Made by a program: the position numbers and the translations under genes | The notes under the pieces: generated by a model | What the model was told of the DNA's origin: nothing | The model's input: the letters and a program-made list of their open reading frames with translations, nothing else | Databases searched by the model: none | Part shown: in pieces, positions 1-64,000 of the stretch | How the letters are laid out: the number at the start of each line of letters is the position of its first letter | Numbering within the stretch: the first letter of the stretch is position 1 | DNA from: Hormiphora californensis | Lineage: Eukaryota; Animalia; Ctenophora | Direction: 5' to 3' | Length of the DNA stretch: 64,000 bases | Assembly (NCBI GenBank): GCA_020137815.1 | Contig: CM035357.1 | Location: forward strand, 7,688,001-7,752,000

Positions 1-3000
1 CACTAACTTGACACACCCTCGTATCCCCGGACTTGTGTTCCTCACACTGCAACACAGGTGTGTTAGAGATTTAATTTTAAGGTGTAGGGTTCATTTCACT
101 ATTCCAAAGTACGCTGTTCTCTCACAAATCTAACACAAAACCCTGTGTGATGATACCTCTCGTTGTTGTACACTGGTCACTAACCTTATCAAGGGGTTCA
201 CCACACAACTTCATCCTGTATCTAAAGTGGAAACTGTTTCCCTTCTGGTCAGGGCAAGTACTGGTTGAGTCGAATATCAGTTCAGTGTCTAGTGGACTCA
301 TATCGTAGGTATGGTTGGAGATGGAGAGAGTGGAAGCAGGGGATGTGACATGTTGTAGAACCTGGGAAGAGGAAATCAGGATTCAAAGACTCTTCGAAAC
401 CCCATAGTTCATCATTCAACAACTCCTGGCCAATGGAGATACACCTCACAGAAAGGAGATACCGGCTACCCAAAGGACAAGGCTATTTCCACTTTACTTT
501 AGAGGGCATATCCATGGCATCCGCTCTTATCAAATCAAAATGGCAGTCATAATGTTGGTACCTGGAAGGGAGGTTGTGTGGGCAGGGCATGTCTCACATG
601 TGGAATGGAACATGTCCTCATCTACAGATGTTCCACTAACTACCACATTCTTTGTATCAACTGGACATGCAACACACGTCCCGTTCTCAACCACCATACC
701 TGCACGAGAGGGAGGGGGTGTTACTGTAGGTGTCACTTGGACACCACTAGCAAGTTGGTTCTTAGAGGGTCTGGCGAGGCTAATAATATAATCTGATCTG
801 GTCGTGACTGAGAATCAATATTATTACACCGTCTTACCAGGTGCACAAGCGGTACAATCATCCTCTTTACAGGCCTGACACCAGTAACTCCCTCCCTCCG
901 CCGTGTTAGTATAGTTAACATTGCTCAGCTGCAGGTAGGTTCCAGGACCCCCCTCTAGGAGGAGAGAGTAGGTTGCCGAGGGTAGGACGTGCTCGTATCT
1001 GTAGATGGTGTCAGTAGAGGACCTGGTGAACTGTTTCACAACCTCACGAAGAGTGGCCCCTGATGACTCTTGTTGGTGCTCCTGGGAGGGAAGAAGATGT
1101 CATTATAACTTGTCATTACTTGTCATAGTTCGAAGCCCCTGCTGTTCTTTTGGTATCGAAGACACCTCACACTCTGTCGCCGGGCGACCTTCGCGCGCGC
1201 TGGCAAGGGGTAACTTCGTAACCAAGCTGTTCTTGTGAGTTGTACCTACTATTCAAACTGCTGCGGGTCCGGGGTTTGGAAAAGACAACTTGTGAGAGGG
1301 GGTACGTACCAGAATGACGAATAGAGAGCAATGTCCAACACAATTCAAATTGAACTTTAGAGTGAAGAACCCGTATACGCTCTGAGTTAACTTCCTCTCA
1401 GCGAATGTTACTTCTAAACAAGAAAAGTGTGATCAGTTCAACGACAATAATTATCGGAGCTAACCTGCAGCTATACCTATTCAAGGATTTCACATTATGT
1501 CAAGCATCGTGATGACCCTTTCTCCGGCACTTCACTGTGAGCAGAGCGATGAGAGTGGTCGGGCATGGCGGTAACTTTTATATTAATCTGAGCAATTAAT
1601 ACTTACTGCCGAACAAGATACTGATTGGCATGCCATTATGGGGTCGTCCCAGAAGGAAGGAACCAGCAGGCTGCCAACAGTGAGGGTCGGATACAGTCCA
1701 ATCCTTGGGGATGTTATCCCACCATACCTGGTACAAACCTGTAGGGGGTGGCAGGGGGTGATACCGGGGGTGATACAGGGGGTGGCAGGAGCTGGGGTGA
1801 TACTGGGAGAAAGTCGAAGTGGGACCTGTAGTAGTGGGAGGTGGGGGACCTGCAAGGGGTGGCAGGGGGTGATACTGGAAGAAAGGAAGTGGGACCTGTT
1901 GTGGGAGGTGGGGGACCTGCAAGGGGTGGCAGGGGGTGATACTGGGAGAACGGAAGTGGGACCTGTTGTAGGAGGTGGGGGACCTGCAAGGGGTGGCAGG
2001 GGGTGATACTGGAAGAAAGGAAGTGGGACCTGTAGTAGTGGGAGGTGGGGGACCTGCTGCAAGGGGTAAATCACTGCAGACACTGGTATGAGACAAGTGC
2101 ATCATGTGAGGACTGTTCAATAACATGTTACATTAGTTTAAACTAATTAGAAGATGATGCATCATGATGTATAATTACGGTAGTTTAATTAATCACACGT
2201 CGGGTTTCATGGTTTTCGAAATTCATTTGAAAAACACAAAAAACACAACAAAAAACAAACAAAAAACACACACGCGACGTACATATTACAAATCATCATT
2301 GACCATGTAAATGTAAAGGTTTAATTCTGCGTTCCTTATAGTAGAGTCTCCCTATCTCTATTACTTGGTTACGAAGTCACCCCTATAGAGGCTACAACAA
2401 AACGATGTGCTGTCGCACCGTACCATTGTTGCCATGGTGACGAAAGGGGTTTTACAGGATAATGAGATGATGATAATCACCGCGGTGCGACAGCACATCA
2501 TAGTATGAAACCCGATAGTTGATTTATCAGTCGTTTGAACATTTTACGCGCACACGTTAACTGCGAGATGGGGGATTTAACACCCTGCTCGCTCTTTATC
2601 AGACCAGTGCCCATTTTCACGCGTTTCTCTTCATTTCCATAACATGCGTGTAAATTTCCAAGTAATGAAAATGTGTGTAAACACACAGTTCTGTCAATAA
2701 CAGAGAGGGGAACACATCTGCAACACTTTTCAATGTTATCTCTCTCATCAAGAGGCAAAATAGTCGCATTCCATTCGTTTCTCTCTCTCATTCTCTCTTT
2801 TACTGTTCAATATCTCTCACTGTGTGTTTTGCCCCTAATCTTTCTCTCTCTTTCTCAAACATGTTAGGAACAGTAGACACTAAGTCTACACACATTTTGA
2901 GAGTGTCTGTTGACTATTTGCCAGTAGTCCTTGTGTGTTACCCCTTGTGTTGTGTCTCTTATTTGTGTGTAATTACTATCGGGTTTCATAAACTATGAAC

Positions 3001-6000
3001 GTTTGTTAGCCTATCGCGTTATAGGTTTAAATCACCTCCCCCTCACCCTCGGCTGGCGCCTCGGGATCGGCGTCGGGATTTAAACCAGTTTAATCGCCCT
3101 GCTGGGCGATTAAACTCCAGTTGGCTGTCCCCAGCTCGCGCTGGGAACAGCCAACTTGATAACGCGCCAGTCTACAAACGTTCATAGTTCATTTAAAAAC
3201 ATTCCCATACGGTTTTAACCAATGACAGGATCTTTAAACGAAGCCATAGCAATACTATTGTGTAACAGTACGCCCCTTAATTAGATGTGCTGTCGCACCG
3301 CGGTGATTATCATCATCTCATTATCCTGTAAAACCCCTTTCGTCACCATGGCAACAATGGTACGGTGCGACAGCACATCGTTTTGTTGTAGCCTCTATTA
3401 CGCTCGGTACGGCCTCTACTACTTTCGGGCAGGTCATCCTCCATTTCCTCAGCATACCACAGAGCAGACTGTAGACATACCGGCCAAATCTTTTGTTGGT
3501 GAGGGTGTAGAGAAAGGGGTTACCAAAGGCATTTAGGAGGAGCAAATGGAAAGCCGCTAGGACGAAATGGTGGGGGACCTTGTCTATCTTGAGCATGACA
3601 AATGTGTAGACAAGGTAGGGACCCCAGCTTGCCATAAACAGACCAGACAGAGCAAGAATAACCAAAATGGCTTTGAAGTTGATTCCGCGACTTGGACCGT
3701 TATTTCTGGAGCTTGTAAGCCGAAGAGCGACCCCTAAAAGCACGAAATTGGTAGCAATAATACCAAAAAGGGGTAGGAACACGATGACTACAATCAATAT
3801 CATAAAAAACCGAGCGTCATCGTGTTGGTAAAAATCATTCAGAATACACCTCGCAATGTATGGTACAAAGGTAATCTCCAGCTGGTACACCTCCACTACT
3901 GCAATGGGAGTTAACGCAAGGAGCCAGATGAACCCAATTAGAATCCGGGCTGTTCGCAGTGAGATGTGATGGAAGGGCGAGATGACTACTTTTAGTCGGT
4001 ATGCCGATATAGCGAACACGGTGAGTGTGTTCACAGACCCGAGTATTAGACCAATCTCACCCTGTATAATACAGTAGACCGGACCCATGACCCAACGGCG
4101 TGAGGCAAAGGTGACAAACTGGGGCAAAGAAACACAAACAGTATAGAGAATGTCCGCGAGAGCTAGGTTTCTCAGGAACTCCACAGAAACTTCATCCATT
4201 TGGATGGCATCGTAGCGTATAGAGGAATATAGGACAAGTCCGTTACCAGTGAGGCCAAAGAATGCAGCGATGAAACTGTAGATCGCAAGAGGGATGGATT
4301 GTGCTGGACTCCCATAGATTTCAGTTGTGCCATTCATATTCCTATTAAAATTCGATTTCAAAATTTGAATTTATTCTCGGAAAACCCCAAATAAAAAGAA
4401 TTCCGTTCATATGAATATACACCTAACCGAACGAAGAAAAACAAACAAATTCTTATTCAGCGGAAGCTTGGTCTAACCATTCGGCAGTGAATGTTGTGTT
4501 GACTCAGTCATCATATTCAGATCTGTTTTCCTGATATATGTGCTGTTGCTACTATCGACGTTCTATTGCACCAGGTTCATTCCAATTTCTGATGTCATAG
4601 TGATAGCAAGAATAAACTTTTGGCCAATCCAATCTCTCTTGACTTCTACACCTTATTTATTTGCCAGTTAGCATTGGATCAGCAGCGCTACTCATCAGTT
4701 TGTATCATTCTTTTGAGTGATAGTGTGTTTGTATCCCCCAATTCCTTATACATATAAATGTTATCATAGCGCTGGCAAGCGCCCGGGGCCCAATCCTCCC
4801 TTCCCCTCATCCATCCTTCCCCTAAAAATGTCCATTTTCCAAGCATTCTTGCTTCCAGTGAATCGAAATTGCGAAAAAAAAATTTTTGAATTTTTTGAAA
4901 ATTTTTGAAAATTTTGACAGCGCTACTATACTTATTGTCTGAAATCGGCAATTTCAACTTTGTTTTAGACAACCTTCCCGTTGTCCTACGAACTTGCCGC
5001 TTGGTAGTTCGTGTTGCCTTGACACCTAGAGCACACGTTCAAAATTTCATGCAAATCGGAGTTACGGTTTTTACGTTACAGAGGGTCGTATTTTAGACAA
5101 AATGTCCGTTTTTCGCGTCACGAACCACCGTAAAATAACCACTTTTTTGCGTACACAATAGAGGCCACAGTTTTAAAGCTATCACCATGAAACTTTGGGA
5201 GTCGGTAGGTCTAGTGGTTTACCTTGTATTAAAGCTTGGACAGAGAAAACGGACAGTCATAACAAAAGTTATGACTGTCTTAAGTTTTCTTTGGCGTTTA
5301 AGACGGCCTTCCCGTAGTTCTACGAATACGCCGCTTGGTACGTGGTGTTGCCTTGCCATCTTGAACACACGTTCAAAATTTCAAGCAAATCCGAGTTACG
5401 GTTTTTCAGTTACGGTCATCTGACTGTATTAAGATTTAAGACGATTTTCAAAAAAACCTAGAAAAGAGCAAATTAAACTATACATGATGATTTTATCATA
5501 TATATTTTGCAAACGTAGGTCAACTGCTGTATTTTCAGATATAATTGGTAGTCTTATCTAGATTTATGACTGTCTTAAATTTAAGACGATTTTAAAAACA
5601 CCTACAAAGAAGCGATTCAGGGTCTAAATTAACATTGAATCAGATTTATTTTATATAATTAGGTTTACTGCCGCATTTTCAGTTATAATTGGTAGTCATA
5701 TCTAGAGTTATGACTGTCTTAAATATAAGACGATTTCAAAAACCACCGATAAAAGATTGAATTAGCATCTAGAACCTGATTGTATCAGATATTATATATC
5801 TGATTATCAATGCTTATCTGTGATCATTATTCGTGACTCATAATTATAATCAGAGAACCAATCGCGGAGAACAACATGCATATTGCATGTCATAGTATAA
5901 CAAAATTCCTGATACTAGATCCAAAAACCAAACAAGTTTGGTGGATAGCCGGGGCCGCATAAATTAAAAAACGTGCGAAAGTTTTGATACATGAACTTTC

Positions 6001-9000
6001 GGGGCCTGGGGTGCTGTTAATTCGCGTTTCCATGATAGTCAGCCGTTCTTTCAAAACACACTATTGTCTATTATTCTGTAAAACAGACTCTGAAACGACC
6101 CACTGTGCAAACTGCACACTGCACTATATATGACATGTGTGGATCTGTATGAATGATACTTTGGAATAAAAATTAATGATAATTTGATCAGTGGGATAGT
6201 TTTCCTGGCGTATAGTTGCTGGTTATAATCATGGAAACGCGAATTTAACAGCACCCCAGGCCCCGAAAGTTCATGTATCAAAACTTTCGCACGTTTTTTA
6301 ATTTATGCGGCCCCGGCTATCCACCAAACTTGTTTGGTTTTTGGATCTAGTAAAACATAAATGATTATTAAATATGTGTTAAATAAAACTCTCGCTCAAG
6401 TCATCCCCCCCCCCCCCCGTCATCGCATAGCGTAGTCACGATAATCTCCTTGTGCTGTCATCCCTCTCTATCATCCCTCTCTATCATCCCTCTCTATCCT
6501 CCCTCTCTATCCTCCCTCTCTATCCTCCCTCTGTCTCTCTATCCTCCCTCTCTATCCTCCCTCTCTATCATCCCTCTGTCTCTCTACCCCATCTTGATGA
6601 TGCATGTGTTGATGGTTTTGTTCTTTACCCTCAAGCATTCAATCCACAACAAACGTCTCTAGTGTGTTTAGTTTAAACATATTATGTTTTACCTCCTGAT
6701 ATGTGGTCCTATTGGCAATTTAGCGATCGGTGCATTGTTAGGTAAGTGTTGTTGAATAATTAAGAAGTTTGTCTAAAAGAGTACCATGTTGCTAATTAAA
6801 GGATGAATAATTAATTCTAAAAGAGTACTATGACAACCAATCACCATTTTGATTCCTAGGTCCAAAGCTGTCCTTGAGTACTGGTCAGATATCTCCTATA
6901 AAGGTGTCAACTGTCTCTAAGATATACGATCCAGTAGGCTGGCCTATTGCATTGTTCATAGATCAGGATGTATCGACAACTAGTTCTGTCCATGCCGGGT
7001 CCGATGGTTCGACCGTGGTACATATGGACCTAGACGGTCTGTATCATATCCACAGAGTCACTATTTACTACATCTTTTACACTGATTGGTGGCCAGATTC
7101 TAAAATGACATGGTGCCAGGATGTCCAATTGGAATGCTTGTAAAGAAGGTCATAACAATCAGATGGTATCTGTTTTTGCAAATGGAACCAGTCAGAAGTT
7201 GTGTGGAACCCTCCAGATCTCCTCAGGTCTCACCCAGAGAGACCAAATTTACATATTTTTGTGTCACAGTAAAGGGGATGCAGTGAGGTTACACAAAGCC
7301 TCGGGCCATAGCATAACTATCGCTGATATTATAGTGGATACAAACAACGGCTAGTACACAACTATACAAAGACAGACACAAAGACACAAATACCATCAGA
7401 AGATGAAACCTTTTGACTTACTTGACTTAGGGCGGATTCCACGAGTGGTATTTCCGAACTCCATGAATAACACTTCTCCACCCGACACGATCAGTCATAA
7501 CAGTAGCCAATTCGGAGGTTTCCCTGAGTCCCGTGTCCCGCCTGAGTACATCCACAAAGGTCTGCTTTGGTCGCCCTCGCCTGGAATTTCCGTGGAGAGG
7601 CTCCCAGAGTATGACCTTGTTGAGCGTAAGTTCAGGGTGACGCACAGCGTGACCGGCTAGTCGGAGTCTCCTTTCCGCTATTTTGGTGCTAAGGATAGGT
7701 AGATTTCCGATACCATACAACGTGGCATTGCTCATTTTAAGGAGGTACTGGTTTTTATTTAGTGCCATCCGTAGCATCCTCGTGTAGGTACCGTCAAGAC
7801 TCCTTTCCATGTCCTTGGTGAGCGTCCAGCTTTCGCACCCATACAACAGAACTGTTTCAACCGTTGCTACAAAAAGTCTGGCCTTGATCTTATCGTTTAG
7901 TTTCGAATTCCAAACAGTCCTAAGCCCGTGACACGCGTTCCATGCTTTCGCCTTCCTAACCTTAATGTCCCTCTTAGAGTCCCTTACCCACGATCCGAGA
8001 TATTTGAAGTCCTCACTCAACTTTATCCTAGTGCCATCGATACTGTGGAGAGGACCGGGGTCTGGTATACCCTCAACCATGAACTCTGTTTTCGCCCGGT
8101 TTATCTCGAGACCCACCTCCTTACAGACACTCTCTACCTCCCGCATGATAACGCCAAGATCCTCCACTGAGTCTGTTAGGAGAGCTACATCATCAGCAAA
8201 GTCTGTGTCAGTAACCCTCTCCGCTCGTACTCTTCTACTCCGGGCTGGTTTCAGTGTGAATCCGATATCAGGGTGCCTCTCCAGTGCTGTTCGCATACAG
8301 TAATCGAGCACAATAATAAACAGGTAGGGCGCTAGAGTATCCCCTTGCAACACCCCGGCGACTATTTCAAATATATCCGTGAGGCCGTCTGGGGTGAGGA
8401 CCTGAGCTCTTGTATTACTGTACATCCACTGGATGAGGTCGACGATCTTCCCTGGGATGCCATAAGCCCTGAGAACTTTGATCATGCGCTTCCGGTTAAT
8501 GGAGTCGAAGGCCTTAACGAAATCCAAAAAGGCTACTGCCAGTGGTAGTTGTTTGGCAGTAGCTCCTTCGATGAGTCTCCTAAGCGTGAGGATGTGGCTG
8601 ACTGTGGACCGTTCCTCTCTAAAACCGTTCTGGAAATCGAGTAACACAGTTTCGATGTAAGGCCGTATCCGTTGAAGTAGCATACGGTTCAGGGTTTTCG
8701 CAACTATAGAGGTAAGTGAGATGCCTCTATAGTTTCCGGGTTGAGAGAGGTCGCCCTTTTTCGGCACAGGGACAATATTACTCAGAGTCCACTGTTCCGG
8801 AATTCCCTTTCCGCACAAGGCATCGTTGCAAAAGGTCAGCACGAGGTCATCAATGTCGCATCGCTTCAAAATCTCGGGTGCGATGGCATCATTTCCGTAG
8901 GCCTTATCCTCCTTTATCCGATCCTTCGCCTTCTTAAATTCCTCTTCAGTAAAGGGACCATCGTAGATATCTGCTCGGGGAAACACTTCCGGGATGTCTT

Positions 9001-12000
9001 GATCTACTTCATCCGGAGGTTCTGTCCCGAGGAGCAACTGGAAGTGGCTGCACGGCGTGCCTGGTGAAATTTTAACACGACCTAGCATGCAACGGGAAAC
9101 CACCACTTGTACATGGTAGCTGAGGGTCTACAGAATGGCGCTACGGTGCGGGAAAAAACATTCCATTCCCTAAAATCGTTTTTTTTACTTTTATTTGATT
9201 TGGGTCAAAATTGGCTATATTAAACGTGGTCCCGAAAAATCCATAATGACTTAGCACACGAAATATGTCACCCCCACTTATTTTTGCACGTAGAATCGAT
9301 TGCCGTTGAAGTCGAATCTCTAAAATGACTGTAAAATGGTCAAAAGTTTATTTTTTACCATTTTTGGGAGGTTTTTGGCCCCTAAACCATTGAAAACGTT
9401 GAGATAGGAATTTGAAACTAGTGCCAATCGTTAAAATGGTCATTTTTCTACCAAGAACCAAGTTTTCGTGTATATCCGATTTATGGTTAGATTTGGGTAA
9501 ATTGTTGAAATCTGCCAACTAGGAGAACCGTAACTTGATTTTCTTGTTTTTTGGATTTTGGCATTTTTGACAAACTTCTGATTGAAATGGTCAATCGGGA
9601 CCATGCTTAAGTTGTTTATGGGACAATTTTCGACTAAAATCCAAGATTTCATACCAATCCAATAACAGATCGTTGATTTATAGAAAATTTAAGTAGGCAA
9701 AACGGTGAAAATAAGCAAGAAAAGTTGTCATTTTGACCGTTTTGCCTACTTAAATTTTCTATAAATCAACGATCTGTTATTGGATTGGTATGAAATCTTG
9801 GATTTTAGTCGAAAATTGTCCCATAAACAACTTAAGCATGGTCCCGATTGACCATTTCAATCAGAAGTTTGTCAAAAATGCCAAAATCCAAAAAACAAGA
9901 AAATCAAGTTACGGTTCTCCTAGTTGGCAGATTTCAACAATTTACCCAAATCTAACCATAAATCGGATATACACGAAAACTTGGTTCTTGGTAGAAAAAT
10001 GACCATTTTAACGATTGGCACTAGTTTCAAATTCCTATCTCAACGTTTTCAATGGTTTAGGGGCCAAAAACCTCCCAAAAATGGTAAAAAATAAACTTTT
10101 GACCATTTTACAGTCATTTTAGAGATTCGACTTCAACGGCAATCGATTCTACGTGCAAAAATAAGTGGGGGTGACATATTTCGTGTGCTAAGTCATTATG
10201 GATTTTTCGGGACCACGTTTAATATAGCCAATTTTGACCCAAATCAAATAAAAGTAAAAAAAACGATTTTAGGGAATGGAATGTTTTTTCCCGCACCGTA
10301 GCGCCATTCTGTAGACCCTCAGCTACCATGTACAAGTGGTGGTTTCCCGTTGCATGCTAGGTCGTGTTAAAATTTCACCAGGCACGCCGTGGCTGAACCA
10401 TTTGGCTTTCCGATCGTCTGGGGACGTTCCTTCAATTTGGATGGGGTGTTTGTCCTTCCTCCCAGAGATTTCGTTTACTAGCCTCCATGATTCCTTCGTC
10501 TTCGCGTTCCGAGTGGCTCTCTCTACACTCTTGATTTTCCTATCGAGATGCTCTTCCTCGACGGCTAGGTACGCTTCAGTGAGTGCCTCTTTGCCTTCTT
10601 TCACAGTTGAACGTGTTTCTTCTGAAGGTGAGGTGTGGTACCTAGCAGTGGCAGATTCAAGATCCTCTCTTGCCCTCTTCACCCGGAAGTCCTCAGCTAC
10701 AGTATCCTTAAGCCTCTTCCTCTTCTTTCCCAGTAGTTTCTTGCTAGTTTCTTCAACCGAAGATGAAACCACCTCATGTCATACCCCGAACTTCCGAAAT
10801 TACCAAACCAAGATATATCTATCTCTAACTTAGAGAGACAGTCAGGATGGGGGGATGGGGGCATGTAGAGTTGGAAGCATTGGATGGTGCTAAACCGGAG
10901 ACTAGAGACAACTCTACTACTATAGACCCCGCTGGCTCAAATAGACGCCCGCCCCGCGCGAACAATTTGCACTGGTCTATTGCGCCGTGCACTGCCGTGA
11001 GTTTGTGTCTCGATAGACGCACGCCCTCGAACAGATTTGTATAAAGATCACAAAGAATCACTGGAAACACGATAAAAATGAATTGAAAACACAAGAGGGA
11101 GTGTGTGTACTGCAACCTAAAACTTTCTCTGCCAAGAACTGACGCCAGCCAGTCTGTCGCTCATGACTACAATTCATTGGTACCTCTCTCTGCATTCCAC
11201 CCTTTTAAACTGTTACAACGATTGTTATGAGTGTGTAGGAATGTAGAGAGACACTCTGTAGCTTCATTTCCAATTGTTTGACCCTTTTTATGCGAGATCT
11301 CTCTGTCTTGTCTGTGTGAACCACCTAAATTGTGCTTGTTTTGCTTCTAGGTGCCCGCCAGCGGGGTCTATAGAACATAACTCTCTCCCTTGCGTGCAGA
11401 TATACCTGTAAACCCCTCGCTAACGCTCGGGATTTACAGGGCTGTAATGCACGGTCCCTTCGGGACCCGTGCATTACAGCTCAATAGACGCACTGCTCCG
11501 CAGTGCGTCTATTAGGGTTATCTATTTGCGCAACGAAAGTCATACTGGAATGTTCGGGCGTCCAGCATGATGACCAGGGGACTTAAGGGGTTCAGAGAAT
11601 CACTTGCGCGTAGGCAGCAACCCTATGGGCGAGGCGTACGGGCCGATAGTTAATAAAAGTTTTTAAAAGTTAATAAAAGTTATAAAAAGTTAAAAATGCG
11701 CGGCACCCTGAAAAGCCGAAAAAAATTAACTTTTTCAGGGTTCCGCGCATTTTTAACTTTTTATAACTTTTATTAACTTTTAAAAACTTTAAAAAACTTT
11801 TATTAACTATCGGCCCGTACGGCTCGCCCACAGGGTTGCTGCCTGCGCGCATATGATTCTCTGAATCCATTTAGACCCCCGGTCCTCATGCCCGAAGTCT
11901 CGAAAAGCCAATTCCAAAGATCGATAACCCTAGCGTCTATTGATTATACGCCCGCGCGGGAGGGAGTTATGTACTACCTTATTACCGCTATATAACGGAA

Positions 12001-15000
12001 CCTCCTATTAGCGTCGCGTACCTTTAATTAACGTACCTTTAATTAACGAAATTCGGTTTGGGTTAGCAAATTTTGACAAAAAGCACAAATACTGGATTAA
12101 AATGGGGTTAAAATGGTAATTATGTTCCTATTGAGATATCAAGAATAATATTCTTTGCAATTGAGAACGGTTGTGAATTTGAGGCAGTTGTTCATTTCAG
12201 TCACCATTGGTTCATATTCAGGGAGGGTTGGAAATTAAGGTCCTTTTTACTGTAAATGGACAGAACATGGGCTTGCCTCATTACAAACTATAATTACTGA
12301 AAAGTATTGTTTTAAGACCCGTATGGTCGAAAATTTTGAATATCTTCTTAGAGACTAGAGAGATTCAAGATTCTTTGCGATTTGCCCACGAATGACTCTG
12401 ATTCAGATAATGAACTGATATCTCAATTTGAAAATGTTGAAGTTATTGATGCAATGATGAATAGGAAGAGAACTAGAAGTAGAAATGTTAACATTATATT
12501 CGATGACTTGGTTTTGTTTTTTTGCTACCCTAAAAAAGCAATTTTTAATTAAAAGAACATTAATTTAGCGGAACCCTAAATTAACGATACCTAAAATTAA
12601 CGAAATTTTTACTGATTTCGTTAATTAAAGGTTCCGTTATATATCGGTAATAAGGTATATGTTATCATACCTTTAAGAGATAGAGTGTTTGGAGGACAGC
12701 TCTTACAATTTCCTCGCCCTTTGGTGTGCATCCCCACCTTGCAGTAGACACATTTCCCTCCCCTCCTCTCAGAACCAGGAGGGCACAACTGAGAATGTAA
12801 TGGAATTGCAAAGAACGTTTTTAGAGGTCTAGAAACCGGTACAAAAGAGTAGAGAGAGAGAGAGATACAACCAGACAATCTGAACTGCAGACTCACCAAG
12901 CAGTCCAGTTTTTCAGTTTTACGGTTGTTGGAGCACTTTCCTGCGAATATCTCCTTTCCTGTCACAACACTTTTAACTGGAAGTTATTGCTGTTAGATTC
13001 TCTAAACAGAGCTGTCTGGCGGGGTGTGCGGACTCTAGTGCTACACTCTAAGTCTAAAGAGGACTCTATATCTAAATTTAGATTTAGATAAAGAGTCCAA
13101 ATAATTCTAAACTCTAGGAGGACTCTTTATCTAAAAAGTCTACACAGGGCGGACTCTTTATCTAAAAAGTCTAAACAAAGTGGACTCTATATCTACATAA
13201 ATCTAAATTAGATATAGAGTCCGCCTTTCGCCGCGAACTCGAGATTTCGGCCGTTAGGCCGGAAACGAGAGTTTGCTCTACCCCTATACTAATTTAGAAG
13301 TGTTAGGGCCGTTATTTGGGTTCGAGGTTAGGGTTAGGGTTAGTGTTAGGGTTAGGTTTTGGGTTGGGTTAGGATTTTAGACATAGAGTCCGGGTTGGAG
13401 GATTTGGCGCCAAAATGTACTAGAGGACTCTATATCTAAAAATTCTACACAGGGCGGACTCTTTATCTAAAAAGTCTACACAGGGAGGACTCTTTATCTA
13501 AACTTTTTTCAAAATCTAACTGTAGATAAAGAGTCCGTTTTTAGATATAGAGTCCGCCTAGGATTTAGATAAAGAGTCCGTTAGCACTAGAGTCCGCCCA
13601 CCGTCTGGCGGCGCCAAACCCCATTTCAATATCAACGATCAGATGGGGCGCCAGAATTTAGAGAGGTACAAAATGTATTACTTACAGGTTGCACTACTAC
13701 AGGTCCCCACTACAGGATTATAGTCCTCCATCCTGCACACCTCCTTCTCCCTGCACTCCTCTGAACCAGGGGGAGACCACTGCCCCTCCCCACACGGGAC
13801 ACACTTCATGGCAATGGCGTCAGGGACGGTATTAGCTGGACACTCTGTACAAGAGGGTGATCCAGGGTGGGTAGAGATGGATCCAGGTGGGCAGGGGGTA
13901 CACGATGTAGCTGCCTCAACACCTATAACAGGATTAATATTATTATATTTACAATTATCGAGATACCAATAAGGTGGAGTGATCATATTATAGGACTGTT
14001 ACCAATGGTTTTATGTGACAGAAAACAGTAAAGATATAATTCATCAGGTGGGCGGACTCTAGTGCTAACGGACTCTTTATCTAAATCCAAGGCGGACTCT
14101 ATATCTAAAAACGGACTCTTTATCTACAGTTAGATTTTGAAAAAAGTTTAGATAAAGAGTCCTCCCTGTGTAGACTTTTTAGATAAAGAGTCCGCCCTGT
14201 GTAGAATTTTTAGATATAGAGTCCTCTAGTACATTTTGGCGCCAAATCCTCCAACCCGGACTCTATGTCTAAAATCCTAACCCAACCCAAAACCTAACCC
14301 TAACACTAACCCTAACCCTAACCTCGAACCCAAATAACGGCCCTAACACTTCTAAATTAGTATAGGGGTAGAGCAAACTCTCGTTTCCGGCCTAACGGCC
14401 GAAATCTCGAGTTCGCGGCGAAAGGCGGACTCTATATCTAATTTAGATTTATGTAGATATAGAGTCCACTTTGTTTAGACTTTTTAGATAAGGAGTCCGC
14501 CCTGTGTAGACTTTTTAGATATAGAGTCCTCCTAGAGTTTAGACTTATTTGGACTCTTTATCTAAATCTAAATTTAGATATAGAGTCCACTGTAGACTTA
14601 GAGTGTAGCACTACAGTCCGCACACCAATTCATCACACAGCAAACAGTTTGACCCGTGTATTTACCTGTCACGATGACTGTGTTAATGATGACATCAGCG
14701 AAAGGAACATGTTTAGTTGAGAATGGTTCAGGAGACAGGAATGCTGTGGACTTGATTTGTAGCAGGTAGGAGTTCTCCTTGTGCAGATCGAACTGAAAAC
14801 CATGGTGAAGTTAGATTGGACTTGGAATATTCGAAACCAGGGATTGATCACCAGGGACAGTCCGTCATACACATGTTTCATCTTGTCACACTATGTTCTA
14901 ATGTTTGTTTACTTACATGTTACATTCTGTAGCCCAGGAGCAGCTGTAGCATCAATACTAGCATCAGTAGCAGCACCATTGCACCTTTTTAACTAAAGAA

Positions 15001-15723
15001 TATGAAAAATTGTATCAGAGAAATGGGAATTCGACACTTTTCAGTGTCCCTTGTCAGCGCAAAACAGCGGCGCGCTCACTCCCTCCTCCAAGTTTGATCA
15101 GGGTTCGTTTGAGAACAACTTTGTCACCGCGCGTTACTGCAAGTACTATCAGGGTCGGGCTGTCATGGTACATTGGCACTGCATTGATTGTGATAGGACT
15201 TGTGTGTTTTGATGCAGATGATAGTGTGTCAAATATTTGCATTTTTGGATATTTGTCACGATCCACTGGATACCTTGAAGGTTAGTTCCACCCTGGGGTC
15301 TGTAAAGAGGAAGTTAACAGTCACATTTCCAGAGGTAGCAACCTCAATAGGGAGGTTCACATACTGGTAACAGAGATCTGACGGTACCACCAGCCCAACA
15401 TTAGATACAACCCTGTGGGGGGTGGGGATAGTCAAACATTCATCAATTCGTAAATCAGGGGGTGCCATGTAGCTGGGTTTTGTTGTTCCAACCCCGCCCC
15501 TAACTGCACCATGTTTTATAGTTAACCCAAATTCTTGTAGTTGTACCCAGCAACCTGAAAAGTGAAAGCTCTACTGCTCATTTAACAAGTCTTCCTGAAA
15601 TAAGAAACTAGAGTCTACCTAATGATGATGATGATGATGCGCTATGAATAATTGATGAGCTTGTGACGTCACGCTGGGATTGGGATTTTCTGGGAAACCA
15701 ACGTCACAATACCACGTGATTTA

Positions 15724-15782
<59 letters not shown>

Positions 15783-17193
15783 TTTAAAAGTTAATTGAAC
15801 CTCGTGAACAACCCGTGTAGAGGGTATGTGATGGCCAACGTCACTACTTCGTAATAACTTTGAAAAGCGAAGTAGTAGTGAATTTAAAATGAGGCCACTG
15901 GGAGAAACATTTCAGATACTTGTATATTAGGGAGATAAAACCAAATTTGGGTTCTGAATAGGAAATATATCGACCTGGCGTCAAGTGATTCATTGGCCGT
16001 TAATTATCTTTGTCCTTTGATAAAGTAGCAGACGGAGTAGTACACTCAGATCCTGAAACCATCGATTTTATATTCAATACCAGCTATTGTTACACTGTCA
16101 TATTTTGTCATTGAGTCGATAATCTCTTACACACACACCCCGGACACCCCCCAGCCGTGGTTGTAACTTGAGACGGGATCCACGAGGCGAGATTAGGGCC
16201 TTTTACACTGATACACGTCACACATAAAGAGGGGCTGGCGACCAAGCCTATTTACCTTTTGAACATAAAGATTCGTTATTTAGGTACAGGATTGCATTTT
16301 ATCCATTCTTTTTACCTGATTTCTTGGCAGGTCCCAGAGCTACCCTGATCGAGGGTCTCTGAGTTATAGGAAATATCAGGGTAGATCGATCTATCTAGAA
16401 CCTCGTACACTTTCTCTGATCCTGAGGATTGTGTAAAACTAAACCGTTGGCTACATGGGGAAACCATCTCTCTGTGCCTCGCGGGTTGTAATAAAACAAG
16501 GTGCCACCAGTCCATTAACCCTGGTACATTGCAAATCTAATTAACTAAGAAATTATGAGTAATTCGGTGAAAGACTTAGAGAGGGTTGGTGAAAGAAAGG
16601 GTTGTAATCAAAAGTATACCTGAGCTGTATGTTCCACTTTGGCATTTTTCGCATTTTGAAAAATCCTTCAAAAACTGGCCTTTTCCACAAGTCATACCTA
16701 GAAAGAGGGTTTTGAAGTTTTCCAGCAGTAAAAAAGAAAATACAGCGCCAATTAGGCTTGCCTGGCTAGACTGTGTTTCGGGCGCCCCGCACCCTACCTT
16801 TATAAATGTAAAGGGAGGGTTAGAACATAACAAAAATTAGGCTAGGATCAACTAAATGGGAAGATACTCACCGCAACTTGATATTTTGGTTGTTGTGGAA
16901 TTACAATTGGGATCGTCAGAAACCTGAACCTTATATCTGTCCATCGCATCTTCAGTGCATTCAGTGTAGAATGTTTGCTGGGGGGGGGGGGGTGAAATGG
17001 AAAGGTTAATCAATAATTGAAATAATAAACTCAGATTAATAAATAATTAAATTGGAAACTGACTTATCTAACTTACATATGTACATAGGTTGGAAGGTAT
17101 ATCGGGTGTGTCGATTCGAGCTGGTTTATCATCGACACCCTGACCCAATACACGAGCAGAGTGAAGCAGCAACAATAGTAGTGTTACTATCAT
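1..17193 (-). CDS. ELAPOR: ELAPOR/KIAA1324 (UPF0577)-like Cys-rich protein, multi-exon, 3' end beyond the window
   Basis: ATG at 17193 with signal peptide MIVTLLLLLLHSARVLG. Spliced exons give QTFYTECTEDAMDRYKVQV, TCGKGQFL..CEKCQSGTYS, EAATSCTPCPPG..CREKEVCRMEDY (~13685-13922), CPPGSERRGGKCVYC (12671-12788), CQAC..CTACAPG, CVACP..CETCP and YDMSPL..FHFRYRMKLCG, matching the ELAPOR layout. Intron 1082-12670 is 11.6 kb. Apparent 1-bp frameshift near 335. Confidence 0.82.
1206..3397. mobile_element. Non-autonomous modular element with serial inverted-repeat pairs and a hairpin cluster (Crypton-like by inference)
   Basis: IR pair 1206-1226/2364-2384 (20/21 match) abuts a ~115-bp IR pair 2386-2499/3284-3397; inner IRs near 2504/2990 and 2990/3190; GC hairpins 3045-3155; no clear TSD. 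Confidence 0.6.
1745..2070. repeat. G-rich ~65-70 bp tandem repeat
   Basis: About four units of ggggtggcagggggtgatactgg..aagtgggacctgt..gggaggtgggggacctgcaa. Confidence 0.85.
3321..4337 (-). CDS. Intronless rhodopsin-like (class A) GPCR nested in the ELAPOR intron
   Basis: ATG at 4337 (MNGT, N-glycosylation site), seven hydrophobic segments, GNxLV, NLALAD, DRY-equivalent AYR, NPFLY; C-terminus runs into a transposon IR. Confidence 0.9.
   Translation of the reverse strand: MNGTTEIYGSPAQSIPLAIYSFIAAFFGLTGNGLVLYSSIRYDAIQMDEVSVEFLRNLALADILYTVCVSLPQFVTFASRRWVMGPVYCIIQGEIGLILGSVNTLTVFAISAYRLKVVISPFHHISLRTARILIGFIWLLALTPIAVVEVYQLEITFVPYIARCILNDFYQHDDARFFMILIVVIVFLPLFGIIATNFVLLGVALRLTSSRNNGPSRGINFKAILVILALSGLFMASWGPYLVYTFVMLKIDKVPHHFVLAAFHLLLLNAFGNPFLYTLTNKRFGRYVYSLLCGMLRKWRMTCPKVVEAVPSVIEATTKRCAVAPYHCCHGDERGFTG
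4750..5914. repeat. Unclassified repeat-like region, probably a non-autonomous transposon
   Basis: Recurrent internal motifs (ttatgactgtctta; cacgttcaaaattt..gcaaatc..agttacggtttt); no credible ORF; boundaries approximate. Confidence 0.4.
5915..6350. mobile_element. MITE with ~120-bp TIRs
   Basis: ctagatccaaaaacc..catgat (5915-6036) inverted at 6228-6350; flanked by TA. Confidence 0.85.
6458..6590. repeat. 13-bp pyrimidine-rich minisatellite
   Basis: Units tc(a/c)tccctctcta. Confidence 0.85.
6684..7354 (+). pseudogene. Small secreted protein with putative galactose-binding-like domain; frameshifted (pseudogene or consensus error)
   Basis: Exon 1 6684-6741 (MFYLLICGPIGNLAIGALL), GT-AG intron 6742-6859, exon 2 in frame (..LDGLYHIHRVTIYYIFYTDWW..WC), frame change near 7120, then NWNACK..CGTLQISSGLTQRDQIYIFLCHSKGDAVRL. 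Confidence 0.65.
7411..10758 (-). mobile_element. 5'-truncated RTE-type non-LTR retrotransposon (RT domain), interrupted by a palindromic element
   Basis: RT motifs PVPKKG, NYRGISL, QNGFR, FLDFVKAFDS, GVLQG, FADD, FKYLGS and RTE-like tail RLRLAGH..RRGRP; short (caagt)-type 3' tail; 12-bp TSD gaagatgaaacc at 7399-7410 and 10759-10770. Confidence 0.93.
9051..10391. mobile_element. Palindromic non-autonomous DNA transposon (Chapaev/CMC-like ends)
   Basis: ~655-bp arms around a ~30-bp spacer centred at 9721; ends CACGG..CCGTG; 4-bp TSD gctg. Confidence 0.9.
10920..11976. mobile_element. Modular IR/hairpin element (Crypton-like by inference)
   Basis: IRs 10923-10936/11357-11370 abut IRs 11371-11389/11958-11976; hairpins 11405-11512; repeated atagacgc motif. 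Confidence 0.55.
11513..11932. mobile_element. hAT-type palindromic MITE
   Basis: TAGGGTTATC..GATAACCCTA ends, long imperfect internal IR, 8-bp TSD gcgtctat (11505-11512, 11933-11940). Confidence 0.85.
11975..12658. mobile_element. Tc1/pogo-like MITE
   Basis: 29-bp TIR taccttattaccg(c/a)tatataacggaacct; subterminal aattaacg repeats. Confidence 0.75.
13023..13602 (+). mobile_element. Mutator-type MITE, copy 1
   Basis: GGTG(T/G)GCGGACT TIRs, repeated ggactct(a/t)tatcta motifs, central ggttag tract, 9-bp TSD gtctggcgg. Confidence 0.9.
14047..14626 (-). mobile_element. Mutator-type MITE, copy 2 (inverted relative to copy 1)
   Basis: Near-identical reverse complement of 13023-13602 with its own 9-bp TSD aattcatca. 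Confidence 0.9.
15727..15779. repeat. (GA)n microsatellite
   Basis: Direct read. Confidence 0.95.
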
Positions 17194-17516
17194 CACTAAT
17201 GTAGTTGTTGAGTAAGGGGTTACAAGGAGGACCTAAGTGTGAAAATTGTTTGTAATCGGTAAACAATTCAACAAATTAGACATCGTCGTCACCAATGACC
17301 AAGTGCAGGGGTGGATCTACCGGCGGGGTGTGGTGAAATGGGGGTCCACACTGCACACCCCTGACCCCACTTCCCTGAAAACGACACCTCTGTCCGCACT
17401 TGTTGAGAATTGCAGTTTGCACTCCACTTTATTAGCAAAAAATGCCTGAAAACTCCTAAAAGTATCTCGGCAAGCATTTCATTCTTTTGTTTCTGAAAAA
17501 TCAAATCAATTTACAA

Positions 17517-18083
17517 TCATACTACTTACTAAGCAAATTGTGTGACACATGTCACCTAGCAACTACACTTGCACGTGCAATTATTAGAGGGACTTGGAGA
17601 TCTCTCTCCCGGTTGCAGTTGGGTACCAAGGGGAAATTCAATTCTGCACGTGCATTCTTTTACTTCTGTCCTGATGTCTAGCTCTTCCACCCTAAGCGCT
17701 ATTCAGCAACGTTTATCTAGGTCTGCAGCTGTGAACTGCTGCTGTCAGGGAGCAGGCTAGAGAATATGACAGATTACGCCAACGTGTTCAAGCGAGCTAA
17801 TCAACGACTACTGATAGCTTTACCCAACGTCGCCCAACGGCGATTACTCAAGTCGAATATAGAAATCTCCGAATCGGCTACATAGCGGCCAAGTTTTCAC
17901 GTGATGAGTTTCTGGAACAGTATTGCACCTCCCTTGATCTCTTAAATTCGCACCTTGACATTGTCAGGAAGCCCAGAGCGTACACCAACATGGGTAGGGA
18001 CGAATGGTGCAGGTGATGTCAGCGTTCCCTAATCCAGCTACCATTTCCCCGAAATTCGCCCGTAGGGCGAACGGGCCTACTAG
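17517..18083 (+). mobile_element. Non-autonomous Helitron
   Basis: Begins TC after an A; ends with hairpin ttcgcccgtagggcgaa then CTAG before a T; 5' boundary less certain. Confidence 0.7.
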
Positions 18084-18388
18084 TTGTTTCTATTGAAATA
18101 GAAGAACACTCCAATGGTTATACTTCAATCGATAAGTTAATCTCACTCTAATGTTTGACTTTTCATATGCTAATCACTTTAGTCTTTAATGAATTCACTT
18201 TCAGACCACTTAATAATTCGCTGATCACAGTGTGCTAAAGTCGATTTTTTATTTAAGCGACAGGCCGCCGCGCATTAAAATGCAGCGCTTGAAATCGATT
18301 TCCGGTTCCTGATAAGCTAGCGACTTTTTCTTGATGCCATTGGAAAGATAAAATTTTTATCTTTCCAACGCAACCAGGATCAAGTCTT

Positions 18389-19109
18389 TGGCATACGTTG
18401 CAGGCCCCTTATAATATAGATATAAGGGGCCTGGAGGGAATACCGCGCTAGGGGGGAATACATAATCAATCATATCTCCGGTTCCAGATAAGGTACAGAA
18501 ATCGTTTTGGTAGCGTTGGAAAGAGGAAGATAACAGCTTTCAAATGCAACCGGTTTCAGGTCTCTATCTTATCAGGAACAGGAGATATGAACCAAACTCC
18601 GCAAAATCGAGTGCGGTAAAATCAAAATTTGAATGAAATTTAAAAAAAGGTGTCCCTGCAAGAATCTGTGACGTCACTTTTTGAAAACAACCCATCTTTC
18701 AAAGGCTATTGCTCAGCCTCCTTAAGTCCAATTAACTTCTCTCAAAAACAGCAAGGTAGATAATCGTCAGATCTATACTCCATTTTTTTTCAACTGTTCA
18801 CCCCCCAAAGTCGTGCGCGGAATTGTTTTGCGTGTCTATCACATGTTAACGTGTAGCGCGCGCAGCGTAAATTAAAATATCGCACGCGCACGAGTTGGAG
18901 GGTGAACAGTTGAATAAAAATGGACTTTAACAACTGGTGAAAGAATCAAGTCAAACGGACTTCAGGAGCCAAAGTTATAAGCACCGCCGTTTTTTCGACC
19001 GCAAAGTTATCTTCGACCCAGCCGGGATCGGGCCAAACGCGCGCGCGGCATTCCCTCCAGTCCCCTCGTTGCGGGGGTGCGCGCATGAGGGGGCTGCAGC
19101 GCATTCCAA
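18389..19109 (+). mobile_element. TGGCA..CAA family element with 10-bp TSD
   Basis: TSD atcaagtctt at 18379-18388 and 19110-19119; carries a nested ~155-bp palindromic insert at ~18775-18929. Confidence 0.85.
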
Positions 19110-19320
19110 ATCAAGTCTTTAAAGTCCATTTTAATTAATTTATCCTGTTTTTTTCATTTTTACAAACATCCTAAATGGAAAGGGTGGCTTTCACATCGGT
19201 AAGCGGTAAATGTTAGGCCCTAACTTGGTATAGGGCGTTCTGGTACATTTAATATGGTAAACCTCAACCCAACCCAATCGACAACCGGCCTAACAGAGGT
19301 CAGGGACATACAAAAGATAG

Positions 19321-19498
<178 letters not shown>

Positions 19499-20051
19499 GT
19501 CATTGGTCAAGCACGAGATCAAGCACGAGGTCGAGCACGAGGTCGAGCACAAGGTCAGCACAAGGTCTGGACACGGTCGTGGAGAAGGTCTGCGATGAAA
19601 TGAACAGATTCCAGACATTTTAATCTATTTTTCAAACTCGCGCGGCTCATCAATGTGACTTACCTGATTTTGATTTGCGCGTGACTGTGCACTACCTGTG
19701 TTCTCGACCTGTGCACTACCTGAACATTTCCGAGTATGCTCATTCAACTGTTCACCCCTCAACTCGTGCGTGTGCGATATTTTAATTTACGCTGCGCGCG
19801 CTACACGTTAACATGTGATAAACGCGCAAAACAATTCCGCGCACGACTTTGGGGGGTGAACAGTTGAAAAAAAATGGAGTATATCTTATCAGGAACCTGA
19901 GATATGACCAATTAACCAATTGAGTGCACGGCGGCCTGTCGCTTAAATAAAAAATTCGAATTTAAGTGGGGTGAGATACTAAATTGAGGGGGTACCGGGT
20001 AAACACTAAACATTTCAAAAAAGGACTTTGGCATACGTTGCAGGCCCCTTA

Positions 20052-20889
20052 TCTATATTATAAAGTACAAATGAACGTCGTGAGGAGGAGTATGTCCTAT
20101 CATCACGTGCAAATAGAGGGGGTTGCCCTGGGAGGTGGCTTGGGAGGGGTATTGGAGGTTTTGGGGGATACTGCACGTGCATGTTATTGGTTGTTTGTTG
20201 CGTGTTCCTGTGTGGTGTTTTGGGATCTCTGCTGGAGCCGCCATGATTGCCAAAGCCTTTCTACCTACGTACCCTGTTGATTCTCTACACAGCTACAATT
20301 CTACGGATGTTTATCACCTGATTCTACATGTTATTCAGCGGGATTTCCCTTGATGTTTATCACCAGCGCTTTACAAGTGAGGGGGGGGGGCATAGAGACG
20401 GGTGGGGGGGGGGCTGTTGTAGGATCTCAATGGGCTTTCTAGTCCTTATTATAATAAGCAAATGAACGTCGTGATGATGGTGACCTATCCACACGTGCAA
20501 ATAGAGGGGGTTGCCAAGGAGGTGGCTTTGGATGGGTATGGGAGGGGGATACTGCACGTGCATGTTGTTTGTTGTTTATTGCGTGTTCCTGTGTGGTGTT
20601 TCGTGGTGTTTTGGGATCTACTGCTGGGGCCGCCATGATTGCCAAAGCCTTTCTACCTACGTACCCCGTTGATTCTCTACACAGCTACAATTCTACGGAT
20701 CATTATCACCTGATTCTACATGTCAATCGGCGGGATTTCCCTTGATGTTTATCACCAGCGCTCTACCACTCTACCAACCTCCGCATTCTTTACCCCGACA
20801 TGGAGAGATGAAGAGTAAGAGGGGGGGGAGAGAGACATAGAGACGGGTGGGGGGGGGGCTGTTGTAGGACTTGACAATGGGCTTTCTAG
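20052..20889 (+). mobile_element. Head-to-tail Helitron dimer
   Basis: Units 20052-20442 and 20443-20889 each start TC and end CTAG; inserted between A and T; empty site matches 18405-18420. Confidence 0.75.
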
Positions 20890-20899
20890 TAATATAATA

Positions 20900-22102
20900 C
20901 AGGGTGTCCCACTGTCTTTGCATCACCTGTGATTTTGGGTCATGACCGGGCTCCATTAAACTAACCAAAACTCATCGAAAAATTGGTCAAAATGGTTCTA
21001 ACAAAAACCAGTGTTCTAGAGAATTGTCTGGCGAACATTTTGGTGGCAAGATTGACGTTCCAAGTCTTACCAATCGTCAGATATATCGTCGTAAAGTCAA
21101 AAATACATGTTCATGAAATCCGACCGGGGTTCACGTTTTGAAAAATTCACAAATGCAAAGTTGCTCGGATCACATTGCATCCCTCATAAGAGTTGTAGGA
21201 AATTGTCTGGCGGTGATTTTGGTACCCGGGTTTTTATCCTAGCTCAATGTTTAGAGTGTCTTATGACTGTCTAAAGACGAAATTCAACCAGCATTTTTGA
21301 GGGGATCACGTGTCATCAACAAATGGGTAAAATGAATTGAAATTTACAAGAGCTTCATTGGAATCGTCTAAGGTTCATTTTGATACCATGATTTTTTCCA
21401 TAGCTCTATGTTTTAGTTGCGTTATGACTGTAGGAACATGAAAATTGTTCTATGCTGAGTCTTAGTTGGTATCGGCTCACAACCCCTAATTAGGTGGCTC
21501 GGTGTCGTGTGTAATCCCATGATAATCAGCACATATCGTCTCAATTTCATCTAGACACTTGACAGGGTTGTTATGACGATTTGGCAAGGCCCCTGTTAAT
21601 GTGTAGGATACGCAAGTGGTCTATCTCAACCCTATCATGCACTAACATGTTATTCAAGCAGCAATGAGCTTCATAACAGGGCAAAATGCAATGCGATACC
21701 TAAGACCAATTTTGGAAAAACTCCAGTTCTGACAGTCATAAGACACTCTAAACATTGAGCTAGGACAAAAACCCGGGTACCAAAATCACCGCCAGACAAT
21801 TTCCTACAACTCTTATGAGGGATGCAATGTGATCCGAGCAACTTTGCATTTGTGAATTTTTCAAAACGTGAACCCCGGTCGGATTTCATGAACATGTATT
21901 TTTGACTTTACGACGATATATCTGACGATTGGTAAGACTTGGAACGTCAATCTTGCCACCAAAATGTTCGCCAGACAATTCTCTAGAACACTGGTTTTTG
22001 TTAGAACCATTTTGACCAATTTTTCGATGAGTTTTGGTTAGTTTAATGGAGCCCGGTCATGACCCAAAATCACAGGTGATGCAAAGACAGTGGGACACCC
22101 TG
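20900..22102. mobile_element. Tc1/mariner-type MITE with ~370-bp TIRs
   Basis: TA|CAGGGTGTCCC..GGGACACCCTG|TA; arms ~20900-21271 and ~21731-22102. Confidence 0.92.
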
Positions 22103-22669
22103 TATAAGGGGCCTGGAGGGAATACCGCGCTAGGGGGGAATACATAATCAATCATACCTCCGGTTCCAGATAAGGTACAGAAATCGTTTTGGTAGCGTTG
22201 GAAACAGGAAGATAACAGCTTTCAAATGCAACCGGTTTCAGGTCTCTATCTTATCAGGAACAGGAGATATGAACCAAACTCCGCAAAATCGAGTGCGGTA
22301 AAATAAAAAAATTCGAGATTTTAATTCAAATTTGAAACAAAGTGTCCCTGCAAGAATCTGTGACGTCACTTTTTGAAAACAACCCATCTTTGAACGGTTA
22401 TTGCTCAGCCTCCTGAAGTCCAATTTACTTCTCTCAAAAACAGCAAGGTAGATAATTGTCAGATCTAACAGCTAGTGAAAGAATCAAGTCAAACGGACTT
22501 CAGGGGCCAAAGTTATAAGCACCGCCGTTTTTTCGCTCGCAAAGTTATCTTCGACCCAGCCGGGCCCGTCCTGAGCTCAGGCCAAACGCGCGCGCGGCAT
22601 TCCCTTCAGTCCCCTCGTTGCGGGGGTGCGCGAATGAGGGGGCTGCAGCGCATTCCAAAAAAGGACTTT

Positions 22670-23530
22670 AAAATTTCGAAAAATCAAAAAAGGACTTAAA
22701 AATTTCCAAAAAAGGACTTTAAAATTTCAAAAACTTTTAAAATTTCAATTTTCAATCGCGCGCAATGATACGCGCAAAACTGATCACGCGCACATTGTTT
22801 TTCGATTTGGGCACTTGTCGCCAAATACTTCGAAAGAGAGACAGTCTCCCGGGCAATTCGGGAAGATCTACGGGGACTTGTACGTTCCGAAAACCGCCTG
22901 TCTGGGCGTCTGGCGGTACCAAGCTGATCTGAGCGTGATAGGATACTATAGGTAGCATTTTGTTTGGCCACATTGATGCCTGAGTGAGATCGAGGTCGCG
23001 CAGCGACCGAGATCGATCTCACATCTAGGCCTCCGGCGCGTTATTGATTTTAGAGCAAACTTTTTCAAAGACCTGGCTGCAAGGAACTACTGAACCGATT
23101 TGCATCTCGTTTGTTGCTCCTGGCAGACAATTGTCTCTAGTTTCACGGAAAATACCCGCGAGTATCAGCATTTGAGGAATAGTGGGTCAAAATTGACGCT
23201 AAACATGAGCAATTCTTTAAAGACCTGGCTGCAAGCTCCTACTCGGTCCTGGGACAATCTGCGGGTACTGGGGGAATCGTAATGGCCTTGTGAGTATGGG
23301 AAAATACCCGCCGATTCATCACGATGCGAAATGAGGCCATAATTGACCTTTGAGTAGTGCTAGGTCAGCTAAAAAGGTCTCCAAAAACGGTCTATCACGC
23401 GCGATCTGCTGAAAACGTGCTTTATATCGCGCGCACGTGAGTTCTTGCTCTCAACGGGCCGGGATCCTATTATTCGCGGAGCGAGAATAGGATGCGATGG
23501 ATCCAAGCATTTTGTATTATCATCCCAATT
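22670..23530. repeat. Unclassified repeat, possibly Helentron-like
   Basis: Internal direct repeats (aaagacctggctgcaag) and a hairpin cctattattcgcggagcgagaatagg near the right end; boundaries approximate. Confidence 0.35.
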
Positions 23531-24333
23531 TTATTTTTATGTACAGTGCAGTTTACTCAAGGATCCCGGAACACCTGTGTCCTGAACCATGAAATGAATG
23601 CTTGATGTGGCCTTTGCTCAAATCAGACATTGAATCTCATTTTTTTTCGAGTACAAATTCATACGACAAATTGGTTGGAAAATTGGAAAACAATTATTTT
23701 TTACCTACTACAGTTTACACATTCAAAAACCTCCGCCAGTAATTCGTAGTTGACTATTAGTAGAGCTAAATACAGACAATGATTGAGTAAGGGGTTTGGT
23801 ATAGATGAATGATCGAGTAGAATCATGTTTAATTCTGAAACTACCCAGGTACTTTTTGTAAGTTAGTACCTGAGGCCTGATGGTTACATACAGTACTTGA
23901 ACTTTCCCGGCGTGTACAATAATACAAACTATCTCTCACTCGCCCCCATCCCTAACTAAACGTAGCGCGCGCGATAACATGACACTGAGAGAGACAGCGC
24001 AGGAGGATAGAAGAAAGAGGGGATATCATACCCAAAGGGTGATTCAACTCATATTTGTACACGGTCTGCACTGCATCACCTTACAGCTGCATGAAACTGA
24101 AACTCAACGCAACAACTCACTTTGTTCACTCAACAACTAGATTTTACAAACAATTCACAGTTTATCTTTTCGCATTTCTAATTCTTTACACTTTAAAATG
24201 TTATATTATATCAAAATCGTGTTTTGTTCAAACCCTTTTTCGAACAAGGCAATCAAAATCCCATGTTAAATTTTTATATTTGTTAAACTTTTATATTTAC
24301 TCTACAACCGCCCATCCTATCACAGTTTGTAAG

Positions 24334-27300
24334 TCACATTACAACACACGACCTCTTTCGTTCCCTTTCTCTTGGTGGACTGGGCTGTCTTTGTTGCTGT
24401 TCCAGTTGCCTGACTGGTGCTGCTGATGGGGCCGCCTGAAAGCAGAGAGGAGAAGTTAATTAAACTGGGGATGTTTGCATTTGTGGAAGCTTCCGGAAGG
24501 CCATGGCCGGGTTTAAAAAAGCCGGACAAAAACTGGGAACAAAATAAGAAAAACAGGGCGCATTTTCCACAGGTAGTGTGGGAAAAAGTGCGCGTCGCTG
24601 CGCGAAGTTCATAGTGCGTCCGCCGTAAAAACTAGCGATACAAGACGGCGGACGCGGCTGAGTGGGCGACAGTGTAAAAGCAGCGGCGTGTTAGATCATG
24701 CCTTCTCTCCGTGAGAGGAAGCTTCTATAATTTTTATCTCTCTGTCTCTCTCTGTCTCTCTCTGTCTCTCTGTCTCTCTGTCTCTGTCCCTCTCTCTATC
24801 TCTCTCACTCTCTCTCTCACCTTGGCCTGCTCCCATAGTTTCTGCTGTTCCGCCACCTCCTCAGGGGTCCACTGTGGGGTGTTAGTTCGACTTGTTCCCT
24901 GATCCTCTGATGTTCCTCCCTCTTCTGATACTGCAAACTTGCCGTTACAAAATGTGGAACTGTTACAGGTTGAATCCAGGGTCTCCCATACCACTTGGGG
25001 GTGATTTAGCCAACCAACATCTGTAACTAGTAGAAATAACCTGGGGGAGGGAATGGGATGACTCGTGCTGTAGACCTTGACTTCTGAGAAGGTGTTAGTA
25101 AATGATTCTTGGAAATCTAGGAATAGTAATGAGAATCGAGGAAATGAATTATTAAAGGTTGCATGTGCGTCAGAGAGAAATGCGTCAGCGTGATTTTCAC
25201 GTAGTTGCACAAATGAAGGATCTCTCTCAGTACAGATAATATGACAGTCAAATTAATGGATTGGAGTTATTAGATAATATAAGTAGATAAAAGTTATATT
25301 AGGGTGGCATGTTTCATGTTTTGTGTTTTGTGTTTTTATTGAATATCTGTGCCAGATTTCACAAAGAGAGAGAGATGATAATCACCAGGAAATGTGTGAT
25401 TTGGCAAACAAAAGAATAGAAATTGCCCTGAATAAAAGTATAATCTTTCTATTGGCTCTTCTCACTCTCTCAAATATGGGCGTACGAATTAGTATTGATA
25501 GCAATTACTATTGTACATACACACTATTGTACATACACACAGACAATAAACACACTGTGTGACAGAAAGCGTTACCAATGCAACAAACTAACTAAACCAT
25601 ATAATCTAAGATACATTCAGAGATAACAGAGCACCAGGCAGATCACCCCCCCCCCCTCTCTTACCTGCCATGTTGTTTGGTGATGGTACTGAAGTGATTG
25701 TTTCTAAATAACACTACCAAATCACCAGGCTGTAGGTGACTGTTTATCTCACATATCCCATGAACTGTTAGTTGGGAAGATTCCAGGAGATCACGTAACA
25801 ACAGGGACTCTGATACTTCCTGAGTTGGCAGTCTTTATTGGAACAATTTGACTGTCAGCAATTCATTTCTTTCCTGTCTAGCATGTTTTACCATGTCATG
25901 TGGCTATCCCAATATAATAAAACATCGCTTATCCCCCAGCTTCATGTACCTGGGTATCTGCACTGGATGACTTGTCCATTGTCACCTCAACCAGCTGATT
26001 GTAGGTCAACTCTCCAGTTAGTTTACTGAGCACTGTGTCCTGGGGGTCTACCACCCAACCATGCAGCAGGCGAACCTAAGGGGGGATAGGGGGTGCTGGG
26101 AAATATTAGCTGAGAGGCAGACCATTACCTATATTGAAAAAGAATGACCCAATGGAACAACGGGGAGACAAGAGGGGAGATAAGAGATAAGAGGTATCTT
26201 TGAATATCCTTGAACAGAAACACACAATTACCTCAGCAAGATCGAATAAAGACAGCTCGGCAGTGTATTCGAACCCATCCACTCTGCTAAATCTCACATT
26301 GACATCTATTCCTGTTTGGATTTGTACAAACTGTTCCAGACAGTCCAGGATGTGCTGTTCAGTGTGGTCGGATGATTCCCTCTTAGCGGCCCTGTCCAGT
26401 AGGTAGTTTCCTGAGGGATGCAGTTACTTAGTGGGGTACTAGCATCATAAAATTATCATTTCCTGAACTAGTTGATTGTATCTAGAAATACTATTTAACA
26501 GATACTAGATAGGACTGGCTACATGCTAAGTAATCTCAGTTCGGGCTCTATCCAAACAACATATAGGACTGGCTAAGTAATATCAGTTCCAGGTCTATCC
26601 AAACAAGGTAGCTCAGTTGGGGCTCTATCCAAACAACTTACCAAGGACAGAACAGAGTGTCTCTGCTGACACATGTTCAGTTTCAGCAGGTAGATCAATC
26701 TTCTGTTGTAACAAGAGACAGTTCACGATGGCCAGCAGTGGGCAAGGTCCGTTAACAGATTGCATTACTATGGGTTGTTTGCGGAGTAGTGAATCAAACC
26801 ACTTGACATGGAACACAGTCTGGGGCAGATTAGAGGAGGAAGAGGGAGCTGCTGCAGTGGAGTTAAAGGCATCTGAGAAGTCGGAGGGTGCTGAGGGGTG
26901 TTGTTGTTGTTGGGAGTCTGTAGTTGTTACAGGTTCTGTAGTTGTTACATGTTCTGTAGTTGTTACAGGTTCTGTAGTTGTTACAGTTTCTGTTGTTGTT
27001 ACAGGTTCTGTAACATGGGGAGGGATATCGCTGGGTTTATCAGGCTGCCCTGTTGTAGTGGCCTCCTCTCCGCTGTTTTCTTGATTACTCCCTATTGGCT
27101 GGGATTGGGCTGTTACAGAATCTGTAACTAATGGTTGTTCTGTAGGAACCTCTCTTGTAGGAACCTCTGTTGCTAGGAACCTCTGTTGCTGGAACCTCAG
27201 TTGCAGGAACCTTAGTTGCTGGTTCCGTTTCCCTAGGAACCTCTGTTTCTGTTGCTGTTTCTGTAGGTACTTCTGTAGAGAATGTGGGTAATGTTTTTTC

Positions 27301-27342
27301 TGGTTGATCTGCTATCTCTTGACCATCAGAGGAATTTTCCAT
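24334..27342 (-). CDS. MINDY1: MINDY1/2 (FAM63) deubiquitinase
   Basis: QSVNGPCPLLAIVN (catalytic Cys), TGIDVNVRF, LLHGWVVDP, YNQLVE, LFRNNHFST (catalytic His), LLVTDVG, VVWETL; last exon ends RSCVVM* (CaaX). Apparent 1-bp insertion near 27174 in the N-terminal EVP/T repeat. MINDY1 versus MINDY2 cannot be distinguished. Confidence 0.92.
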
Positions 27343-27816
27343 CCTAAAACAGGGAAGAGAGAGATGGTAAAGGGGTATCAAGAAATAGAGACCTAAAGGA
27401 TTAGAGAGGGTGTGTGTGATTTAGGTGCTTCAGGTAAGGAGATTAGGGAAATGAGAGGGTGAGTAGTGTGACATGGGGAATGTAGAACATTCCATCGAGA
27501 ACATTGAACATTGAGTACTGTCAATAACACCTTCCCTGTCCCCTCCCCCCCACTTCTTCAAGATTACCTCCCCCTCATGTCAATAATCCCGGGTGACAGG
27601 TGGCACTCCAATAACCCCCACAATTTACCCTTTTATTGGAACTACTATTATAGAGGTCCAGTACCCCCTTCATTTTGGTACACTTTCATTACTTGGCTCT
27701 CCCTGATCTTGGGTGTTATATCGGCGTTGTACAACTGTCTAAAGAAAGTGCAACATCTTTTTTTGTGATTATAGCGTGATTTTATTCTAATCCAATCTCC
27801 ATTATTTAGTAGGAAC

Positions 27817-29496
27817 ATGTCCTTACTTCCCTTCCTGATTCTGGCCCTGTTCCATCGGTCTGCATCCTGGAGGGAGTCCAGCTCCACAACAACTGATTCC
27901 TGGCATGACGACACAGATACAACAGCAGCAGGTAGTCACGGTAACAGGGACTACGACACAGCAGCAGGTAGTCATGGTAACGTGGACAGTGAAGGTACAA
28001 CAGCAGGACCACCCCGGACAACTGAAATCACCAAGATGTGGAAGAGATATCACCATGATCACCAGGATCACCAAGATGAGGACCACCACAAGATGAAGGA
28101 TGAACACCATCACACGGGGAGAAAGAAGCACAACAAACACCATCAACACCACAAATCGGAGGAAAATCATGGTGACGAAGAGGAGAGGGATGGTGGTTAC
28201 CATGGTTACCATGACGATGAAATGTGTTTAGAGGAAGAAGATGAGGGGGAACACAATCAGGATTATTGGAGAGGTTTCTATGCTGGGGTGATGAAGCAGT
28301 ATCATTGGTGGAAATATCATTCTGGATGGTGGGGTGCTCATGGTGACGATGATCACCATGGTGACAAACATAAAGATCACCATGGTGAAAAACACGATGA
28401 TCACCATGGCGACAAACATGATGATCACCATGGTGACAAGCACGATGATCACCATGTTGACAAACATAAAGATCACCATGAAGACAAACACGATGATCAC
28501 CATGGTGACAAACATAAAGATTACCATGGTGACAAACATGATGATCACTATGGTGACAACCACGACGATCACCATGGTGACAAGCACGATGATCACCATG
28601 GTGACAAACATAAGGATCACCAAGAAGACAAACACGATGATCACAATGGTGACAAACACGACGATCACCATGGTAACAAACACGATGATCACCATGGTGA
28701 CAAACACGATGATCACCATGGTGACAACCACGATGATCACCATGGTGACAAATACGATGATCACCATGGTGACAAGCACGATGATCATCACACAGATGAA
28801 ACACATCACCATGGTGACACTTCACAACAACACCACAGTAACCATGGTGAAAAGCTGACCCGATTCCAAGAGCGAGTAAAAAACACCCGGGGATATCGAG
28901 AGTGCCCCTGGCTACGTCGCTCCCATCCTCTCCACACCTCCAAGGGTCACCACCTCACATCCCTTAACAACATGTGCTCAGGGGAGCTGGAGTGCCCTAA
29001 TTTCGGGATTATGGCGAGTAAGGGTTGTGGGTACCAAGTGAGATATACCCCTGCTCTAGCCTGGATTGGAACAGACTACACCCACGTGGATGCGATGTTA
29101 CCTAGCAACAGAGATGCGTTGAAGCGGTTAGAAGAGTTCAGGAGCTCTACAGGGTTACCCCAAACCCTCCCAGTTATTGAGATACTATGGATGGAGGAAG
29201 GGATGGGTGTTGTTGCTGCACAGACCTACTTCCCTCTTCCCAGCACCCACACCACCCTCTCAGACCCCCTACCAGAGGGGATTTATACCCTACACTCTGA
29301 ACCAATGATAACATTCTCTCGAGCCTTTGTTAATGATGGTGTTGTGGTTGAGGGGTATGAGAGGGAGCTGAGTGATCTGGAAGGGGTTGTGGAGAGGGCG
29401 GGGCATGGGTATAGGAAGGATATGGTGGTGCTAGCTACATACGGGGAATATGGTACTACTGCAAGGAGACAAGAGGTAATTCTGGTGGCAAAATAA
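27817..29496 (+). CDS. Secreted His/Asp-rich repeat protein with C-terminal SOUL heme-binding-family domain
   Basis: 559-aa intronless ORF; signal-like MSLLPFLILALF; ~18 x DDHHGDKH; C-terminal ECP..CGYQVRY..WIGT..TLPV..FSRAF..ATY..RRQEVILV, alignable to the neighbouring SOUL gene. Confidence 0.88.
   Translation: MSLLPFLILALFHRSASWRESSSTTTDSWHDDTDTTAAGSHGNRDYDTAAGSHGNVDSEGTTAGPPRTTEITKMWKRYHHDHQDHQDEDHHKMKDEHHHTGRKKHNKHHQHHKSEENHGDEEERDGGYHGYHDDEMCLEEEDEGEHNQDYWRGFYAGVMKQYHWWKYHSGWWGAHGDDDHHGDKHKDHHGEKHDDHHGDKHDDHHGDKHDDHHVDKHKDHHEDKHDDHHGDKHKDYHGDKHDDHYGDNHDDHHGDKHDDHHGDKHKDHQEDKHDDHNGDKHDDHHGNKHDDHHGDKHDDHHGDNHDDHHGDKYDDHHGDKHDDHHTDETHHHGDTSQQHHSNHGEKLTRFQERVKNTRGYRECPWLRRSHPLHTSKGHHLTSLNNMCSGELECPNFGIMASKGCGYQVRYTPALAWIGTDYTHVDAMLPSNRDALKRLEEFRSSTGLPQTLPVIEILWMEEGMGVVAAQTYFPLPSTHTTLSDPLPEGIYTLHSEPMITFSRAFVNDGVVVEGYERELSDLEGVVERAGHGYRKDMVVLATYGEYGTTARRQEVILVAK
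28348..28791 (+). repeat. Coding 24-bp tandem repeat (DDHHGDKH)
   Basis: Unit gatgatcaccatggtgacaaacac with palindromic core caccatggtg. Confidence 0.95.
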
Positions 29497-29739
29497 CGAG
29501 ACAATTGGAATTGGATTGAACTAATCAATATTGTGGTATTTATTATTAAATGCTAACTTATATAAAGACATTGTGTTAATCGTGTGTGTGTGTTAAGAAA
29601 GGGGAATCTAGATGGACCGTACAAACAAACGTTTTACATATGCAAATCGTAGAAAGTAAAATTATCAATTCAAAATATATGCTGTAATAAAATTAAACAA
29701 ACAATTAAGTTTACATCTGTATTATATCAGTATTTTTAT

Positions 29740-32700
29740 TTAGTCTGACATCTCGATGATACTAATAGTACTATCACTATCACTACCACTTATAACAGTA
29801 GCAGGTACAGGCCGTTTCCTCCCCCTCTTCAATTCTCTTCCAGGACTATTTGGTGTGACCTTGATAACTCGTCTTGTATCAACCCTTCTTATACCACCCC
29901 TCTTTTTCACAGGACCATCAATACTTGTTTGTTGCTGCTCAGTTACAGCAGAAAGAGTATTGCTCAGCTTTATGACTGCTTGGTTGGGTTTCTGTCGTCT
30001 CAAACTTCTTCTATCAGCTGAAATAGAGGCATTGTGTACAACTGTGTTAACACCCAGATAACCCAGTTATGCTAAAACTATGATCCCACTACCCTAATAT
30101 AATCCACTCACTGTGCTGGGAGGGAAGGTCATCAGACACTCTACTGGCAATGGTGTTTCGTCTACTTGATCTTAATAATACCACACTAGCTTTCTTGGGG
30201 GTTAGTTTGAGCTTTTTTCTGGGTGACAACCATTGATCTAGTCCACACTTTTTAGGAGAGGCAACAAGGGGTGGCTTCTTAACAGCAGGCTCCCTTTGTT
30301 TGACAGGTAGTAGAACAGGTTGTACTTCAGAGTTCTGAGCTACTTCCTCACTTTGCTTCTTCTTCTTCTCAGCAAGTCGTTCTTTTCTCCCTGGTTTTGT
30401 TTTCTTGTTTTCTCCCTGCTGCTGCTGGGGTTTATTCGATGGAACCCTCTGATCAGCTAACTCCTCAGTTACACACAGATTACTAGGCTCGACTGGTGTA
30501 ACGGTTGTTGTTGGAGGGTTGGGTTGTTTTACTGGAGAAAGACCGGTGAATTCAAGCAGTGCCAATCGTTCATTGTAAGGAAGTGAGTTACCAGTAGTCT
30601 CAATATCCTGTGGAAATAGAGTTGTATAATTGTTCAAAATTTTGTATTGCAATGGAAAACAAAACAAGAAAAACACAGGAAAAGTATGACATTGGGTAAA
30701 CACACAAACGCACACAAAACCAAAATCGAAAGATACCGTTTCTGTTGCCATTGCTGTTGATTGTTTTGATGAATGAGCAATAACACTGTTGGTCTTCAGG
30801 AGATGTGTTGGGGTTGCTACGGGAGACGTTGAGATATTCCTTATCCTCCTGTTAACCTGTGCACAGGGGATACTGTGTCCTGTAGAGAATGTGGTCCCCT
30901 CACTTGAACAGTTTCGAGAGGGTGTCTGGGTCCCTGTAGCGTTAGTGGTACCAGTTTGTAACCAGCTAATGGTCTTGAATGGGGTCTGGGATGCTGCAGT
31001 GGATCTGGTGTGGGGTGTCTGGGAGGCTGCAGTGGATCTGGAGTGGGGTGTCTGGGTCCCTGCTGTCAGGAGTGTGATCCTATTCTGGGCTGGTTTGTTG
31101 ATGAATATTGTGGGAGTTGAGGGGGCTGCTGCAGTTGTGGTAGGTTTAGTAGTACTGCACTGTGGAGATATAACCGTTTCTAGTGGTACCTGCAAAACAA
31201 TAATTGTAGGATAATTGTTTGTTTGTTTGTTTGTTTGTTTGTTTGTTTGTTTGTTTGTTTGTTTGTTTGTTTGTTTGTTTGTTTGTTTGTTTGTTTGTTT
31301 GTTTGTTTGTTTGTTTAAACCCACGTGTTGTGTAAAGGACTCCACCTCCTGCAGCCTAATGGATAGATCAGCCCCAATTATGTATTCCATCTCCTGGCTA
31401 GGTCCATGGTACGCAGGGTAACCTCTGAAACTCTCCCACTGCTTTTCAAGCTCCGTCCTGATGGGGGATGGGGCATTATTATGTGGAGGAGAGAGGTAAC
31501 TGGATTCATGGGAATAACTAATATGCGATAAGATGACTGGGTAGGTATAGTTTGAGGGATTTAGAAGACCTGGATAGTTGAATATCGAACAGGTTCCTAT
31601 TCTATTCAGTGCATCTAGACAACTTGAAGCTGGGTAATCTACTGGAGACTTTACAAATCATGTCCCCCTTTGTTTTGTTGTTCCTCTGTAGCAGTGTATT
31701 TGCCAAGGAGGATTGGAAGGCGATTCTGGGGTATGAGGAGTGTCCGGGTGAGAAAGCAAAGTTAGAATCATGGACTAATGACATTCCCTGGTTTTTTGAC
31801 GTTCTAGGACTAAATGTAGGTTTATATACAACTTGTATTGTCTAATTTCCCAATCATAAAACACACTTTCATTATAATGGTTTGCTAATCGAGTTCTAAT
31901 TTCTCTTGATCAGGAAAAGCCCAAACCGCTGAAAGATATATGCAAGGACATTGAATGTCCTAAAGTCGAGGAAAAGGAAAGTAAGAAGTGTGGTTATGCA
32001 ACTCGAACTATACTCTCAGCAAACTGGGTAGGGACTGACATGAAGAACCTAGATGATGACTGGAGAAGTGACTTCACTGCTGCATTCCGCCGCTTGTTTG
32101 AGTACATTAGAGGTGCCAATGAAGAGGAAGAGAAGATTAAGATGACAGTCCCTGTTCTGCATCGTTATGAGATGGAAGATGAAGATGATATAGACGAGGA
32201 CAAAGTCGGGAAACTATACTTCTACCTCCCTGAAAAGCACCAGAAATCTCCCCCTAAACCAACCAATAAGGAGGTGTATATTGAGAAGTTGAAGGAGATG
32301 ACAGTGGTCAGTAGAACATTTGGTGAGGTGGGAGCCATGGATAAAAGTGATTACGAGGAGCAGTTTGAGAAGTTGTACGAAGTTGCCGCGGAGAAGGGAG
32401 GGGAAGATGTTGAAGAGGATGTGGGATGGGTAGCGAGTTATACGAGACCTAAAATTGGAAGACAGAGACAAGAAGTGATGTTTGTTGTCAAGAAGTGAGA
32501 TCTCTGATCAGCCAAGTTAATCCAACACAATCTCAATTCTCAACAGTCGACTAAGATATGTTTGTACGTACCTGTATGTTTTGTAACATTTGTTGATTAC
32601 ACTTCGAATATCGTCCAACAAACACTTCTGAACTTGACGAACTTTTTGTGCTACTGTGCCCTGGTTTCGCTGGGGGATAAAACACACATTAGCATCATCA

Positions 32701-33494
32701 GACATCGGGTCTGTGAGGTAGGGACGGGCGTGGAGCTAGGCATCCCCCATTAAATTATTCGTCAAAGTGTGTAATGAGTAATCACCTTGTTGGGATATTC
32801 CAGTATCGCTTTACACTTTTCGAGTTGTTTAAGCGTTGATTTTTCGAAGAATTCTCTGTCTTCTGCTTTCTGAGAAACATAGCAAAATTAAAATGTGTGG
32901 TTGACTCTAAGAAAAATACAAACCTTGAAAGGATTAGCTATCAGTTCTTCATCAAAAAGCTCGTTCATTGTTTTCTCCGTACGATCTCTTAGCAAGTACT
33001 GAGAAAAATGGTAGTTAAAAAAGAGTATCAAAAGAGTAACCACAATAACAAAGAAATGTATATGCTTACCAATACTTTAAGATTATTAATAACCAGGGAG
33101 AATTTGATGGCATTATCTGTGTAGCAAAGAGCAGAAAACCATAGTTTATCCAGTCGTAACTTGGTAACAAACTGTCGTGCAAAAACAATTCTCGTGCTCA
33201 CAGGAAGATCCAACTCTGAAATATTATCATTTCAAACACTTATATTTCATTAATAAACCACTGTAACAATAGAGTGATTGGTGCGAAACAGAGTCTAGCT
33301 AGGCAAGAGATTGGTTGATACCACATGTTGGAATTAATAGCTTAATTCTTTGGCAAACGTTGCTGGCCCCCTGTTCTGCGCCACGCGCAGCGCGGGATAA
33401 GGCAGCACTTTACAACTTAATTCTTACCAGTTAGTTTCTCGAAAGAAAGCAAGTGTCGGACTAGCAAGTGCTCTGCTATGCCATGTAAAATCAT
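29740..33494 (-). CDS. Uncharacterised multi-exon protein (helical N-terminus, low-complexity basic C-terminus), copy 1
   Basis: Phase-consistent splicing from ATG 33494: MILHGIAEHLL..|DSVSHQSLYCYS|ELDLPVSTRIVF..|YLLRDRT..|KAEDREFFEK..|RNQGTVAQK..|RTELEKQWESF..|VPLETV..|DIETTG..|ADRRSLRR..; synonymous changes seen versus copy 2. Confidence 0.72.
31216..31316. repeat. (GTTT)n intronic microsatellite (also 38580-38688)
   Basis: Direct read. Confidence 0.95.
31660..32498 (+). CDS. Secreted SOUL/HEBP-family protein, copy 1, nested antisense in an intron of the orphan gene
   Basis: Exons 31660-31815 and 31914-32498; signal peptide MSPFVLLFLCSSVFA; ECP..GYATR..WVGT..AFRRLFEYIRGAN..KIKMTVPV..FYLP..PPKPTN..VVSRTF..RQEVMF. 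Confidence 0.93.
33351..33415 (+). mobile_element. 65-bp TGGCA..CAA element with 10-bp TSD
   Basis: TSD cttaattctt (33341-33350, 33416-33425); empty site in the duplicate at ~40772. Confidence 0.85.
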
Positions 33495-33672
33495 TTAACA
33501 AGCTACAGGAAAACAGTTTTGTAAAATAAATCTCCCAATTTAAGGTATTTCCTTGACTTCAATAAGCTGAATCGTGTCTTTTCACGAATGAATGACATGG
33601 TTTCGGCGTAACACTCCTTTTGCCTCTCACAGTGGATAAAAAGAGAAAGGAAGGAACTGTGAACTGTCACAG

Positions 33673-34678
33673 TTGGAATGCGCTGCAGCCCCCTCATGCA
33701 CACACCCCTGCAACGAGGGGACTGGAGGGAATGCCGTGCGCGCGTTTGGCCAGAGCTCTGCAGAGTCGAAAATAACTTTGCGGTCGAAAAAACGGCGGTG
33801 CTTATAAGTTATAACTTTGGCCCCTGAAGTCCGTTTTGCTTGATTCTTTCACTAGTTGTTAGATCTGACAATTATCTACCTTGCTGTTTTTGAGAGAAGT
33901 TAATTGGATTTGAGGAGGCTGAGCAATAGCCGTTCAAAGATTGGTTGTTTTCAAAAAGTGACGTCACAGGTCCCTGCAGGGACACTTTGTTTCAAATTTG
34001 AATTAAAATCTCGAATTTTTTTATTTTACCGCACTCGATTTTGCGGAGTTTGGTTCATATCTCCTGTTCCTGATAAGATAGAGACCTGAAACCGGTTGCA
34101 TTTGAAAGCTGTTATCTTCCTCTTTCCAACGCTTCCAAAACGATTTCTGTACCTTATCTGGAACCGGAGATATGATTGATTATGTATTCCCCCCTAGCGC
34201 GGTATTCCCTCCAGGCCCCTTATATTATACAGGGTGGGCCAGAAACATGGAGCCACTTGGAGTTAAGAATTGGAAAAATACAATCCTCTCTCCATTGTAC
34301 GGATCCACATTTCAACGTGTTACCCTGTCAGTTGATAGGCCGATAATTGTTAGGAAAGGGTTACTCTCTGTCAATCTCAATCCTCAGGGGACACTTTTTC
34401 TAGTCAATAGACCGTAAAAATTACACTGTACATTGGAGAGCGAACTGTATTGACACATAAGTTATCTCAAAGTGGCTCCATGTTTCTGGCCCAACCTGTA
34501 TTATACTCCATTTTTTTTCAACTGTTCACCCCCCAAAGTCGTGCACGGAATTGTTTTGTGCGTTTATCACATGTTAACGTGTAGCGCGTGCCGCGTAAAT
34601 TAAAATATCGCACGCGCACGAGTTGAGGGGTGAACAGTTGAATAAAAATGGACTTTATAAGGGGCCTGCAACGTGCCA
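33673..34678 (-). mobile_element. TGGCA..CAA family element (inverted) with nested MITEs
   Basis: TSD actgtcacag at 33663-33672 and 34679-34688; reverse complement of the 22104-22658 body. Confidence 0.85.
34230..34498. mobile_element. Tc1/mariner-type MITE
   Basis: TA|CAGGGTGGGCCAGAAACATGGAGCCACTT..AAGTGGCTCCATGTTTCTGGCCCAACCTG|TA. Confidence 0.85.
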
Positions 34679-34705
34679 ACTGTCACAGTGAACAGTTTTT
34701 TCGCG

Positions 34706-35927
34706 ATAAGGAACCATAATAAAGTTCAAGATAATAATAATAATAATATAATATAATAATATACATTTGATATACCGCTTTTATGCGTTATAAATGGAGG
34801 AAACAACTAAAGAACCTAATGGCTAGTGTTGTATGAACATCTCTCCACCGCGACTAAAGCCTCCAAGAGCACCCAAGAGCACCCAAGAGCGCACCCAATC
34901 GAAGAGAGACCACACCTGAGAGCGCACCCTATCGAAGAGAGACCACACCTGAGAGCGCACCACACCCAAAAGAGACCAAAACCAAGAGCGTACCACATCC
35001 AGAAGAGACCACTCCAAGAGCGCACCACATCAAAGAGAGCTCCCCATCCAGAAGATACCACGCGCAGGGGACACCACGCGCAGAAGAGACCAGCGCGGCG
35101 TTGTATTTGCGCGTGCGGACTCTTCTGCGCGTGGTATCCCTTGCGCGCGGTCTCTTCTGGATGGGGTGCTCTCCTGGTCCTGGTGTGCTCTTGGACCTGG
35201 TGCGCTCTTGGAGGCTCTTGAACTTTATTATGGTTCCTTATTATGGTTCCTTATAGGGATCCCTAAAAAAGTTCAGTATTTACACAGAGTTTACACAGTC
35301 TTTACTCAGTCGTTACACCCAGAGCGCCCGCGCCGCTCTGGGTGTAACGACTGCGTCTTTCGCACTCGATTTGCAGCGTTTTCGGAAACTTTTTTCGCCG
35401 CAGCGCTCAATTTTGTCAATTGTGCAGCACACAATCCAATATTTTCTTGGAAAAAGCCACTGTGCGCAGCACGCGCCGCTCTGGGTGTAACGACTGAGTA
35501 AAGACTGTGTAAACTCTGTGTAAATACTGAACTTTTTTAGGGATCCCTATAAGGAACCATAATAAGGAACCATAATAAAGTTCAAGAGCCTCCAAGAGCG
35601 CACCAGGTCCAAGAGCACACCAGGACCAGGAGAGCACCCCATCCAGAAGAGACCGCGCGCAAGGGATACCACGCGCAGAAGAGTCCGCACGCGCAAATAC
35701 AACGCCGCGCTGGTCTCTTCTGCGCGTGGTGTCCCCTGCGCGTGGTATCTTCTGGATGGGGAGCTCTCTTTGATGTGGTGCGCTCTTGAAGTGGTGTCTT
35801 CTGGAGGCGGTGCGCTCTTGGATGTGGTCTCTTTTGGGTGTGGTGCGCTCTCAGGTGTGGTCTCTCTTTGATCGGGTACGCTCTTGGGTGCTCTTGGAGG
35901 CTCTTGAACTTTATTATGGTTCCTTAT
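34706..35927. mobile_element. Foldback element with internal aagagcgcacc repeats
   Basis: Ends ataaggaaccataataaagttcaag / cttgaactttattatggttccttat; near-perfect arms ~35015-35352 and ~35472-35790. Confidence 0.7.
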
Positions 35928-36390
35928 TTGAGATGAAAATTTGTCCGGCCCGGATGAACAAAGCTTACAAATGCGTCGCAATTAATGTAACGCGCGATCT
36001 CTTTCCAACAACGCTGCCCAAAATTCACTTTCTGAAGCCGCGCGCTGAAAATTTGTCGCGCGTCGAAAGATTTTTTGTCAGGAATCGCCCAAATTTTCAA
36101 TTTTTTGACCCCAAAATCATCATTTTCTCCCTTTTCTAACAACATTCAGCGTGTCCTGAACCCACTGGACACAGCCTACCTTCGCCACTGGTAGCATATG
36201 CCAATTACGGTTTTTACAACTGTCTGTCTCCATTTACATTTTACAATTTGCATTGGTTGGTTTGCGCTACAGTGCCCCAGTGTGCACGTTTTTAAATTTT
36301 ACGGCCACTACTTATCTAGAAAGTAGAAGGTCTAGCCGTGCTGTAAGATATAACTCCGTTCCATATTAAGATGACAATATGAACTGAGCT

Positions 36391-36498
36391 ATGAAAGGGA
36401 AAAAAGAAAAGGCAACACCGGAGCAGAGGAACTTCAACACGGCCTACTTTTCTCCAAATCCTACTGGTGGGATGCCTTACGGGATGTCTCAAAACATT
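36391..36498 (+). pseudogene. Isolated duplicate of BRPF coding exon 1
   Basis: Matches 41990-42097 ([15 protein letters not shown]..) but is followed by the duplication junction. Confidence 0.75.
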
Positions 36499-36619
36499 GT
36501 GAGTCCTATCACAGTAGCCCTGGTCTGTGAGATAGGGGGATGAGATATGACTATTTTATTGTTCTAACACATTTTACAAAGTCGTGGTAAGAGACAATGT
36601 AACCCTTTCCACCAACCAT

Positions 36620-36830
36620 TGACCCTACCAGAGGATTTACCCTACACTCTGACCAATGTAACTTTTGAGTGTTAGATGGGTGTTGAGGGTATGAGAGGGA
36701 GCTGAGTGATCTGGAAGGGGTTGTGGAGAGGGCGGGGCATGGGTATAGGAAGGATATGGTGGTGCTAGCTACATACGGGGAATATGGTACTACTGCAAGG
36801 AGACAAGAGGTAATTCTGGTGGCAAAATAA
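36620..36830 (+). pseudogene. 3' fragment of the His-rich SOUL gene
   Basis: Matches 29270-29496, with many indels in its first ~70 bp. Confidence 0.8.
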
Positions 36831-37072
36831 CGAGACAATTGGAATTGGATTGAACTAATCAATATTGTGGTATTTATTATTAAATGCTAACTTATATAAA
36901 GACATTGTGTTAATCGTGTGTGTGTGAAGAAAGGGGAATCTAGATGGACCTTACAAACAAACGTTTTACATATGCAAATCGTAGAAAGTAAAATTATCAA
37001 TTCAAAATATAATGCTGTAATAAAATTAAACAAACAATTAAGTTTACATCTGTATTATATCAGTATTTTTAT

Positions 37073-40000
37073 TTAGTCTGACATCTCGATGATACTAATA
37101 GTACTATCACTATCACTACCACTTATAATAGTAGCCGGTACAGGCCGTTTCCTCTCCCTCTTCAATTCTCTTCTAGGACTATTTGGTGTGACCTTGATAA
37201 CTCGTCTTGTATCAACCCTTCTTATACCACCCCTCTTTTTCACGGGACCTTCAATACTTGTTTGTTGCTGCTCAGTTACAGCAGAGAGAGTATTGCTCAG
37301 CTTTATGACTGCTGGGTTGGGTTTCTGTCGGCTCAAACTTCTTCTATCAGCTGAAATAGAGGCGCTGTGTAATTTACACGGTGTACAACTGTGTTAAAAC
37401 CCAGATAACCCAGTTATGCTAAAACTATGATCCCACTAATATTCCACTCACTGTGTTGGGAGGGAAGGTCATCAGACACTCTACTGGCAATGGTGTTTCG
37501 TCTACTTGATCTTAATAACACCACACTAGCTTTCTTGGGGGTTAGTTTTAGCTTCTTTCTGGGTGACAGCCACTGATCTAGTCCACACTTTTTGGGAGAG
37601 GCAACAAGGGGTGGCTTCTTAGCGGCAGACTCCTTTTGTTTGACAGGTAGTAGAACAGGTTGTACTTCAGAGTTCTGAGCTACTTCCTCACTTTGCTTCT
37701 TCTTCTTCTTCTCAGCAAGTCGTTCCTTTCTCCCTGGTTTTGTTTTCTTGTTTTCTCCCTGCTGCTGGGGTTTATTAGATGGAACTGGTACCAACGGTTC
37801 ATCCAATGGAACCCTCTGATCAGCTAACTCCTCAGTTACACACAGATTACTAGGTTCAACTGGTGTAACGGTTGTTGCTGGAGGGTTGGGTTGTTTTACT
37901 GGAGAAAGACCGGTGAATTCAAGCAGTGCTAACCGCTCATTATAAGGAAGTGAGTTACCAGTAGTCTCAATATCCTGTGGAAATAGAGTTGTATTGTTCA
38001 AAATTTTACAATGGAAAACAAAACAAGAAAAAAACAGAAAAAGTATTATATGACATTGGTTACGTACACACACAAACACGCACACAAAAACAAAATCGAA
38101 AGTTACCGTTTCTGTTGCCATTGCCGTTGATTGTTTTGATGAATGAGCAATGACACTGTTGGTCTTCAAGAGATGTGTTGGGGTTGCTACGGGAGACGTT
38201 GATAGGTTCCTCATCCTTCTGTTAACCTGTGCACAGGGGATACTGTGTCCTGTAGAGAATGTGGTCCCCTCACTTGAACAGTTTCGAGAGGGTGTCTGGG
38301 TCCCTGTAGCATTAGTGGTACCAGTTTGTAACCAGCTGATGGTCTTGAATGGGGTCTGGGAGGCTGCAGTGGATCTGGTGTGGGGTGTCTGGGAGGCTGC
38401 AGTGGATCTGGAGTGGGGTGTCTGGGTCCCTGCTGTCAGGAATGTGGTCCTGTTCTGGGCTGGTTTGTTGATGAATATAGTGGGAGTTGAGGGGGCTACA
38501 GTTGTGGTAGGTTTAGTATTGCACTGTGGAGATATAACCGTTTCTAGCGGTACCTGCAAAACAATACTCATAGGATAATTGTTTGTTTGTTTGTTTGTTT
38601 TTTTGTGTGTTTGTTTGTTTGTTTGTTTGTTTGTTTGTTTGTTTGTTTGTTTGTTTGTTTGTTTGTTTGTTTGTTTGTTTGTTTGTTTATACCCACGTGT
38701 TGTGTAAATGACTCCACCTCCTGTAGTCTGATGGACAGATCAGCCCCTATTATGTATTCCATCTCCTGGCTAGGTCCATGGTATGCAGGGTAACCTCTGA
38801 AACTCTCCCACTGCCTTTCAAGCTCCGTCCTGAGGTGGGGGGGGGGGGTGTGTCATTATGTGGAGGAGAAAGGTGACTGGATTCATGGGGATAACTAATT
38901 TAGAGATGAGATGACTGGTTAGGTAGTTTGAGGGATTTAGAAGACCTGGATAGTTGAATATCGAACAGGTTCATATTCTATTCAGTGCATCTAGACAACT
39001 TGAAGCTGGGTAATCTACTGCTACTGGAGACTTTACAAATCATGTCCCCCTTTGTTTTGTTGTTCCTCTGTAGCAGTGTCTTTGCCAAAGAGGATTGGAG
39101 GGCGATTCTGGGGTATGAGGAGTGTCCGGCTGATAAGGCTAAATTAGAATCATGGACTAATGACATTCCCTGGTTTTTTGACGTTCTAGGACTAAATGTA
39201 GGTTTATACAACCTTTCTAATTTCCCATACCAATAATAAAACACCCGTTTATAATGATTAGCTAATCGACTTCTAATCTCTTGATCAGGAAAAGCCCAAA
39301 CCGCTGAAAGATATCTGCGAGGACATTGAATGCCCTAAAGTTAAGGAAAAGGAAAGTAAGAAGTGTGGTTATGCAACTCGAACTATACTCTCAGCGAACT
39401 GGGTAGGGACTGACATGAAGAACCTAGATGATGACTGGAGAAGTGACTTCACTGCTGCGTTCCGCCGCTTGTTTGAGTACATTAGAGGTGCTAATGAGGA
39501 GGAAGAGAAGATTAAAATGACGGTCCCTGTTCTGCATCGCTATGAGATGGAAGATGAGGATGATATAGACGAGGACAAAGTTGGGAAACTATACTTCTAC
39601 CTCCCTGAAAAGCACCAGATATCTCCCCCTAAACCAACAAACAAGGAAGTGTATATTGAGAAGTTGAAGGAGATGACAGTGGTCAGTAGGACATTTGGTG
39701 AGGTGGGAGCCATGGATAAAAGTGATTACGAGGAGCAGTTTGAGAAATTGTACGAAGTTGCCGCGGAGAAGGGAGGGCAAGATGTTGAGGAGGATGTGGG
39801 ATGGGTAGCGAGTTATACGAGACCTAGAATTGGAAGACAGAGACAAGAAGTGATGTTTGTTGTCAAAAACTGAGATATCTCAGCCAAGTTAATCTCACTT
39901 CTCAACAGTCGAATCAGATATGTTACGATAATGTCTACGTACCTGTATGTTTTGTAACATTTGTTGATTACACTCCGAATATCATCCAACAAACAATTCT

Positions 40001-40850
40001 GAACTTGACGAACCTTTTGTGCTACTGTGCCCTGGTTTCGCTGGGGGATAAAACACACATTAGCATCATCAGACATCGGGCCGATACTGTGAGATAGGGA
40101 CGGGCGTGGAGCTAGGCATTCTATAATTCCTTATTAAATTCTTCGTCAGTGTACATTCGACACGGATGTACAGTGTACTGCACCCATTTTGTCCGGTTAG
40201 ATTCAAAGTGTGTAATCACCTTGTTGGGATATTCCAGTATCGCTTTACACTTTTCGAGTTGTTTAAGCGTTGATTTTTCGAAGAATTCCCTGTCTTCTGC
40301 TTTCTGAGGAACATAGCAAAATTAAAATGTGTGGTTGACTCTAAGAAAATACAAACCTTGAAAGGATTAGCTATCAGTTCTTCATCAAAAAGCTCGTTCA
40401 TTGTTTTCTCCGTACGATCTCTTAGCAAGTACTGTGAACAAATGGTAGTTAGAGAGCGACAAAAGAGTAACCACAATAACAAAGAAATGTATATGCTTAC
40501 CAATACTTTAAGATTATTAATAACCAGGGAGAATTTGATGGCATTATCTGTGTAGCAAAGAGCAGAAAACCATAGTTTATCCAGTCGTAGTTTCGTGACA
40601 AACTGTCGTGCAAAAACAATTCTCGTGCTCACAGGAAGGTCCAACTCTAAAATATTATCATTTCAAACACTTCAATTTCGTAAATAAACCACTGTAACAA
40701 TAGAGTGATTGGCACGAAACAGAGTCTAACTAGGCAAGAGATTGGTTGATACCACATGTTGGAATTAATAGCTTAATTCTTACCAGTTAGTTTCTCGAAA
40801 GAAAGCAAGTGTCGGACTAGCAAGTGCTCTGCTATGCCATGTAAAATCAT
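37073..40850 (-). CDS. Uncharacterised multi-exon protein, copy 2
   Basis: Same exon chain as 29740-33494; ATG at 40850. Confidence 0.72.
39042..39873 (+). CDS. Secreted SOUL/HEBP-family protein, copy 2
   Basis: Exons 39042-39197 and 39289-39873; only a few amino-acid differences from copy 1. Confidence 0.93.
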
Positions 40851-41103
40851 TTAACAAGCTACAGGAAAACAGTTATGTAAAATAAATCTCCCAATTTAAG
40901 GCATTTCCTTGACGACAAAACGGGAATGGAGAAATTCAAAAAAAATGTTCTGCCCCTGTACTGGTTTTCGCAAAGTTGTTTCTGTGAGATCTCGAGTTCC
41001 TGATGAGATAAAGACTTAATCTCATATGCATTAGAAAGGTCTGAGAATTCTCTTTCCAATGCACCCATTATCAGGAACCGGAGATATCACTAGAGACGTG
41101 AAT

Positions 41104-41143
41104 TGGCAAACGTTGCTGGCCGGGATATGGCAGCGCTTTTCAA
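41104..41143 (+). mobile_element. 40-bp minimal TGGCA..CAA element
   Basis: Flanked by agacgtgaat / agacgtgaac (9/10 match). Confidence 0.7.
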
Positions 41144-41569
41144 AGACGTGAACAGTTTTCTGTTTTTTTCGCGACTTGAGATGAAAATTTATCGCCGCGC
41201 ATTTTGAATTCATAAAATATCTTACAAAGCTTACAAATGCGTCGCAATTAATGTAACGCGCGATCTTTTTCCAACCACAACGCTGCCCAAAATTCACTTT
41301 CTGAAGCCGCGCGCTGAAAAATTGTCGCGTCGAAAGATCGGAATCGTCCAAATTTTCACTTTTTTGACCCCCAAATCATCATTTTCTCCCTTTTCTAACA
41401 ACATTAAGCGTGTCCTGGACCCACTGGACACAGCCTACCTTCGCCACCGGTAGCATATGCCAATTAAAGTCGGTTTTTACAACTGTCTGTCTCAACAAAT
41501 AGAAACACGTTGGTTTACACGTTGGTTTACACGTTGGTCGTTGGTTCAACTGTCTGTCTCTTTTTACAA

Positions 41570-41845
41570 GGGTCACCACACACCAAAGTTAAAATTAAAA
41601 TTAAAATTTTGATTTTAAACCCGCACACACCAGCGGCCGTTAAATTTCTCTCCCCCATTCTAAAAGTAAAAATCTCGCGCGCGATTTTAACGGCGTGTTA
41701 AAATTTTGTCATCCAACGCGACCGTCAAAATCGTGCGTGAGATTGTTACTTTTAGAATGGGGAGAGAAATTTTAACGGCGGCTGGTGTGTGCGGGTTTAA
41801 AATCAAAATTTTAATTTTAATTTTAACTTTGGTGTGTGGTGACCC
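41570..41845. mobile_element. PIF/Harbinger-type palindromic MITE
   Basis: GGGTCACC..GGTGACCC, 3-bp TSD caa; empty site in the duplicate at ~36244. Confidence 0.88.
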
Positions 41846-41989
41846 CAATTTGCATTGGTTGGTTTGCCGTTTGCGCTGCAGTCCCCCAGTGACCAGTGTG
41901 CACGTTTTTGACGGCCGCTATCTAGAAGGTCTAGCCGTGCTGTAAGATATAACTCCGTTCCATATTAAGATGATAATATGAACTGAGCT

Positions 41990-44900
41990 ATGAAAGGGAA
42001 AAAAGAAAAGGCAACACCGGAGCAGAGGAATTTCAACACGGCCTACTTTTCTCCAAATCCTACTGGTGGGATGCCTTACGGGATGTCTCAAAACATTGTG
42101 AGTCCCATCACAGTAGCCCTGATCTGTGAGATAGGTTGATGAGATATAACTATTTTATTGTTCTAACACACTTTACAAAGGGGTGGTGAGAGAAGGTCGG
42201 ACAATGAAACCCTTGTTGTAATGTATAATGCTTTCAGGTGGAGGTGTGTATTAGGGGACAAGTGAGAAGATTGGACATCAACGAATCCCTGGCAATAAAA
42301 CACAAGAAAAGTGATGTCAAGGAGTTTCCCAGGCTTCCCATTCCCAGCTCCCTGCCAAAACCTCAGTTTCGGATCAAGCAGGCGTACAATAAAAGTATTG
42401 CACCGAAGAGAGCGGCTAGCTACTTCAGATATATCGAGAAAAGTGCAGAGGATCTGGATCAGGAGGTAAAACAATGTTGTTGTTGTTAGATTTGCCAGGT
42501 CTTATATCATCTTGTCAGTTGTCAAAGCATGATACCCAAGCTGTTTCAATAGCCCCATTCCTACTAATTGTTATAGAAAGTAAAGTCGAGTTTTTTAATC
42601 AAGGGACAGGGGCCCGCGCATTCAGAGAGGTCGTGCGGCGTTGTATTTGCGTGTGACAATCGAGATCAAGTTCCTGGTAATCTTAAGACTTCAACCCGGA
42701 AGCGTTGGAAAGATAATTTTAAGACCTTTTCAACGCAACCAAAAGCAAGTCTTTATCTTATCAGGAACAGGAGATATGAGCGAAAACGTTTAGCACGCGC
42801 AAAAAGACTTTGTAAATGCGCGGCCCCCTGTCCCTTGATTAAAAAATTCGACTATAGTGTGAGCGGCCCAATAATTTCACTCAACAACATTCCTTTCAGA
42901 TTAAGCAGCACTCAATACATTATTACCTTTCAGATTGAGTATCACTCAATAACTTTCTCAGTGTGATCTTCACTAATATTATCATCTCAGATTGAGTATG
43001 ATATGGATGAGGAGGATTACGCCTGGTTGGGGATAATGAACGAGAGAAGACAGGAGAGACACCATAGTAAAGTGCCATGTGAAGTGTTCGAACAACTCAT
43101 GGACAGGTGGGAGTTAAAGAGAGTTAGAGAGTTGCCATGACAGTGACACAATCACCCTCTGGGATCCCGTTACTACTCGGCAATGTGATCATTGTTACAC
43201 CGCCCACCATCTTCTTTCATTTCACACAACCAGCAACCTCCCTCTCTTCTAGGTTTGAGAAAGAGAGTTATTTTGAGTCCCAGACCTCAGGAAGCGCCTA
43301 CGACCCTCTGATAGATGAGGATGCAGTGTGCTGTATTTGTATGGATGGGGAGTGTAGCAACAGGTAAATAGAGTATTGTTTTTCTACATCTCCCTCGATT
43401 CTTCCAGTTTATGGTTAATCTAGTTTTAGGATTTCAAATTTCAATTATTATGTCCTCCAACGACCAACCCCTCCTCTCTAACACCCCCCCCCCCCCAGTA
43501 ACGTGATTCTGTTCTGTGACATGTGTAACCTGGCAGTACATCAGGATTGTTATGGAGTCCCCTTTATACCGGAGGGGCAGTGGCACTGCAGAAGATGTCT
43601 CAATAGCCCCTCTAAACCAGTCGACTGTGTACTGTGTCCCTCCAAAGCAGGTACAGCTGTGTTCCTTGTCTATCTACCTTGCCTCCTGACTGTTTCTCTC
43701 TTGAAAAAGAGATCTGAAACCGTTCATAGAAATGAGAAATCTCATTAAATGATAATCTAAGCCCCAGAAGTAACAACTAATTTATAACATCGGGCCCTTC
43801 ACAGGTGCATTTAAACAGACGGATTGTAACAGATGGGTCCATGTGTTATGTGCACTGTGGGTACCTGAGGTCCACTTTTCTAATCCCGTGTTCTTGGAAC
43901 CAATCGATTCAATCAATGAGATACCTGCTGCAAGGTACCTTTTAAATGAAGCCATACATTTCCACTCCTTTTACTGGGGAAATTTTATTTTCAATTCTGA
44001 ATAAAATCTTGGAGAGGAGGTTACCCTAATCCTTTCCAGGTGGAAGCTAGCTTGCTACATCTGTAGAAGGAAGGAGGGGGCGTGTATACAGTGTGTCAAA
44101 ACTAACTGTTACACCGCTTTCCATGTAACATGTGCCCAACAGGCTGGATTACACATGAAAATAGAGACATATCAGGTACACACCCTTCAGGGGGTTTTGT
44201 AAACATCTCTAAAGACAGATTACTAAGTAGAGATATCTTGGCATTCTTGTGATTCCATTACGCCTTGTTTGTGTAAATTGTTGTGAGTTTTTTAAAGCAA
44301 GGATCCAAATCAAACACCTCACTTGATGTCACCCCTCTTTGCAGGATGAGGGAGGTAGCAGTACGGTAAAGAACGTGGCATATTGTGACATCCACACCCC
44401 AGTTGGGAGTGATGTAACACCCCTTATCAAGAGAGTCACTGAGGAATCTGATGTGGTAAGAGTTGTGGTGTTAGGCTAAGGTAGCTTTATACCATCTTGC
44501 TGGTGGTCGGTGGACAACGTTATTTCTCCTACATAGTATTCAGTTAAACAACAGCCCCATCTGCAACCCACTAAATAATACCCCTGCTACCCAGCTAATT
44601 TTCACTAACCCTCTGTTTCCCAGGAGGATGGTCCCAAGAAGCGAGGAAGGAAGGGAATACTACTGGACAAGAAGTTACAGCAGCGGTTAAAGAAGAAGTT
44701 TACTAGCGAACCTGGTGCTAATGCCCCTGTTGTTAACATACCATACATTAAACAGGTACAGTGTTGTAAGTGTTCATGTCTTTTGGCTGACATTTTTACA
44801 GCTGCTAATGTTTTATAAGCATTTTATAATACAGTCTACAGTTTTATAACTAGATACGATTCACTGTTTCACAAATTACACTGACTCCCAATTCCCCAGG

Positions 44901-47900
44901 ATAAAATGGATGCTATTCTAAGTCTGGTAGACATCTCCGACAAAGAGGAGTTCTTCGAGCGGCTAAAGGCGTACTGGACACTAAAGAGGCAGGCCCGTAA
45001 TGGGGTGCCCTTGTTAAGGAGACTCCAGGTCTGCCACACTAGAACCACAGTCCTGTCTGAGGAAGACCAGGTGGATAAGGAGGAGATAGTAAAGTGTCAG
45101 AGGCTCAGACACGATCTGGAGAGGGCGAGGTTGCTAGTGGAATTGATCAGGAAGAGAGAGAAGAAGAAGAAGGAACAGGTAGCTATAGTGGGTGTGTAAT
45201 TGTACAGTCATGTTAATTGTTAGCTAGAGAGAAATGGTCTCTTGTGTTTTTCATCTCTAGTAGTTGGGTAAACAGTAAACACACACGCACAATGCACATT
45301 GAGCAACCCCCTCTACTATAAATCTAGTAGTTGGGCCTCTTCTACTTATTATCCAATAGGTGCTCCTTTCCCTAGTCAGACTCAGTGTAAACAACACAAT
45401 CACTACTAATATATAGCCCCCTCAGTTGAAGGTAGCCCAGCAGCTGCTAGAAATGGAGTTGTGTCCTCTTTCTTTTATCCTCAACAGAACTCTAGATAAC
45501 CTCCTGACACGGGATTCTGATGAACTCTTCCACGAACCTGTTGACACTGAGGAGGTATTGTATTAACATTTTAACCCACCCTCCATGCACGACCCTTTTT
45601 ATAACATTGTTATAGCCCACCTGCAGCCTGCACCCTGTTTATAACATTGTTATAACCCACCCACCCTGTTTATAACATTGTTATAACCCACCCACCCTGT
45701 TTATAACATTGTTATAACCCTTGTTATCAATGGTTTGATAGTGGTCTGGCTAAACAGGGTGCCCCCCATCCCAGGTAGAGGGATATCTAGATGTCATCCC
45801 TGAACCCATGGATCTCTCAACAATGCGACAAAAAGTTGAGATGTTGGAGTATACCTCCTTCGAGCAATTCAAGTTGGATTTCCATCTAGTTATTAATAAC
45901 TGTACTACATTTAACAAGACGGGCAGTGCTTATTACAAATACGCAGAGAGATATAGAGATAGCTGCCGGACTGTCCTAAACAGGTACCACAATGATACCA
46001 TCTGTCTAACTCATTTGAGCAACTGTGTCACACTTGTTGTGATCCATATCAGCATAACAAACTCATTCTCACTCCAACTAGATGTAAACAGACGATAGAG
46101 AATTCCCCTATCGACTGGGAGACTCTAACTCTAATAAAGGAAGGAGAGAAAACCCTGGAAGAGCAGTTAGAGACTGTCAGTCAGAAAGTCACTGAAGCAA
46201 AGAGTATTGCAAATTGGAGTGCCCGGAAATCTAAAATTAAACAGGTAAATATCATAGGTTCGGCTTGTGTGATAACTGAAAAGTACAACGAGCACACTAA
46301 GGGTGGTCCATAAATTGCACATATATACATATTGGTAATACTACCATGGTGTTGGTGATGAGCGTGACAGGATCAGTGTGTTTAACACCTTGGTGGCTGA
46401 CTGCGGTTTATTATCACCCCCCCCCCCCTGCAGCTACGAAGGGAGATCAAGCGGATAAAACAGCTGCAGTTGAGGAGTGAGGAGGAGGTTAGAAGCAACA
46501 CTGATTCCTCAACTACTACTAGTGGGGAACACAGTAAGTAGAACATCTAGTTAGACGTTTTCATAGACCTCGGGAGGAGGAATTACAGAAAAGCTTGAAC
46601 TCCTCCTTTTGAGGGTCTAATTGAGAGAAAACTAACAGCGCCATTTCACAGAGGTATTATCGGAGGACTCTAAATCTACAACTACAGAGACTCCGTCAGC
46701 TGTTGCAGTGGAGGAAAAGGGTGGAGCTAAGAAGAAGATTAGTGATTATTTCTCTAAAGCTGATCCCAAAACACCGCAAGGTAGTTGTATGAGTATATTG
46801 TTTTGCTCCTAGAAGGTACTTGTAAAGTATAATATTGTGTCTTGGAAAAGTAATACCAACCACCCAACTCCTAACAACCTCTCTCTCTCTCTCTAGGTGC
46901 TGGTGGTGTTAGTAACACTAGTGGTGCCTCAGCTAGTGGGGGAGAGAGGAGAAAGAGGTCACACATTCATGACGAAATGAAACAAGAGGTAAGTCAAAAT
47001 TAAGACACAGTTAGTTTTTGTGAGACAGTTAATTTGTGTCTAATACCTACATTATGATATGGCCTTCCGATCCACTAAATATCTGTTTTGACTCAGATTG
47101 CGGACCTACTGAATACCAACCAGGAAACTCTAGGCAAGAAAATTCTCCGATTCCTAAAGCGACATGACATCCCCGAGAAGAGAATGGGTAGTGATATATG
47201 TATGGATGTTAGTCAGTTATCGGCCTTCCTAAACAACAAGTGTTCTCTAACTAACACCAATAGAGAGCTGATATATGGTTGGTTTGTGCAGCAGCGACGA
47301 ACCAGAGAACCAGAGCGGCTAACTGAGGACCATGATAGCTCTAACGGTTAGTTTGGAGAGAGTGGCATTCTTTGTTTAGTTCTGTTTGAAACATTGTTCA
47401 CTGAATGTTGTTCCCCCTGCCCAGAGAGTGAAGTAGAATCAGAGGTTGATATACCTGGTCTGCCTAAAGATGGTGATGAAGATGAAGCAGAAGAAGAAGA
47501 AGGTAGCTGTGAAGAGAAGGAAGATGAGGTAGAAGAAGAAGTGGAGGAAGAAGAGGATGATCTTCCTAAGACACCCCTCCCTTCTAGATCCTCATCTCGA
47601 ACACCTAAACCTAGACAGCTAGACCTCCCTGACCTATCTCCCACAAGAAAGAGGAAACGATCCTCAACCAGCACCAGACGACAATACCCTTCTAGTCGGT
47701 CATCTGTAGGGGACGACAATGTATCTGAAGAGGGACTGGTGAGTCGGGTCAAGAAATGGGAGGGGGGGGGGGGCTTTTTTACAGACTTTGGTAGCTGATT
47801 TGTGTGGGACAAGTTATGGCGCAATGTTCTCACTGACTGTACTGTAACGCGCCGGGTGTCGTGCTATAGATATATTGCGCAAATCTCTACACTCCCGCGC

Positions 47901-48691
47901 GCTCTACTGTCAATGGTTTGTTTTGGTTGAGAATTTGACAGTTTTTACCACCTCTGTCTCTCATCTAACACCCTCTCCTACTTCAGAGTACCTTGAAACC
48001 AATGGATGTAGTGTGGGCCAAATGTGCTGGATACCCGACCTATCCGGCTATAATTGTGGACCCTAGCACCGCCCCTGGTTATACACATCACGGTATACCA
48101 ATACCCAGCCCTCCTTCAGAGGTTCTACAACAGCAACCTGATAAGGGACATTCCTTCCTTGTACTGTTCTTTGATATACGCCGCACATGGTAAATATTCA
48201 GTCAACAGAAATTCTGAAATTATCTTTTTATCTCAATTTAATCTGGAACTGCCTTTGTTTATGTCGATGTCATATATCTACAATCTAACTCTGCTTTTCC
48301 AGGCAATGGCTGCCCCACCGTAAGCTTCAGCAACTGGGAGTTGATACTGAACTAGATAATGCCAAACTGGCTGAGGGGAAGAAAGGAAGCGGCAAGAAAG
48401 GGATAGCTGAGGCATTCAAACGAGCACAAGTCCACCTCAAAGTTGTAAATGGTAAGAATTTACACTTCTAGATCAAACAGATGAACCAATCATCAAAAAC
48501 CCCCTAGTCAACTCTGTCTGGTGTTCGCTCTAAATTCGATTCACATATTTGAGCTAGATACTACGGTACTGTCTAAGACCTGTTTTCATATTCCAGGACA
48601 ATCCTCGGAACAGGATAACGAGGAGGAGACCCCAGAAAGTGATACAATGGAGACAGAGGAGGAGACAGCAGCAGAACCCGAACAGAACTGA
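41990..48691 (+). CDS. BRPF1: BRPF/peregrin (BRPF1/BRD1/BRPF3 family) chromatin reader
   Basis: EYDMDEED (EPC-like), [35 protein letters not shown], Zn knuckle/PHD2 ([29 protein letters not shown]), [18 protein letters not shown], bromodomain (PMDLSTM..NCTTFN), PWWP-like [24 protein letters not shown]. Paralogue assignment not possible. Confidence 0.95.
42581..42856. mobile_element. TA-flanked MITE in a BRPF intron, related to 18236-19964
   Basis: TIR taaagtcgagttttttaatcaagggacagggg / cccctgtcccttgattaaaaaattcgacta. Confidence 0.8.
45597..45720. repeat. ~30-bp intronic minisatellite with palindromic core
   Basis: Units ccaccctgtttataacattgttataaccca. Confidence 0.8.
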
Positions 48692-49185
48692 GATAATTAA
48701 CAGACTGCTTCAGTGTGTTTTATAATTCTAATCACTTCATTGAATTGGTCCATGGATTGTTTCAGTAAAGCTCAAACCTTTTCGTTGGTCTGATTCTTTG
48801 ATATTTGTTGTTACAATTTAAGTTTCATGGGAAAGAAGTTGAGAGAAAAGAAATTTATTTGAGGTGTACTTATCAGAATCACATTGACACAATATTTCTG
48901 CACTTTATGTCATATTGCTATGATACAAGTTTATTGCATTTTACAACTGAAAATATGTTGTTTAGAATCGCTTGAACAGAGTGCTTGGCTTCGTAAAAAT
49001 TTCGAACAAAAATGATACGCGCAAAACTTGCGCCGCGCATAAGATGAGAATTTACGCGCGCTCGCGTGCTTCAGAAAAAAACGGTTTGAAAAATTTTGCG
49101 GCTTTTAAGTTTCGTGAAATATTTTTGGTCTCAGTGAGAAAAGACCACTTTCTGAAGTTTCTCCTTTCTTTCAGAAGCTTTAGCT

Positions 49186-52100
49186 ATGTCTCACGGGTAA
49201 GTTTATAGTTTCCCATCTTCAGAATTTGTTCTTGACTCGTTTCAACCTCTCCAGGACGTATAACACACAGTGGAATGAGGCCCAGAATCAGATTAAGGAG
49301 CTCCTCGAGTATGAAGGAGCCCCTGAAACTCAGAAACCAGAAGTTGATCGAGTATCAGCATTTCAAACAGTCGCTGTTTTGTACATAAAATACATCCAAG
49401 TATTTCGGAAGCTGGAGGAATGTTATTATCAGATTGTCCACCCTCAAAAGAGAATCGTTCTCCGACATGTCCTTGATGGAACTATGGGAAGGTAATTTGT
49501 GACTCTATCTGTCCTGATTTACCTTACCATATAGTTTATTAGTTTATTGTTATTTCTTTGTTAACCCTGAGCCCGTTTCTAGGTTACTTGAGCTCAAGAA
49601 CGAGATGGTGAACCTGGAGTTCTCAGAGTATCACTTTTTCGACGACGTTCTGTCTGACATGAAGCTAACACCGAGTGACATTGAAATCCCAGTTCCTCGA
49701 TACTTCACACAAGATAATGAAAAGGACATTAAGGATCGAATGAAGTTGATGGCCGAGACTTTAGCTAAATATCGACTGGATGACACAGGAGACAAAAAGG
49801 AGGATACCAAAATGAGTTTAGAAGAGGCTATCAGAATAATTCAGGTTCATGAGAGAGCCCGACAAGGTTGCCTCAGGGCAAAGTTCATGAGAGAAATCAG
49901 AGCTCAAGAGGAAAGAGAGAAGATGCTATCAATGCAGGGAGCTTCCACAATGGATCCAGATGTTGCCTCGACCATCATTCAGAAAGTTTGGAAAGGTTAC
50001 TCTCAGAGGAACAAGACTCTGAAACTAAGGGAAGAGGAACTCATTTTCATAGGAATGCAGGCTACTTCAGATATACCATTCAACCACAAGGATTCACCAA
50101 TGAACAAACTTGCTAAGCGAGAGGTAAAGATAAGTATAATTCATATCAACATTGCTCTCTTTGATTTCCAACTTTTTGGTGTTGTAGTGATACTAACTCT
50201 CATCTCTACAACAGGAGGAGAGGGTATTGATACAGTCACAACACGAGAGAGAGTACCAAGATGCCCTTGTGAACATCAAGGAGAAGATCAGAGAGGCTGA
50301 AGGACCTGATATCAAGGAAAATATGCAGGACCAAATCAGGCAGTGGTTCATCGAGACAAGGTATTTTGGAAATGTGTAGAACGTATTACAGTTTCAAATG
50401 TTGCAGGCTTAGATCTCAGGTGAATATTTGTATTGTAAATTCCAAAGCCTATTTTAATTTAATTTTCTTGACTTCTTGTATCAACTATACAATACCCCCA
50501 GGGATGCAACAGGAAAGTTCCCTGATTATCCATCTGATGATGAGGGAGGTTCAGGAGCAATCTTCAAAACCAAAGAAGGCGAGGGAGAGGGCGATGAGAA
50601 CGGGGAGGGGAGCAAAAAGAAGGGAAAGAAGGGTAAAAAGAAGAAGGGAGAGAAGAAAGAAAAGAAGAAGAAGGGAAAGAAGAAAGGGAAGAAGGGTGAT
50701 AGCGGTGGGGGTGATGAAGAGGAAGGTTTCAAACTCGCACCATCTACTTTCATCCCCGGAATCGACGAGGCTTCTACTAACTATGATGAAATCTGGAAAC
50801 CTCGAGACGAAACAGATAACTTTCAACAGAAATATGATGCAGAACTTATAAAGGAGCTGAAGCGGTAAGCCAGACTTTTAAATCAACACAAAACCCACAC
50901 AAAATCATTATGACAAGACAGATACATAGAAAACGACTGTAACACATAGAAAACGACTGTAACACACAGAACCTGACTGTGACACACAGAACCTGACTGT
51001 GACACACAGAACCTGACTGTGACACACAGAAAATGACTGTGAAATTTCAGTGGGGAGGTTGAAAGTGAAATTCGAGTTCAGGTGGACGATCTGATGCGAC
51101 AGGAACTGAAAAATCTCAAAGCAGTACGTGCACACTTCTGATATATCGGGGGGGGGGGGGGGGGGGGGGGGGCCAACGAATTTTTTATATATTTCCTTAA
51201 TTTTGGAATTTTTTATATATATATAAAAATATATAAAAATATATAAAAATATATAAAAATATATAAAAATATATAAAGTTATATAAATAATATATAAAAA
51301 TATATAAAAATATATAAAATAAACCCTTTTTTCACCCCTTTTACTTTCAAAAAAAGGGGATTATTTCCATCTATTGTTCACTTGAATATGTTTCATAGAG
51401 TTAATTTAAGTGTTTGAAAGGGTGATAGCTGTTTTACATAATTGAGAATGTGTTCAAAAGTGAATTATGCACTGTCAAAAGTAGAACTGGTGAAGAGAGG
51501 TTCCGGCCTAATAATATCTACCAGTTTTGGTGTGATTTCAATCATTTTTTGTATGTTGATCCGTGAATATGTACTAGAACTGGTGAAGAGAGGTTGGGAT
51601 CGCGAAACTAAAAAAACAAATCATTTTTGACGTCATTTTGACGTCATGAAGTTATTGACGCGACGTCACGATGTTACAAACGTCACATTGATGACGGAAA
51701 ATCATCAGGATTATCTAGATGAAGATGCTGACCAAGTTTGAGATCAATTGAATGATATTTGATCCCGCTATGGCGAAAAACAGCTTTCTGTTTTCACACT
51801 TTCGGCACAATTTTTTATATATTTTTATATATTTTTTATATATTTTTATATATTTTTATATATTCATATGTATTTTTATATATTTTTATATATTTTATAT
51901 ATATATAAAAAATTATGTTTTTTTTTCCAAAAAAAAGTATATAAAATATATAAAAATATATAAAAAATGAGCGTTGCCCCCCCCCCCCCCCCCCCCGATA
52001 TCTCATTGTCTCATTACTTTCCTTTCTTTTGGGTCTCTTTAGTCCCTCTCACCTTTAGCTCTTTGTTCTGATGCTAAGTTCAGCTATCGATGGAGATTTT

Positions 52101-55100
52101 TATCAGGGATTTAAAATTTACACCCACCCGGACACCTATCACTCACAAACAACAAATACCCACAGAACACAACTATCGTCTGTACAAACGTTTGTAACAA
52201 AATCACTCACTTTAAACACGTTACACACTGACTACTCACAAACAGCCATTAAACAATCACACCCTTCACTCACTATCACACCCATATCACACCCACATCA
52301 CACCCACATCACACCCATATCACACCCTTCACTCACTATCACACCCATATCACACCCAGAGTAGAGGTGGAGCAGGAAGTGCGAACTCTGGTGGATCAGC
52401 AGATGAGAGATGAGCTGAAACTTCTAAAAGAAGTGAGAACAAACATCCCTCCCTTCTTGTTTCTAGTTTCTGACTTCATACCCTCAGGCGATCGAGAGAG
52501 ATAAGGGTAAAAAGGGAAAGAAAGGAAAGAAATCTGGCAAAAAGAAGGTAACAATTATTCAAATTGATTATTAATTGCCTCCATTATATCCGTTAGGCGT
52601 TACAAAAAGACGCAGGGAAAAAGGGAGGCAAAGGGTCAGCCAAGAAGAAGGTAGCTTCACAAAGCAAAGTGCTGATGTGAAGCAACAATACGTCCCATTT
52701 CCGCATAAAATCCCCAAATCTTTAATCCAAATGCTATCATCTTGTACCCAAGCAAGCAGGCTAAACTATTACTACTAGTAGTAGAAGGCTAAACTGTGTT
52801 TGTAAATCGTTGTGAAGCTATGCAGCCACAAACTGGGTAATGGGGGTAGTAGTGTCTTCATCGGTCTCTGATAGCTTGCTTTGTGAGTCTAGGGCAAGAA
52901 AAAGAAGGGTGGAAAAAAAGGGAAGAAAGGTAAAAAGGGGAAGAAAGGGAAGAAATCGAAAGATCTGACGGCGGGAAAGTAAGTTTTGTTCGAATGTTCG
53001 GATAATATCTTGCACTGTGCTAGCCGTGTAGATTAGTGCAATCTCAGTGCAATGTAATGTGTAATGATTCTCTGTGCAGCTGAAAAATTGGGAGTTGCTG
53101 ACTGTTACAATCTTTAAATCTTGTTACAATCTCTGATTCTTTTGCATGTTACAATTCGCATGACTGATTGAGTTTTAGGGCAAGAAAAAGGATAAGAAAG
53201 GAGGCAAAAAAGGAAAGAAAGAAAAGGATCTGACACCTGACAGGTCTGCATGATTTTAATTCTCGCTGTGATCTGCATGTTTTGATTTTCGTCCAATTCT
53301 TAACTTAACAAACCTATTTCACTAAATTGTATCTTTTGTTCAGAACCATTGAGAGTCTTTATGAAGAGTTGGTGAAAGAGGGAATACTGGTTCAGTATCC
53401 AAAAGTAAAGGTTTCAGACTTCATGGGAGAATACAGGTACCATTTTCCATCTCAATAAATTAGTAAATTACTACGAGTCTTCCACTTTACACAAACATTA
53501 TAATATCTTTTATTTTACTTGCTGTTTAACTATCGCTTTCCTCTCTCTCCAGTTATTTAGGCACAACACTGAGACAGGCGAATATAGAGCCTATGCCTTC
53601 ACTGGCAGATGTAAGACGAGTAACGACAGAGTATGGAATTCTCCCCATGGGTAGGTAGAAGGGAGTGAAACAGTGTTTTAGTTGGCGTTAAAAACTATAT
53701 TTCTAGTTGTATCTGAAGTTTTAACTTGCCAACTAAAATATCCCCTGCAGGCTCTCAAACGGTTCACGAGACTTCCCCGTTCATCAAATCACTGCTAATA
53801 GCCGGCCCACATGGCACTGGTAAGAGGATGTTGGTTAATGCTATCTGTTCAGAACTTGGGGCGAACCTTATGGACCTTACCGCTGAAAATATCTGTGGAA
53901 AATACCCAGGTAAATACTTATCGATAATTATTCAATATTGTTCCAGTCATCCCTTATAGGTAATTTTCTAACGAACAATTCATACTTCTAACCCCCATTT
54001 TCTCCCCAGGAAAGGCCGGTTTAACAATGTTGTTGCATCTTGTTATGAAAGTGGGCAAGTTACTCCAACCCACTATTGTCTACATTGGAAATGCAGAGAA
54101 AACATTCATCAAGAAAGTCCCGAAGAACGATATGAGTGATCCCAAGAGATTGAAAAAGGAGCTCCCTAAGATCATCAAGAAGATGACTGCTGAGGACAGA
54201 ATCATGTTCATTGGAACTTCTCTCACTCCATGGGATATCCTTTTTATGCTGGGACAAACTAACATGACAAACAGAAAATACAAACACTGTGACAAACATG
54301 ACAGACTTGCAACACTGATATTGATCTCAGTTTGTAAAACTGTAACGCGCGAGGCGATGGTTGAGTGAAAAGTACCTCTGTTATGGCGCGCGTAGGCAGT
54401 AGTTGCTATGGGAATCAGTGCTCGAACAAACTGACAAGCAACACAAACTCAGTGTACAAATACACACACGATAACATGCACGTTTTATTCCTTAACTCCA
54501 AATTATACATGGTGACGTAAAAGGGATGTGTCAGGTATACCAGAAGATTGTGTTGATCCCCAGACCCGACTATGCCTCGAGATACTGTAAGTTATAAACA
54601 AGGCAATGTTCAGAGTTCAGACTTCACTGATAATGAGATATCCCAGGCTAGATTATATTCAATTTCTCTTCCAGTGCTATTCAAGGAAGTGATACTAAGA
54701 ATGGGAGGTAGACTGTCAGCTACCCTAGACCTCAGTTCCCTTGCCAAGATCTCAGATGGGTACACACCGGGACACATTGTTAGCGCTGTTAAACACGTTC
54801 TAACTGAACGGAGAGTCCAACAGGTAAACAACCCCACGCCTTCCTCTCTCTCACTCTCAGTACCCTCTCATCACGACTCCCCAGAACACAGCATCTTGCC
54901 ATCTTAGAGCTAAGATCTGAGATGTAAGAGTGTACAACTCGACCTCCTACTCACCCCCTTCTCTCCCCCATTAGTTGGCAAGAAAACCCCTGACTGCTGC
55001 TGAGTTTGTAACCCCCCTGGCTAGAGTTGACCCTATTTACAAGGAGGAAGAAGAACAATTCAAGGTATACTTTGCACCTGTTTATTTGTTAATTTGTTCA

Positions 55101-55868
55101 GGGTCTTCCGGAAATAATCACGTAAATTTAAAAGACGTTGTAGGTCAGAGCTACAGGCCACAGCCAACAAAAGAGAAAGGGAGAGGCCAAGGGACATCTT
55201 AGAAAGGGCTGTTGCGTCTTTACTTTTTAGAATAAATAAAGAGATGAGATTATAAGAATTAAGAAAGGGTAGATTAAGTCCCAGGTATACTTGTGAGGTT
55301 AATGTGGTATTGGTGGTTGTGAACAGCTCCCCCGTGTCTTCTAGGCGTTCTATGACAAGACTACACTGGGTAAAAAGAGGCAGGAGCTTCTGAAAAGCGA
55401 GGCAGAAGGATAAATGTAAATCAAACAGAGCGCCCCTGCCCCCTCATTCATTGTGTAGCACCTCTCGCGTAGATTTGAAATTAATAAATCCAACTTGAGC
55501 ATTGAAAGGCCCATTACTCATAACTTTCTTGCCCACACCTTCTGTAAAATTAGAGTGAGGCATAATGATTATACCCAAAACCACCAAATTAAGCACACTC
55601 AGATAGTTAGTTCTTACTCCCTTATTTTTCCTTTGAAAACATACTTCTTACTTAGCACATCTCCCTGTATATTTGTTTCCTATTTCTCACTATCTTCCCC
55701 CGCCCAGAAATGGTACGCCAAGACCCCCCTCGGGAAGAAGAGAGCTAAGCTGAAGGCGGAGGATGAGGAAGGAGAGGGTGGAGGCAAGGGTGGAAAGGGT
55801 GCCAAGGGAGGAAAAAGAAAGGAAAGGGAAAGAAGAAGGGTAAAGGAAAAAAGAAAAAGGGGAAGTGA
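49186..55868 (+). CDS. IQCA1: IQ and AAA domain protein 1 / dynein regulatory complex subunit 11
   Basis: [31 protein letters not shown] motif [34 protein letters not shown] Walker [48 protein letters not shown]. Confidence 0.95.
50920..51040. repeat. 20-bp intronic minisatellite
   Basis: Units acacacagaacctgactgtg. Confidence 0.85.
51148..51996. mobile_element. MITE with poly-G/poly-C ends and (atatataaaa)n subterminal arrays
   Basis: G-run+caacg and cgttg+C-run ends; flanks gatatatc / gatatctc (imperfect 8-bp TSD). Confidence 0.7.
54235..54508 (+). other. U12-type (minor spliceosome) AT-AC intron in IQCA1
   Basis: 5' ATATCCTTT, branch site TTCCTTAAC at 54488-54496, 3' AC; splicing restores PW-DGDVKGMC. 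Confidence 0.92.
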
Positions 55869-56502
55869 ACTGTGATTTTAAGAGAGTTCCTGTTCAGAAT
55901 ATTTTATAGATATTATGTTGAGTGTAAGATATGTAGACTGAATTGATTTTCTACCTTCTCCCGTGAGAACCAAAAAGTCTCCCGTTTTACGAAACTATAC
56001 AAAACCCCACACACATATCGGATACCCTCGACAAGATCCAGGGCCATGCTGATCTCGAACGCTTCCGGAACTGTCATAGCATTGGCCTGACCCTATTCTC
56101 TAGTGCGTGTGAGAACCGTGGTCAGAGCATTGGCCTGACAGTTCCGGAAGCTGTGTGTGTGGGATTTTCTAGCATTGAAACTCGAATATTTTGGAAAGGG
56201 ATCTCTTCAAAAAACGAAGAATACATTTACACCACTACTTATCTGAAGATTCACACGTCTGGTAGGTAGGACTGAGAGTTCACTATGCACATTGCACTCT
56301 AATATACTGTAGAGGGGTATTTACACACACAAGAGTATTTTATATGAACATCATGTCAGGATTCTATTGGTACACAGTACTACTAAGAAATGAGGTCCTT
56401 ATAATAAAGTCGCAGGGGTCTTAGAACTGTCTCTATCGCAGGGTTTTAGAATTGTCTCTCTCTCGGCTGATATATTGATCAACTTTTCACACGGCGATTA
56501 GT

Positions 56503-59500
56503 TTAGCCAGCTGACTTGTTAAGATTGTAGTAGACCCCCTTCTTGGCCAATAGCTCCTTGTGTTGTCCCCATCTCAACAACAGCACCTTCTTGAATCACA
56601 CAAATCAGATCAGCGTTCTTGATGGTGGATAGTCGATGGGCAATCACCAGACTTGTTCGGCCCTCTCGTGCCTTGTCCAGGGCTTCTTGGACCACCTACA
56701 TAGGATAGTATTTGGTCAGTATAGGATAGTATTTGGTGAGGGGTCTGCAGTTTTATTCAGTGGTAGTTGTTGACTGTTGAGTGAAACTTATAGGATTTTG
56801 AAACTTACCTTCTCACTCTCTGTATCAAGGGCACTGGTCGCCTCATCAAGAAGGAGAATCTTAGGATTACGGACGAGAGCCCGGGCAATGGCTATCCTCT
56901 GTTTCTGGCCACCAGACAGTTGCGTTCCCTTCTCCCCGACTCGGGTCTTGTAGCCCTGTAGAAACATATTATTGAATATCCTGCATACAGTTAGGGAGAA
57001 GAAAGGGGTAGTACTTGTTAAGTAACAACAAGGTTATATTAAGTACTTACATCAGGCAGAGATAAGATAAAGTTGTTGATGTTTGCTGCTATAGCAGCCT
57101 TCTTTACTTCGTCTTCAGACACTTTTCGGTGGAGTGCACCATATCTGATATTCTCTGGGAGAGTGGGGGAGGGGGATTAGTTTTCTGTGATCCAGCAATG
57201 TACTGGTAATCATGGGACGAAGATTTGACTCCCTCCCCTCGGATAGTATATAGGGATTAGAGGCCCTTTATCTAAAGGTTAACCACAGTACCTTCAATTG
57301 AGTAATCGAATAGAACAGGTTCCTGAGACACAAGACCCATCTGTTGCCGGAGATGGGCCACATTGATACCCTTCAAATCCTGTCCGTCCACAGACTAAGG
57401 GGCAGTACTTTATTAGTTACACGATATTGTTACATCTAGACAAGTATTGAAAGAGGGAGGGGTAATAACTTACCACGACACCTTCCAGCACATCGTAGAA
57501 TCTCTGTGTCAGTTGGACGGATGTTGATTTCCCACACCCACTCTGCCCAACTAGTGCAATGGTCTTACCAACGTCAATATTGAATGATAGACCTGTATTT
57601 GGTGGATATGTTAGGGATCGATCAATTTACTGAAAGAGTAGCAAAGAATCAGAAGTGAGACGAGTCTTCGCATAATTCAAGGAACTCACCTTGCAGTACT
57701 TTAACGTCAGGTCGTGTAGGGTAGTCAAATCGGACATTATCGAAACCTAGTGCTCCCCTTATCTCAGGCTAAAATAAGGATTAGACTTTAAAGTGTGTTC
57801 TAAATAGAACACCGCGTTGCTATGGAATCAATCTAAGTATTCAAGCGGCAATCGATCCAATACCGTACGTGACAGATGAATTGTTGCGCGCTCGATAATT
57901 CTGAGATGTCATCGCGCGTTACAACTAAATCCAGGCAAGCGGCAAGCTGTGCTTGTACAGAGAGATACGTCACGCGGGAGGTACAGAGGAGGTACCACGT
58001 ACGGCTTTTCGACACATTCCCTCTCTCTCTCTCTCTCTCTCTATATAGATCTGTACCTTGCTTCCTTCAGTTGAGTAAGCATCAATTGGTGGCTCACTAT
58101 TGATAAGCTGGAAGATCTTGAAAGCGCTATGTTTCGCTTTGCTATAATCGGGTAGCAGGGACATAGTCTGTCCAATAGTCATTGCAGCAAACACAATACC
58201 AGAAAATACCCTGAGAGGGGGAGAGAGTGTTAGATAATTAACATGGACAGAGTATTGAGCGAGAGATCACAGATGTTAGTCGGTGTTAGTCCCACACTTT
58301 AAACTTTAGACACTTGAACGATTCAAGGGTACCGGATGCATGGAGATCAATTGATAGCTAAAACATGACCATATAAGGCAATAAAAAGAAGTCTATAATC
58401 TCAGCGGATTTTCTTTGTACTCACTTCATCACTTCCTCAAATTTAAGGCCTTCTTTATTCATCAAATAGCTACCATAGTAAAACACTCCAGCATAGGTAA
58501 GGAAGATGGCTGCCTCTGCAAGACCCATTGAAATCCCAGTTAAGTGGGCCTGTCTCCGATACTTCCTGGGAAGGAACTGTAAAGCAGATATACGGATAAG
58601 ACACAAAGAGAGAAGATAGTAACTAAAACCACAACGTACTGGGCAGGGTACTTGAGAGAATCCTTGTATTTCTTGATAAAGACATCCTCCAAATTAAGGG
58701 ATGCTACTGTCCTCATGTTCTCAATACTTTCACTGGCTGTCTTCCCTGCCTCTTCGTATATCTTCTTCATCTTTCCCATAGTACCAGCAAGCTGGAGCAT
58801 CTGTACACTGCCTATAACACGGCGAGGGAGAGGGGTGGTGAACTAGTAGAAAGTGAACCTATACACATTGTAAAATTTTGAGATATAATATAATTCTTTA
58901 GGTAGCACTGCTTGTACAACTTATAACACTGGGCAGTGTTATAAGTTTTTACTTATAACACTGGGCAGTGTTATAAGTTTTCACTTATAACACCCCCCAG
59001 TGATACATGAAAACTTATAACACTGCTGCACTTCGAACTTCACTGTTTCTGTCACGTTTAAAAACCGTTAGAAAGATAAACGTGTACGAACTCCCTCTCT
59101 CTCTTTCTTTATGTCACACTCTCACGCCCTTGCAGCATCGAGATCAAGATAACGGTTACGAACTCCCGGACCCACACATTCTTTATCTCTCTCACTCTCA
59201 CTAATCTCTCACTCTCTTTACCTATCTCAGGCGTTATCTTATCTTATACTGATTTCTCTGCCTGCTACCTTATCATGAATTTGTTCTATTGTTACGCCCT
59301 AAAGTGTCTCTCACTCTTGTTTAAAAAATTTTACAATGCAATTTTATTATGCCTGTTTTCGTTGTACCTGACGTCAACAATAATGTCCCAGATTCGTACA
59401 CTTTTAGACCTCGCAGGCTCGGTCAAAAAGTAAAACTACATCACTCGCAGGCTCGTGAGGTAGTCACACTTAGTGGCACTCGCAGGCTCGTGCACTAAAG

Positions 59501-62500
59501 TACAAGAATCTGCCTCGACCTGTGGTCTCGGATCATTATTGTTGCACTTATAACACTCGACCTTCGGTCTCGTGTTATAAGTTTTCAGGTACAACTTATA
59601 GGCATAATAAAATCCTACAGTGCCACACGGGGTAGAATGCGTGTTATCCTGGTACAAGGTAGATTCAGATCTATGTAATATGTGATAATGTTATATGTGT
59701 AAGTGTTGTATGATACCTGCTGCCGCGACGAAAGGAATACAGGCCAGAGTCACCAGAGATAACTTCCAACTAGCAGAGAATGCTATACCAATACCAACAC
59801 CAAGTCCCACGACATTCTGGGTTACAGATCCAATCCTCACACCTATAGAATGCAGTAGTTTTCACTGCTTACCACAAAAAATTAGGGAGATCTAGTCGTG
59901 ATTATTATGATTTTATAGAGTCTGATTTCCAATCAAATCTCCGTACCTGTTGCACCCTGCATATTGCTGGCATCTGTAGCTAGACGTGTAGTTAGGGCTC
60001 CTACAGAGTTATCAGCCTTATCGTAAAACTCAATATTCTGGGGGGGGGGGGGGGGGTAAATAAACAATTCAATAAACAATTTGTTAGTTCTGACTCCTTG
60101 TTAATTGTATTCTCTGAATTGTTCCCCCCCCCCCCTGCATGCCTCATTGTATAATTGTTACTATCATTCCTTTATTATTGTGACATCACTTTGGTATAAT
60201 AATTGAGTTTGGGCTGCTGACAAATACAATTAGTAATTTGAGCCCTCGATTCTACAACAGGCCACAGGGGCCAGGTTAGATCACCCCCCACCCCCCCCCC
60301 CATACAAGAAAATACAGGGGGATGAGATCATGCAGGGTGATGATCTAAGAGGTACCAACTAAACCAATGATGTAACCAAATAGTTGCTAAGTTTGCCAGC
60401 TATCATAATAGAGGAGGAGTAACCCAGTTATAGCTAATAATAGACCCGATAGAATATCAATATAACTCACCTGTCTAAGAAGGGCCTTGAATGATTTGCT
60501 TCTCATTCTGCAGGTGAAGGAAACACCACTCAATGTCATGAAGTGTATTTGTAGGAAGTTAGACAATCCAGATACCAATCCTGATATAGGGACAATTATA
60601 AAAACCTGATTATAACTTAATAACTAGTCAACTAATTAGTAATTAACTATTGGTGTTATTTTATCCTACCTGTAATAGCGAAGTACATGGCCCACTTGTT
60701 AGTTTCACTATAATCAACTTCAATGTCCTCGCCTGCTTCTATTCTGAGCCACTGGTCGTATATTTTAGCCAGGGCACCGATAACCTCAGAGAACAGAACA
60801 GCGAATACAGGCATTGTAGCTCCATTGATGGCCGCACCAAATGTTCCTGAATAGACAGATAGTACATTGGTTACCTAGACAGTCTAGGCTACACTTGCAG
60901 ACTCCATTGTGTATACTTGGGGAGGGATATGACTATTATTATCATGGGGTTTGTATCATATTAGACCTGTTAGAATACAGAGGTTTTCGTATGCGCTGTT
61001 CTTCCTCATAATTTGGAAGAAAGATGCCATCTCACTCTCATCAATCTTTTTATCTTCTTCATCTTCCTCCTCCTTCTTCTTAGCTGCATCCTGTAGAAGT
61101 AGATGTTTATATTTTATATGACTGGCGTTTACCAAGACCGGGAAAAGGAACAACTGGGGATCCACTAATTTTTCCGTCCTAAGGAGAAGAAAAAGATGTC
61201 TAAACTTACCATTTTACTTTTCTTTATAGAAAGTTGAGATTCCAGTTTCTTCACAGACGACTGAAACATAATTACAAGTTACAACCTTGGATAAACACTT
61301 GGTGAATGGTGTCGCTTGCTCTAATTCTGCCTAATTTAAAAAAGGGCCACCGCGTAGTCTGGGCCTAGTCCGTGTAGCTATGTTTAAAACGAATCCCTAA
61401 TGATCGTAGCTGGCTATAATAAACATATAGCGCTCTGAGACACCCCAAATACTTTGAGGGCGAGCCAGTGGCTCGGAGCCACACAACTCCCATCATCCCT
61501 GATCCCTGCAGTGCTGTTTTTAAATGATAGCATTTAAATAATGAATACAAGCCTGGTGGAAATCTGAATTACTTTCCCTAGTTCCGAGCAGCTAGCGGCT
61601 ATGTGGGTCATTTTCCCATAAGTATGCTGATAATTATGCTAATTAATCTTACCGGCGTGTTTACGTCACTGGGTGTCAAATCACCACCCTAATAATTAAT
61701 ATATAGTGGGAAATAGAAAACAGACCCCATATAATAATAATGATAACCCTAGAGACTTACATTTCGTCGGACCAGGCTTCCTGAGGAGGCCTTGCCAACA
61801 ATATCTTCATAGCTGGGCAGTATGCTTAGATTGGAGTCCGCACCCTGCATGGGAAATAGTAATTAGATACAGAGAGAGGGGGAAGATAGAGAGAGAATGG
61901 AAAGGAAAGTAGTTGGAAGGCAGCCCCGGTATTATAGTACGTAGGGTATACAGTTCTGATTCGTGGTAAATTAAAATCCAGAAACAATAAAATTATCCAG
62001 CGAGTTAGTGGTATGATTCAGGGATATTTTAAGAAGTGATAGCAAGTATTATTAATAAAAGGCGCACAACAGAAATTATAGCGGATTATAGCTTGGTACA
62101 GCCTACCAGTGATAGAGACATATCTTCAGGGACCTGTAATTTACACTTATTTATAAACTACCTTGTACTTTACAAGCATTGTAAAGACTTGATGTGTATT
62201 TATAGGTGTTTTGTAAAAGGTAGTAGTTGTATAAAGACCAGGAAGTGCTGGGTACATGGGCAGAACTCTCACACACGTGCCTCTACACTCTACATACTCT
62301 ACTCTGCCTATTCTGTAATTCCCCTCATGTCTCTACATCATTATATATCTACACCGGACACCTCTCTATCACCCCTCTCTCCCTCCCCCTAGACTCCACT
62401 ACACTCCACTAAATCTCCCCTCTACATCTCTCTACATCCCACTACAATACCCCCTGCAGTACCTCGACAGCAGATGCCTGGTAGGTGACCAGTGTATGGT

Positions 62501-64000
62501 AGAGTCCTTCCTTTGCCAGCAGCTCAGCATGTTTACCCTCCTCCTTCACTCTCCCTCCCTCTGTGGGTGGGGTGGGATTAAAATGGGTGTATACTATGTA
62601 TTGTGATTGTCTGCAGGACTTTGGGTGGGGTGGGATTAAAATGGGTGTACATTATTCATGGTATTGTCTTGATCCAGACCCTAGACAATGTCATGTAGAG
62701 AATATTCCTACCGATTCTTCTCAGTAACAGCTAAACACTGTCTCTCTCTCTCTCTCTCACGAGATACACAGTTCACTGTTTACATTGTACCAGTTTACAC
62801 AATGAACTCACACACTAGATACATCATACCCCCACGTATAGCGTATACCAGATTAACTAGAGGGCCCGTAATCGGTATGTTGTGAGTAATAGGTTAACTG
62901 AACCAGTTAACGTATTACACAGTTCTCACTCTAGATAAATCTATGATTTGCAATGTTTACTAAACACTAACCAATAGCAGAGATTTTGTCCGCATTGATA
63001 ATTGTAGACAATCTGTGAGCAATGACAAGAGTAGTCCTCCCCTCACTAGCTGCTTCAAGAGCTTTCTGTACAATCTTTTCACTCTCTGTATCAAGGGCAC
63101 TGGTCGCCTCATCAAGAAGGAGAATCTTAGGATTACGGACGAGAGCCCGGGCAATGGCTATCCTCTGTTTCTGGCCACCAGACAGTTTGGAACCACGTTC
63201 ACCACAGAGAGAGTTGTATTTCTAAGGGGAAAAAAGTTCAAGGTTCAAGACTCAACTAATGAAATGTAAATATCTGTAAAAATATCTGTAAGATATCTGT
63301 AAAGATTGAAATTTCAAACACTTACATCAGGCAGGCTCATAATAAAGTCATGAGCAAAGGCCTTCTGGCAAGCAGCAACAATCTCCTCGTGAGTAACATC
63401 CTCCCTTCCGTACCTGTTAGGAGAGAGGAGATGAAATGAGAGGAGGGGGGCTGGTAATATTCATGATGAACTAAAGTGGGTTCAATCTTTCTAGTTCCAA
63501 GTTTCCTGCTATTGTATACCTGATATTCTCCTCGATGGTGGTAGCAAAGAGGACAGGTTCCTGTCCAACAAGTCCTATCTGTTCCCTCAGCCACCTCAGA
63601 TTGATCTCTCTAATGTCAGTACCATCTAGTATTATCTCTCCCTTCTCCACATCATAGAACCTCTCAATTAGTCCCACGGCGGTACTCTTACCACATCCAC
63701 TGGGTCCCACCAGGGCGTGTGTCTTCCCTGGCATCAGCGTCACAGTGAATCCTGGGAGAGGGAAGTGGGGTAACTAATACATTCGAAGGGTCGCCCATTG
63801 AATGTCAGAGTGTCACTTGGTGCAGAGCTAAACACAAAACCACGATTAAGCCAGCAACATACCGTTCATAACTTGAACCTCCTTTCTTGAAGGGTAGAAG
63901 AAGTCAACATTTCTAAACTCGATACGGCCGTTACACTGATCTGGTTTCTTTCCCTCATCTGACTTCTCGTGGTCAATCTTGGATTTCTGAAATGTTGTGT
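56503..64000 (-). CDS. ABCB1: ABCB1/MDR-type full ABC transporter, 5' part beyond the window
   Basis: NBD1 [45 protein letters not shown]; TMD2 [23 protein letters not shown]; NBD2 [23 protein letters not shown]; stop at 56503, apparent 1-bp indel near 56565. Confidence 0.93.
58812..59650. mobile_element. Modular IR/hairpin element in an ABCB intron (Crypton-like by inference)
   Basis: IRs 58866-58879/59325-59338 next to IRs 59341-59354/59600-59613; hairpins ctcgcaggctcg and gaccttcggtc; repeated palindrome cttataacactgggcagtgttataag. Confidence 0.6.

Follow-up and report, generated by a model that had tools for sequence, protein, structure and literature searches.

Does a single ctenophore gene for the axonemal linker DRC11 (IQCA1) encode a switch between isoforms through duplicated exons, and what would such a switch change in the cilium? 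The window analysed here, 64,000 nt of Hormiphora californensis contig CM035357.1 (positions 7,688,001 to 7,752,000, forward strand), had been proposed from sequence alone to hold three consecutive pairs of alternative exons (A1/A2, B1/B2 and C1/C2) forming a canonical and a variant set. All six exons were confirmed with their coordinates, AG/GT ends, open frames and phases, while the list proved incomplete: a fourth pair, D1/D2, lies at the C-terminus (Table 1).

Table 1. Features of the DRC11 gene (positions in the window)
Feature	Position	Strand	Evidence
Coding exons 1-5	49186-49196, 49255-49491, 49583-50123, 50215-50360, 50502-50864	+	gene model
Exon A1, ancestral-like, 73 nt, phase 2-0, part of helix 426-463	51051..51123	+	loose end of RNA contig; L002, L003; structure model
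Exon A2, derived, 73 nt, phase 2-0	52360..52432	+	X3 contig; present in Mnemiopsis, Bolinopsis, L001
Intron A2-B1, 55 nt, spliced	52433..52487	+	joint 52432-52488 in RNA contig
Exon B1, ancestral-like, 60 nt, net charge +9, disordered loop 2	52488..52547	+	joint to C2
Intron B1-B2, 49 nt, shortest of 19 in the model	52548..52596	+	gene model
Exon B2, derived, 54 nt, net charge +6	52597..52650	+	X3 contig A1-B2-C2
Exon C1, intact second copy of C2, 86 nt, net charge +14	52893..52978	+	sequence; left out by both spanning joints
Exon C2, 65 nt, net charge +6	53179..53243	+	present in all transcripts and models examined
Constitutive exons 9-15, AAA domain	53344..55064	+	joints in RNA contigs; PF00004
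Exon D1, derived duplicate of the final exon, in-frame stop	55345..55415	+	joints in X1, X3; L001-L003
Exon D2, ancestral-like last exon, long Lys/Gly tail	55708..55875	+	joint exon15-D2 in X1

Identity of the gene

Whole-length similarity, fold and a C-terminal AAA domain identify the locus as the ctenophore DRC11 gene, as the sequence-only reading had it. The Mnemiopsis proteins are 89% identical to the window model (91% in exon 3) and, used as queries, match solved DRC11 chains over their whole length (E 1.9e-281) with an agreeing fold. Exons 1-5 encode the helical N-terminal part, IQ-like motifs and a first, constitutive lysine-rich loop; the AAA domain (PF00004) occupies residues 577-704, and an AT-AC intron (54235-54508) lies within the region of exons 9-15. 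The IQ-like stretches align to human DRC11, and the Pfam search returned no IQ match. Orthology would place the protein in the N-DRC of the axoneme. The solved chains have lysine-rich loops and an AAA domain in common with it, and probably the IQ-like motifs; the four duplicated exon positions are a feature of the window gene. By contrast, the two DRC11 genes of Tetrahymena and the mammalian IQCA1 and IQCA1-like are whole-gene copies.

Duplicated exons exceed chance expectation

The A, B and C pairs are adjacent homologous exons with equal phases. Among the 64 include/skip combinations, 19 yield more than 760 aa: 16 contain exactly one A and one C exon, and three contain neither. The earlier claim that two A exons or none would break the frame is upheld save for these three, as is the claim that frame does not constrain the B pair. 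The window holds, on its two strands together, 158 open stretches of 73 nt with phase 2-0 and AG..GT ends; scored against an outgroup profile, only A1 (66.5 bits) and A2 (20.2) were positive, the next best scoring -62.8. Likewise, of 2115 donors that close an open stretch of phase 0-2, only those of C2 (30.1) and C1 (17.7) were positive (next, -8.7). The A and C pairs stand far above chance.

Splicing of A and B is exclusive and coupled crosswise

RNA evidence came from contigs of mixed environmental RNA (X1-X4), which drop rare forms and whose depth was not taken as expression level; X2 and X4 were uninformative on A, B and D. One X3 contig joins exon 5, A2, B1 and C2, and in a second (A1-B2-C2) the loose end of the B2 contig is the last 30 nt of A1, so that both A/B forms occur in one run in a clean two-path pattern. 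The variant exons A2 and B2 do, then, have RNA joints. A1 is present in L002 and L003, and A2 in L001. Independently of these contigs, automatic NCBI models that carry no description encode the same forms in Mnemiopsis leidyi (KAL5266276-8, n=3) and Bolinopsis microptera (XP_063685904-6 and XP_063685266-7, n=5), with A1-B1, A1-B2 and A2-B1 all represented. To judge from the numbering of the accessions, Bolinopsis XP_063685263-5 may be further, longer isoforms from a second locus. Both A1-B2 and A2-B1 were also found in a more distant ctenophore branching outside the window species and the lobates.

Across 11 assembled transcripts, which are not independent of one another, A1-B2 occurred in seven, A2-B1 in three and A1-B1 in one; A2-B2 occurred in 0/11 transcripts and 0/8 models. 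Both or neither member of the A or B pair was likewise seen in 0/11 and 0/8, a small sample of assembled sequences and models, and no B1+B2 form appeared among them. Within A1/A2 and within B1/B2, use is mutually exclusive both in the RNA contigs and across four ctenophore lineages, which bears out the one-or-other splicing proposed for them. The two choices are coupled (1/7 versus 3/0, Fisher p 0.024 on non-independent rows).

This coupling and the two-path pattern would fit one linked switch from a canonical exon set to a variant one (A2-B2-C1). The linkage itself holds, but it runs crosswise: derived A2 pairs with ancestral-like B1, and ancestral-like A1 mostly with derived B2. With A2-B2 missing, C1 in no transcript or model and three A/B forms present (mainly A1-B2-C2 and A2-B1-C2, with A1-B1-C2 as a lesser form), the two-set switch of the sequence-only reading is very improbable.

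Exclusion could arise in several ways. The frame shift would rule out double or missing A (and C) exons, and the B1-B2 intron, with predicted branch-like motifs 20 and 27 nt from its donor, may sterically block B1+B2. In the available text on the sterically enforced OGDH pair 4a/4b (PMC7969005), the branch site lies less than about 50 nt from the upstream donor, as predicted here; in the window gene the block would act through a very short intron. However, spliced 55- and 58-nt introns of this gene have predicted branch-donor distances of only 39-41 nt (41 nt in the A2-B1 intron), so the steric threshold here is lower than about 50 nt or uncertain; our literature search returned no ctenophore intron-length minimum. 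A2-B2 may be missing because the B1 acceptor, which follows A2 after 55 nt, captures its donor. Since predicted RNA structure across A2-B2 did not exceed that of shuffles (z -1.45), no docking or selector model is proposed.

D1/D2 changes the C-terminal tail

The largest change in the protein is that of the C-terminal basic tail. D1 carries an in-frame stop (55411-55413), followed after 2 nt by a separate donor; inclusion of D1 gives a 22-aa tail of net charge +1 and turns D2 into 3' UTR, while its skipping lets D2 code the long lysine-rich tail. Joints link exon 15 to D1 in X1 and X3, and D1 to D2 in X1, L002 and L003; coding use of D2 rests on the single exon15-D2 joint in one run (X1). D1, a stop cassette, can thus share a transcript with D2, and the pair is exclusive only at the protein level. 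Placed so near the donor, the D1 stop would let this form escape decay. In relatives, D2 has a net charge of +17 as against +1 for D1. The open D2 frame is retained in the UTR of L002 and L003 (pN/pS 0.13). Searching 50% representatives with D2 returned one mussel-like fragment only.

Age and selection

The duplicates had been described as old and maintained, and selection and shared derived residues agree. At near-saturated synonymous distance, A2, B2, D1 and D2 are under purifying selection (pN/pS 0.08-0.36), with A2 at 0.25 and B2 at 0.08 versus L002; A1 has 0.05-0.09, and B1 is identical to L001 in 20/20 residues, with nine synonymous and no non-synonymous differences. The A2 rows group together (support 96/97) and have derived residues in common, among them a Gln where 69/69 other DRC11 rows have Leu/Ile. 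Each derived exon retains its own signature across the four lineages.

In the C pair, C1 is, judged from its sequence, an intact, old duplicate, and it is included in no transcript or model: both joints across it, from RNA contigs that drop rare forms, skip it, and it occurs in 0/425 proteins fetched. Apparent C1 coverage in X1, X2 and X4 was spurious, consisting of short low-complexity pieces with unrelated loose ends. That C1 is a pseudo-exon, recently silenced or lineage-restricted, whose splicing has been lost is a serious candidate, a little short of even, in view of these absences. Against it, C1-C2 synonymous divergence (pS 0.77) matches between-species distance with a pN/pS of 0.16 (on a low-complexity alignment), and simulated neutral decay spared the C1 features in 3.3% of 20000 trials at 0.1 changes/site and in none at 0.3. 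Moreover, the D2-coding form is likewise missing from all eight models, yet seen in RNA. C1 probably provides a high-charge alternative that is seldom spliced in.

Charge, contacts and the nexin link

In the predicted structure, B and C fall in a disordered loop (pLDDT <50 at 464-492), with net B+C charges of +12, +15 and +23 across forms. B, C and D alter lysine-rich segments like those facing the neighbouring doublet in N-DRC structures, where loop 1, loop 2 and the tail are the candidate DRC11 segments for that contact; according to the available text of PMC10266980, DRC2, DRC4 and DRC11 direct 60 or more clustered lysines at the adjacent doublet. Choice of B2, C2 and D1 over B1, C1 and D2 would remove about 20-26 basic residues, which may weaken the bond to polyglutamylated tubulin, and A2 would alter the helix leading into the loop. 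Splicing would in this way set the electrostatic strength of the link between doublets. In support, swimming slows when DRC4 either loses lysines or gains 23 basic residues (PMC5555654, section 8). Two results count against a charge reading: DRC2 charge reversal has little effect (PMC5555654), and a Chlamydomonas drc11 mutant swims only slightly slower, according to the accessible part of 10.1101/684316.

Because A1 and A2 have equal net charge (-2) and B1 and B2 differ by only 3, charge alone cannot explain the A/B switch. Despite their equal charge, A1 and A2 differ at near-invariant positions (Leu to Gln, 69/69; Asn, 66/69; Glu, 66/69), and D1 replaces a conserved Trp (67/69) and Pro (67/69). 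Such changes would suit isoforms that differ in partner contacts, with A2 and D1 affecting how the protein folds onto its AAA domain or how it meets DRC8/calmodulin, DRC4 or the stalks of inner-arm dyneins; DRC8/11 touches the dynein e stalk in the available text of PMC10504270. We regard this account as rather unlikely, given that the loop holding B and C is disordered and rich in Lys/Gly, and that the main effect of D1 is loss of the basic tail. Partner-contact and charge mechanisms can act together. Quite improbable, in our view, is that near-equivalent isoforms are mixed in all cilia, with no meaning for cilium type, and that the duplicates persist by partition of the ancestral role or by dosage. 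The co-occurrence of both A/B forms in one run and the mild drc11 phenotype would fit, but the persistent signatures of the derived exons, the recurrence of crosswise coupling in those lineages and the retention of the D2 frame though it is usually UTR do not.

By a slight balance, we favour the reading that DRC11 exons, tandemly duplicated at four positions and spliced either way at A, B and D, yield forms differing in one helix and in lysine-rich segments, likely tuning the hold of the nexin link on the neighbouring doublet, probably by cilium type. A more specific version is an electrostatic clutch, with low-charge A1-B2-C2-D1 in the giant comb-plate cilia, forms up to A1-B1-C1-D2 (~26 more basic residues) in sperm or ordinary cilia, inter-doublet friction set by cilium type from one gene, and similar duplicates reached independently by tunicates and brachiopods; this we hold to be unlikely. 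The main text of the comb-plate preprint makes no mention of DRC, nexin, IQCA, isoform or splicing; its supplements may list DRC11 peptides.

Comparison with other systems

Clusters of mutually exclusive exons are known from the heavy-chain genes of muscle myosin, among them Mnemiopsis Mhc2 (available text of PMC3912159). There too, tandem exon duplicates retune a motility protein, and one cluster has already been predicted for a ctenophore; the window gene differs in encoding an axonemal linker, in exon use shown by RNA, in the coupling of two clusters and in one stop-bearing cassette. Within DRC11, Styela clava isoforms X1/X2 have two homologous C-terminal ends starting at the same point as D1/D2, and Lingula anatina X1/X2 carry two versions of a 22-residue stretch, held in tandem by one model. 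Their sequences differ from the ctenophore ones, and the Lingula position differs (second IQ-like motif); both duplications are probably independent. No further ctenophore cluster appeared in the best 120 of 238 matches of a short-protein search or the best 120 of 1272 matches of a full-length search from L001, and a comparison of 16 pairs of isoforms or cluster members, drawn from cnidarians, echinoderms, molluscs and reptiles, showed no swapped homologous block.

Mutually exclusive splicing that is both coupled and conserved is hereby documented in the sister group of the other animals, for which the available text of PMC3912159 gave the only cluster found in print, a predicted one. The A/B isoforms were already listed in NCBI models, and our literature search returned no publication that describes exon choice in DRC11. 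Tuning of the N-DRC link is ascribed to its tubulin partner, through polyglutamylation. If our reading is true, conserved isoforms that vary the basic side would provide a second, genetically encoded dial on this link, and would let the electrostatic model be tested directly in an animal whose body bears cilia of very different kinds.

Duplicated exons in the ctenophore DRC11 gene

The protein model derived from the window is 89% identical to its Mnemiopsis counterpart, 88% to that of Bolinopsis and 85.5% to that of L001, a spliced ctenophore metagenome contig, with which it forms the tree (L001,(window,(Mnemiopsis,Bolinopsis))) at support values of 99-100; the ctenophore origin that the sequence-only reading had left conditional is thereby supported. 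Its identification of DRC11 also held, since solved DRC11 chains were matched both by sequence and by fold. For exon 3, identity to Mnemiopsis leidyi DRC11 reaches 91%, the next match being a coral (63%).

All six exons described in that reading (A1 to C2) possess the proposed positions, AG/GT ends, open frames and phases. Scored against profiles of 69 DRC11 rows from outside the ctenophores, A1 and A2 were the sole positives among 158 comparable window stretches, and C2 and C1 the sole ones among 2115 donors, placing the duplicates far above chance. A fourth duplicated position, D1/D2, had been overlooked. Frame analysis of the 64 include/skip combinations retained 19 that encode more than 760 aa, 16 of which carry exactly one A and one C. 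The other three omit A and C together, a form never seen. As had been stated, joint inclusion of B1 and B2 is not excluded on this ground, B being unconstrained by frame.

Features of the DRC11 (IQCA1) locus and its surroundings
Feature	Window positions	Strand	Remark
PWWP-domain gene	46000-48700	+	neighbour; ends ~500 nt upstream of DRC11
Tandem repeat, 20-nt unit	50921-51040		directly upstream of A1 acceptor
Exon A1	51051-51123	+	ancestral-like
Inverted-end element	51139-52005		fills most of A1-A2 intron
Tandem repeat, 11-nt unit	52256-52358		directly upstream of A2 acceptor
Exon A2	52360-52432	+	derived
Exon B1	52488-52547	+	ancestral-like
Exon B2	52597-52650	+	derived
Exon C1	52893-52978	+	duplicate of C2
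Exon C2	53179-53243	+	in regular use
Walker B-like site	about 54085-54100	+
AT-AC minor-class intron in DRC11	54235-54508	+	typical 5' motif; branch-like motif near 54489-54497
Exon D1	55345-55415	+	derived
Exon D2	55708-55875	+	ancestral-like; run of five A at 55812-55816
ABC-transporter exon	56808-56957	-	downstream neighbour, recognised by motifs

Crosswise coupling of exon choices

Contigs from four RNA runs (X1-X4) were placed on positions 52345-55800; they attest presence rather than level, and rare forms get dropped. In X3, whose source organism is 90-99% alike to the window, one contig reads exon5-A2-B1-C2 and another exon5-A1-B2-C2, so that both members of the A and B pairs are spliced; A1 lies outside the placed stretch and was recognised by a loose end of 103 nt, of which the 30 nt available are identical to the end of A1. 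Contigs of X2 and X4 gave no information on the A, B and D exons. The AT..AC joint was observed in X1, one contig of which also extends over part of that intron.

A metagenome scan covering half of the collection (22 loci) provided three spliced ctenophore contigs: L001 (A2-B1-C2-D1), L002 (A1-B2-C2-D1) and L003 (A1-B1-C2-D1, its B1 having a gap of one base). The L001 protein cluster contributes P0305 (A1-B2) and P0307 (A2-B1). Among 11 assembled transcript sequences across A and B, seven are A1-B2 (one doubling as a RefSeq model), three A2-B1, one A1-B1 and none A2-B2 (Fisher p 0.024, the rows not being independent). The choices are therefore linked, but instead of the canonical and variant sets initially proposed, the coupling is crosswise and conserved. 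In an 11-member Mnemiopsis cluster, C2 and D1 are universal, and the eight NCBI models, from Mnemiopsis and Bolinopsis, comprise A1-B1 (three), A1-B2 (three) and A2-B1 (two), again with no A2-B2. The Mnemiopsis isoforms among them probably come from RNA-guided annotation (PMC11797021), to which we infer that the records belong. Two constitutive residues separate the Bolinopsis protein isoforms named X4/X5 from those named X1/X3 (P0121-P0126); the accession numbers lie far apart on one chromosome, as would be expected of two loci or two haplotypes.

A stop cassette ahead of the tail exon

D1 is a copy of the last exon's start that terminates in a stop, with a donor 2 nt after it. With D1 included, the protein ends in a tail of 22 residues and D2 becomes UTR; when D1 is skipped, D2 codes a Lys/Gly tail of the kind usual in animal DRC11 (median of 15 Lys/Arg past the conserved motif, 66 of 69 rows). 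Joints exon15-D1, D1-D2 and exon15-D2 occur in X1, and exon15-D1 in X3. In L002 and L003, D2 lies within the UTR, its frame intact (pN/pS 0.13), and L001 ends after D1 with a different UTR, a third 3' end. The five-A run in the window shifts the last 18 codons of D2 relative to L002 and L003, which finish in a poly-Lys tail, and is likely an assembly slip.

Age and maintenance of the duplicates

Synonymous distances to relatives approach saturation (pS 0.65-1.1). Over few codons, pN/pS is 0.05-0.09 for A1, 0.25 for A2, 0 for B1, 0.08 for B2 and 0.22-0.36 for D1; two constitutive exons give 0.06-0.10. Conservation of A2 and B2 in relatives bears out their description as old, maintained duplicates. 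All four A2 sequences have Leu at a site that is mostly Gln elsewhere, Gln where 69 of 69 other DRC11 rows have Leu/Ile, and lack an Asn that 66 of those 69 retain; they group at 96/97 in a 24-column tree with long branches. On the simplest reading, a single A duplication would have predated the split of L001's lineage.

C1 differs from C2 by pS 0.77 and pN 0.12; its donor fits the consensus and a branch-like motif is present, an integrity that neutral decay would rarely leave. Contrary to the expectation of alternative C exons, C1 is touched by no joint in the contigs of the four runs, is skipped for C2 in both X3 joints, and is found in no transcript and in none of 425 proteins. On balance, we lean slightly towards its being in use today.

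How exclusive choice might be enforced

Frame shift would remove double-A, no-A, double-C and no-C forms. The B1-B2 intron, at 49 nt the shortest of 19 in the gene model, has predicted branch-like motifs at donor distances of 20 and 27 nt, compared with predicted spacings of 39 and 41 nt in introns of 58 and 55 nt, respectively; for vertebrates a threshold near 50 nt has been proposed (excerpts of PMC7969005). Such a short intron would prevent B1 from joining B2. The A2 donor is 55 nt from the B1 acceptor, which would capture it and so account for the absence of A2-B2, leaving A1's remote donor free to use B1 or B2. No stable RNA structure was found. The A1 acceptor is pyrimidine-poor, and short tandem repeats precede both A acceptors. 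The inverted-end element (poly-G/poly-C, a short inverted motif at its flanks, AT-rich tandem arms), whose core has no second copy in the window, is possibly a foldback or miniature transposon, and its pairing could shorten the A1-A2 intron.

Charge and a possible ciliary function

In the predicted A2-B1 model, A is part of helix 426-463 and D1 of the last helix; B and most of C belong to a loop predicted to be disordered. Net loop charge is +12 for B2-C2, +15 for B1-C2 and +23 for B1-C1 (median of +16 in other DRC11, 65 of 69 rows); the tail carries +1 with D1, and +17 with D2 in relatives. In N-DRC structures, DRC2, DRC4 and DRC11 direct at least 60 lysines at the next doublet (PMC10266980, in the part available), with a similar orientation described elsewhere (PMC10504270). 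Swimming is slowed by removing lysines from DRC4 and likewise by adding 23, the same change in DRC2 having little effect (PMC5555654); the span of basic residues among DRC11 isoforms is comparable in number to those DRC4 changes. Against a pure charge model count the equal net charge of A1 and A2 and the mild Chlamydomonas drc11 mutant, which swims only slightly slower (10.1101/684316). The isoforms might, as first proposed, set comb-plate cilia apart from ordinary cilia or sperm.

The Walker B-like site has Asn in all ctenophore sequences seen and Asp in 53 of 69 other DRC11 rows, a replacement by which ctenophore DRC11 may have lost ATP hydrolysis.

Relation to known systems

Motility proteins with duplicated, mutually exclusive exons are a familiar class, and automatic NCBI models already include the A/B isoforms. 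In Mnemiopsis, a duplicated mutually exclusive exon cluster has been predicted in myosin (PMC3912159) and frame-preserving exon skipping reported (PMC6142364). Among the matches listed from open-licence literature on DRC11 isoforms, IQCA1 alternative exons, the ctenophore N-DRC and mutually exclusive exons in ctenophores, none describes this exon choice. New here are the crosswise A/B coupling kept over four lineages, the stop cassette D1 with its conserved silent tail exon D2, exon C1, and parallel duplicates in Styela and Lingula models. The latter swap homologous blocks at the second IQ-like stretch in Lingula (P0027/P0146/P0147) and at the C-terminal end in Styela (P0012/P0145), suggesting repeated exon duplication in the DRC11 gene.
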